Shown piece after piece: positions 1-64,000 of a stretch of DNA of 64,000 nt. The notes under the pieces are model-generated. The model saw only the letters and a program-made list of their open reading frames with translations, made no database searches and was not told the origin of the DNA. The translations under genes were made by a program, and so were the position numbers. This DNA is from Haliotis rubra. Lineage: Eukaryota. The DNA lies in contig NW_025766002.1 of NCBI RefSeq assembly GCF_003918875.1, positions 2,232,001-2,296,000 of the forward strand. Reading direction: 5' to 3'. The first letter of the stretch is position 1. Every line of letters starts with the position of its first letter.

Positions 1-220
1 GAGGTGAAATTGGGTTTAACGTGGTGCTTGAGAATATTTCGCTCATATGTGTATGTGCGGCTGCTTGTACTAGCCCAGACTTGAGCTGGTTTTATAGTGC
101 TAGCCCACTGAGATATCATGCCGCAGTGAAGCATGAATATCCCACTCAGACACATTATACTGACTCCGAGCCGACCAGTCCTTGATGTACCCATTAATGC
201 CGAGTGCCAGGCAGGGACCA
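1..220 (-). mobile_element. V-SINE-like element, partial copy (family 3)
   Basis: Near-identical to the 3' part of the copies at 35309 and 50474. Confidence 0.8.
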
Positions 221-247
221 ACGCTTGGTTGTGTAAGAAACTGGGAG

Positions 248-408
248 TAGGGAGGTCGGTAGCCTAGTGGTTAAAGCCCTCGCTCGTCACGCTGAAAACC
301 CGGGTTCCATTCCCCACATGGGTACAATTTGTGAACCTCATTTCTTGCGTTCCATGCACTGATATTGCTGGAATATTTCTGAAAGTGATGTAAAACCCGA
401 CTCACTCA
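248..408 (+). mobile_element. tRNA-derived SINE (family 1), diverged
   Basis: A box GGTAGCCTAGTGG, B-box-like GGTTCCATTCC, (ACTC)n tail; matches many other copies in the window. Confidence 0.8.
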
Positions 409-1002
409 TGAATCCTCTTCTTGGTGACTGCTATTCTAATAAGCCTATAATATTGCTGACAGGGCCACAAACGCTACTCACTCACAGGTAATCATTGTCA
501 TGGAAACTAGCACAGAAACAAGTGAACATTTATCTCTCAATATTATTTATTTTGCAAAATCAAAAGTTGAAGATAATGATACCACTTTCTGTTTATCAGC
601 TTAGATATATGTAAACCGATTATTAACTTATTGCATACATTCTTAAAAGTGTATTAAAGAGAGAAATATCACCATTAAACATCACATAAGTTCAATTCTA
701 TTAAAACCATGTGAAGAACAAATAGAAATAGGTAACCCAGTACCAGTAGTCACGTGTTACCAGTCCACAATGTATTTGGGGATAAACACAATCGTTCTCT
801 TGAATATGTATCAAAGGAAATGCACTACCTCAGAAAAATTAACAAAACATTTCTTCACATATCTGCTTTTCATAAAAGATAAACTAAAATAATTAAATCC
901 AGATACATTATGAGCTGATATTTTATTCCTCTTCCGTCAATCATAAAAATACATCTCTCAGCCATTCATCCACATCATCCATCACCATATCAGTGACGTT
1001 TG

Positions 1003-3895
1003 TCAGCGCTCCCATGGTTTGGCTTTCCTGTTCATAGTTGATGGTGAAGGATTTGCATCTGTGGGCTTCGCGTCTACAGTCTTGAGGCCTGGAATAGTCT
1101 TCCCACTCTGGATAAAGTCAATCACTTCACTGAACGACAGTGTTCCGGATTCGGGCGCAGTCTTCGTGTTAGAGCCGTCAGTGGTGGCAACAGGGCTGCA
1201 GGAGTTGTCTCCCTTACCACTCAACTGCCAGACCTGCGGCGTTGCCACACCTCTCTCTTGATAAATAAGAAATATAAATTCATGTTTACATGTGCCTGTG
1301 CGAAAAATAAACCTCTAAACGCCTCCAACAAGCTCAGAAGAAAGAATTCTTGAAATATATTTAAATGAAATACCATACCTTGAGAGCATGTTTTGACAAA
1401 TGAGTAATATGACTATGATCAGATCATATATCCAGATCAAAGTTTATAAAATGAAGCAATCTGACTTAACACGTAGTTGTGGACCAAAGTTCAAGGGGTG
1501 TCAAGAAGCATTGTTCTGTCCTACACCTTGACATGATTCACAGGTCTTGCAACATAACTTCACAGTTTCAAGCCAACATGTTCTAATATGAGCTATATTG
1601 TATGAGAGAGATGATGGAAAGACATCCGCCTGTATCCCCCCTTAAATTTCATTCTAGTCAAATCATATCGCCTGAATATATATTCATCATCTGATAACAA
1701 TGAGTTTTAACATGTTTCTTTAAATGTATCTTAACATACTAACAGACATTTCCAACTTCTAAAAATGCCACTCAAAGAAATTTGTCCTCATTGTTAAAGT
1801 TTTGGGGGGATACCGGCGGAAATCTTACGGTGATGACTGTGACACGAGTGAATGTGATGACATCTCAAGCATTATATATGTGTTTACTTGAAATTTCAAA
1901 CTATGTGCCTTCGGATGGCAATCTGAGTAAAATAGTTCCAATACTGTTCATAATTTGATTTTTATGGGTAATTTTTGTGTGTAAATTCTGAGAAATTGGG
2001 ATATTAATAATTCAAATTGGGTATATTTCCTATCATTTCCAGCAGACTTGGGGCCTATTATGAGCAGGTCTCAATAAATCCCTGATACATGCTAACATCC
2101 ATGTCTCATTGCTCATAACGCCATATGAATCCCGTTCAAATCCACCCAATCACCAACTGAATTGGGCAATGATAAAGTCCCCACAAATAATTACTTGCTC
2201 TTTAAACATGTAAAACTTATAGCAAATACAGTAGTTTCCTGATTTTGAGTCACAGTCATGAAATGTAGTAGGTCTCCATTGTAGCTGTAACATGCCAGTG
2301 ATACTCATATCTTCACTGTTACAGGCTCCCTGACCATTTAGAAAGCTCAGCAAGTAGAATTTGTTCTAAAGTTGATAATCACTCCAGGCAGTAGTATCCC
2401 TTGCAAGGAAATGTGTAATATACTTGAACAAATATGGAATGTCATGGAAATGCCTCTCATAGTTAGGGTGCTTACAAGAACTATACTTAGAAACTGATCT
2501 AGAAGTTGGTCAGTCATTGGAGCTGGGCGCCAAACATGGCAAACGTGGTGGTAAATAATCTATTCAGACATGGAACACAATCTATTTAGACAGTGAGTAT
2601 ACCCAACCTGTTTTTTCATTCTTGTTTACAGGATCTTCCTTCCACTTCATATATTCATCAATGTCGACAGCTTCAATGTGCCTGAAAGATAATGCAGGAA
2701 ACAAATATTTCCGGAATTCAAAAAAATATTATTATCAGAGTGAGGCACCCAACTGACAGCACACAAATTTAACGATCTAACCTACTCAGGCACCAATCCG
2801 TCACAAACATCGAAGTCTCACAGCTGGTAGTCTAGATCATGATTACGTTAGATTGCTGACTTAGTTTGCTGCTGATTAGATGCCTCAGTGAAAGTTGGTC
2901 TGAAAAGACATGAAGCTGTTCTTAAATATGTTTTTAGGTAAAAGGTTCTGATAACTCAAATGACTGATGACTCACGTGTAATTTCAACTTCCAAAACAAC
3001 ATCCAGCTAATATAATAACATAGAGGTGTGAAATGTCTGCTCCCTTATTGCACATGCATATCACGTGTATCCTAACCTTTTTGGTTACTATGTGCATAGA
3101 CCATATGCCAGTATATGCCAGTCTATATCAGGGCAGTGGGGAAGCCTAGTGGTTAAAGTGTTCGCTCGTCATGCAAAAGACCCAGGTTCGATTCCCCACA
3201 TGGGTACAGTGTGTGAAACCCATTTCTGGTGTCCCCTGCTGTGATATTGCTAGAATATTCCTAAAAGCGGTATAAAACTCTATTGGCTAATTAGTGATGG
3301 AAAATTCTGGAAGCAGAGCCAAGTGATACTGATTCTTTTGCCAGCCTAGATTCTCGTTAATTGATTCAGCATCAACTAATTGAATGTCTTTTTATGTTCA
3401 CATATGTAGATTAGAGAACTATGTAATCTTATTGAAATAAGAAACGGTTCAGTCCATCACATGAAAAGTGATGAACTTTCTAAATGAATACAGTAACATC
3501 ATATCATCTTACTTGGAATAATAGAAAAGTTTAGCTTTGAGGTACTGTTTATCTCGCTCACTGGGTGGCACAACACCTGCCAGTTTCTTCCATCCCGACT
3601 GGAACTGATCGTCATTATCAAATTGATAGTCTTCGAATTTTAGATATCTAAACTTTCTCTCAAGGTCCCTAACGCTGTCTTTCTTTGAATCTTTGGTAGC
3701 GTCTGTGTAAACATCCTTGGTTGTGGAATGAAAGCCTGAATCTGAATCGGATGCCTGGGATGTTGGGCCTTCACCAGCTCCGCCAATGCCAGTTGTCGCT
3801 TGATTTTGTGATTTTCTAAAATTCCGACTGCTTTCAGTTTTGTCTGTCTGGTCAGGCGGTCCGTCTTCAAATGTTGATGAATATGCGCTCGCCAT
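1003..3895 (-). CDS. PEX39: PEX39/C6orf226-like KPWE-motif protein, 236 aa; exons 3895-3513, 2681-2608, 1256-1003
   Basis: GT-AG junctions with matching phases (total 711 nt). N-terminal FEDYQFDNDDQFQSGW...LKAKLFYYSK and C-terminal LSFSEVIDFIQSGKTIPG...RKAKPWER match the DUF5572/KPWE architecture. Confidence 0.85.
3131..3280 (+). mobile_element. SINE family 1
   Basis: Matches the family consensus (A/B boxes, GCTAGAATATT tail). Confidence 0.8.
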
Positions 3896-4201
3896 CTTTT
3901 GTGCATTTGAGCTTGATTTGGTTTGTATCACCGTAAATAGCGGTGAGAAATGGGTAACGATCACCACTCACGGGGATACATCCAAAGTTCATTTTCAAAC
4001 CCGGAAGTGACCTTTATCCGTGGGGATGACGTTTAGCCAATAGCAACTGCGCTCTTAAATGCCCAGGTAATCTGGACCAATCAAATTAATTGTAAGGAGT
4101 TGCATACTTTCACGTGGGTTTGTTTTTGTTTACACCGGAACTAAGGTCATCCTCACTTCCTGATTCAAGGTGATCAAGGTCTAGGCTGATCAGAAGAAGA
4201 A
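3896..4201. promoter_or_regulatory. Bidirectional promoter between PEX39-like and SRD5A-like genes
   Basis: Divergent ATGs with 306 bp between them; ETS motif CCGGAAGT 4001-4008, CCAAT boxes 4037-4041 and 4077-4081, E-box CACGTG 4111-4116. Confidence 0.7.
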
Positions 4202-7200
4202 ATGGTGTTATTCGAGGTAAATATATCGTTTTCCCGTGTGATCATCAAGTATTTGACGTGGCGAGCTTTTAAATTAAAGCTTTTTAAAAAATGAAACCAC
4301 CAGGTGACCAACACAGCAGTCGAGAGCCGGGATGGGCCCCGCGAAGCTGCTGATACTCGAGATGCTACCGATCTGTTTTGACATGTTTACTTTCGGTCTG
4401 GTTTAAGTCTTGTGAGAAACAACAATGTTCAGCATTAATCTCCTAAATGGACCATGTATATCCGGGTTAGAACTGGTCTTCAGCAACCCTCGCCGAGAGC
4501 CACGATGCTGTCCTACAATAGTCGTGTATAGGACCGCATTGCGGCTCTCGGCTACAGCAACACATGCGTGTCATGAGAGATTAACAGGATCTGGTGGTCA
4601 GGCTCGCAGACTTGGTTGACACAATCATGTCATCGTGTCGCAATTGCGTAGATCGATGCTCATGCTGTTGATCGCTGGATTGTCTGGCACAGACTCCATC
4701 ATTTACATAGGCCCCTACTGCGGGTCAGAAAATCGATACACTAGGCCCCGGTTTAGTATCCACACCCCCTACTATATAATAATGATAAACTAGGCCCTGG
4801 TTTAGTATTCTCACTCCCTACTATATAATACATATTATATAGTAGGGGGTGTGGATACTAAACCGGGGCCTAGTGTATCGATTTTCTGACCCGCAGTGGG
4901 GGCCTATGATCATTTCCAGACGGCCGCCATATAGATGGAACGTTGCTGAGTTCATCGTTAAACAAACAAATACTCTCCAAAATGTGATATATATACGGGA
5001 AGTCTTCCCATTGTGACCAATTCTTGACACAAAAAGTAAATCATCTCTGAACTGAACATATTTTACACAAAAAGTCATTACATTTTTGCAATGATATGTA
5101 TAATAAAAAGCAACCAAGAGTCTTTCTTCATTTTTGGAACTGCGGCAATATACTGTGAGACAAACTTAAGAATAATGCCGACCTGTCATTTGAACCCGTG
5201 AATATGAAAAGCGGTGCAGTCCATTTTACCATTAAGGGGCATAGGGTATGGAAAGCGATAAACTGCTGTGAAGCATGTCAGTCTACTCTCGCTCTTCTGA
5301 AACGGGTTCTATTTGCTATTTTGTGGTTGACGATTTCCATACAAAATCCAATACAACTCTCGAATATTTTTTTGTGTTTAACGATAAAAAAAACCAAAAC
5401 TCAAAGGTTCAATTTTGTTCTAGCCTAGTTTCTGTGTGTGTGAATATGGATAATACGTTTGTGCTGTCCTCGAGGGGACGCACTTTCCCTGGGCTTGTGA
5501 ACTTACTGGTACCCATCACGGGAACGCATTTACCTTCGTCATTTATTTTGCGCAAGGTACTGACAGATATACCAGTAGCATTGCTGGCATTTTTGAGTGC
5601 ACTGTGTGTGTCAGAAATAGTACACAAGTACTGAATGACATTGTAGGCAACCTCACATGTTTGTGAATGAATGACTTGACCCTGTTTACCCAATTTACAG
5701 TGCGACATGATAAGTTTCAAATACCTGCAGAGTTTAATACTCTTTTAACAGTCCACTTTACAAGATACTAGTATACAAATGCTCGAGCAGAAACACGACG
5801 CTTCCCGAATCATTGCATAGACAGTGATTACTGCAAGGATCACAAAAACCCCTTCGAGTGGGCAGTGGATCAGTTCACGGCATGCTCCCCCCTCTCCTTT
5901 CACAAACGCGTCTTTCGCTCACCTAATTCTAATGTTGGTTGGACAGTAGTCTTGAAACTTTGTACACTTCGTAGTATGTATTAGATATATTTGTTTCAGA
6001 AACTGTATGACAAACTAAGCAAATAAGCACCATGTATTAACTAATTTGACATAATCATCTGCTTTAAATGATGAAAGTAAATTAAACCTGCATGCAGGAA
6101 GTAAATTTGTTATGTGTAACAGATTGAGATAAAACAACCCACCTGCAACTATTTATTTATGTCTCAATATTATCATAGAAATGAGTCCAAGAAATGTGTC
6201 TAGTGCCTATGCTAATGCAGGGCTCCAGATAAGGGCCGTATCGGCGTATGCACGGATAGAAAATATGCACGATACTGTAGGAAATAATTTAGAAAACGTA
6301 GCAGATATACACCACAGCAATGGTGTACGGTCTTAGAATCATTTACAGACGTATTTATCTGAAAAAAAGTATTGTTTTATTGTTTATTGACCTGTTTAGA
6401 CAAGAGTAGCAATGTTGTGGTGCATATTTGAAACGAAACACAAGATTACCGATAGTCCATTAGCTTCCATTCAGTACTCTAAATGTACACTTAAGGTTTT
6501 CCAGTACTCAATATTGAACAAATAAGGAGTACGTACTCCTGATGTTGAAAAATTATCTGGAGCCCTGCTAATGGTTGTAGTAGCATCAATGACACAGCAA
6601 GTGTGTTACAGTTGAAACCATGGACGTTCTATGAGGAAGGCAGCACAAGATTCTGGGTTCACTATGGCCTGGTTATATTTGGGTGTGTGTTGGCAGCCAT
6701 CACTGCATGTGTCCAGTGCTGTAAACCTGCTCCATATGGCCGACATGAAATGGAGGTGAGTCCAATAGTAACAGGTCATTTTGTATCACATTGGTTTTGT
6801 CTGCCTTTGATTATTTTATAACAAGGTTGTCTGGTGATTCTGAGTCCTCTAGTAATCTTTTCTCCTTCATGGGACAATATTTAAACATATTTACTTACCA
6901 TATGGGTATATGGGTTTTTAGTATATGCCTCCTATTGCTAAAGTTTCAAATTCAAGTGCTCCCCTCCCCCATCTTGAACACATCCTGGATGAGCTTCTAG
7001 GTTGATTATTGTTGTTTTCTGGGAGGTCAATGAAGATAAGGTTACTTGGCATATTGTTTTATTCACTGCTCTTCTGACAATCAGGGTTACTGACGAGAAT
7101 ATTCTCATTCATTCCCTCGGTACAGGTAATGTTCTCGGAGTGAGCAGGGACAGGCAGGAAGCTATGGTTACATGAAGAATTTAAAACTGTAACTGAAGAG

Positions 7201-10200
7201 TGGAAAATGATTCGGTATAAGGAAACGAAATAGGATTGAATAAAGGAATAATGTCATTCATAACAGTCAACATGACATTGCATGTATCTACTTACATACT
7301 GTACACTTGTAAATATGTTCCAGAATGGAGGATGGGGTCCCAAGATTCCTCAGCGTCTCAGTCACATTATTTCTGATGCATTGCCTGGTGTTGTCATGTT
7401 CTTGTTGGTGAGTCTGTACAGTTATGGCTGTTGGCTAATCTGAGCAGTGTCCATCAGCTGCCATGTTTGTACATGTTATAGATTAGCATCTATGATCCTT
7501 GGTATGCCAACAATGAGAATCTGCTTATGATCCATATTATACCAATAACGACAATCTGCTTTTGATCCATGCTATACCATTGTGGAGAATCATCTTATGA
7601 TCCATGGTTTGTAAATAAACAAATGGGGTGGGTGATGATGATGTTGAGGGGGGTCACCCTTTTTTGTCTGGAAGGTCAGGTGTATGTGGGTTGGGTTAAT
7701 ACATTTTTTACACATGTACTGGGGAGTGGGGGGTGTTCAGCAATTTTGTACGTAGTTATATTTGAAAACTATGCTTAAAAATTATGGGAAGGGGAGAGGG
7801 CGGACATTGATTTTGTACATGTCACTTACTTTGTACATATATTTTAGGGGGTGTCATTCACATTGTACATGCTCCTCCATAATAATCATCATCACCCCCT
7901 AGCCATAAATTATGAATGGCCCCTAAGACGTGTGTTTGTGTGGCAGGTGTTCTTCCTGTATGGTTCTGTGAGGTTCTACCAGAACTATGTGTTCCTGGTG
8001 CTGTTCCTGCTTCACTACATCCACAGGTAGATCAGCATAAATATGTTTTGGGTTTTAGGCAGGGAACCACTTAGTATTAAAGTTTATACACATGTTATTT
8101 CTTTTCGGCATAAGCTTGCTTCTTCAAATGTGTCATAAACCATCCAAAATACTTTACAAGTACATTTAATTATCCGTAAAGAACCTTAGAATTTCCCATG
8201 GTTAGGATTTATTTAGAATGTATTAGACACCTGCAGTCTAACAAAGTAATTCAAAACCCCTTAGTATGTTCAGTGCCATGGCTGACTTCAGTTGTTGAAA
8301 ATATGTATTGATTTCACAAATCATGCTCCAAGGGGTCTTGAAGTCTTGAAGTACCTAAAGAATCAACCTTTGTTTGAAAAATATCTATTACTCTCCAGAT
8401 CAATGTGTATTCCTGTATTGAAATTCACAACAAATAATCACAGATTACCACTGAAGCTGGCCATTGGCTGGACATCCCCTACAAAGACTGCCAGTGCCCA
8501 TTCTGTGATTATATTGGTGTGGGAGATGAATTTCATTATCTGTTTAGAAAAAAAAAATCTGGTCAGTTTACATTTTTGGCCAATAAAACATTAGGACTTT
8601 ATTTTTTGAGCAGGAAAAATTAACTTTTATGTTTTCCTTATTCTTGAAAAAATATGACCGCGGATCCGTAAAACAAGAAATAAAATTGGTCTGGCCTTAA
8701 TTTGTAAATTGTGTTAGTATCTGTGCATCCTTTTTCATTACTATTGTTACATACTGCAATTTGCATATATTGAAAATTGTACCTCATGTACCGCTGTGGG
8801 TGTTTTATTTCTGAAAAATGAATGAAAGGAGTCGTAGTGGTGGTTGCGTTTAGGTAGGGTTTGAAATATCTTCTTGCATGCTAGTTTTCAGGTAGGGACA
8901 GTTATCTTTGAAACACCTTACTAGCCTTTTCGGTAACTGTCAAACTGGAACTTGTGATTAAATGTGCTATATGAATCCATGTTGTGTTCCAGGGGCATCA
9001 TTCATCCCTTGGTGATGAGGTACAGAAGCCCCATGGTGTACATAGGGTAAGGGCTACTGGAGCTGAAGGGATCGTTGTTGGCTCGGATACTACAGATATG
9101 TACCCCAGATACGTTTCTGTATCAAAAAACGTACCCTAGCCAAAATCTGCATTCAGAAACGTACCCTAGGACAGGTCGTTTCTGCACTGTACCGTTTTCT
9201 TGATCGGAACTGCCATACTGTTGTATAAGATACATATATTTGTGTTATATAAGAAACAAGCATACACAGTAACAGATATTTTGCGATGCACAATGCTATT
9301 CGCAGTAAAGTTGAACAGGAACAACAACATAGGGTTTTGGGTTGCGGAATATGCATTCGTCCCCCGTATTGGGTACCGGGTACGTTTCTGTATTTTAACT
9401 TTGTTTAGGGAACATTTCTGTATACAGCTGACCCCTTCAGCACTACTCGAGTAGTACCTGGACAGGAGATGGAAACCATTTTGATTTCGTTGTTATTTAA
9501 AAAAAGAATCGCCATAGTGAAAATACAGATATATTCATTTGCAAAACTACTGCAAATTTTCTTTGTGCAACAATATGTCAACCATTGTCTACATTGATTC
9601 AGCAGAATGTTTTGGAGGTTGTTAGGGTGTTAGAGAAGGCACCTCTACTTTCTGTCAGATAATGTTTTATTTATCCCCTAAAACATGCCTATCTGTTCAG
9701 ACTGTCCATACCATCCTACTTCCAAGATATCATGTACATGGTGAGCTTGTTAGCTCTTGTCGTGCTTGGTCACATATTGATGTCTCAAAGAGACCTCACA
9801 TCTTTGCATGTGGAGTTTTTGCTCTAAGTGTATGATTTTTGTCGATGGACAGCATCCACTGTCCCACAGGCAAACCTGCCACGATTACTAATTTTGTCCG
9901 CTGCTTTGATTATGCAGATCCATAGGTCCAAAGGTCCAGTCACACTTTTCATAAGTTCGACCCCGCTGTAAAATATGTGGAATATTGCTTAATGACATAA
10001 AGCCATACTCACACGTAATGTTTATTCAGCAGATGGAAATGTTATCATGTCTTGTGGTCTTCACATTTTTTTCCTGCCTTCCTTGAAATTGTTGAATGGT
10101 AGGACATTTACATTTGAATAAACCATGTAAATTATGATGTAGTTTTGAATATGACGCGGTAGGTTTCAGTTTTCAAAACTGAAATTACAAATGTCTATCA

Positions 10201-12766
10201 GAGAGATAAGACTTGAATTCAGGGGAGACAACTCTATTTTTCAGAATATGTATTGGTGGATTTTTACCCAACTGCATTTTTCACTTCATCAATGCTGATT
10301 TTATAAGCTCGGCCACATATGCAGCTCATTATTACTAGTAAGTACAAACCATGTGCCTCAAGATTAGTGTGAGAGTTTCAACTGTAACCATTGTTATTAT
10401 GGTACAAACAGAAAGTCATAAAAGTGATCATATGACAAGTACAGTTTACATTGAATGACTAAACAGCTCCAGTAATTTCTCCGCCTTAATTTCGATATAT
10501 GTTTACGCTGATATAGATATAACAAAATTACATTTAAACTATACCAGGTTTTAATTCATTGTTATTCTTGCTTTCAGTGATCCTCGGTTCATATTGGGCA
10601 TTATTTTGTACATTATTGGCTTCGTCATAAACAGATGGGCCGACTGGAGACTCCGCTCCCTGCGGAACACCAAAGGAGTAGTTGATGGTATATTCTCTGA
10701 TGCTACTTACCTGGCCGCTAGGTCCAGAATCAAACTTTTATAGGCTGTGATCGTAGAACTGAAATATTGCTGAGTACGACAGTACATAATAAACAAAGTA
10801 ACAATCATGTGTAAACACAGCATGCCTGTGTATATTTACACATGTATACAGCTGTGACAAGAATAGGAACTGTTTTGACAAACAAGAAGTGTTTAGACAC
10901 ACAAAAAGTTGTTATTCATGGAACGTTTCATGTCTGTTGATATATTGGACCTGTGAAGGTCTGGGTCTTTAGCAACCCATGCTTGTTGTAAGAGGCAACT
11001 GATTCCATTATGGGATCGGGTGGTAGGACTCGTGGTATTCTCATTGCATAGGTCGTAGCTCTTGATGTCAGTCACTGGATTGTGTGGTCCAGACTTAATT
11101 ATTTACAGACTGCTGGCATATAGGTGGAATATTGTTGAGTGTGATGTTAAACAACAAACAAATGTCGATATATTGTTCTACAGGAGGGACTAATTACAAC
11201 ATTCCATATGGAGGACTGTTTGAGCTGGTCAGCTGCCCCAACTACTTCGGTGAGCTGGTGGAGTGGACAGGCTGGTGAGGTCCTCTTACACTTACTACCC
11301 TTACTTTGTTTGCTGTATGCGGGATTGGTCCTGTATTATTGGGTGAGGGTTTGGGTGATGGGTTTTGTTTATGAACAAATGAAAAAGGACAAGAGGAGGA
11401 GGGTGCCAGAGTCATGATGATAAACTTCTTGTACGGTAGGGTAACTGGTGTCATATAAAAAGTTTTCAGCAGACTGTTGAACAGTTCAATGAATATTTGC
11501 TCCACCCACCTACCACATATGATGATAGACCAGCCGATCTCACAGACAAGCCGTGGTCCTAACTTCACCCTTAAAATCAGTATCAAAATGGTATGTCCGG
11601 TAGATAAGCTGAACCATCAACCGCCGTACATCTTCTAATCATGATCAGTCATCCAATGTAGAGAGTATCAACAAATTATGGAACCTATTGTCACTGTATG
11701 TAGAAATAAAGTATGTTCTGTGCCAATAATTAATGACCAGCCCCTAACCATTTGCTCCAATAAGCAACCCATGACCCGTTTTAAAACTGATGTGTATTTG
11801 AACTATATATTGGGAATTATAAACAGCAAAGACCTCCACTCAAACCATTATGGTGTCTATCTGTAAAATGTCAAAATAATAAATAATGCTCATTTATATC
11901 TATAGTTTATCCATTATTGAATCAGAAATCTGACAAGTTCTTATTGTTGTGTATTTTTAAGAATTTACAAATGTTTTTGCCTTTATGGCATTATAGATGT
12001 TAAAAATAGTGTGCACATTTTGGATTGTAGGTTTTTTTATGTTACCAGTTTTTATGTTAATGCATTCATAAAAGTTAAAAATATTCAATTAACTTCAACA
12101 AAATGTACATTTATGATTTCTCATGTAGGTGTCTAGCAACATGGTCTCTCGCTGGGCTTGTGTGGCTGCTGTTCTGTGCTGCAACATTTGTACCCGGTTC
12201 CAGACATAATCATCTTTGGTCAGTGTACTTATTTTCTGTTTTTTTGTGTGTGTTTCACTTAATGTTGGCCCCCAATTCAAAATAATTTTCTCATCACTAA
12301 AATGCTGCAATGCCTCGTATGAATACTGGACCTTGCAATTCTGCTTCATATTCAAAAACATGCCTGCTGACTCTTATGAGGTCACAGCCAACATGACATG
12401 ACTCAGTGAGTTGATCTTCCCTCAGGCTCCCCTCAAGCACTCTGAACAGAGTTAAACGCTGGAGTTCTTCACAAATATTTTGAACTTGATAATGTATTTA
12501 ACTAGAGTATTCTCAACATGATTTTGAGAAAAAGAATCTTGTCGTGTATTACAAGTCTGAGAACAGTCTGTGGTCGTAATATCAGTTGTAACTGTTATAT
12601 TCATATGCCGACCTTTCACTCATTAGACAATTTTGAAATACACACTGTAATAAAATGGTATGCTATGGGGACACTTTAAATAATCTGTTCTCCTTCTGAC
12701 AGGTACAAGCAGCAGTTTGAGCTGTATCCCCCTAGCAGGAAGGCGTTGATACCATTCTTGTTCTGA
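4202..12766 (+). CDS. SRD5A1: 3-oxo-5-alpha-steroid 4-dehydrogenase (SRD5A1/2-like), 274 aa; exons 4202-4216, 6612-6755, 7324-7407, 7947-8026, 8993-9046, 10245-10337, 10578-10687, 11184-11274, 12129-12218, 12703-12766
   Basis: All junctions GT-AG and in phase (825 nt). Motifs APYGRH, HYIHR, INRWADWRLRSLR, GGLFELVSCPNYFGELVEWTGW, YPPSRKALIPFLF. Orthology to SRD5A1 versus SRD5A2 is not resolvable by eye. Confidence 0.92.
4490..4554. mobile_element. 65-bp palindromic MITE, T(A/C)G...CTA ends, 9-bp TSD (Academ-like)
   Basis: Inverted arms GCCGAGAGCC/GGCTCTCGGC; TSD CAGCAACCC/CAGCAACAC; second copy at 26866-26929. Confidence 0.7.
4706..4908. mobile_element. MITE with about 75-bp TIRs and 8-bp TSD (hAT-like)
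   Basis: CATAGGCCCC...GGGGCCTATG arms; TSD ATCATTTA (4698-4705) / ATCATTTC (4909-4916). Confidence 0.8.
5250..5720 (-). pseudogene. Decayed N-terminus of a Tc1/mariner-like transposase
   Basis: GQVIHSQTCEVAYNV...ATGISVSTLRKI...FTSPGKVRP resembles transposase HTH leaders; stops downstream. Recognition only. Confidence 0.35.
6218..6567. mobile_element. MITE with CAGGGCTCCAGATAA TIRs
   Basis: Perfect 15-bp TIR; CTAATG duplicated on both sides; related element near 55472-55963. Confidence 0.75.
8340..8825 (+). mobile_element. Degenerate LINE ORF2 3' end with an inserted MITE half
   Basis: QPLFEKYLLL...KFTTNNHRLP parallels 46624-47292; shares CTCATGTACCGC 3' UTR; 8555-8700 matches the MITE at 15710. 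Confidence 0.65.
9062..9441. mobile_element. Putative MITE
   Basis: GCTGAAGGG/CCCTTCAGC ends and internal AAACGTACCC sub-repeats in both orientations. Confidence 0.5.
10948..11162 (+). mobile_element. SINE family 2, diverged
   Basis: AACCCATGCTTGTTGTAAGAGGCAAC head and GGAATATTG...AAACAACAAAC tail. Confidence 0.7.
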
Positions 12767-14250
12767 TGCTCATGGTGGATGGAACTGCAGCACACAAACT
12801 AAATATGCGGCCTTGACCTGTGTTAAAGGTCACCTTGACCTTACTATGTCCCACATGACAGCTTGACCTACTATATGGGTCACCTTGACCTTATCTATTT
12901 GTCACATACTTGTTAAGGAGTTACAGCTTGACTTTGAAATGTATTTAGTTTTGTTAAGGTAACCTTAGTGTTAAGGGTTACATGATGTCCTGTGTACTTT
13001 ACTTATATCTAGAGTCATCAGCTACATCTGCCACATTGACCATGTTAACCAATGTAATGATGTCCTTACTATGTCCAACATGACAGCTTGACCTACTATA
13101 TGGGTCAGATTGATCTTTGCCTTGGGTCACCTTGACCTGCTATGTTTGTCACCATGGTCTGTCTAAAGGAGGGTCTTGACCTTGGTATTATAGTTGTGAT
13201 GTCATCAAAGGTCTTTCATTTACATCCACATGAAGGGGACTTCCAATTATATTTGAGTTTTTATGAAAGCAAAACCAAAATTTGCTTGGATTATTCTGGT
13301 ATTAAGCATGCTTCGTACTGTAGCTTGTAACAGGATATGCTTGATGTGCTTTATGAGATTTGGGAGCTGAAAATGAACGACCCCCATAACACTCACACAT
13401 TTTGTGGGATTCAGAGTCAGAATACCCCTCCACCAAGTATATCATCATAGATCCCTTCAAATATGGACTCGGGTTGTAGTGTGACCTGACTGACTGTATG
13501 TCATGCCAAAGCATCTTTGTTATTTCTCTAGCTCTGGACCAGTGGTTCGCACAGGCTGATGTCATGTTCGAGATACTGCAGACTGTTGCATTTCACAACA
13601 CTAAGTCAATTGATGGCATTGAGTTTGGCTCGCTCTAATTTTTGTCCCCAAGGAAATTGCTACTGTTTGAAAGAAAACAAACTTAAACAATCTACGACTT
13701 TACACATTTGTCACTATGTTTAACATTCATTGTACCATTCATCATAATAACATTCTAGAGTGAGAGTTTATATACTGACAGAGACATTGTTTTGAAAAAA
13801 TACCAATAACGTTTGTATTTTATAACACTGATAAACAATATAGAGGCATATATGTTTTCAGTTTTGCAGGTGTTATGGAGCTGTTTCCAGATGAACAGCA
13901 GGTAATCTTATCCCAGTTGGTAGACAGATGCTCATGATGTAAATCACTGGATCATCCGGTCACAGCTCGACATAATATAGCTGGAATATTGCTGTGTGTG
14001 GTGTTAAGCAACAAACAAAACACGAACACCAAGGAATCTGATTAAGATAGTGTTGTTGTCTCTTGAAGGACATTGTACCAGTGATATTCTGTATTTCATA
14101 TATGCTAATACTCACAAGCCCCATCGTTGTACGTTGTATATAAGCTCTTCTTGTTGGAGGCCACATTGGTGCATCATCGTTAAACTGTTTGTATGTTGTT
14201 GAATCAATTATTAGTTGTGTCTATGCAAAGGTTTTTATGCAGTATCAAGA

Positions 14251-14419
14251 GTGAGTGAGTAGTGAGTTGGGTTTTACGCTGCTTTTAGCAATATTCAAGC
14301 AATATCACGGCGAGGACACCAGAAATGGGCTTCACACATTTTGCCCATGTGGGGGAATTGAACCCAGGTCTTCGGTGTGACAAGCGAACACTTTAACCAC
14401 TAGGCTACCCCACCGCCCT
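14251..14419 (-). mobile_element. SINE family 1, full length
   Basis: 12-bp TSD GCAGTATCAAGA. Confidence 0.9.
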
Positions 14420-14569
14420 GCAGTATCAAGAACTAACATTTGACTTAATGAGGTTGTTTCTGGGTTATAACTCTAACAATTACTTATTTAATAAAAAAAC
14501 TTATTTAATAAAAAAATTACTTTACAGACCAATTCACAAAGTCAGAAATGAACCAAGTCAATACATGTG

Positions 14570-14713
14570 CATAGGTGGATCAAGAAATTTTCAGGGGGTG
14601 GGGGTGGGCTCTGCCATTGCAAAACATTAACTTCAATGTGGTCTTTAGTCATTTTCAATAGGGGTGGGTGGGTGTTCGAACCCCCTGAACCCCCCCTCTG
14701 GATCCCGCCACTG
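14570..14713. mobile_element. MITE (CAGTGGCGG...ATCCAG type)
   Basis: Imperfect TIRs with G-rich and C-rich subterminal runs. Confidence 0.45.
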
Positions 14714-14925
14714 ATTTGAGGCTGTTTCTGAATGATAATGTTCACATCTATTAGTGAATTTGGACCAGATTTATTGTTTGAACAGATCTAATCTCATTTT
14801 AGTCAGATCTTATACTCTGTTATATCCCTCTGTGAGTCAAGGACAACTCAGTAGACAGGTGAACTCTGAATGACCTTTTATTCTGCCAGTTGTCATGAAG
14901 GATGCGTGGATTCATTAGTGAATGT

Positions 14926-15166
14926 CAGGGGTGGAAATAACCCATTGCCCGACGTCCGAGTCCAGTGGTTTTTTCTGTCGGTCAAGCAAATTTGTATATC
15001 ACACTGTACTGGTGTCTAGTTGACTTTCCAATGTTAATTATGTTGTTTATTTAAAAAAATCAACAAGAAAACGGCCGGTATAGTGGATAAATTATCATGG
15101 CAAATGATTTTACTTGTGCCACTGTTCCAGAGTAAACTAGCAATTTTAAAGTTATTTCCACCCCTG
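14926..15166. mobile_element. MITE with CAGGGGTGGAAATAAC TIRs
   Basis: Perfect 16-bp TIR. Confidence 0.7.
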
Positions 15167-15709
15167 AATATGTTTTTGGCTTTTTAAATGATTAGTCTTC
15201 TTTTCTTCACCGCTTCATTTCAGAAATTGTGATTCTAACAGCAGAAAACCTACCTAGGACAGATATCTTCTGATGATGGTACTCTTTTTAGTGTATATTC
15301 CCTGGAGCCCAGAAACTACAAAAAACACTCAAAATTACAGTGTTAAGATAAACAGCATTCCGTCAGCAATTATCTTTAATGTGACATGCATATGGTTGTG
15401 AAGTATATTATCCCACAGCTTTGGTAACATATAATTAAATCTGACCTTTTTGTGATATACAAGCATTATAGCACCGAGGTGGTATGTATGCTATATTTAA
15501 CAAGTAATCTTGTTTGTTTTAACTCATGCTGTTCCAAAATAACTCACAATTACATGTATGAACATTTATGACATGACAGTTATTTGTTGTCAATTTCAAA
15601 GGTGCTATCACCAACTTCCACCACTGTTTTAAGGAATGAATACATTTCTTTCTGAAACATATGAATGTGTTGCTGTACTGATACAAGGAGTCAATTCTTT
15701 TCTTGCTAG

Positions 15710-16004
15710 GGCCAGACCAATTTCATTTCTTTTTTTATGGATCCGCATGGCGTATTTCTTCAAGAAGAAGAACAAAAATAAAAGTTAATTTTCCCCGCTC
15801 AAAAAATAAAATCCTAATGTTTTATTGATCAAAACTGTAAATTTACAAGAAAAGTTTTTTTTATATTGTGTTTTAACCCATATACACTTCATAAATTGCC
15901 AAAAGTAAAATACTTTTAGTATTTATTTTCATTTTTTTTCCCTCCTGCCATCAGGTTTTCTGAGGACAATAATCCATAAAACAAGAAATAAAATTGGTCT
16001 GGCC
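15710..16004. mobile_element. MITE with about 33-bp GGCCAGACCAATTT TIRs
   Basis: Clear TIRs; half copy at 8555-8700. Confidence 0.75.
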
Positions 16005-16177
16005 AAGTGAAACTTTAATACATATTCAAGGAAATTAAACAACACTGAATTCTGTCACATTATTATGGCATGGCATGACAGATTCACTATAGCAATATGA
16101 AGGTATTGGGTACTCTTTAACTTGTTCTATGTATCCTATGTCCGTGTATCCCAAGGATACAGTTTGGGTCATTCTAG

Positions 16178-16284
16178 GCCCCGTTCCTCAAAGCATTTGT
16201 AGCGCTACGTCAGTCGTAAGTCTATGTTAAAGTATGGAAGTTACGATCGTCTTAGCACTACGATCACTTTGAGGAATGGGGCCC
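16178..16284. mobile_element. Short palindromic MITE (GGCCC ends, Harbinger-like)
   Basis: GGCCCCGTTCCTCAAAG/CTTTGAGGAATGGGGCC; related fragment near 53500. Confidence 0.6.
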
Positions 16285-17144
16285 TGTTCATGGTATTCAA
16301 TCATTTATGAGTGATAACTCACAATGTGTTCCATAGGCAGCCAAACAAAATATACTCTCTAGTTTGTTATTGAGTATGAAACTTCAAGTAAAATATGATA
16401 CTTGGAGGTTTTACATAAGTTCATGATGAATTAACTCCATGAATTCAAAATGTCATTTAGGTGACCCATGAAGAAGGGAGATTATTGCTCTATATTTCAA
16501 TGTTGGCACTCATCCTTGAACTCGATACTCTTTAGATATAATATATACATTTTGTTATTTTTTTACATTCCATATTTTGTGACCAGTTTGCAGTTGTGAT
16601 ACAAGATAAGTGAATGGTTCTGAGATTTACCAGTTACCTTTGTCTAATTTGCTGCTATACATGACTGTATTATATCCAATCTACATCTATTTCATGTAGA
16701 AATAGCAGCATCTTGCTTTTGATTGATAAATATTTTTCAGTTCTTGTTTGTTTCTATTTTTGTCAAATATAAGTATTCAGGATCTCTCAATGGAATCAAT
16801 CGATCGATGCTCATGCTGTTGATCACTGGATTGTCTGGTCCAGACTTGATTATTTACAGACCACCGCCATATAGCTGGAATATTGCTGAGTGTGGCGTAA
16901 AACTAAACTCACTCACTCAATGGAATCAACATATTTTTTTTTCAGGATGATAAAATTATTCGTGATTTGACAGCGGGAAAACATATTCATGAGCTAATAA
17001 CAAAGGTGGGACAAAAGGTATCAAGATAAAAGTAATCACAAGTGTCTGGAAGCCTACAACTGTGCCAGGCAGACTCTGAACAAGAAGGCATGAAACACTT
17101 GACATAAACATTGTTTAAGTTCTGGTTTGGTTTCCATTGTTCCC

Positions 17145-17490
17145 TACCAATGAAGATTCGGGTTAAGATTGGGTGTGAAGCCCATTTCTGGTGTCCCCCG
17201 CCGTGATGTTGCTGGAATATTGCTAAAAGCGGCGTAAAACCAAACTCAGTCAGTCAGTCAGTTAAGATTGGTCTTCAGCAACCCATGCTTGTCGTAAGAG
17301 GCGACTAATGGGATCGGGTGGTCAGACTCCCTGGCTTGGTTGACACGTCATTGTATCCGAATGACATATATATGCTCATGATGTTGATCACTGGATTGTC
17401 TGGCCCAGACTCGATTGAATATATATATATATTCTGGCCCAGCTGTATATAGCTGAGACATGGCTGAGTGCTGCGTTAATCAACAAACAA
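17145..17490 (+). mobile_element. SINE family 2 with a nested 5'-truncated family 1 SINE (17173-17260)
   Basis: 11-bp TSD GTTAAGATTGG at 17162-17172 and 17261-17271. Confidence 0.85.
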
Positions 17491-17553
17491 GATCTGTTAG
17501 TCCCAATAACTAGAAGTAACCTCAAGGTCCTGCATCACTTTGTGCATTCCTCT

Positions 17554-19873
17554 TGTTTCAAACTGACTTGTGACACTATATAGAGGAAACCTGAACAAAT
17601 CTCACTCCCTGTTTCAAACTGACATGTGACACTATATAGAGGAAACCTGAACAAATCTCACTCCCTGTTTCAAACTGACATGTGACACTATATAGAGGAA
17701 ACCTGAACAAATCTCACTCCCTGTTTCAAACTGACATGTGACACTATATAGAGGAAACCTGAACAAATCTCACTCCCTGTTTCAAACTGACATGTGACAC
17801 TATATAGAGGAAACCTGAACAAATCTCACTCCCTGTTTCAAACTGACATGTGACACTATATAGAGGAAACCTGAACAAATCTCACTCCCTGTTTCAAACT
17901 GACATGTGACACTATAAAGAGGAAACCTGACACTATAAAGACATGTGACACTATATAGAAACCTGAACAAATCTCACTCCCTGTTTCAAACTGACATGTG
18001 ACACTATATAGAGGAAACCTGAACAAATCTCACTCCCTGTTTCAAACTGACATGTGACACTATATAGAGGAAACCTGAACAAATCTCACTCCCTGTTTCA
18101 AACTGACATGTGACACTATATAGAGGAAACCTGAACAAATCTCACTCCTGTTTCAAACTGACATGTGACACTATATAGAGGAAACCTGAACAAATCTCAC
18201 TCCCTGTTTCAAACTGACATGTGACACTATATAGAGGAAACCTGAACAAATCTCACTCCCTGTTTCAAACTGACATGTGACACTATATAGAGGAAACCTG
18301 AACAAATCTCACTCCCTGTTTCAAACTGACATGTGACACTATATAGAGGAAACCTGAACAAATCTCACTCCCTGTTTCAAACTGACATGTGACACTATAT
18401 AGAGGAAACCTGAACAAATCTCACTCCCTGAAACTGACATGTGACACTATATAGAGGAAACCTGAACAAATCTCACTGTTTCAAACTGACATGTGACACT
18501 ATATAGAGGAAACCTGAACAAATCTCACTCCCTGTTTCAAACTGACATGTGACACTATATAGAGGAAACCTGAACAAATCTCACTCCCTGTTTCAAACTG
18601 ACATGTGACACTATATAGAGGAAACCTGAACAAATCTCACTCCCTGTTTCAAACTGACATGTGACACTATATAGAGGAAACCTGAACAAATCTCACTCCC
18701 TGTTTCAAACTGACATGTGACACTATATAGAGGAAACCTGAACAAATCTCACTCCCTGTTTCAAACTGACATGTGACACTATATAGAGGAAACCTGAACA
18801 AATCTCACTCCCTGTTTCAAACTGACATGTGACACTATATAGAGGAAACCTGAACAAATCTCACTCCCTGTTTCAAACTGACATGTGACACTATATAGAG
18901 GAAACCTGAACAAATCTCACTCCCTGTTTCAAACTGACATGTGACACTATATAGAGGAAACCTGAACAAATCTCACTCCCTGTTTCAAACTGACATGTGA
19001 CACTATATAGAGGAAACCTGAACAAATCTCACTCCCTGTTTCAAACTGACATGTGACACTATATAGAGAAACCTGAACAAATCTCACTCCCTGTTTCAAA
19101 CTGACATGTGACACTATATAGAGGAAACCTGAACAAATCTCACTCCCTGTTTCAAACTGACATGACACTATATAGAGGAAACCTGAACAAATCTCACTCC
19201 CTGTTTCAAACTGACATGTGACACTATATAGAGGAAACCTGAACAAATCTCACTCCCTGTTTCAAACTGACATGTGACACTATATAGAGGAAACCTGAAC
19301 AAATCTCACTCCCTGTTTCAAACTGACATGTGACACTATATAGAGGAAACCTGAACAAATCTCACTCCCTGTTTCAAACTGACATGTGACACTATATAGA
19401 GGAAACCTGAACAAATCTCACTCCCTGTTTCAAACTGACATGTGACACTATATAGAGGAAACCTGAACAAATCTCACTCCCTGTTTCAAACTGACATGTG
19501 ACACTATATAGAGGAAACCTGAACAAATCTCACGCCCTGTTTCAAACTGACATGTGACACTATATAGAGGAAACCTGAACAAATCTCACTCCCTGTTTCA
19601 AACTGACAAGTGACACTATATAGAGGAAACCTGAACAAATCTCACTCCCTGTTTCAAACTGACATGTGACACTATATAGAGGAAACCTGAACAAATCTCA
19701 CTCCCTGTTTCAAACTGACATGTGACACTATATAGAGGAAACCTGAACAAATCTCACTCCCTGTTTCAAACTGACAAGTGACACTATATAGAGGAAACCT
19801 GAACAAATCTCACTCCCTGTTTCAAACTGACATGTGACACTATATAGAGGAAACCTGAACAAATCTCACTCCT
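17554..19873. repeat. Tandem array, 56-bp unit, about 41 copies
   Basis: Unit TGTTTCAAACTGACATGTGACACTATATAGAGGAAACCTGAACAAATCTCACTCCC; nearly identical copies, no spacers. Confidence 0.98.
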
Positions 19874-20214
19874 TGGGGTTGTTGGCCTGAAGGTACGGGC
19901 GTAGAAATCTCTGTATCGGCCGAAGTTGGAGCTGGCCTCTGTACGTTAAGGCATGAGCTGACGTCAGAAGGCCCCGTGGCTCCTGCCACTGTCGTAAGGT
20001 TCTCGCCTGAGACAGTGCTGGAGGAATGCATTGCTGAATCTTTATCCACCTGTCGTGAGATACAAACATCATCCCCTGACGAGTGTCGAACAGTGCTCTG
20101 ATGAATTGGAGTTTCTGAATCGATATTAGTTCCGATCCCTTGAAAGTGGAGGAAGCTCATTATGGGATTGGTAATTCAGGTAAAAAGCCATGGGGCCATG
20201 GAAATTCCAAATGG

Positions 20215-20377
20215 ACTGACTGAGTTTAGTTTTACGCCGCTTTTAGCAATATTCCAGCAATATCACGGCGGGGGACACCAGAAATGGGCTTAACACATTG
20301 TGCCCATGTGGGGAATCGAACCCGGGCCTTCGGCGTGACGAGCCAACGCTTTAACCACTAGGCTACCCCACCGCCCC
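20215..20377 (-). mobile_element. SINE family 1 inserted into the DIRS RT
   Basis: TSD AATTCCAAATGGA splits the LPFGI motif. Confidence 0.92.
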
Positions 20378-22389
20378 AATTCCAAATGGAAGGACTTTCC
20401 ATTGGTAGTGATTCCCGTTGAACACGAAGCGAAGGTACTTCTGGTGTTTTGGATGTATCAGAACGTGAAGATAAGCATCCTGAAGATCAAGGCTGATGAG
20501 GAAGTCTCCCTTCTTCAGGATGGAGCGTAAAAGGTTGATAGACACCATCCTGAAGTGAGGCGGTGGAAGGAGGAATCGGGCATTGAATAACTTCATATTG
20601 AAGATGAGCCAGAGTTTGTTGGAATTTTTCTTGGGAACCAAGAAGATGGGGGAGTAGAATCCTGGAGTGACGGCGATGGACCTAAGAGCTCTATCGCGAG
20701 TTTGACTAATAGCATACCTATTGTGGATTGCAGAGTCTGAAGCTGGTCCACAGGATATGAGCGATGAGCCGGATGTGACGTCAGAGGTGGACTGCCAATA
20801 ACGGGTAGCTGATAGCCGTAGAGTAGCAGGTGGGTGACGTACGGATCTTTGAGGAAGGTCCAATTCAGGGCGAAGATCTGCAATCTCCCGCCTAACGGAG
20901 TGTTGTAAATCGGAACGACTGGGGGTGGGAGGTCCCAGTCGTGCGATTGTCTCAAGCAGTCACTGCTTCCCGGCGCTGGTCCCTGGGCCAGAGTTGGTCC
21001 TGGGGGGCGACGGGAGGAACCACCACGACCAGGTCTTTTTCCTCTGGCACAGCCTTGAGTAGATGCGGCAAGAAAAAGATTGCGTAAAACCGGATTGGTA
21101 GGGGGGAACTGTGCAGTTCGACGCTGTTTTAATGAGTCCTGGAGCTGTGACTTCTGTATCTTTAACAGTTCAATCGCGAGTTGAAAGTGGGTTTCTTTAT
21201 CAACTTTATTAGATACTTCTTGGATGCTACCATTGAAGAGGGAGTCAGTAAACCAAGGCTGGTGAAACAGTTCTGTTTTAAAGCGCTCCTTCCATGAAGA
21301 GATGTTAAGGGGTCCACGTCAGCGAACAGCAAGAGTGTAGCCCAAAAAATGACACAACTGATCCAGGATAATTTGGAACTGGTCCAGAGCTAAAGTCATG
21401 CATCCTCGGATGAAAGCGTCTTGATCAGAGTAAGTATGCTCCAGAGCAGTGTTAACAGCGTCGACTGCTGCAATCACGCAACTAATAGATGGCAACGTCT
21501 TTCTCACGGCTGAATCCATGTGAGCCAACTCTCGGTCCTCAATAAGGTAGGGCAAAGCAGCTTGTTTGCCACACAGGGTTCCAATATCCTCATCAACTGT
21601 TGGAGCCGTAGAGATTTTTGCTAGGCCGTGGACATGAGAAGTAGAAGGATTATATCTGGGAGCAGAGAATCCGTCCTTAATTCGTTTCAGGCTCTTGAAA
21701 CCATCATTTAGTGTACTGGATAATTTCAGAATACAAGGTCGAGGTGGTAGGGTGATGGTAGACCAATCCCGGTTCCTTAGGAGTATAAGAGTGATCAAGG
21801 TTATCTGCTGAAGTACTCAAGGGAAGTTGGAGCTTCTCAACAATCCAAAGGAGTACCTGAGGTGTCTCAACTACTGCAAAGCTACCCCCCAGGGGTAGAG
21901 AACATGCGGGAGATGCATGCATGGCTATTTGGACTGGATCAATCTCAGGAGGTGGACCGGATGAAGAGCCAGGGGCTACCGAAGCCGGATGGGCTGGAGT
22001 AGAAGGCTGTATTTGGTTCCAGGCTGAGGTTATAGCCCTGTTCATCATATTTAGATCTGGAGTCGCTGTATGAGTGGGATTGTTATCAGGTTCCCATGAC
22101 TCAGCGATGATCCTAGAGTGAGTTGAAGGATTCTCAGAGCGTGTAGACAGAACATCATAAGAGACTGTAGGCCTATTATTGGTATCAGAGCAATGATCAC
22201 CCGAACGTCGGTCAGAGGAACTGTATCAAGATCTCGATGTGGTAAGTACCGAAGTAGGTTGGTAAGCCGGTGATCTGGATTCCCTAGTATGGCTAGGTGA
22301 TCCAGTATGATATGAAGAACTAGTCCGGGTCGCTGTAGTTCTAGATGGTGATCTGGTTCTGATTGGAGCTCTGGTTCGACCATCTGAAT

Positions 22390-23045
22390 AGGATCGGCCA
22401 TGAGATGTGGATCTGTACAGATGATCTGGATTTGTAAAGTGATCTGGATCGATTCGATGCACTAACTGGAAACTGTGATCGTGATCTGGATCTATAAGGT
22501 GATCTGGATCGAACAGGTGATCTGGTTTGCAGTTGCGATCTGGCTTGATTTGGTGATCTGGATCGGTTAGGTGATCTACTTAGATGTTGTGATCTGGATC
22601 GGTTCGGTGATCTGGATCGGTCTGGCGATCTACTTCGATGTTGTGATCTGGATCGGTCAGGTGACGTAGATCGGTCCGGTGATCCATTCGGTGATCTGGA
22701 TCAGTCCGGTAATCTGATTAAAAGTTGTGATCTGGATCCATTCGGTGATCTGGATCGGTCCGATGATCTACTTCGATGTTGTGATCTGGATTGGTTCGGT
22801 GATCTGGATCTGTCTGGTGATGTGATATCGAAGTTGTGATCTGGACCCGTTTGGTGATCTGGATCGGGTAGGTGATCTGGATTGATGAGGTGATGTGGAT
22901 CGTAGTTGTGCTCTGGATCGTGACTGTGATCTGGATCGGCACGGTGATCTAGATCGGGCTTGTAATGGTGATCTGGATTGTGAAGGTGATCTAGATCGTT
23001 GTGGTGATCTAAAATGATGTGTCGATCTGGATCGGCGATTAGGTG
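22390..23045 (-). repeat. GATCCAGATCAC-based coding repeat (RSRSP units) in DIRS gag
   Basis: Recurring GTGATCTGGATC on the plus strand at about 18-21-bp spacing. Confidence 0.85.
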
Positions 23046-24659
23046 ACAAAACCTGAAGTGTTGATTCATGATCAACGTCCCCCTGCGATGCTGTTGTAGC
23101 CAGCTCCGTCCGGTTCAATGAACTGTGGGGAGACAGTTGGCTGGTTGAACGCGGTTGGCCAGGCTCCAAACAAACTGAGACAGTCGAGGGGATATGTACC
23201 GATGATCTGGATGATGATATTGTCGATCTAAGGTCCCCTGGTAGTGTAGATGGGACAGGCAACAAAGAATTATCGATCACAACCACCCGCGAGTGATCTG
23301 ACGCTGTGGAAGGAGGTGACTGATGCATACGTAATAGGTGCCGAACATCCTCAGATAAGTAAGAATCTGATGAAGCGTCCATAAAATCCTCTTGAACCAC
23401 AGACGTCGCTCTCTTGCGTGAAGGTACGATTTTCTGTTGCTGTAACTTGATACACTTGGCGGGAGTGGGATCAGATTCTGTTGATTTCCTGTCCCTATCG
23501 GCGATTCCCTGGGAGCAAACACGAAGGTAGGCCTTAAAATCCTCATCTATTAGTGAATTACACTTGCCACATCGTTTGTTCCAGTTACATTGTCCAATAC
23601 AGCCACTGCAAGATGATTGAGGGTCGAGGGACGAGCATTGAGCACAAACTTTCCTTTTCCTTGACTGATTATCACCTTTCCCCATGATGTTAGGGTGAAA
23701 TAATGTCCCTAATATACAGCACGTCCACACAGTCGTGCGACAAGAAAGAGAATGATCATTCAAGGTAGTCATGTGGGCAATTAGTGGAGCATGCTGCAAG
23801 CTGTATTAGGAACTAGGAAGCTAATTAAGGAGAGCAGCATGGAGTGCACGGGCGAATGGACAAGGAGGCCTATGGAAAAAAGTTTATAGTCCTTCCACTA
23901 AAAGTCAAAGCAAGAGAGAGAGGTGCAAGTCGTGAGATAGGATAAGTTTAAAAATATGAGATTTTTAAAACCAGGACATAATTTATTGCCAATAAAATAT
24001 ATAATTACATAACTATACGTTCAAATACATGATCAAAATAATTAACAGCACCAATATCAATGATGATACTGATCATTATAAAGTATTCATCATGTACAAG
24101 TGAATTACAATAATACATCTCCACAGACAATTCCATCTGTAACACAGCCATAATCACAGAAATTTCCTTCACAGAGTGATCACATTCCTATTTCAAAACA
24201 TAGGAGTTCCTGCATACTTTAGCGAACAATCTGGCTCTCTCTAGAAATGAGAGACATATTTTTTATTTAAATGCGAGCCCCTCTATACCATAATGTGGAG
24301 AGTTGTCAGAGACCCCAATACTACACTCAGAGGTAGTGAATGTTCTCTTTAATGATTGTCATCGTCAGTGCTTCATGTTGTACACTACATTTCTTGATCA
24401 CCTGTAACAACGTATGTCTTCAGTGTAATTGTGATGTGACCATGGACAACACCAAGATGTTGACAAGACTAGTCTGTGCAAGAACTATGTGTGATCCCTT
24501 TTATGAAACGATACAGAAGTAATACACAGAGTTGATGGCCACAAGGCTTGTCCAAATGCTGCACAAGAATTCTGCAGAGGTAACTTGAGAGCTCATTGGT
24601 TTGAACACCCACTGAAGGGTGTGGCTTGCTTTGTTGGACCGATACCACCAAGTAGCTGA

Positions 24660-24826
24660 AGTGAGTGAGTGAGTATGATTTTACAGTGCTTTTAGCAATA
24701 TTCCTGCAATATCATGGCAGGGGACAACAGAAAAGGGCTTCACAAATTGTACCCATTTGGGAATCGAACCCAGGTCTTCGGTGTGACGACGCGAGCGCCA
24801 TAACCACTAGGCTACCCCACTGACCC
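24660..24826 (-). mobile_element. SINE family 1
   Basis: Consensus match; AGCTGAA flanks both sides. Confidence 0.85.
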
Positions 24827-25663
24827 TCAAAGCAGCTGAACGTATTCATAGGTAATGGAGGAATGCAGTGTGTACATGTAGTGGTGTTCAAGATTACTGC
24901 ACTTATGTCCTGACATGCAGTAAAACAGAACAACTTTGGCACTGATGTGAAGTCTCGTTAAAATCAGATCCCAGGTCTCATTAATGCCCAACAAAGTCCT
25001 GATGACATCCCATTATGATTGGCCAATCATCTGACCAAACACAGACTGGGAAAGTGACAGTCATCATGCACCCTTGTAAAGGTTAACACGGAGTATTCAG
25101 AGTGACAGTGAAAGGCTGTAAGTCTGATCCAGTCAAAAATCATCCCTTTATATCTGGATTCAGTGAGAAAAAACATTTCAAGTGACTTCACATAGCATGG
25201 AAATACTCCAATTCAATTTTGGCCACCAATCAGCCATCCTTTAGTTCAGTTTTCAAATTTTGATTTCATAACATATAAAGCGATTTCTAGAATTGAGGTT
25301 GCTAATATGGAACAATGCTGTAAAGCATGAGAATGCTGTTTTCTGATGAGCTTATGTCAACTTCTAATTATTAGTCATTTCACTGGTCGATCGAAGTTCA
25401 CAAAATGTCTTTCTGATGTGACCTGTACGGGATGTCCTCAGATTTAGATGTTGAGGTAAGGAGCATCAATATCTGATTTTATGAGACTGCATTGCTGTGA
25501 CATTTCAATTTTTAATTTTGGTTGATTATTCAAATAAACATCTAGCGATTCCACTGAAACCGCAACAGCCGACATCTCTTATACATTCAGTCCTGTTTAC
25601 TAATATCATGCACACAAGTCTCAACACACACAGTGACAAGAGTTGACCTAGCCTACACCTATG

Positions 25664-26815
25664 TCACCAGCCAAGGATGTGGCTGTACTCAGTTCGAACT
25701 TTGTCCCTTTCTTCTACTGGGGGAAGTGCTGGGACAATGCCTTTCTTCTTTCTGTCCGTCATGATGCGGCTCTGAAAATGATGGTAAAGGTTTTTCTTAT
25801 ACGCTAGAACTCGATCGATCGATCGAGAGAGAGAGAGAGGCTGATACTATTGACACACCATCTGGCTAAATGATTCTTTCTCATATCCTAGAGTATTGCA
25901 ATGCACCATCATGAATATATTGGTAAATGATTGATGATAATTTCTTACAGTCCTAAGTGATTTTCTTCATGATTTATGCTAATAACTGACAAGTTTGAAA
26001 ACTGCATAAACATGATTAGCAATTAACATAGACATAATCTACAAGTTAAAACTCTGATTGTCAATAGAGTTTCTTGTTAATGATATTCCAAAAGTTTTAC
26101 ATAACAGGCATACCCAAAATTCCCTGCAGTTTCTGTAATTCTGGAAACACTTGGAGCACTTCTCTCTGTCATACCCATTGTCATCCAAGCATTTATATGA
26201 CATTTTTTGTTCCTGTTGAAAGAAAACAAAATTCCACCATTAGAAATTATATTAATATGTTTGTCTATCAAATAGAGAAAATATATATTGATTCATTACT
26301 GTAATTTAAAGCATGACATCGCTGACCTGTTTCATGCTGCTGAACAGTGTTCTAGCCACATCATGGTGTACGACCAGAACATACTTTAGGATATAAAAGT
26401 TACATGATAAATATGGGAGTATTGCACACTTTACCAGACACAGATACTTTAGATAGGGCTGTGTGGAGGATCAAAATTATTTTGCCAGTTTGGAGTTATC
26501 CTGGAATACTGGTTTAATCAAATTAGCCAACACTTTGCAACATTTCGAGAAGAGACAGTTACAGACGGGTCAGTTTTCGCTAAGTCATGCCCAAAATATA
26601 ACGTCGGATTATATGTGTTTGGAAATCATACAATTTCTGACTTCCCGATTACTTGCACTACAACAACTTGAACAAGAGGCTGAAGAGCACAGAAGAGGTG
26701 TGGGTTTCACACACATTGTATTTATGATGGGTTGTTTTGTAAGATAAACTGAGCGACAGGTTAAGTTGTTCAAGTGAGCAGCGAGAAAACAATGTCGAAT
26801 GTTTCGCAAACCCAT
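25664..26815 (-). CDS. Unknown 112-aa protein; exons 26815-26642, 26383-26327, 25771-25664
   Basis: Three exons joined by phase-0 GT-AG junctions with an open frame; good acceptors; C-terminus SRIMTDRKKKGIVPALPPVEERDKVRTEYSHILGW. The first donor (GAA|gtcaga) is weak. Confidence 0.55.
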
Positions 26816-26865
26816 AACACGAGGGTATTTTTATGGGTTTGAAGCAACGAATGTACTGTCACCGT

Positions 26866-26929
26866 TAGCCTAGAGCCGCGATGCGGTCCTATACGGTCAA
26901 GTACAGGAACGCATCGCGGCTCTCGGCTA
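26866..26929. mobile_element. 64-bp palindromic MITE, TAG...CTA ends
   Basis: Same family as 4490-4554. Confidence 0.7.
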
Positions 26930-29794
26930 CGTCAGTGATAGCGTCAGACCGTACCGTCATACAAGGGTTCTTGTCAGCTGATGCTTGTCTTGTAGATCGA
27001 TCAATTTTGTTTTGTCTCTCATTTTCGTTAATGGCACGTCCACCCGTGGAAGTCATTTTAGAAATACGCTGCAAATATCAGATAAATTTCAATGCAAACA
27101 AATCAACACAGGTCCTTCGTGCGCGCTGACATTTTGTTTTTGTAAAGAAAGTATCAAGTAAAACTAATGTTAGTTATATTGCATTTCAAATGTAGGGCAA
27201 ATATCTTTGAGGTAATGTCAACTTTTCTGCAATAAAGATAATTTACAAAATACTGATATGTGATCAGAATAGCTAAGTTGTTACAGAACAGTCGTAAATA
27301 TCTAAAAACATAGAGTGACATAAACCTTCGACAAAATGTGTTGTCTGACAATCATTTGGCTGGTTGCGGGTGTACAAACTCTACTCCAACGCGTATAACA
27401 CATTTCATCTTGTGACACTGAACGAAGCGGTCTGCGATATCGGTGTTCGGAGCTTTATGCGAGGGGTTTTCCCGACCCACAATACTTTGTCAGTAATGGC
27501 GTCGCCAGACAAGGTTGGAAATTGTGCAGACCATGAAATAGATGAGGTTTGTGCTCAGATATTACTCATTTACGCAGTTTGAATTGCGGATTTTGTAAAA
27601 TTATCGTTTTCAGCACCTAGATATCCCTCTTTCAAACTACATATTGATATGGAAACCACACTTTTGTAATGTTACGTTTTGCGTAGAACCTTGCGAGGGC
27701 CTCCAGGTAACTGTTTCTTCAGAAGTTAGGTCACAGTAATGAATTTCCATGTGTACTGTGACCTTATTATGTTGAGTCAACTGTCACAGTACGCCAGTGT
27801 GGTTACAGTATGATTGTAAGAAAAAGCATGCTGTCAATGGGTTGAGATAAACAATGGAGTTATTCAGCTTTCTTTATTTTGACAAACATATTTTATTTGA
27901 AATTTAATTGAAAACTTTCAAATTCAAGTGTAGAACCTGGAGTAGAGTAAGTGACACTGAAACATATATACCGTATCTTTTTTATCAATTATCACAGACC
28001 TGTTATGTTGCAACTTACCAAAAGGCAATGATAATCTTCATAATAAAAAGCAACTTTGCTACATGATGATGAAAAAAAATAATTTTCTTTTCATTTTAAG
28101 AGGAGTGAAAATTGGACAATGTTTATATCCTTATAAAAATGAGGAAATGTGAACAATAGGGTGAAACAGTTTTATTTTTCTTTCATCTGAAATCTCTGTT
28201 ATTAACTGCTGTTATCTTAGTTTTAATCAGAACTTATGAAAGGTCTAGACTTTGTCTTAGTTAATTCCTTATTTTTAGTAGTCTTCACTAAGTATACACA
28301 AGCATTCACAATTTTCCCAACACCTCTGTAGGTGTAGAATTACGTGTGAACTAATTTTGCTAGTAAATGTCTTTTTGTGAGAGGATTCTATGAATTAATC
28401 GGAATGGAGTTGTCTCTCATATCATGCATTTGATCAGCTGGATAATTACACAAACAAAAAAGGAAGAATTAATTGCCTCTCTTTCCACAACTGATGATAA
28501 GACAGAGTATTATTCCAGATATCCAACTATTTTACATGCTTACGGTCAAAACAATATACTTACTTGGGCTGTTACGAGTCACATACGTATTCAGTGAATT
28601 GAACCGTATCTCTTTATGAATTCAATTTGCTATTTGCGTTAACTACACTATAATATTCATAAATATTGTTAAAAGGAGTGTTTTTACTTGAACTGGAGTG
28701 TTATTTATCCAAACATGATCTGCAAAAAGGAATATATCCCAGCCTGGCAGGATAGTAGCCTGTTTGTGAAGATATGGTCAGTCCATCATGTCGCTTCTGT
28801 TTAACTGAAATGCATGAGTAACAACACAAGTATGACAACACAAACATTGCCATTAGCATCAGTCAAGGACATTTTATGTTTCATTTCCATAGTTAAGAAA
28901 AGATTTCCAGCATCAGTATTAAGTGACTATCATGTGTATGGCATTATTTTGCCTTTAAGACTTTTCATTTTGTATGGCCATTCTAGTGTATTGAGATACC
29001 TCTTTTCTAATCTTATTGCACACCCCAAAATATTAAACTTTTGAAATTAACTCAAATCCATTTATGCTTTACACCTACTGCCATGTCTTCCTGTGCATTT
29101 TAAGGCTTCACTTCAATCCTTTCCAAATGAAGTTATGGCTTGAGTGAGCAGGAGAGAACAATCATGGTCAAAATGTGAGTGTAACTGAAATGCTGAAATA
29201 TACAATGATAAAATGGATTCAAAACACAATGCTGAAAATGAAATTCTTCGCTTACAAATTTCTGTAAATGATTAAAATGTAGAAGGTGGAATAGGAAAAA
29301 CAGGTCATAAAATTGGTCTAATTGTCATGATAATTAAGTTATGCTGGCCTCATCTATTCCAAACAATTAAAAAGCAAATTGGTAGCTAATTGTTGATTGT
29401 CTGCTACTAGCAATGTTATGCATGCGATTTCTGTGCTGAATGTCATTCTGATGACTGGCTGATTGTGTTATTATTTATGATAGCAGCCGTAAGTGTCACT
29501 GTGACAGACAGTCTTATACTTGTTCTGCCGTGTCTGTTGTTTGAACTTTCGGCAGTCAGGCATGATAAAATGTGTGCAGAAATTTGGCAATTATTATCAT
29601 TGTACATATTGAGAATATTCACTGCTTATCTAATACTTTATGTTATGTTTTTAAGAAACAATATTTGCATACTACATGTACCATGATTTTTCAGTGTAGT
29701 TTGATTTCACTATATTGTGCAGTGTTCTTACACTTTCAGGACATCTCCAGCTGAGCAGTCATGTCAAGATGAGGTCTGATTCTAACTGATAACC

Positions 29795-32700
29795 ATGGCG
29801 GAGCAGATTCTTCAAGCCGTTCAGGATGTTAACAATGTTGGGTCTTTAGCAGAAGTTGATGCTGTTGTGACCGACTTCCCTGCTGTTGAAGTAGAGGTCC
29901 ATGCGAAGGCCATCCATGAGATCGGAGGTTTGCAGACACTGACAGCAGTGATGACTGAAGCTGAAAACAGTGGGATGGAGGCAGACGCTCTGCTTCCAAA
30001 CAATATAGTCAAGGAGGTCACTCAAGGTCATTCTCACAGGGACTTGGAAGGACAGGAAGGTGTTGATCCTAAAATGCAGATTCTCATTTCTAATGATGAC
30101 AGAGAAAATACTGCTGTATATTTAGTGGATTACAATTACTCGGACAAAGATATGAAGGATCAGATTGTTTCAGGACTGACTGACTCTAGAACGATTAATG
30201 TTTCATTGAAATCTGAAGAGCAGAAATCGGACCAGCTCTCCAGTCAGGAACATCAGCCCTCAGGGTCCTCAGTTGAATGTGGGTCACCTGCTGAGTGTGA
30301 CTCATCAGCTGAAGGTTCCGCCAAGACAGCATCTCCACAGCAAGAAGACAATAGACAGGTCAACCTGGGTGTGTCAGGGACAGGAAAGGTGGAATCTCAC
30401 AACACACGATCTCAACAGGAACTTCTACAGCATGTGGAACTTAGGGGAAAGGATGCAGCTGTTACTCGCTCTGGAAGAAGAGCTGCGAGGTCACCCCAGC
30501 GGAATCTTTTATGTGAGAAATATGGGGCATGTTTTAACCTGATTCCTATGCTTAATGTATCAGTTACATGTTAGAAGTTGTGACCGTTAACCAGCATGAC
30601 GAGTCTTCCGAGGTTTGGATGTACATGTGTTTCTTGTGACTCAGGGACATGGGTGTCTCAGTAGTCTTAATCTCCTTATCTTGCTGGGTTGCTTCCCTTA
30701 GCCATGCCAGGGGCTATGGGGTAGCCTAGTGGTTAAAACATCTGCTCATCATGCCAAAGACCTGGGTTCGATTCCCCACAAAGGTTCAATGTGTGAAGCC
30801 CATTTCTGGTGTCCCCAGGCATGATATTGCTGGGATATTGATAAAAATAGCGTAAAACCCAACTCACTCACTCACTTAGCCATACCAGGATCCTCTTTTA
30901 TATGGGAGCCAGATTTGCCCTAATTGTGTTCTTTTGATTGTCCTTGATTATTTTCCATCTCTGTAGGTTAGTTTCATTGAAATGGTAAAGATCTGTTAGA
31001 CAAGCCCCCTTGTATGTGTTATTTCAAACACTGGAGTTTCCGTATCAATGAATACTTGTACAATGTGTGAAGTCCATTTCTGGTGTCCCCCGCTGTGAAT
31101 ATTGCTAAAAGTGGTATATAACATCCCTCCATCCATCACTCACTCACTCATTTCATCCCTTGTGCTGAGGTTGACCAGTTATGTCAATATTTTAATAGTA
31201 TTTATAGATTTGATTAAAACATGTTGAATCACAATCTGTTGATATATGTTACCGTTTGTGTCTGTGTATTACTGTTGTAATTTGGTATGTTGCACACCCG
31301 TGAAGGTCTGGGTTAGAATTGATCTTCAGTAACCCATGCTTGTCGTAAGAAGCGACTAACAGGATCGGGTGGTCAGGTTCACTGACTTGGTTGACACATG
31401 TCATCGGTTCACAATTGCGCAGATCGATGCTCATGCTGTTGATCACTGGATTGTCTGGTCCAGAGTCGATTATTTACAGACCGCCACCATATAGCTGGAA
31501 TATTGCTGAGTGCGGCGTAAAACTAAACTCACTCACTGGTATGTTGCAGGGTGTCAAGACTGTGGCAAGAGCAATGTCGGCCATTGTCGGAAACATGGCT
31601 CCCTGATTACTGTTCCTGACTCACACGTCCCGACATATGCTCGACTTACGCTGCCATCTGTGCTGGTTATTAAAGTTGGTAGGTAAACGCTGTTCCCACT
31701 GACAAATGTCTGTATATGAAACTTGTACGTGAGGAAGTTGACAAACAAACCTTTGGTGGTAGACAGCTTGGTCCAACAAGTATAAACACAATGGCCTCTA
31801 ACATGATAAAAAGGGATAAGAAAACAATCATAGACACATTAGTTTTCATTTTCTGAATGAGTACTTTTTATTTGACATATTGTGTTCTGTGTGATTTTCA
31901 GGTAGTAAAGGGGAAGGTGTCTTTGCCAAAAAATACATAAAGGCACGCACTCAGTTTGGTCCACTCAAGGCTCCATTCTGTACAGATACAAGCAAGTCAG
32001 ACAAAGGACACTCCGACTTTTACCTTAAGGTATGTTGTAATAAAAATAACCTCTCATAACTAACTTTGAGATACCGGGGTCATATTTGAAAATGTTTGTG
32101 CCGGCTTTGTCAAGGGGGTTAACTCTGCTTGACTTGATTTTATTCAGATGTACTGTTCAATATATGAAGTTCATATGCCTATTAGTGATGAGTATGACAT
32201 CGAGCCTGGCACCAAAGTTAGTAAGATCAGTTTCTGTTGATATATCAATAACAGAACCTACCTATGGTTATGGCACCTGTGGGGGCGGTGTGGTAGCCTA
32301 GTGGTTAAAGTGTTCACCCGTCAAGCCGAAGACTCGGGTTTGATTCCCCACATGGGTACAATATGTGAAGTCCATTTCTGGTGTCCCCCGCCATGATATT
32401 GCTGGAATATTGCTAAAAGCGGCGTAGAACTCACTCACTCACTGTTGCATGTGTCTGTTACTTGTGTTATGAGACAACTGAATTGAATCCAGTAAATCAG
32501 AGTCTGAGACTTGTGTGTCATCGTCACCACAGCGATGTGGAATAGTGTTCACTGACATCTCCGGCACTCATCATAATGTGTGTGTACATTGCAGGGCTAT
32601 GACAGTGATGACGACATGTTGCTGTATGACTTGAGCAGCGAGGCGGAGTGTAACTGGATGATGTTTGTGCAGCCGGCCCAGACCTATACTGACCAGAACA

Positions 32701-35700
32701 TGGCCGCTTATGTGTATGACCGTATGGTCTACTATACAACCATCAAGGTAACAACAACACTGTTGATTCCCTATTCTAAAGTGAAGTTGACTGTACACCA
32801 TCTTTTACCATGTTTGTGTAACAATTAAATATATAGAGGATACTAAATGATCTTTATTTACTAAATCATTTTTATTAAACGAGTTAATGATTTGGTATTG
32901 ATACTAAATCTTTCACAAGTTTGATAAAAATTGTATTTCATGGAAGCGAGTTTAGTATTTTGTTTATTACTCTCCAACATAAAATGATAGAAACTGCCTA
33001 CAGTGTGATGACTCTCAGCTTTCTGCGAGTCAAGCAAGGTCTCATACCTCTGTGACAGAGGTATTAGCATTGTGACGTCATAACTGTAAATCGTTATGAC
33101 ATCATACGTCTAGCGGTATTACACTAGTGTAATATTGCCGTAAAAATATTACACTGCAGTATCTTTCATGGGCGGGTAATAATGATGGATATAATAATTT
33201 GTTGTTGTGCCCTTCTTGTACAACTCTGGTTTGTGTTGTTATTTACATGACACTGGTGTTTTACCATATCTGAACTACTGCTGACTTGCTCATGAAACAT
33301 AACAGTAATTCGTCTTGGTGAAAATAATACATATATGGCATGCAGTATGGCGAATATTATGATGTAGAATGGCTAATGTCATGCAGATATATCATTGCTA
33401 ATGTTATGAAGGTGTGTTGTTATAAAGGTGTGGTATGTTATGCTCTGGTTTGTTATGAGTAAGTGAGTTAGTGAGTCTAGTTTTATGACGTTTTTAGCAA
33501 TATTTCAGCAATTTTAGCAGGGTTTTACGCGATTCAGAAATGTGTGTCCAGTGTATAGAATGGACACAGAAATATACATATACTGTGTCCCCTGGAATGC
33601 ACAATTACTAGTATATTCACTGTTCACAATTTGTTACAAGAAATATCTAGTTCCTGTAATCAAGGTAATCTTTAAACCTTACAGTACAGTCTGCCACATG
33701 ATTCCATCACTTTACAGGACACTCATATTCCCTGTAAGGACCCTGGAATTAGTACGTTTGGTAAAATCTTGACCCCACTGCCCCTGGTATGTCATGAATG
33801 TGTGGTATGTTATGGAGGTGTGGTATGTCATGAATGTGTGGTATGTTATGGAGGTGTGGTATGTTTATGGAGGTGTGGTATGTTATGGAGGTGTGGTATG
33901 TCATGAATGTGTGGTATGTTATGGAGGTGTGGTTAGTCATGAAGGTGTACTATGTCATGAAGGTGTGGTATGTCATGAAGGTGTGGTATGTCATGAAGGT
34001 GTACTATGTTATGAAGGTGTGGTATGTTATGAAGGTGTGGTATGTTATGAAAGTGTGGTATGTCATGAAGGTGTGGTATGTCATGAAGGTGTGGTATGTT
34101 ATGAAGGTTTGGTATGTCATGAAGGTGTGGTATGTTATGGAGGTGTGGTATGTCATGAAGGTGTGGTATGTCATGAAGGTGTGGTATGTTATGAAGGTTT
34201 GGTATGTCATGAAGGTGTGGTATGTCATGGAGGTGTGGTATGTCATGATGGTTTGGTGTGTCATGAAGCTGGGTATGTCATGGAGGTGTGGTATGTCATG
34301 ATGGTTTGGTATGTTATGAAGGTTTGGTATGTCATGAAGGTGTGGTATGTCATGGAGGTGTGGTATGTCATGAAAGTGTGGTATGTCATGAAGGTTTGGT
34401 ATGTCATGAAGGTTTGGTATGTCATGGAGGTGTGGTATGTCATGAAAGTTTGGTATGTCATGAAAGTGTGGTATGTTATGAAGGTGTGGTATGTCATGAA
34501 GGTATGGTATGTCATGGAGGTGTGGTATGTCATGAAGGTGTGTGGTATGTCATGAAGGTGTGGGGTATGTCATGAAGGTTTGGTATGTTATGGAGGTGTG
34601 GTATGTTATGGAGGTGTGGTATGTTATGAATGTGTGGTATGTTATGAAGGTGTACTATGTTATGAAGGTGTGGTATGTTATGGAGGTGTATGTTATGAAG
34701 GTGTGGTATGTTATGAAGGTGTGGTATGTCATGAAGATATAATGCATTATGAAGGTGTGGTACATTATGAAGGTATATTGTTTTGCAGCCGATAGAGTAT
34801 GGGAAGGAGTTGAAGGTGTGGTATGCTGCAGACTATGCAGTGAAGATCGGCATGTCTCTGTTCACTGATGTCCAACAGGAGACAGGGACAGACAAAGGGA
34901 AGCAGGGGAAGCAACACAAAGGAGGTCAGTATCCGCTGGAATCGGGTCCGTCATTGTTACTTCTTCATTTCTTTACTAAGACAAATAAATTGAATGCTGG
35001 TGTGTAATAATTCTCCATCAGTCTCATTAATTTATGTTCCATTTTGATATGATATTTCTCTGCATGAACAGACACAAGACACAGACACCCTTACCCCCCA
35101 AAAAATAATAATAGAAGAAAGGAAGTTGCATCAAGTTTTGAATCAACTAACAAACATCAAGAGTTCTAAATTCTTATATAAACGAGAATGTGTTCAGAGC
35201 AGCAAATGTGAGTTCCTAAGAGTCTTTGTCAGGATATAGTTTCTAACTGATATTACAGGAGTGTGTTATCTGCATTATCTTTGTTTTCACAACTGTTTCA
35301 ATATAATTACCGCCTCCGTGGTGTAGTGGTTATAGCGTCCGCCCGCAGAGCGGAAGGTCGCGGGTTCGATCCCTGACCGCGTCATGCCAAAAGACGTTAA
35401 AATATGGTACTTGTTGGTCCCTGCCTGGTGCTCGGCATTAATGGGTACAACAAGGACTGGTTGGCTCGGAGTCAGTATAATGTTTCTGAGTGGGGTATCC
35501 ATGCTTCACTGCGGCATGGTATCTCAGTGGGCTAGCACTATAAAACCAGCTTAAATCTGGGCTAGTACAAGCAGCCGCACATACACACGCATGCACGTCG
35601 TCATATGAGCGAAATATTCTCAAGAACGACATTACATCCAATTTCACCTCACCTCACCTTCAATTATAATTACATATCACACAATACACAGTGTAACACT

Positions 35701-37648
35701 TGTTTCAGATGATAACATGACAACCCCGCCGGAATTGGAGGTGGATGTAGCAGACAACACTGATGATGAGTTCCAAGTAGCGGAAAATGAAGACGGTGAC
35801 AGTTCATCGGACAGTTACAGTGGGACGCACTGCATCTCGTGTGACACTCAGTTCAAGACCAAAACCCAGCTGTTCAGCCACTCCTGTACCCCGAGGAAGA
35901 CGTCCAGCAAGAGGAAGAGAGGCTCCGGCTCCACCAGGCGGAAAGGCAGTCCCAGGAAGCTGGCCCTAGATGATGATGAGGACGATGATGTGGATGATGA
36001 CGACGAGGAGTATGAGGTAGAGGTCAAGGCCAAGAAAAGCAAGAGGAAGGCAGGACGGAAGTCACAAAATCGATCGAAAGGTAAAACCAAGCGGAAAAGG
36101 AGGGAGAGTAGTGAGAAGAAGAAATATGCGAGAACACCCAAGTTTTCTTGTTCATATTGCCCAGAACAGTTTGCGGCCGAAGACTTTTATCGGGCACATG
36201 AAGCTTCTCACACTGGGAAAAGCGCTTACACTTGTGATGTACCTGACTGTGGGAAGGGCTTTGTGACCAAATTCACTCATTGGAGGCACATGTTGTCTCA
36301 CCGTAAACCCATGAACAGACAGTGTCCATATTGTGATAAGGCATTCAACAGAATGGACCACCTAAAGACTCATCTCAAGACTCACGATCAACATCGGTTT
36401 TCATATCTATGTGACAAATGTGGAAAGTCTTACTTACATAAAAACACCTACGACTATCACATGGCCTTGCATGAAGCCAAAGAAGGCGTGTCTCTTGTGT
36501 GTATGATATGTTCCGCCAAGTATGAAACCAAAGAGCATCTTATCAAACATACACTCACCCACAATAGATACAAGTCTCTTGTTGATACACCCAAGAAACA
36601 TGCGTGTCCAATATGTAATAGAATGTTTGGGACAAATAAGGATGTGAAAAGACACATGGTTGTGCACACTAAAGAGAAGTGTTTTCTTTGTGAGTTATGT
36701 CCTCAGACGTTTGGGAGGAAAGATCATCTACACAGGCATTATAAAACTAACCATTGTAAAGAAGCTAAAAAGGAGAAGCCGGTTGAAGGAGAACAAGTGT
36801 TCAGTTGTCAGCATTGCCCGGAGATATTTCCAAAGAAGAAGCTGCTGACGAACCACGTAAGGTATACACACGAACAGACCATGAGACAACAGCTTCCGGA
36901 GGGAGATGAACATCCACTAGCGCAAGCTGCTGGTGATATCACAGAGGCAGCTGTGACGTCGTCTTCTTACAACCTGTACACCCTCTCCACACCACAGCTC
37001 AACTCCAACAACCCCGTAGCTGTGGCTCCCAATCAGGCAGCTAAAGCATTAGAGCGGTACATCAACACCAACGTGACCACCTCCAGCAATGTGATAACAC
37101 CTCAGACTGTCATGGAGGTGTCTGCTCCAGTGACCTTCATCAACGGCCAGACCAACATGCCCGTAACTGTGATGCCCCAAGGAAGGGAGTGTCCAGATCA
37201 GCTTCAGCAGGTGAAGGATCGACCAGTGTTCCAAGATCAAATGGCACCTCAGCGACAGACTCGACCAATGCCATGGTCGTTCACTGTCATAGAGGAGAGA
37301 GATGACCACAGTTATTCCACAGCACCAGCTCCTGCCTGGACTCCTAAAGTGCCAAACTTTCGTCAAGGGGGAACGTCTGTCGCCGAAGTGGAGACTGCTC
37401 GGTTGCTTCAGTCTGCGCAGACGTCTCATGGCTCTTTCTCAGGACAGTGCAATAACGCCACCACAATGGCTGTGGCCTGGGACACCATGACGGAGTATTT
37501 TGCTGTCCAGCCATGCAATAACATTACAGAGGTCGTGACATCCAACAGTATCGTACAGCAGACGCAAGCCCAGCAGATCACTCAGAACATGGCTCATATT
37601 CCCAGAGGTCATCTCCAGCAAGGCCATGCCCACCATCAAGCTCAATGA
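29795..37648 (+). CDS. PR/SET-domain zinc-finger protein with a PLAG-type C2H2 array, 1067 aa; exons 29795-30512, 31550-31678, 31902-32029, 32595-32747, 34789-34924, 35709-37648
   Basis: In-phase GT-AG junctions (3204 nt). Zinc knuckle WCQDC..C.KHG; PR motifs [28 protein letters not shown]; eight C2H2 fingers in the last exon plus an upstream C2HC-like finger. Confidence 0.92.
30710..30875 (+). mobile_element. SINE family 1
   Basis: Consensus match; TSD TTAGCCAT(G/A)CCAGG. Confidence 0.85.
31295..31536 (+). mobile_element. SINE family 2, full length
   Basis: 12-bp TSD TGGTATGTTGCA (31283-31294, 31537-31548); 3' tail shared with family 1. Confidence 0.9.
32281..32443 (+). mobile_element. SINE family 1
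   Basis: Consensus match with (ACTC)n tail. Confidence 0.85.
33786..34780. repeat. Intronic minisatellite, 18-bp unit ATGAAGGTGTGGTATGT(C/T), about 55 copies
   Basis: Directly visible; a few detached units at about 33405-33442. Confidence 0.97.
35309..35660 (+). mobile_element. V-SINE-like element (family 3), full length
   Basis: tRNA head with A/B boxes, V-domain-like GTCATGCCAAAAGACGTTAAAATATGGTAC...CCTGCCTGG, (CACCT)n tail. Confidence 0.85.
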
Positions 37649-37915
37649 AACTACCTTCACTTAATCTTAAGGGTTAAAGGTGCTAAAACTATAAGCTGAT
37701 GACATACTGTAGATATTTGTAACTTTAATAATCATAAATAGCTTATCTGTCATTCGTCATTAGCAGAATAAAGACCTTACCTGAAGAAGATGCTGCTTAT
37801 TCAATTTGGGTCAATCACTGTGTTATTTCATACCCAAATATTTTGAATATTCAACAATATTCAGTAGTTGTACAATCTGTCTATGTGACCTTTTTTAAGA
37901 TAGGGAAGATAGGTA

Positions 37916-38376
37916 CAGTGAAAACCTGATAAGTAAAATTTCAAGGGACTCGCCAAAATTGTTTACTTATCAGGTATTTTACTTATCCAAACTTATAAAA
38001 ACCTGCAAATGACAACCATAGGCATGTATATGTATGCATATGTAACAATGAACAACTTATCAGGGCTGGCCTCCAGTTGTTAGTGTATTGTCAACTGCTT
38101 GACGCCAGCGAGCTGTAAGTAGGATGTTTGTTTGACTGGAGACTGACACGACTGCCCCTTATGTCGGATTATGTGGTGATCGCTAATTTAGTTAACCAGT
38201 CTCGTTTGTTAAGTAATTTACTTCCAGGGACCATGAGAAGACGTTTACTTATCCGAGTTTAGTTAACAGGACTCTAATAGTGATAATTAATGAAGAAATT
38301 TGCCGGGGACCAAAGAAAAGAGTTTACTTATCAGGTCTGTTTAGTTAAGCGGTCTTTACTTAGGCGGTTTCCACTG
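37916..38376. mobile_element. Tc1/mariner-type MITE
   Basis: TA|CAGTG...CACTG|TA with subterminal TTTACTTATC repeats. Confidence 0.75.
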
Positions 38377-38399
38377 TATTTGCCTGTTGATAATTAGTT

Positions 38400-38567
38400 T
38401 GGGTTGGTTGGGGTAGCCTAGTTGTTAAAGCATTCACTCGTCATACCGAAGACCCGGGTCTGATTCCCCACCTAGGTACAATGTGTGAACCCATTTCTGG
38501 TTTCCCCCTCCATGATATTGCTGAAATATTGCTGAAAGCAGCGTAAAACCATACATACTCACTCACT
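38400..38567 (+). mobile_element. SINE family 1
   Basis: Consensus match. Confidence 0.8.
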
Positions 38568-39033
38568 GATAATTAGAAGTAGATGCAATGACTGAAGTAA
38601 CTGTAGACGGGCTTTGCACAGAAGGTGTTCACATGACTATAACAATGGGTCCAGGTTCATTAACCAAGTATCTATACAGACAATACTGAATTATGGTAAT
38701 ACAGTTTGTTGCATCAAATGTTGGGTTGGTCTCTTGCCAACTTAACCACCTATTAGTGTTTATCTTATCATTTAGGAATGGCCTAAAAAATGATCTCAAC
38801 ACATGAACCATTATCAGGGAATCACACTATTGTTGTAGATCTAGTTGATTCTGAACCTGGAATTTTTTGACCATTCTAAATATTCAAGTTTTAATGACAC
38901 AAGGATTGGTCATGATGTGAGATTATAGAGAGAAATTACAGATATATGTATGAACTATACATTTCAAGTCAGCAAAATCACCAGATTCTGCTGATTTTGG
39001 AGGGTGAATCAACAAGCACCTTCAGCATGTTCA

Positions 39034-39200
39034 AGGGCGAAGGGGTAGCCTAATGGTTCAAGTGTTCACTTGTCACGCCAAAGACCCTGGTTTGATTCCC
39101 CACATGGGTACGTTGTGTGAAGCCCATTTCTAGTGTCCCCCGCTGTGATGTTGTTGGAATATTGTTAAAAGCCATGTAAAACCCAACTTGCTCACTCACT
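39034..39200 (+). mobile_element. SINE family 1
   Basis: TSD CTTCAGCATGTTCAAG. Confidence 0.85.
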
Positions 39201-42200
39201 TCAGCATGTTCAAGACTTGCAGACTTTCACGTACTCATGTTAACCACTCTCAATAACATGTTCAGTTGAAAGTGTTCATAATAAGTCAATGTTTGGATTT
39301 TCATTATCCATACAGTTTTTAGTTCATGTAGAAAGAGGTCATAGTTCATAAGCATGATAAACCTACAGAGACAAAATATTGACTAGAAACATAAAAAGAT
39401 GGATGCTGAGGTATTTTTCTAACACACAATTCATCAGATCTGAATAAATGATATATGCTAGCATGTCACTGGATCTACCTTCGGCTATGAACGTATGCAG
39501 AGATGTAGAGAATAAACTTTACCATCTGGTGGTGCAAACTGAACTGCACATATGTATAGACTTTGAAAGAAAGACTGCTAAGTATTGTCTGTTTGTTTTT
39601 GTTTTGTCTTTAATGACAGAAAATTTCTCCACTTTTTATTGCGCACTGACAAAAGTGCACAAATGAAAGCAACATTTTTTTTAACAACATTACAGAAACT
39701 GTGAGGAGAGAAACTGAATAATGCTGTAAATGGTGAATTAGTAACAAGTCAGAAAAGGCGAATTTTACAGTGGACCAAACATTCAAAGGTCATTTTCAGT
39801 AATCTGTTTTGCCTAAAATGAGCGTTCCACGACACAAAAGAAATTTCTTACCTAGTGTTTTGTGTGTATGATGTATGTTAAATTTTCTGTAAGGGTTTGA
39901 GAGGAGGAAAAATTATATACATGTCACTGTGGCATCCAGGTAGATAGTGTATCTACATTTCATTAAGTTTTCGAATGTATGGCGTATAAAAAATTGGTGG
40001 CTATGTTTCCATGAACCGTGCTTACAATTTATAGCAATGTAGTTGTACATGGTTAAAGTCTGTTTATCAGGTTGAAAGGAAATGGGACTGATCAGGTGGT
40101 AGTATGTTCCCAGGAAGCAGATAAAACACTGCTGTATCTCATCACAGAATTAAGTCTTCCCTTAAGTCAACACTGTATCAGTCTGGTTGGCATTAAAGTG
40201 TAGACTACAATAACACACAAATGTATATTACTGTTTTCATGGCTTGACAAGTCTTAAGGCTGTTTTCGCATGGTTTGAGTTGTCTGTGAAAATGTTCATG
40301 CCTGTTGGTGACCTGATTATGTTGATATTGCAAGGATGGCACAACCACTTGTGAAAGTGTCATGGATTTCAGGTTATATGATGAGATAAGTAAATGATCC
40401 ATTTATTATATATTTCCAGTCTGAAAACCATAGTGTAACTGACTGACACTAGTATGCTAACATGTTATTCCACATGATGTTGTACTGGGATAATTTTGAA
40501 ATACTTGTCAAAGCTGCCAAAACGATTTTAAAATGCCCCCTAATAAAGAAACTGTTTATCATAAACAGTAACATCTCCCTATTCAGCATATATACTGTTC
40601 AAATGATATGACCACCCACTAGCTTTAAATAGTATGGAAGATTAACTATGGTAATATGTAGGAATCAGGTGGTCCTTTCCTTTTATTGTATAAGTTTGGT
40701 CATGCAAAAAGAAACCCAACCCCAGATGCCATATGAAAAGACACAATGTGAAATCAAAACCACCCTGTTGAATGTTCCAAGTTGTCATTAAATCACTGTT
40801 GGCGTTATTTGAAATCAGAATTATTTAGGATTACAGTATACATTTAAGTTACTGGACATCTTTTTAGTGTTGATGATTAACATTGATACTAGTCCATTCA
40901 CTGCTATGCAAAAATCTCATTTTGTAAGGATGTAGTGCACAGATTGAAAGTGATGAACACCCATGTAGAGGAACATTTAAACCTAGTTGTTTGTTGGTGT
41001 CAACAGTTTTAACCTTTTTTCATACAAATACTTGTTAGAACATTTTTGTTTTATTTTGGATGTATTTATTCCTTGAGCAATATGAATCAGAGCTTTATTG
41101 TTATCTTGACCATTCAGTTTACTCACATAGTCAGCCTGTATAGTCTCACCTTAAACCATGTTAGTTTTGTTGCCTTATACAAACCTCTTCCATTAATGCA
41201 TTTCTTATGATTGCCTCTTGTTTTTGTGAATACAATATTTGTTACTTACATTAAATATAAGTTATCTTTATGAAGTTGCCTTTGTCTGTATTCTGGAGCT
41301 AGTAGGGTACCCAGCTGCTTAAGCATATGGTTGTTCAGTGTTTCTCATGGGAACTTCCGGATGCTGCTTGAATATTTTGCCAAAAGTGGCAGTAAACCAA
41401 CACTTAATCATTTCAGTTCCTGATGTGATCTGTGAGTTTGTAAAATATTCACATATTTACAAGAGAGAAAGATTATAATATCTAGTATATATAATCCAGT
41501 TTAACTGTAAATTTAATGGACAGGTTTGTAAGCTGACTGAAACGTTCATATATAACACCTCAGTGAATCATGAAATTAGCTGACTGACTGTACACACTGA
41601 CTTCAATATACATGTACATGTCTAGCACTGTGAGATTGTTGACCTCCGCTGTGTTTTCCAACCAAACCTGTTCTCAGAAAGAGTTGAATTTATTTCACTT
41701 TCTTTATGAGGAATGTTGTCTGAAACAATGTCTGGGGCAATGACATCTGAAAAAGATTTGCCTACATGATTCGTCATGTAACTCTTCTTTTAAACTGATC
41801 TTTGAAACTGAAACTTGCCTCTACACATGATATATCACGGCATGGAAACACACTAAACATATCATTACTGCCATTCTTAACTCATCACTTTCTATCTAGA
41901 GCTGTCAGCAATATGAAAAACCAATGCTGTACGAAAGACCTTCTGTTCGTTTCAGATTATATAGTTATGACAAAACATAACCTGCCTGAGGTCATGAAGA
42001 AATATTCATTGACTTTTCACTTACGTTATCCTTTTAACAATTCTTGCTCACCTTGCACAGGAAACATTACATTCATGCGGTTGACATTGTACAACTCACA
42101 AGTTCAATTACGCTGTAGGAACTTAATCTGTAAAGGAACGTTTTAATACAAGCATCACTTTTAACGCTAACCGTGGAATTGTGACGTGAAACATCTGTGA

Positions 42201-42305
42201 CGTCATAGACAGCCACGCAGACTTGGCGATGACACGGTAGCAGCTGACATGAACTGGGCAAGGGACACGGACGTTGGAGGTTTTTAAGTTACGAACTTCT
42301 GTACA

Positions 42306-42797
42306 ATGGATGTCATATGTGGAAAGGTCTACCCGGTTCTGGAATGCATAGCCAAGAACAATGGCGCCCACGCTCCGGTGGTTTCAAGCGTAGTTTTCGC
42401 GGGGGCGTGCTACACTTTGAATTATCCCGCCCTGAAGAAAATTTTCAAGAAAAGGTTCCACAAACGTCTTCTTAAAGTTCTTTTGGTTGGACTCGGAGTG
42501 GGAAGCCTTGTTACACTTCTAGTTATGCTCACTGCAGTCCAGACACGATGGAGCATGTGTCGTCTGCTTCGTACGTCGGGCCTTGGAAAGTCGCAGCTCC
42601 AGTCAGCCACTGGATATGTCGTCTGCTTCAACATAATGTTTGCGTATCTTCGATCAAAGCTTCTAAGATTCACCTACGGGAGAGTGAAAGATATGGTGAT
42701 GTACTTCAGGTCCGGAGATGAGAAATGCAAGGACAATTTCTCGCACTACATTAAAAGGGAGCCCAAGATAACACGGAGTGGGACCATCTATGGTTAA
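42306..42797 (+). CDS. Intronless 163-aa putative membrane protein of unknown function
   Basis: Non-repetitive ORF with ACAATGG start, higher GC than its flanks, 2-3 hydrophobic segments, and CRE motifs upstream. Confidence 0.55.
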   Translation: MDVICGKVYPVLECIAKNNGAHAPVVSSVVFAGACYTLNYPALKKIFKKRFHKRLLKVLLVGLGVGSLVTLLVMLTAVQTRWSMCRLLRTSGLGKSQLQSATGYVVCFNIMFAYLRSKLLRFTYGRVKDMVMYFRSGDEKCKDNFSHYIKREPKITRSGTIYG

Positions 42798-43641
42798 CTG
42801 TACATATAATTTGTGTTGAAGGATACCCTGTTTTTAAACAAAGAACATCTCACAATAACCATGTTTAATCGTAGTCAGTGAACATTTTTAAAATATACTA
42901 TTTTGTGTACCATGATGTAATTTGAGATTCTTGTGAAACAAATGTGGAATAGGTTCATGATCGTCTTTCAGGCGACACAATTAGAATATATTATTGAAGT
43001 GGCAGAGCTTGCCACCTTCAGATTTGATGGATACATCGTGAGGAAATAGTATCTATTTGTTATGTATAGGAGTAATAATGAAGTTATAATGTCAATCTCG
43101 GCTAGAAGTAAACTTACTATTCTTAATGGGTGAATGTCTAATGATATAATGCTATTGAAATTACAATTGTTGAATTAATAAGATACGTTTTGTTTTGTGT
43201 AGTACCTTACAGATCTGATCACCATTGCCTTGAAAACGGACATTCTGAATGTCCAACAAGATTTATGTTTTGAAAAAGGTGGCAAAATTATTTTGTCCGT
43301 CATTTCTGGAACGTGTTTTGAAAGGAATACCGGTGTCCAGCGAATAATTAATGTTATAAAAACTATTTTTGCCCGTAATTACTGGAACATGTTTTAAGAA
43401 ATACCCAAACACCGAAAATGGAAACATGACAATATACAGGGCATTCAATATATTTATTGAGCCGAATAGATCGGTTCATATGGGCGTTGCCGTAAAGGTA
43501 ACCGTGAGAGCTTGAGGCGGGCTGTCCAGTCAGATGTTTGCGAGGCGCCTGTGGCCCTGTCGGTGCCATGAATCAGCGTTGTGATATATTATGTCGTTTG
43601 AGATCCATGCTAACGTCAGTAGCAGCGATGTTGATGGGAGC

Positions 43642-46600
43642 TCAAACACATAGGTTGCTCTGACAGCCACCTCGACACTTGGTGCACGGCTGGCCTTTGG
43701 TGTAAGGGTTGAAGCCCATGACGTTGCCCCTGGAGACAAAATCGGTACATGAACACACAGACAAGTATTTGTAAGGATAAAGAAGGGAGATATATATATT
43801 TAGCTATTCTGCTTGGAATCAAAACTTATGAATTTGAACAGAGAGAAGAGAGAATTCAACTTATTTGATTAATTTATACAAACCGCCCTCATATTTTTGG
43901 AATACTGCGGCGTCAAACAACAACGAACCGGAACATGGCGTTATGAAAGCAAGGGAGGCAACTCACGGCGGAGAGTAGAAGCAGGCGAGGAGGTACATAT
44001 CGGGACAGCGTTTGGCGGCACATCCCACGTTCGTGGTGGTGGACCAGATCATCTGTGGAGAAAGTAGCAGCATGGTCATGGTGGTCATGCAAGTAGATGT
44101 GTAGAACTCCCCTGCTGACTAAGTTCAATATATACCTACACCTGGGAGGCTTGGCGCTGCCTTGTGCCGTGATTTCGTCTCCCAACAACCTAAGCCAAAT
44201 AGTTACCTTCAAATGAAGCCCGATATTTTCACAAACTATTCCACGTTTCTGGTCTATTCTACCAAAAGGGCTTACTTCAAAATGCCCCTATCATTTGTCA
44301 AGCCACGTATTGTTTGGTGTTCTTAATCAGGTAACATTGTATGGGGGCTAAAGCTCCTCTCAGCAGGATATAGGTATCGCATAGACCACCTGATCACAGT
44401 CAGCGTTAGTTCTCATCCCTCTCCACATACCGGGCGGTATGATTAGTGGTTAAAGTGTTCGTTCGTCACGCCGAAGACCCAGGTTCTATTCCCCATATTA
44501 TTTGGGTAAAATGTGTGAAGCCGATATCTGGTGTCCCCCGCCGTGGTATAGATGGGATATTGGTAAAAGCGGCGTAAAACGTAACTCACTCACTCTCCAT
44601 GACAGTTATTCGTCCAGTGGTGAGAGCAATAGCACAATAAGTGGGTTACCGGGTTCAGTTCTCAAACTGAGTACCTTGTGCAGTACGCTCTTGCCCCGCA
44701 CACAATATATAATACATGTAGTAAATACATTACAATGCACAAGCAATATCTCGTAATCACAAGTGTCATATGACTTACCTGTGTGTAATGGCCGGTAGCA
44801 GGCGAGAATTCATCCCCGTACTGCCAGCTGTGTTTCTCATTGTACCAGCCGTTGATGCCGTATTCGACGAGGCTGTCGATGTTCATGAGAGACCCTCCGA
44901 CCATAGCGAGGTTCTCCCCCCCCGCACCCCTTGGTGCTCCATCACACAGCGTTGTATCCACGAGTGTGCCTCACTCGCAAGCTGCTTGTCCCACCGCTGA
45001 AGACGTAATCATCATCATCATCATCATCATCATCGATACTGTCATTTTCTTCTTCATAATTGGGGGCGGTGGGGTAGCCTAGTGGTGAGAGCGTTCGCTC
45101 CTCACGCCGAAGGCTCGGGTTCGATTCCCCACATGGGTACAATTTGTGAAGCCCATTTCTGGTGTCCCCCCGCCGTGATATTGCTGGAATATTGCTAAAA
45201 ATCGGCGTAAAACCATAGTCAGTCAGTCAGTCTTCTTCATAATTAATATCATCATCACCATCATCGATTTTATTCTCGTCTTCACCCCTGTTATGAAAGC
45301 GACCACCATCATCATCAACACCGTCCATATCATCGTCCTCGTGACCATTACCAGAAACAATCAGTATCATTATCTTTTTTATCAACAGTATAACCAACGT
45401 TGTCACCATTATGTGATCTTAAACAACATTATATTACAATGATATCTTTTGTTATCTTCTCATTGTTATTATCATCTTAATCACCGACATTATAACACTA
45501 TCATCATCATCATCATCATCATCAATAACGTTTGTATCTTTCAACATCAACAGCTTCATCAATAGGCATCAATGAAGGTTTCTACGTTTTCTAAGATCAT
45601 ATTATTTATACAAACCTCTCTGTACCTAAACACGGAAAGTACGATTGTGAAAGAAGTGTCCCGTTTCTCTGCTTTCCATTCGTGTCCAACTCGTGTTATT
45701 ATGGAAAGTGGTGACGAATGCGCTAGGGAGACGAGTCTCCTTGCAGTTTCGTCGCCACTCGCCCCTTTCCGTAAGCATGACGTTTCCTTTCCGATCAACT
45801 TGTCCCGGACTGACACGAGTTGGTCCCGAAAGGGTTCAACAGCGTACCGTGCCATGACCTGTTTTGACCACTGTTATTGTTAACAACCACTTCACAAAGA
45901 TAAGATCATGTGTTTGAAGAAAGATAGCTTTGTCACGTGGCACCTCAGCCGTGATCGTCTAGAGGTTAGGACTTTGCGTTGTGGCCGCAAGAACCCCGGT
46001 TCGAATCCGGGTCACGGCAGGTGTCTCTATGTTTTAAAGTAATATTTTGACCAAAACTAATGATTGATGAATTTAAGAACTTTATTTTGATTCGGAAATC
46101 AACCCTAGAAGTCCGGACTTATGAGCCAACACGTTAACCTAGTGTTAGGTGAACAGGTAAATCTCAATCTCAATCGAACTCCTCTACCTCCAACCAAAGC
46201 GTGTTTACCATTGGCGGTTCAGACCCTTCAGGATTCGATGTAAGGACATCCGTACTTTTGCATGACACCCAACAAGAAAGCGGGTGAGCGAAAAAATATA
46301 ATTAAAAATAGAAAAATGGTTGTCAGTAATTTTTATGGTTTTAAAAAAATAATTTGTGATGTAGATAGAGTCGCTTTACTTTGGAAACATTTTTTAAAAT
46401 AAAAATAAGAATGAAACAGGTCTGGTTTTCGTCTTATGTACAAGGATAAGAGTGTACTTTTATCGCGTCAGGGCATAAGTTTCCCCAGCAGCGGGCAAAT
46501 TTGAGTTAAGGTAACTTTGTATTAATTTACGCCAGAACGAAAAATCAGGGCGGGCGGGAAATGGAAAACAGAAAAGCATACGTACACCAAAGAACATAGG

Positions 46601-49600
46601 TATGTGTCGTAGGTAGAGAGCCTTTGAGTATTAAAATCTATAAGCGATTTATTTCACATTGGCATAAATTAGCCTCTGAGAACACATATTGGAAGCCATC
46701 CCAGATTATATATAACTGTGTTAACCACATCTGTGACAATACAAATAAAGTTCCATGGCTACGTTTTGTGAAATATATCCTTGATAACTGCGGTCTATCC
46801 TACGTGTTTCTAAATCCGTCTGTATGTTCTACGCCCTGGCTTGTCTCAATGGTCGAAAACACCTATAGAGCCCAGTTTTTCCAAAATTGGAAGTCAAATG
46901 TTGATTCAAGTTCCAAGGGGGATTATTATAAATATTTCAAAACCCAACCAATCTTAGAAAAATATCTTCTTCTTCCCAAAAATATATACTACCCAATTTT
47001 GAAGTTTAGAACATCTAACCATAAAATACCAATTGAGACAGGCCGATGGTTTGGCATTCCACGTGAAGACAGACAATGTCCACTTTGTGAATCATACGCT
47101 GTTGGAGACGAGTTTCACTACTTGTTTAAATATGAAGCTTTTCTCCAATTCCGACGTGAGTCTCTGAACACTAAATACCTAGAATTTCCAAATTTGTCCA
47201 TCTTTAAGAAACTCTTGTCTACTACCAGCATAAGCGACCTTAAAGGCCTTTCTAAATTACTGAACCATGTATTTAATGCATTTAAAAAATGAAATACTGT
47301 TGTTATCTTATATCTTGCTATCGTGTAAGCTGCTGTCTTGTATATTATGTAAATGTATATACGTTTATCTCATGTACCGCCGTTAGCGGTTTGTAGAGAA
47401 TAAAGAGTTTGAGTTTACAGAGCAACCTATGCACATCGCCCGGGGCGAATGACGGGCTCATAATCTCGGTGATTGCGTCATCGCATTCCCATATTACATG
47501 TATATGGTTCATTGATCATGATTTCAAACTGGTGTCCCCCCGCCGTGATATTGCTGGAATATTGCTAAAAGCGGCGTAAAACTAAACTCACTCACTCACT
47601 CAAACTCATATTACTGAGTACGTTGTTAAACAAACAAACCAATCACTGGATAGTCTAGCTCAACGACGGATGAGCCTGGATTCTGTGTTAAACAGCGTGC
47701 CACTAAGTGACCAATGTACACGCACTTCTACAAGATAAGATCAGGTTTTGGAAGAAACAGCACTTTGTCAAGTGGCACTACAGCCGTGATCGTCTAGAGG
47801 TTAGGACTTTGCGTTGTGGCCGCAAGAACCCCGGTTCGAATCCGGGTCACGGCAGGTGTCTATGTTTTTGAAGTAGCATTTTCGACATAAATTATGTTTG
47901 ATGAATTACCAAACTTCGAGTGTTGTCTTCATTAGATGAATGTGTCATGTTTCGTCAGGAAAACAAATAGAGCAAATACAAATATATATAATCTCTACAC
48001 ATATATGTTAGCCTTCATAATTCAAACCATTATGGCGCAATATATGTGTATATTTCAGTCATTATTCTCAACTCTCAATTCTACGTTTTGCGTCCCTATT
48101 GTTGGACTTCTACAGTGGTCTAACGGATAGAAACGTCAGGCCTAAACCCGTTAAAAGATGGTACTTGATGTTTCCCTGCCTGGCGTTCGGCATTATGACG
48201 ATAATACAAGATAGGGTCATTTCAGAGTCATTAAGTGAGTGGGCCAATGCTCTACTGGTATGACTGAGGACTAGATGACGCACCCGCACACACGCGAGCA
48301 TGGAAGTCGCAATAAAACCGGATTGCATTAACCTTGAACGGAACAATAAACCCCACCTGACTTCACCCTATCCTGCGGCTGACGAATAAATAAGTGCTAT
48401 TCCCTAATCATGATTTTCGTCATCTGTCAATCTCTCCCAACTGTCGGCACCGTCTGAAAGACTGTCATGTCTTGTCTTAACCTTTGATCGGTATTCTGCA
48501 TTGACAGCACGTTGACATCTACGCCCTGAAGGATCAAAGATGTATGAGGTTTTAACGGACACTAGTGACCTCCACACTGGTGTTGTTTATGCGATGGAGG
48601 AGTAATATTTTCACCTTGTTTACCCGAACATTTGGTTTCATTTACATTTGATATTGCTCATTAGGACAAATTTTATTATGAACGTAAGTTTTGTCATAGT
48701 GAAATCATTTCAGAATTCTTCAGTTTGGATTGACGGGCTGAAACAAATTGACCTTTATCACCCTCGATTATAAACATATTATACCTACATTCCATTGAGA
48801 CAAACACCAAGGCCGCATTTAGTTTCAGATATATATGAATTTCATTATAATATTTATTATTTATTATTACTGTATATGGCATCACCACTCCATCGTTCCG
48901 ATCGCTGACTTTCCCTCACTCACTCAAATGCCTACCGGGTATTTAGTCGTGGATATTTATCAGCAAATGGAGATATGATTTACTGGATGATCGTGGATAA
49001 AAAATACGGGGTACCAGAGACCATGGATATATCGAAGTTCGTCCCATCCAAAGTTCACTGCATCCATACAGCTGTGGAAAATGTTTTATAAAACAGGCGA
49101 ATATGTCCGATATAAACTTTACATGCGTCTGACATACACTCGTGAATCAAATATACACAGATGCATCTGATATACAAAATGTATATCTGACATAAACACA
49201 TGCATCTGATGCACACATGTGCATCTCATACACAGATGCATCTGACATACACGCAGAAAAGCATTCAAAAACATTTATAACCAGAATGCGATTGTCCTGT
49301 TCTTACCATGAGGTGCATGTCGGCAGCTTGAAGTTCCAGTCGCGCCTGGTTGTGGGCGGTGAGCAGTTGTTGGATGTGTCCTTGCGTCAAACCATATTTG
49401 GACGAGGCTCCTCCCGTACCGGAAGTCGGCGGCAAGGCAGGAATGACACTGCGGCCACTGTTAACTCTGGGTTGAATAGTACTTCTCTGATTTTGGTTGA
49501 TGATGTCCATTCCATTTAATCCAAACTGACTTCCAAATGATTGAAATACATCCGGGATTCTTTGTCGGCGAACCTGTTGCCTCCGTTGAGTGGTTCTCTG

Positions 49601-50047
49601 AGGCAGTCTCCGGATGGTCCAGCTGAAGCTTCTCTGTCCCGGAAGTGACCTCATTCTTTGGAGAAGTCCAGGGAGGTCTAGGCCACCAACACCATCTCGG
49701 GAATTCCCAGAATATTCAATCCTCCTTGTCCTTCCAGCACTTTCCGGATACGACCTTGTGGGTGTCCTTGATACTCTGATTGTCCTTGTGGTTGGTCGGG
49801 GTGCGGACAACATGATTCTACCCGCCGGACTAGTGTATGCGTTACTACTGGATCGAATCATGACGTTCCTCTGGGGTAGCATGTCTGCCCCTCCTAATAA
49901 ACCGTCAGTGAAATGGACACCCCCGATGTCCCCATGGTCCGATAAGATCAGTCCTTGTCCGAAGTCAAAGTTACCAATTCCTTGACCAGGGATTTCAACG
50001 ATGCTGAGAAAGCAGAGCAGCAGTGACACCGCGTTTGTGAACGACAT
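43642..50047 (-). CDS. Secreted CAP/SCP protein with a long R/G/S/Q-rich N-terminal extension; exons 50047-49307, 44996-44779, 44052-43967, 43729-43642; frameshift at 44916-44923
   Basis: Signal peptide MSFTNAVSLLLCFLSIV; CAP motifs HNQAR, WDKQLA, GENL, WYNE, GHYTQ/MIW, VGC, CFYSPPGN. TATAAA at 50149-50144. Confidence 0.85.
44431..44597 (+). mobile_element. SINE family 1
   Basis: Consensus match. Confidence 0.8.
45062..45230 (+). mobile_element. SINE family 1 inside an (ATC)n tract
   Basis: 14-bp TSD TCTTCTTCATAATT. Confidence 0.9.
45948..46019 (+). tRNA. tRNA-His(GTG)
   Basis: 72-nt cloverleaf; GCCGTGA/TCACGGC acceptor stem; TTGCG-TTGTGGC-CGCAA anticodon arm; T run downstream. Confidence 0.95.
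46624..47417 (+). mobile_element. 5'-truncated LINE (ORF2 C-terminus and 3' UTR)
   Basis: KFRTSNHKIPIETGRW...CPLC...GDEFHYLF zinc-knuckle end, then AATAAA and a (GAGTTT)n tail. Confidence 0.85.
47783..47854 (+). tRNA. tRNA-His(GTG)
   Basis: Identical to 45948-46019; T5 terminator downstream. Confidence 0.95.
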
Positions 50048-50473
50048 CCTTCTGAAATAACTGCCGTTAAAATTCACGAACCAACAATCTTACAGTGCTG
50101 CTCGAAATATTTCGACAATATGCTGTCAGGAATGGCGGTGGTGTTTATAGACAATACCAAATTAAGACACACTTGATATTTCCCGAGGTTGCTGTCGCCG
50201 AATGATGCAGGTACTGTCACTGGCGGGATGAGGGGGTGAGATCACAGGGACCTTTATAGCTGCAGGGGAGGGGTGTAACGCGTGGTGACTGGAAGATTGA
50301 AGTGTGGGTCCTGTGTGTGACACAGGCCCCAGGCAGGAAGTGAAACTTGATAGCTTTATCACGTAGGTGCTTTACGAGACACTATCACACACACGGGCTC
50401 TGTGATGTAATGTTTCATCCGTTAAAAACGTTATATAACAAAACTTCAACATTTTCCCTGCTCATATACAAGT

Positions 50474-50836
50474 GAGGTGAGGTGAGGTGAGGTGAAATTG
50501 GGTTTTACGTCGTGCTTGAGAATATTTCGCTCATATGACGACGTGCATGCGTGTGTATGTGTATGTGCGGCTGCTTGTACTAGCCCAGACTTAAGCTGGT
50601 TTTATAGTGCTAGCCCACTGAGATACCATGCCGCAGTGAAGCATGAATACCCCACTCAGACACATTATACTGACTCCGAGCCGACCAGTCCTTTTTGTAC
50701 CCATTAATGCCGAGCGCCAGGCAGGGACCAACAAGTACCATATTTTAACGTCTTTTGGTATGACGCGGTCGGGGATCGAACCCGCGACCTTCCGCTCTCC
50801 GGGCGGACGCTCTAACCACTACACCACGGAGGCGGT
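50474..50836 (-). mobile_element. V-SINE-like element (family 3), full length
   Basis: 13-bp TSD CTCATATACAAGT. Confidence 0.9.
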
Positions 50837-51559
50837 CTCATATACAAGTAAGTATAAGTCTACCCTCAAACTTTATTGAATAAACACATGTTGAAGCCAC
50901 CATTTTGGAATTATGTATCAATATGTTTGTTGTCTGTAGTTCCGTCTAACTGTTACCATGCAAGTATATCCTTTGAATACGGGCAGTAACTGTAACTGTA
51001 GCAGTAGATGTAGCAGTGAGTGTAGATGTAGGAGTAACTGTAGCAGTAACTGAAACTAGTTCAAAACGACATTGAACCATACTCGACATTACTCAGTCAC
51101 TACAATGTTCGTGACACCCGTGTTCATGCAAGCTGATGGTTTATCTGACAATACTTTTGTGTTTGATATTGGCGCCGAAACGGCCAGACGACTTCCCTTT
51201 AAATCACTCATGTAAATAGGTTTTACTTTTTTTTTATATCAACTCAAAAGACAATAGTAGCCTTTGGTACAATTGGTAAAATTTGATAGATATAGCGGAA
51301 TGGGGCTGGGGTGGTGTGTGTGTGTCGGGGCATTGGTGGCTACATGGTTTTTTCCCCGACCCATGTACAGAATGTGGTGGCTACGTGAAACACATAAAAA
51401 ACATACGCCGCGTGTCAACAATTACGGTCAAGGAACACTGGGTCATTAAGTTTTCTGACGTAAACCCTTGTTTCAAAAATCTTCCAGAGAGTCGAAATTA
51501 TTGATTATCAGTCGCATTAAACATCTATTCTATTATGATAAGTGTATTGATATTCCCAG

Positions 51560-51694
51560 CTTTAGCGATATTCCCTTAATATCACGGCGGGGGACACCAA
51601 ATGATAGGCCTCATTCACTGTATTCACGGTGGGAATTGAACCTGGGTCTTCGGTGTGATGAGCGAACGTTTCAGCCACTAGGCTACCTCACTGT
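51560..51694 (-). mobile_element. SINE family 1, diverged
   Basis: Partial consensus match. Confidence 0.7.

Positions 51695-64000: not shown

Follow-up and report, generated by a model that had tools for sequence, protein, structure and literature searches.

A predicted abalone gene joining a PR domain to PLAG-type zinc fingers, a probable orthologue of a bilaterian-wide family ancestral to vertebrate PLAG1, PLAGL1 and PLAGL2

Among the vertebrate PLAG genes, PLAG1 and PLAGL2 act as oncogenes and regulate growth, and PLAGL1 is a tumour suppressor subject to imprinting. To our knowledge, all three have been regarded as plain zinc-finger factors confined to vertebrates. A gene of the abalone Haliotis rubra, located in a window of 64,000 nucleotides (the whole stretch of contig NW_025766002.1 that was analysed), is predicted to combine PLAG-type fingers with a zinc knuckle and a PR (SET-like) domain. 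The locus raises the question of the origin of this combination. A preliminary description proposed either that the PLAG regulators descend from a PRDM protein that lost its PR domain or that the abalone gene is a lineage-specific fusion. As judged by sequence comparison, the gene is very probably an orthologue of a bilaterian-wide family, here given the newly coined name 'PR-PLAG', which would be the ancestral source of vertebrate PLAG1, PLAGL1 and PLAGL2.

The predicted splice model consists of six coding exons on the forward strand, at positions 29795–37648, with 3204 nt corresponding to 1067 codons and a stop codon. All introns are of the GT-AG type, their phases are consistent and internal stops are absent from every exon. 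The features of the gene are as follows.

29795–30512, + strand: coding exon 1, with the start codon and 239 codons of an N-terminal region lacking a recognised domain
31550–31678, + strand: coding exon 2, zinc knuckle C-x2-C-x8-C-x2-H-G, then a strand leading into the PR domain; dN/dS 0.08
31902–32029, + strand: coding exon 3, opening part of the PR domain, including GVFAKK and TQFGPL; dN/dS 0.05
32595–32747, + strand: coding exon 4, core of the PR domain, NWMMFV ... YYTTIK; dN/dS 0.06
33785–34736, no strand assigned: 18-bp minisatellite of about 53 copies, non-coding, in intron 4
34789–34924, + strand: coding exon 5, in which the PR domain ends ([10 protein letters not shown]) and the linker starts, with a phase-1 donor; dN/dS 0.08
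35709–37648, + strand: coding exon 6, from the linker through all fingers and a Q/T/A-rich C-terminal region to the stop codon; dN/dS 0.08
35831–35887, + strand: lone C2HC finger, after the PR domain and before the finger array
35969–36133, + strand: acidic run and, after it, a stretch rich in Lys/Arg, which is likely to be a nuclear localisation signal judging by composition only
36143–36754, + strand: seven PLAG-type C2H2 fingers, F1–F7, assigned by similarity to PLAG1
36800–36871, + strand: eighth C2H2 finger, downstream of the seven-finger array and absent from vertebrate PLAG proteins

Exon 1 ends in phase 1 at the donor TAT/GTGAGA, and the split codon encodes the Trp of the W-C-x2-C knuckle. 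The acceptor of exon 6 (TTTCAG/AT) is in phase with exon 5; the junction 34924/35709, as earlier proposed, coincides exactly with the donor of exon 5 and the acceptor of exon 6. The reading of the locus as one in-phase gene that encodes a PRDM4/10/15-type knuckle, a PR domain and fingers is supported by six GT-AG exons with matching phases. An orthologue from Haliotis asinina (P0002, 1066 aa) has a database model with an exon structure identical to that of the window gene; it served as a stand-in for whole-length comparisons, and the exons of the window were compared one by one. Exon 1 shares 85% amino acid identity with residues 1–243 of P0002 (dN/dS 0.39) and exon 6 shares 95% identity with residues 420–1066. 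The window gene is an ordinary conserved gene that databases already contain. Logan contig L001, which carries a 96%-identical last-exon ORF, was considered as a transcript; it extends 25 nt into the intron and is genomic. Sequences P0255, P0330 and P0280, considered as transcript sources, all originate from genome assemblies. The minisatellite in intron 4 is responsible for long spurious ORFs there, and a scan of neighbouring ORFs for synteny clues revealed only a reverse-transcriptase fragment.

The PR domain is encoded by three separate small exons, each of which is recognised by the Pfam profile PRDM2_PR: exon 3 with an E-value of 2.9e-5 (profile positions 10–55), exon 4 with 1.9e-13 and exon 5 with 1.8e-3 (profile positions 96–121). 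The knuckle, of the PRDM4/10/15 type, is present directly N-terminal to the PR domain. Exon 2 matches Zn_ribbon_PRDM4 (PF18445) weakly, below the cut-off (15.6 versus 25.8 bits; E 0.014); in an alignment with PLAGL1 proteins containing a PR domain and with PRDM10, the knuckle residues W, C, C, C, H and G do not vary. The closest solved relative of exon 4 is the PR domain of PRDM10 (3ihx, E 2.5e-12), and for the H. asinina orthologue the match to the PR structure of PRDM10 has an E-value of 7.6e-31. A fold model of the H. asinina PR region, of moderate quality (pLDDT 70), retrieved PRDM PR domains at all of ranks 1–28. The knuckle and PR exons have a dN/dS of 0.07, which corresponds to strong purifying selection.

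The three catalytic tyrosines of PRDM9 are those of FGPY, IFY and VWY. The abalone protein has FGPL, with Leu in place of the first of them, and retains the other two (YYTT, KVWY); the full three-tyrosine set of a PRDM9-like active PR/SET lysine methyltransferase is therefore not present. From this substitution the preliminary description suggested that the domain may be catalytically dead. Leu also occupies this position in PRDM1 and PRDM4 alignments. The corresponding motif is FGPY in turtle and alligator PLAGL1 and FGPF in deuterostome invertebrates. The abalone PR domain is more probably a protein- or chromatin-interaction module than an active lysine methyltransferase.

The 643-aa ORF at 35717–37648 holds all four finger motifs quoted in the preliminary description, and 6–8 C2H2 fingers are recognised by Pfam in the last exon. 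The seven PLAG-type fingers noted earlier are present; the array is not limited to them, since it is preceded by the lone C2HC finger and followed by the eighth C2H2 finger. An extra finger after the array is also found in Aplysia. The lone C2HC finger occupies the same place in alignments with turtle PLAGL1 and PRDM10. The best named matches of the fingers are vertebrate PLAG proteins (about 45% identity, 96% coverage), with E-values of about 1e-49 in a database of 5.8 billion proteins, far beyond chance. Against coelacanth PLAG1, the window fingers show 44% identity over 228 aa with three gaps (E 6e-59), and the PLAG1 motifs cited in the preliminary description ([34 protein letters not shown]) all occur in this alignment. 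The fingers score 192 bits against PLAG1 and 75 bits against PRDM10 fingers; a PLAG-array profile gives 317 bits on the H. asinina orthologue, 180–370 on PLAG-type arrays and 55–100 on PRDM10-type arrays. A PDB sequence search with the fingers returned only generic C2H2 matches and no PLAG structure.

In PLAG1, fingers 6 and 7 bind the GRGGC core and finger 3 the G cluster (PMC12764072). At their DNA-contact positions, F6 (T, K, D, R) and F7 (R, D, H, R) of the abalone protein carry the same residues as PLAG1, PLAGL1 and PLAGL2, and three of the four contacts of F3 match (R, D, H, T versus R, D, H, N in PLAG1). The contact residues of F2 differ from those of PLAG1, as does the remaining one of F3; the second half of the binding motif may therefore diverge. 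The abalone protein would be a sequence-specific transcription factor, with F6–7 on a GRGGC-like core and F3 on a G-rich cluster, as in PLAG1. The C-terminal PLAG motif LP(R/H)FHQAF(Q/R), found in amphioxus, echinoderm, hemichordate, crustacean and vertebrate family members, cannot be recognised in Haliotis, which ends in ...HAHHQAQ; its absence is treated as a lineage loss and the motif as a non-defining feature.

The arrangement of knuckle, PR domain and finger array is found in molluscs, a brachiopod, an annelid, crustaceans, insects, a tardigrade, echinoderms, a hemichordate and amphioxus; with the lone finger included, it extends over at least nine phyla and non-mammalian vertebrate PLAGL1. 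Separate trees were built for the fingers and for the PR domain. In the former, PLAG-type and PRDM10-type arrays are split with 100/100 support and Haliotis is on the PLAG side, inside a gastropod clade (99/99) that matches the species order; amphioxus and vertebrate PLAG proteins compose their own clade (84/84) inside the PLAG-type group. The top matches of the PR domain are 'PLAG1-like' proteins of amphioxus, a crinoid, a hemichordate and a starfish. In the PR tree, Haliotis groups with amphioxus, echinoderm, hemichordate, annelid and brachiopod 'PLAG1-like' proteins and with shark, turtle and alligator PLAGL1 (98/95), and PRDM10 constitutes a clade of its own (96/93) with Haliotis outside. 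The 98/95 clade includes a beetle protein of uncertain identity and leaves out four arthropod PR-PLAG proteins; constraining all PR-PLAG sequences to one group lowers the log-likelihood by 11.3 units (AU p 0.0875), an arrangement that is not rejected, but not comfortably accommodated. Haliotis branches are long (0.75–1.0). A further branch with a support of 98 unites the PR domains of PR-PLAG, PRDM10 and PRDM15, with PRDM4 outside. The two trees are mutually consistent: the fingers group with PLAG and not with PRDM10-type arrays, and the PR tree agrees.

The premise of the preliminary description that vertebrate PLAG1, PLAGL1 and PLAGL2 lack a PR domain does not survive for non-mammals, since both knuckle and PR domain are present in database PLAGL1 gene models from a shark, several turtles and alligator. 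A lamprey PLAG1-like database model begins within the PR domain. The H. asinina protein and turtle PLAGL1 are collinear through the knuckle, PR domain, lone finger and seven fingers (35% identity over 559 aa, E 2e-96), and the positions of the PR introns in abalone coincide within a few residues with those in turtle PLAGL1, whose gene structure was taken from the Mauremys genomic locus. Abalone and vertebrate PLAG proteins share seven collinear C2H2 fingers with 44–46% identity. Unlike the shark, turtle and alligator proteins, mammalian PLAGL1 and all PLAG1 and PLAGL2 proteins examined are devoid of knuckle and PR domain, and their array begins within the first 40 residues. The abalone protein differs from vertebrate PLAG proteins in its 239-aa N-terminal extension, in the eighth finger and in the lack of a recognisable LPRFHQAFQ C-terminus; its fingers are encoded in one exon, whereas those of turtle PLAGL1 are encoded in two.

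It is very improbable that the gene is the abalone orthologue of PRDM10 or PRDM15 with fingers that merely resemble those of PLAG. Such a reading draws on the automatic 'PRDM10' names of proteins from Patella, Lingula, Octopus and Biomphalaria, on PRDM10 being the best solved relative of the PR exon and on the collinearity of PRDM10 with PR-containing PLAGL1 through the knuckle, PR domain, lone finger and seven fingers (28% identity). The zinc-knuckle PRDM proteins (PRDM10, PRDM15 and PRDM4) indeed share with the abalone protein a W-C-x2-C knuckle immediately ahead of the PR domain; the abalone PR domain is 44–47% identical to that of PRDM10, which also has a lone finger after it, and PRDM10 fingers 2–8 align with the PLAG array (a human PRDM10 entry in one match list was left out of the analysis). 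PRDM10-type proteins, however, have 10–14 fingers, other contact residues and far lower scores on the PLAG-array profile, and they occupy their own clade; the Haliotis gene shows neither this number of fingers nor this placement. Moreover, a distinct PRDM10-type protein with 10–14 fingers occurs in Haliotis cracherodii (P0419) and in each of Patella, Lingula, Octopus and Biomphalaria. Both types coexist, in the same species or genus, in Haliotis, Aplysia, Patella, Biomphalaria, Plakobranchus and Octopus, and likewise in Lingula, Owenia, Anabrus, Asterias, Anneissia and Branchiostoma. The trees, the profile scores and the separate Haliotis protein all contradict a PRDM10/15 orthologue. The presence of a separate PRDM10 in Haliotis and at least 11 other PR-PLAG species excludes both PRDM10 orthology and a mollusc-specific fusion. 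A fusion of a PR-encoding gene with a PLAG-like finger gene, in molluscs or in abalone, would agree with the missing PR domain of mammalian PLAG proteins, but it is hardly credible given the recurrence of the same layout, lone finger included, across phyla and in non-mammalian PLAGL1, which would need independent fusions in many lineages, and given the concordant trees and the PR intron positions common to turtle PLAGL1. Of the two origins proposed at the outset, fusion is accordingly rejected, and descent from a PRDM protein is strongly supported by the layout in many phyla and by the agreeing trees.

Two adjoining transcription units, a short knuckle-PR gene (exons 1–5) and an independent finger gene starting from ATG 35717, might also have been wrongly joined by gene prediction, which is unlikely. 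An ATG 8 nt inside exon 6 does open the 643-aa ORF, and database isoforms with one part only exist: a crayfish X2 model of 659 aa and an amphioxus-like protein with a PR domain and without fingers. The donor of exon 5 and the acceptor of exon 6, on the other hand, are canonical and in phase, and the reading frame stays open over the region of the junction; exon 5 is free of stops up to its donor, and read-through would meet a stop 80 nt further on (35005–35007), giving a 27-codon tail. In many species, independent annotations unite both parts. The linker after the PR domain is retained at the N-terminus of salamander PLAGL1, and it therefore belongs to the PLAG gene. An additional PR-less isoform could exist and would be compatible with the joined gene.

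Under PR-PLAG orthology, the protein would be ordered, from the N- to the C-terminus, as zinc knuckle, PR domain, C2HC finger, charged linker, seven PLAG-type fingers and a low-complexity tail. Vertebrate PLAG1, PLAGL1 and PLAGL2 would derive from the PR-PLAG family, the knuckle and PR domain having presumably been kept in PLAGL1 of sharks, turtles and crocodilians and lost in PLAG1, PLAGL2 and mammalian PLAGL1. PRDM10 would represent a separate sister family that split off before the divergence of protostomes and deuterostomes.

Pairs of PR-plus and PR-minus forms are known for PRDM genes, namely RIZ1/RIZ2 of PRDM2 and MDS1-EVI1/EVI1 of PRDM3, where, as in the PLAG case, one locus or family gives rise to forms with and without the PR domain. 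The PLAG counterpart of this duality extends across paralogues and lineages, and possibly isoforms (ATG 35717; the crayfish X2 model); unlike in the PRDM2 and PRDM3 pairs, the gene structure of PLAG1, PLAGL2 and mammalian PLAGL1 fixes the absence of the PR domain. A speculative and rather doubtful extension is that PLAG1, PLAGL1 and PLAGL2 are what remains, without the PR domain, of a fifteenth PRDM subfamily that spans the bilaterians and is new to the PRDM literature, that the PR domain of PLAGL1 was lost only toward mammals through a downstream promoter shift tied to the gain of the imprinted promoter, and that abalone may make both PR-plus and PR-minus forms, the latter from ATG 35717. If true, the PRDM2/PRDM3 duality would be extended to the PLAG pair of tumour suppressor and oncogene.

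A literature search for a link between PLAG proteins and the PR domain found no paper describing it; in the accessible part of a PRDM survey of 2016, 14 subfamilies are distinguished and PLAG is nowhere mentioned (PMC4760075). The results indicate an origin of the PLAG family as a PRDM-type protein before the bilaterian split, and the PRDM catalogue would gain a subfamily. Misleading automatic names can be corrected, including 'PRDM9-like' for the H. asinina orthologue and 'PRDM10' for the orthologues of Patella, Lingula and Octopus. Invertebrate models for ancestral PLAG function would thereby be provided, and the question is raised of what the PLAG family lost along with the PR domain.

The abalone gene model consists of six coding exons on the forward strand, 3204 nt in total (1067 codons and a stop). 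The introns are all GT-AG, the phases are compatible (0/1/1/0/0/1 bases carried in at exons 1–6) and none of the six exons has an internal stop in the gene's reading frame. Pfam domains were searched with the exons singly.

Coding exons and encoded features of the abalone gene
29795-30512, plus strand: coding exon 1 of the in-phase GT-AG model
31550-31678, plus strand: coding exon 2; weak PRDM4-type zinc-ribbon match (Pfam)
31902-32029, plus strand: coding exon 3; PRDM2_PR, profile positions 10-55 (Pfam)
32595-32747, plus strand: coding exon 4; PRDM2_PR, profile positions 51-108 (Pfam)
34789-34924, plus strand: coding exon 5; PRDM2_PR, profile positions 96-121 (Pfam)
35709-37648, plus strand: coding exon 6; six to eight C2H2 fingers (Pfam)
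35831-35887, plus strand: lone C2HC finger, in exon 6
Between the lone finger and the seven-finger array, plus strand: acidic, then basic linker, in exon 6
36143-36754, plus strand: seven fingers, in exon 6
36800-36871, plus strand: eighth finger, in exon 6
After the eighth finger, plus strand: Q/T/A-rich tail, in exon 6

At the level of sequence, this predicted model bears out the preliminary description, which had placed a PR domain and PLAG-type fingers in one gene: the proposed junction 34924/35709 matches the exon 5/exon 6 boundary, and the four finger motifs quoted are all correct and present in the window. An ATG 8 nt into exon 6 (35717), conserved in Haliotis asinina, could be the start of a PR-less isoform if intron 5 has a promoter.

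The finger stretch matches P0002, a 1066 aa H. asinina protein named 'PRDM9-like' (95% identity), in which each exon junction of the abalone model is reproduced. In comparison with the H. asinina locus, exon 1 has a dN/dS of 0.39, exons 2–6 each have 0.05–0.08 and the pooled knuckle and PR exons 0.07, so all parts of the gene are coding and constrained. The related contigs examined for transcript origin are genomic. The abalone gene is a conserved, ordinary gene of its genome.

Intron 4 contains a minisatellite (33785-34736; 18-bp unit, about 53 copies, 88% matches) ending near the exon 5 acceptor; the long ORFs of this intron are an artefact of the minisatellite. In H. asinina the array spans no more than about 100 bp, which points to its recent expansion or contraction. 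A dispersed SINE-like repeat of about 160 bp, abundant in the H. asinina locus, has two copies within introns 1 and 3.

Copies of the SINE-like repeat
20209-20377
24657-24827
30713-30878
32276-32452
38399-38567
39039-39207
44444-44595
45060-45229
47526-47601

A second repeat (31336-31538) overlaps the element placed at 31295-31371 by the preliminary description. On the minus strand, a GC-rich block (20363-23799) contains several long ORFs and is probably a decayed LINE, since one ORF has a reverse-transcriptase (RVT_1) fragment (E 1.3e-5). The region at about 43900-47900, minus strand, aligns to positions 21535-25102 of the H. asinina locus contig L002, where that species has a CAP-domain (CRISP/PR-1 type) gene.

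The finger array is of PLAG type. In a search of a 5.8-billion-protein database, the named matches after molluscs were vertebrate PLAG1, PLAGL2 and PLAGL1 (about 45% identity with 96% of the array covered, E about 1e-49), and alignment with coelacanth PLAG1 is finger-for-finger (44% identity, three gaps, E 6e-59). A PLAG-array profile scores 180–370 bits on PLAG-type proteins (317 for the abalone orthologue) and only 55–100 bits on PRDM10-type proteins, molluscan ones included. In the maximum-likelihood array tree the two types are separated at 100/100; Haliotis lies within a gastropod clade (99/99) that branches as in the species tree, and amphioxus and vertebrate PLAGs are united at 84/84. 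PLAG1 reads the GRGGC core with fingers 6 and 7 and the G cluster with finger 3 (PMC12764072). At helix positions -1, 2, 3 and 6, the abalone fingers 6 and 7 have the same residues as PLAG1, PLAGL1 and PLAGL2, and finger 3 differs at one position. Domain content, conservation and the identical DNA-contact residues suggest that the protein would act in the nucleus as a sequence-specific transcription factor, recognising a bipartite site like that of PLAG.

The knuckle and PR region of P0002 best matches 'PLAG1-like' proteins of amphioxus, two crinoids, a hemichordate and a starfish, all with a PR domain, followed at equal scores by vertebrate PRDM10 and turtle PLAGL1. A knuckle and PR domain open turtle PLAGL1 isoform X2, which aligns with P0002 through knuckle, PR domain, lone finger and seven fingers (35% identity, 559 aa, E 2e-96). 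An exhaustive profile search gave 189 cluster representatives at E < 1e-30, a sample of which was named.

Sampled proteins with a PR domain and PLAG-type fingers
Molluscs: Aplysia, Nucella, Biomphalaria, Plakobranchus, Octopus, Patella, Potamilus
Other lophotrochozoans: Lingula, Owenia
Ecdysozoans: crayfish, porcelain crab, katydid, stick insects, tardigrade
Deuterostomes: echinoderms, hemichordate, amphioxus
Vertebrates: PLAGL1 of sawshark, turtles, alligator

In the genome of Mauremys, PR and finger exons share a strand, with the PR exons no more than 12 kb upstream, and the three introns within the PR domain occupy the abalone positions to within a few residues. A lamprey PLAG1-like model starts inside the PR domain. 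The predicted structure of the PR region has moderate confidence (pLDDT 70), and ranks 1–28 of its matches are exclusively PRDM PR domains. In a PR tree rooted on PRDM4, Haliotis, other molluscs, Lingula, Owenia, deuterostome invertebrates and vertebrate PLAGL1 form a clade (98/95); PRDM10 forms a distinct one (96/93) with protostome and deuterostome members. Four arthropod PR-PLAG sequences fall outside the 98/95 clade; a tree in which every PR-PLAG sequence is constrained to one clade is not rejected (AU p 0.0875). As judged from these comparisons, the PR domain and PLAG fingers belong to one old gene.

The preliminary description had offered two readings, descent of PLAG from a PRDM or a lineage-specific fusion, on the premise that vertebrate PLAGs have no PR domain. 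The premise has to be corrected, given the PR domains of sawshark, turtle and alligator PLAGL1, and the fusion is rejected by the occurrence of such proteins from molluscs to vertebrates. Descent from a PRDM is supported by this wide distribution and by the PR and finger trees; the fingers do not group with PRDM10/15, PRDM10-type arrays being a separate clade, and the PLAG assignment stands. Identity with PRDM10 was also considered and rejected, as Haliotis cracherodii has a separate true PRDM10-type protein; such proteins have 10–14 fingers and 1000–1650 aa. Both types coexist in Aplysia, Patella, Biomphalaria, Plakobranchus, Octopus, Lingula, Owenia, Anabrus, Asterias, Anneissia and Branchiostoma, and their separation therefore predates the protostome–deuterostome split. 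PRDM10 is still collinear with PR-bearing PLAGL1 at 28% identity, which makes PR-PLAG and PRDM10 old paralogues.

PRDM15-type PR domains (database proteins P0268, P0304 and P0301) cluster together, starfish and crinoid sequences included, apart from the PRDM10 clade, which has invertebrate members of its own. The PRDM10/PRDM15 split has been proposed as a vertebrate duplication (PMC4760075); the invertebrates in both groups suggest an older one.

Some relatives lack a part. The amphioxus-like P0239 (481 aa) combines the PR domain with the PLAG C-terminal motif but has no fingers, and crayfish (Procambarus) isoform X2, P0392, falls 120 aa short of the full-length form; isoforms without one part may be characteristic of this family. 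In the PLAGL1-like protein P0086 of the salamander Pleurodeles, the N-terminus corresponds to the linker found after the PR domain in turtles, and the copy of the lone finger has decayed, the cysteines being gone; this looks like a remnant after PR loss.

PRDM9 has three pocket tyrosines, whose roles come from structural work on that protein. The abalone PR domain keeps two and has Leu in place of the first; PRDM1 and PRDM4 also have Leu there. The residue at this position is Tyr in the PLAGL1 of turtle and alligator and Phe in deuterostome invertebrates. This pattern tips the balance modestly towards a non-catalytic scaffold role over enzyme activity.

Public databases already contain proteins of this family, with automatic names that are inconsistent. 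In the literature searched, no paper was found that connects PLAG with a PR domain, though a published account may exist elsewhere. PLAG goes unmentioned both in the main survey of Prdm evolution, which defines 14 subfamilies (PMC4760075), and in a survey of bivalve PRDMs. The interest of the abalone gene lies in the light that it sheds on the origin of the PLAG family.
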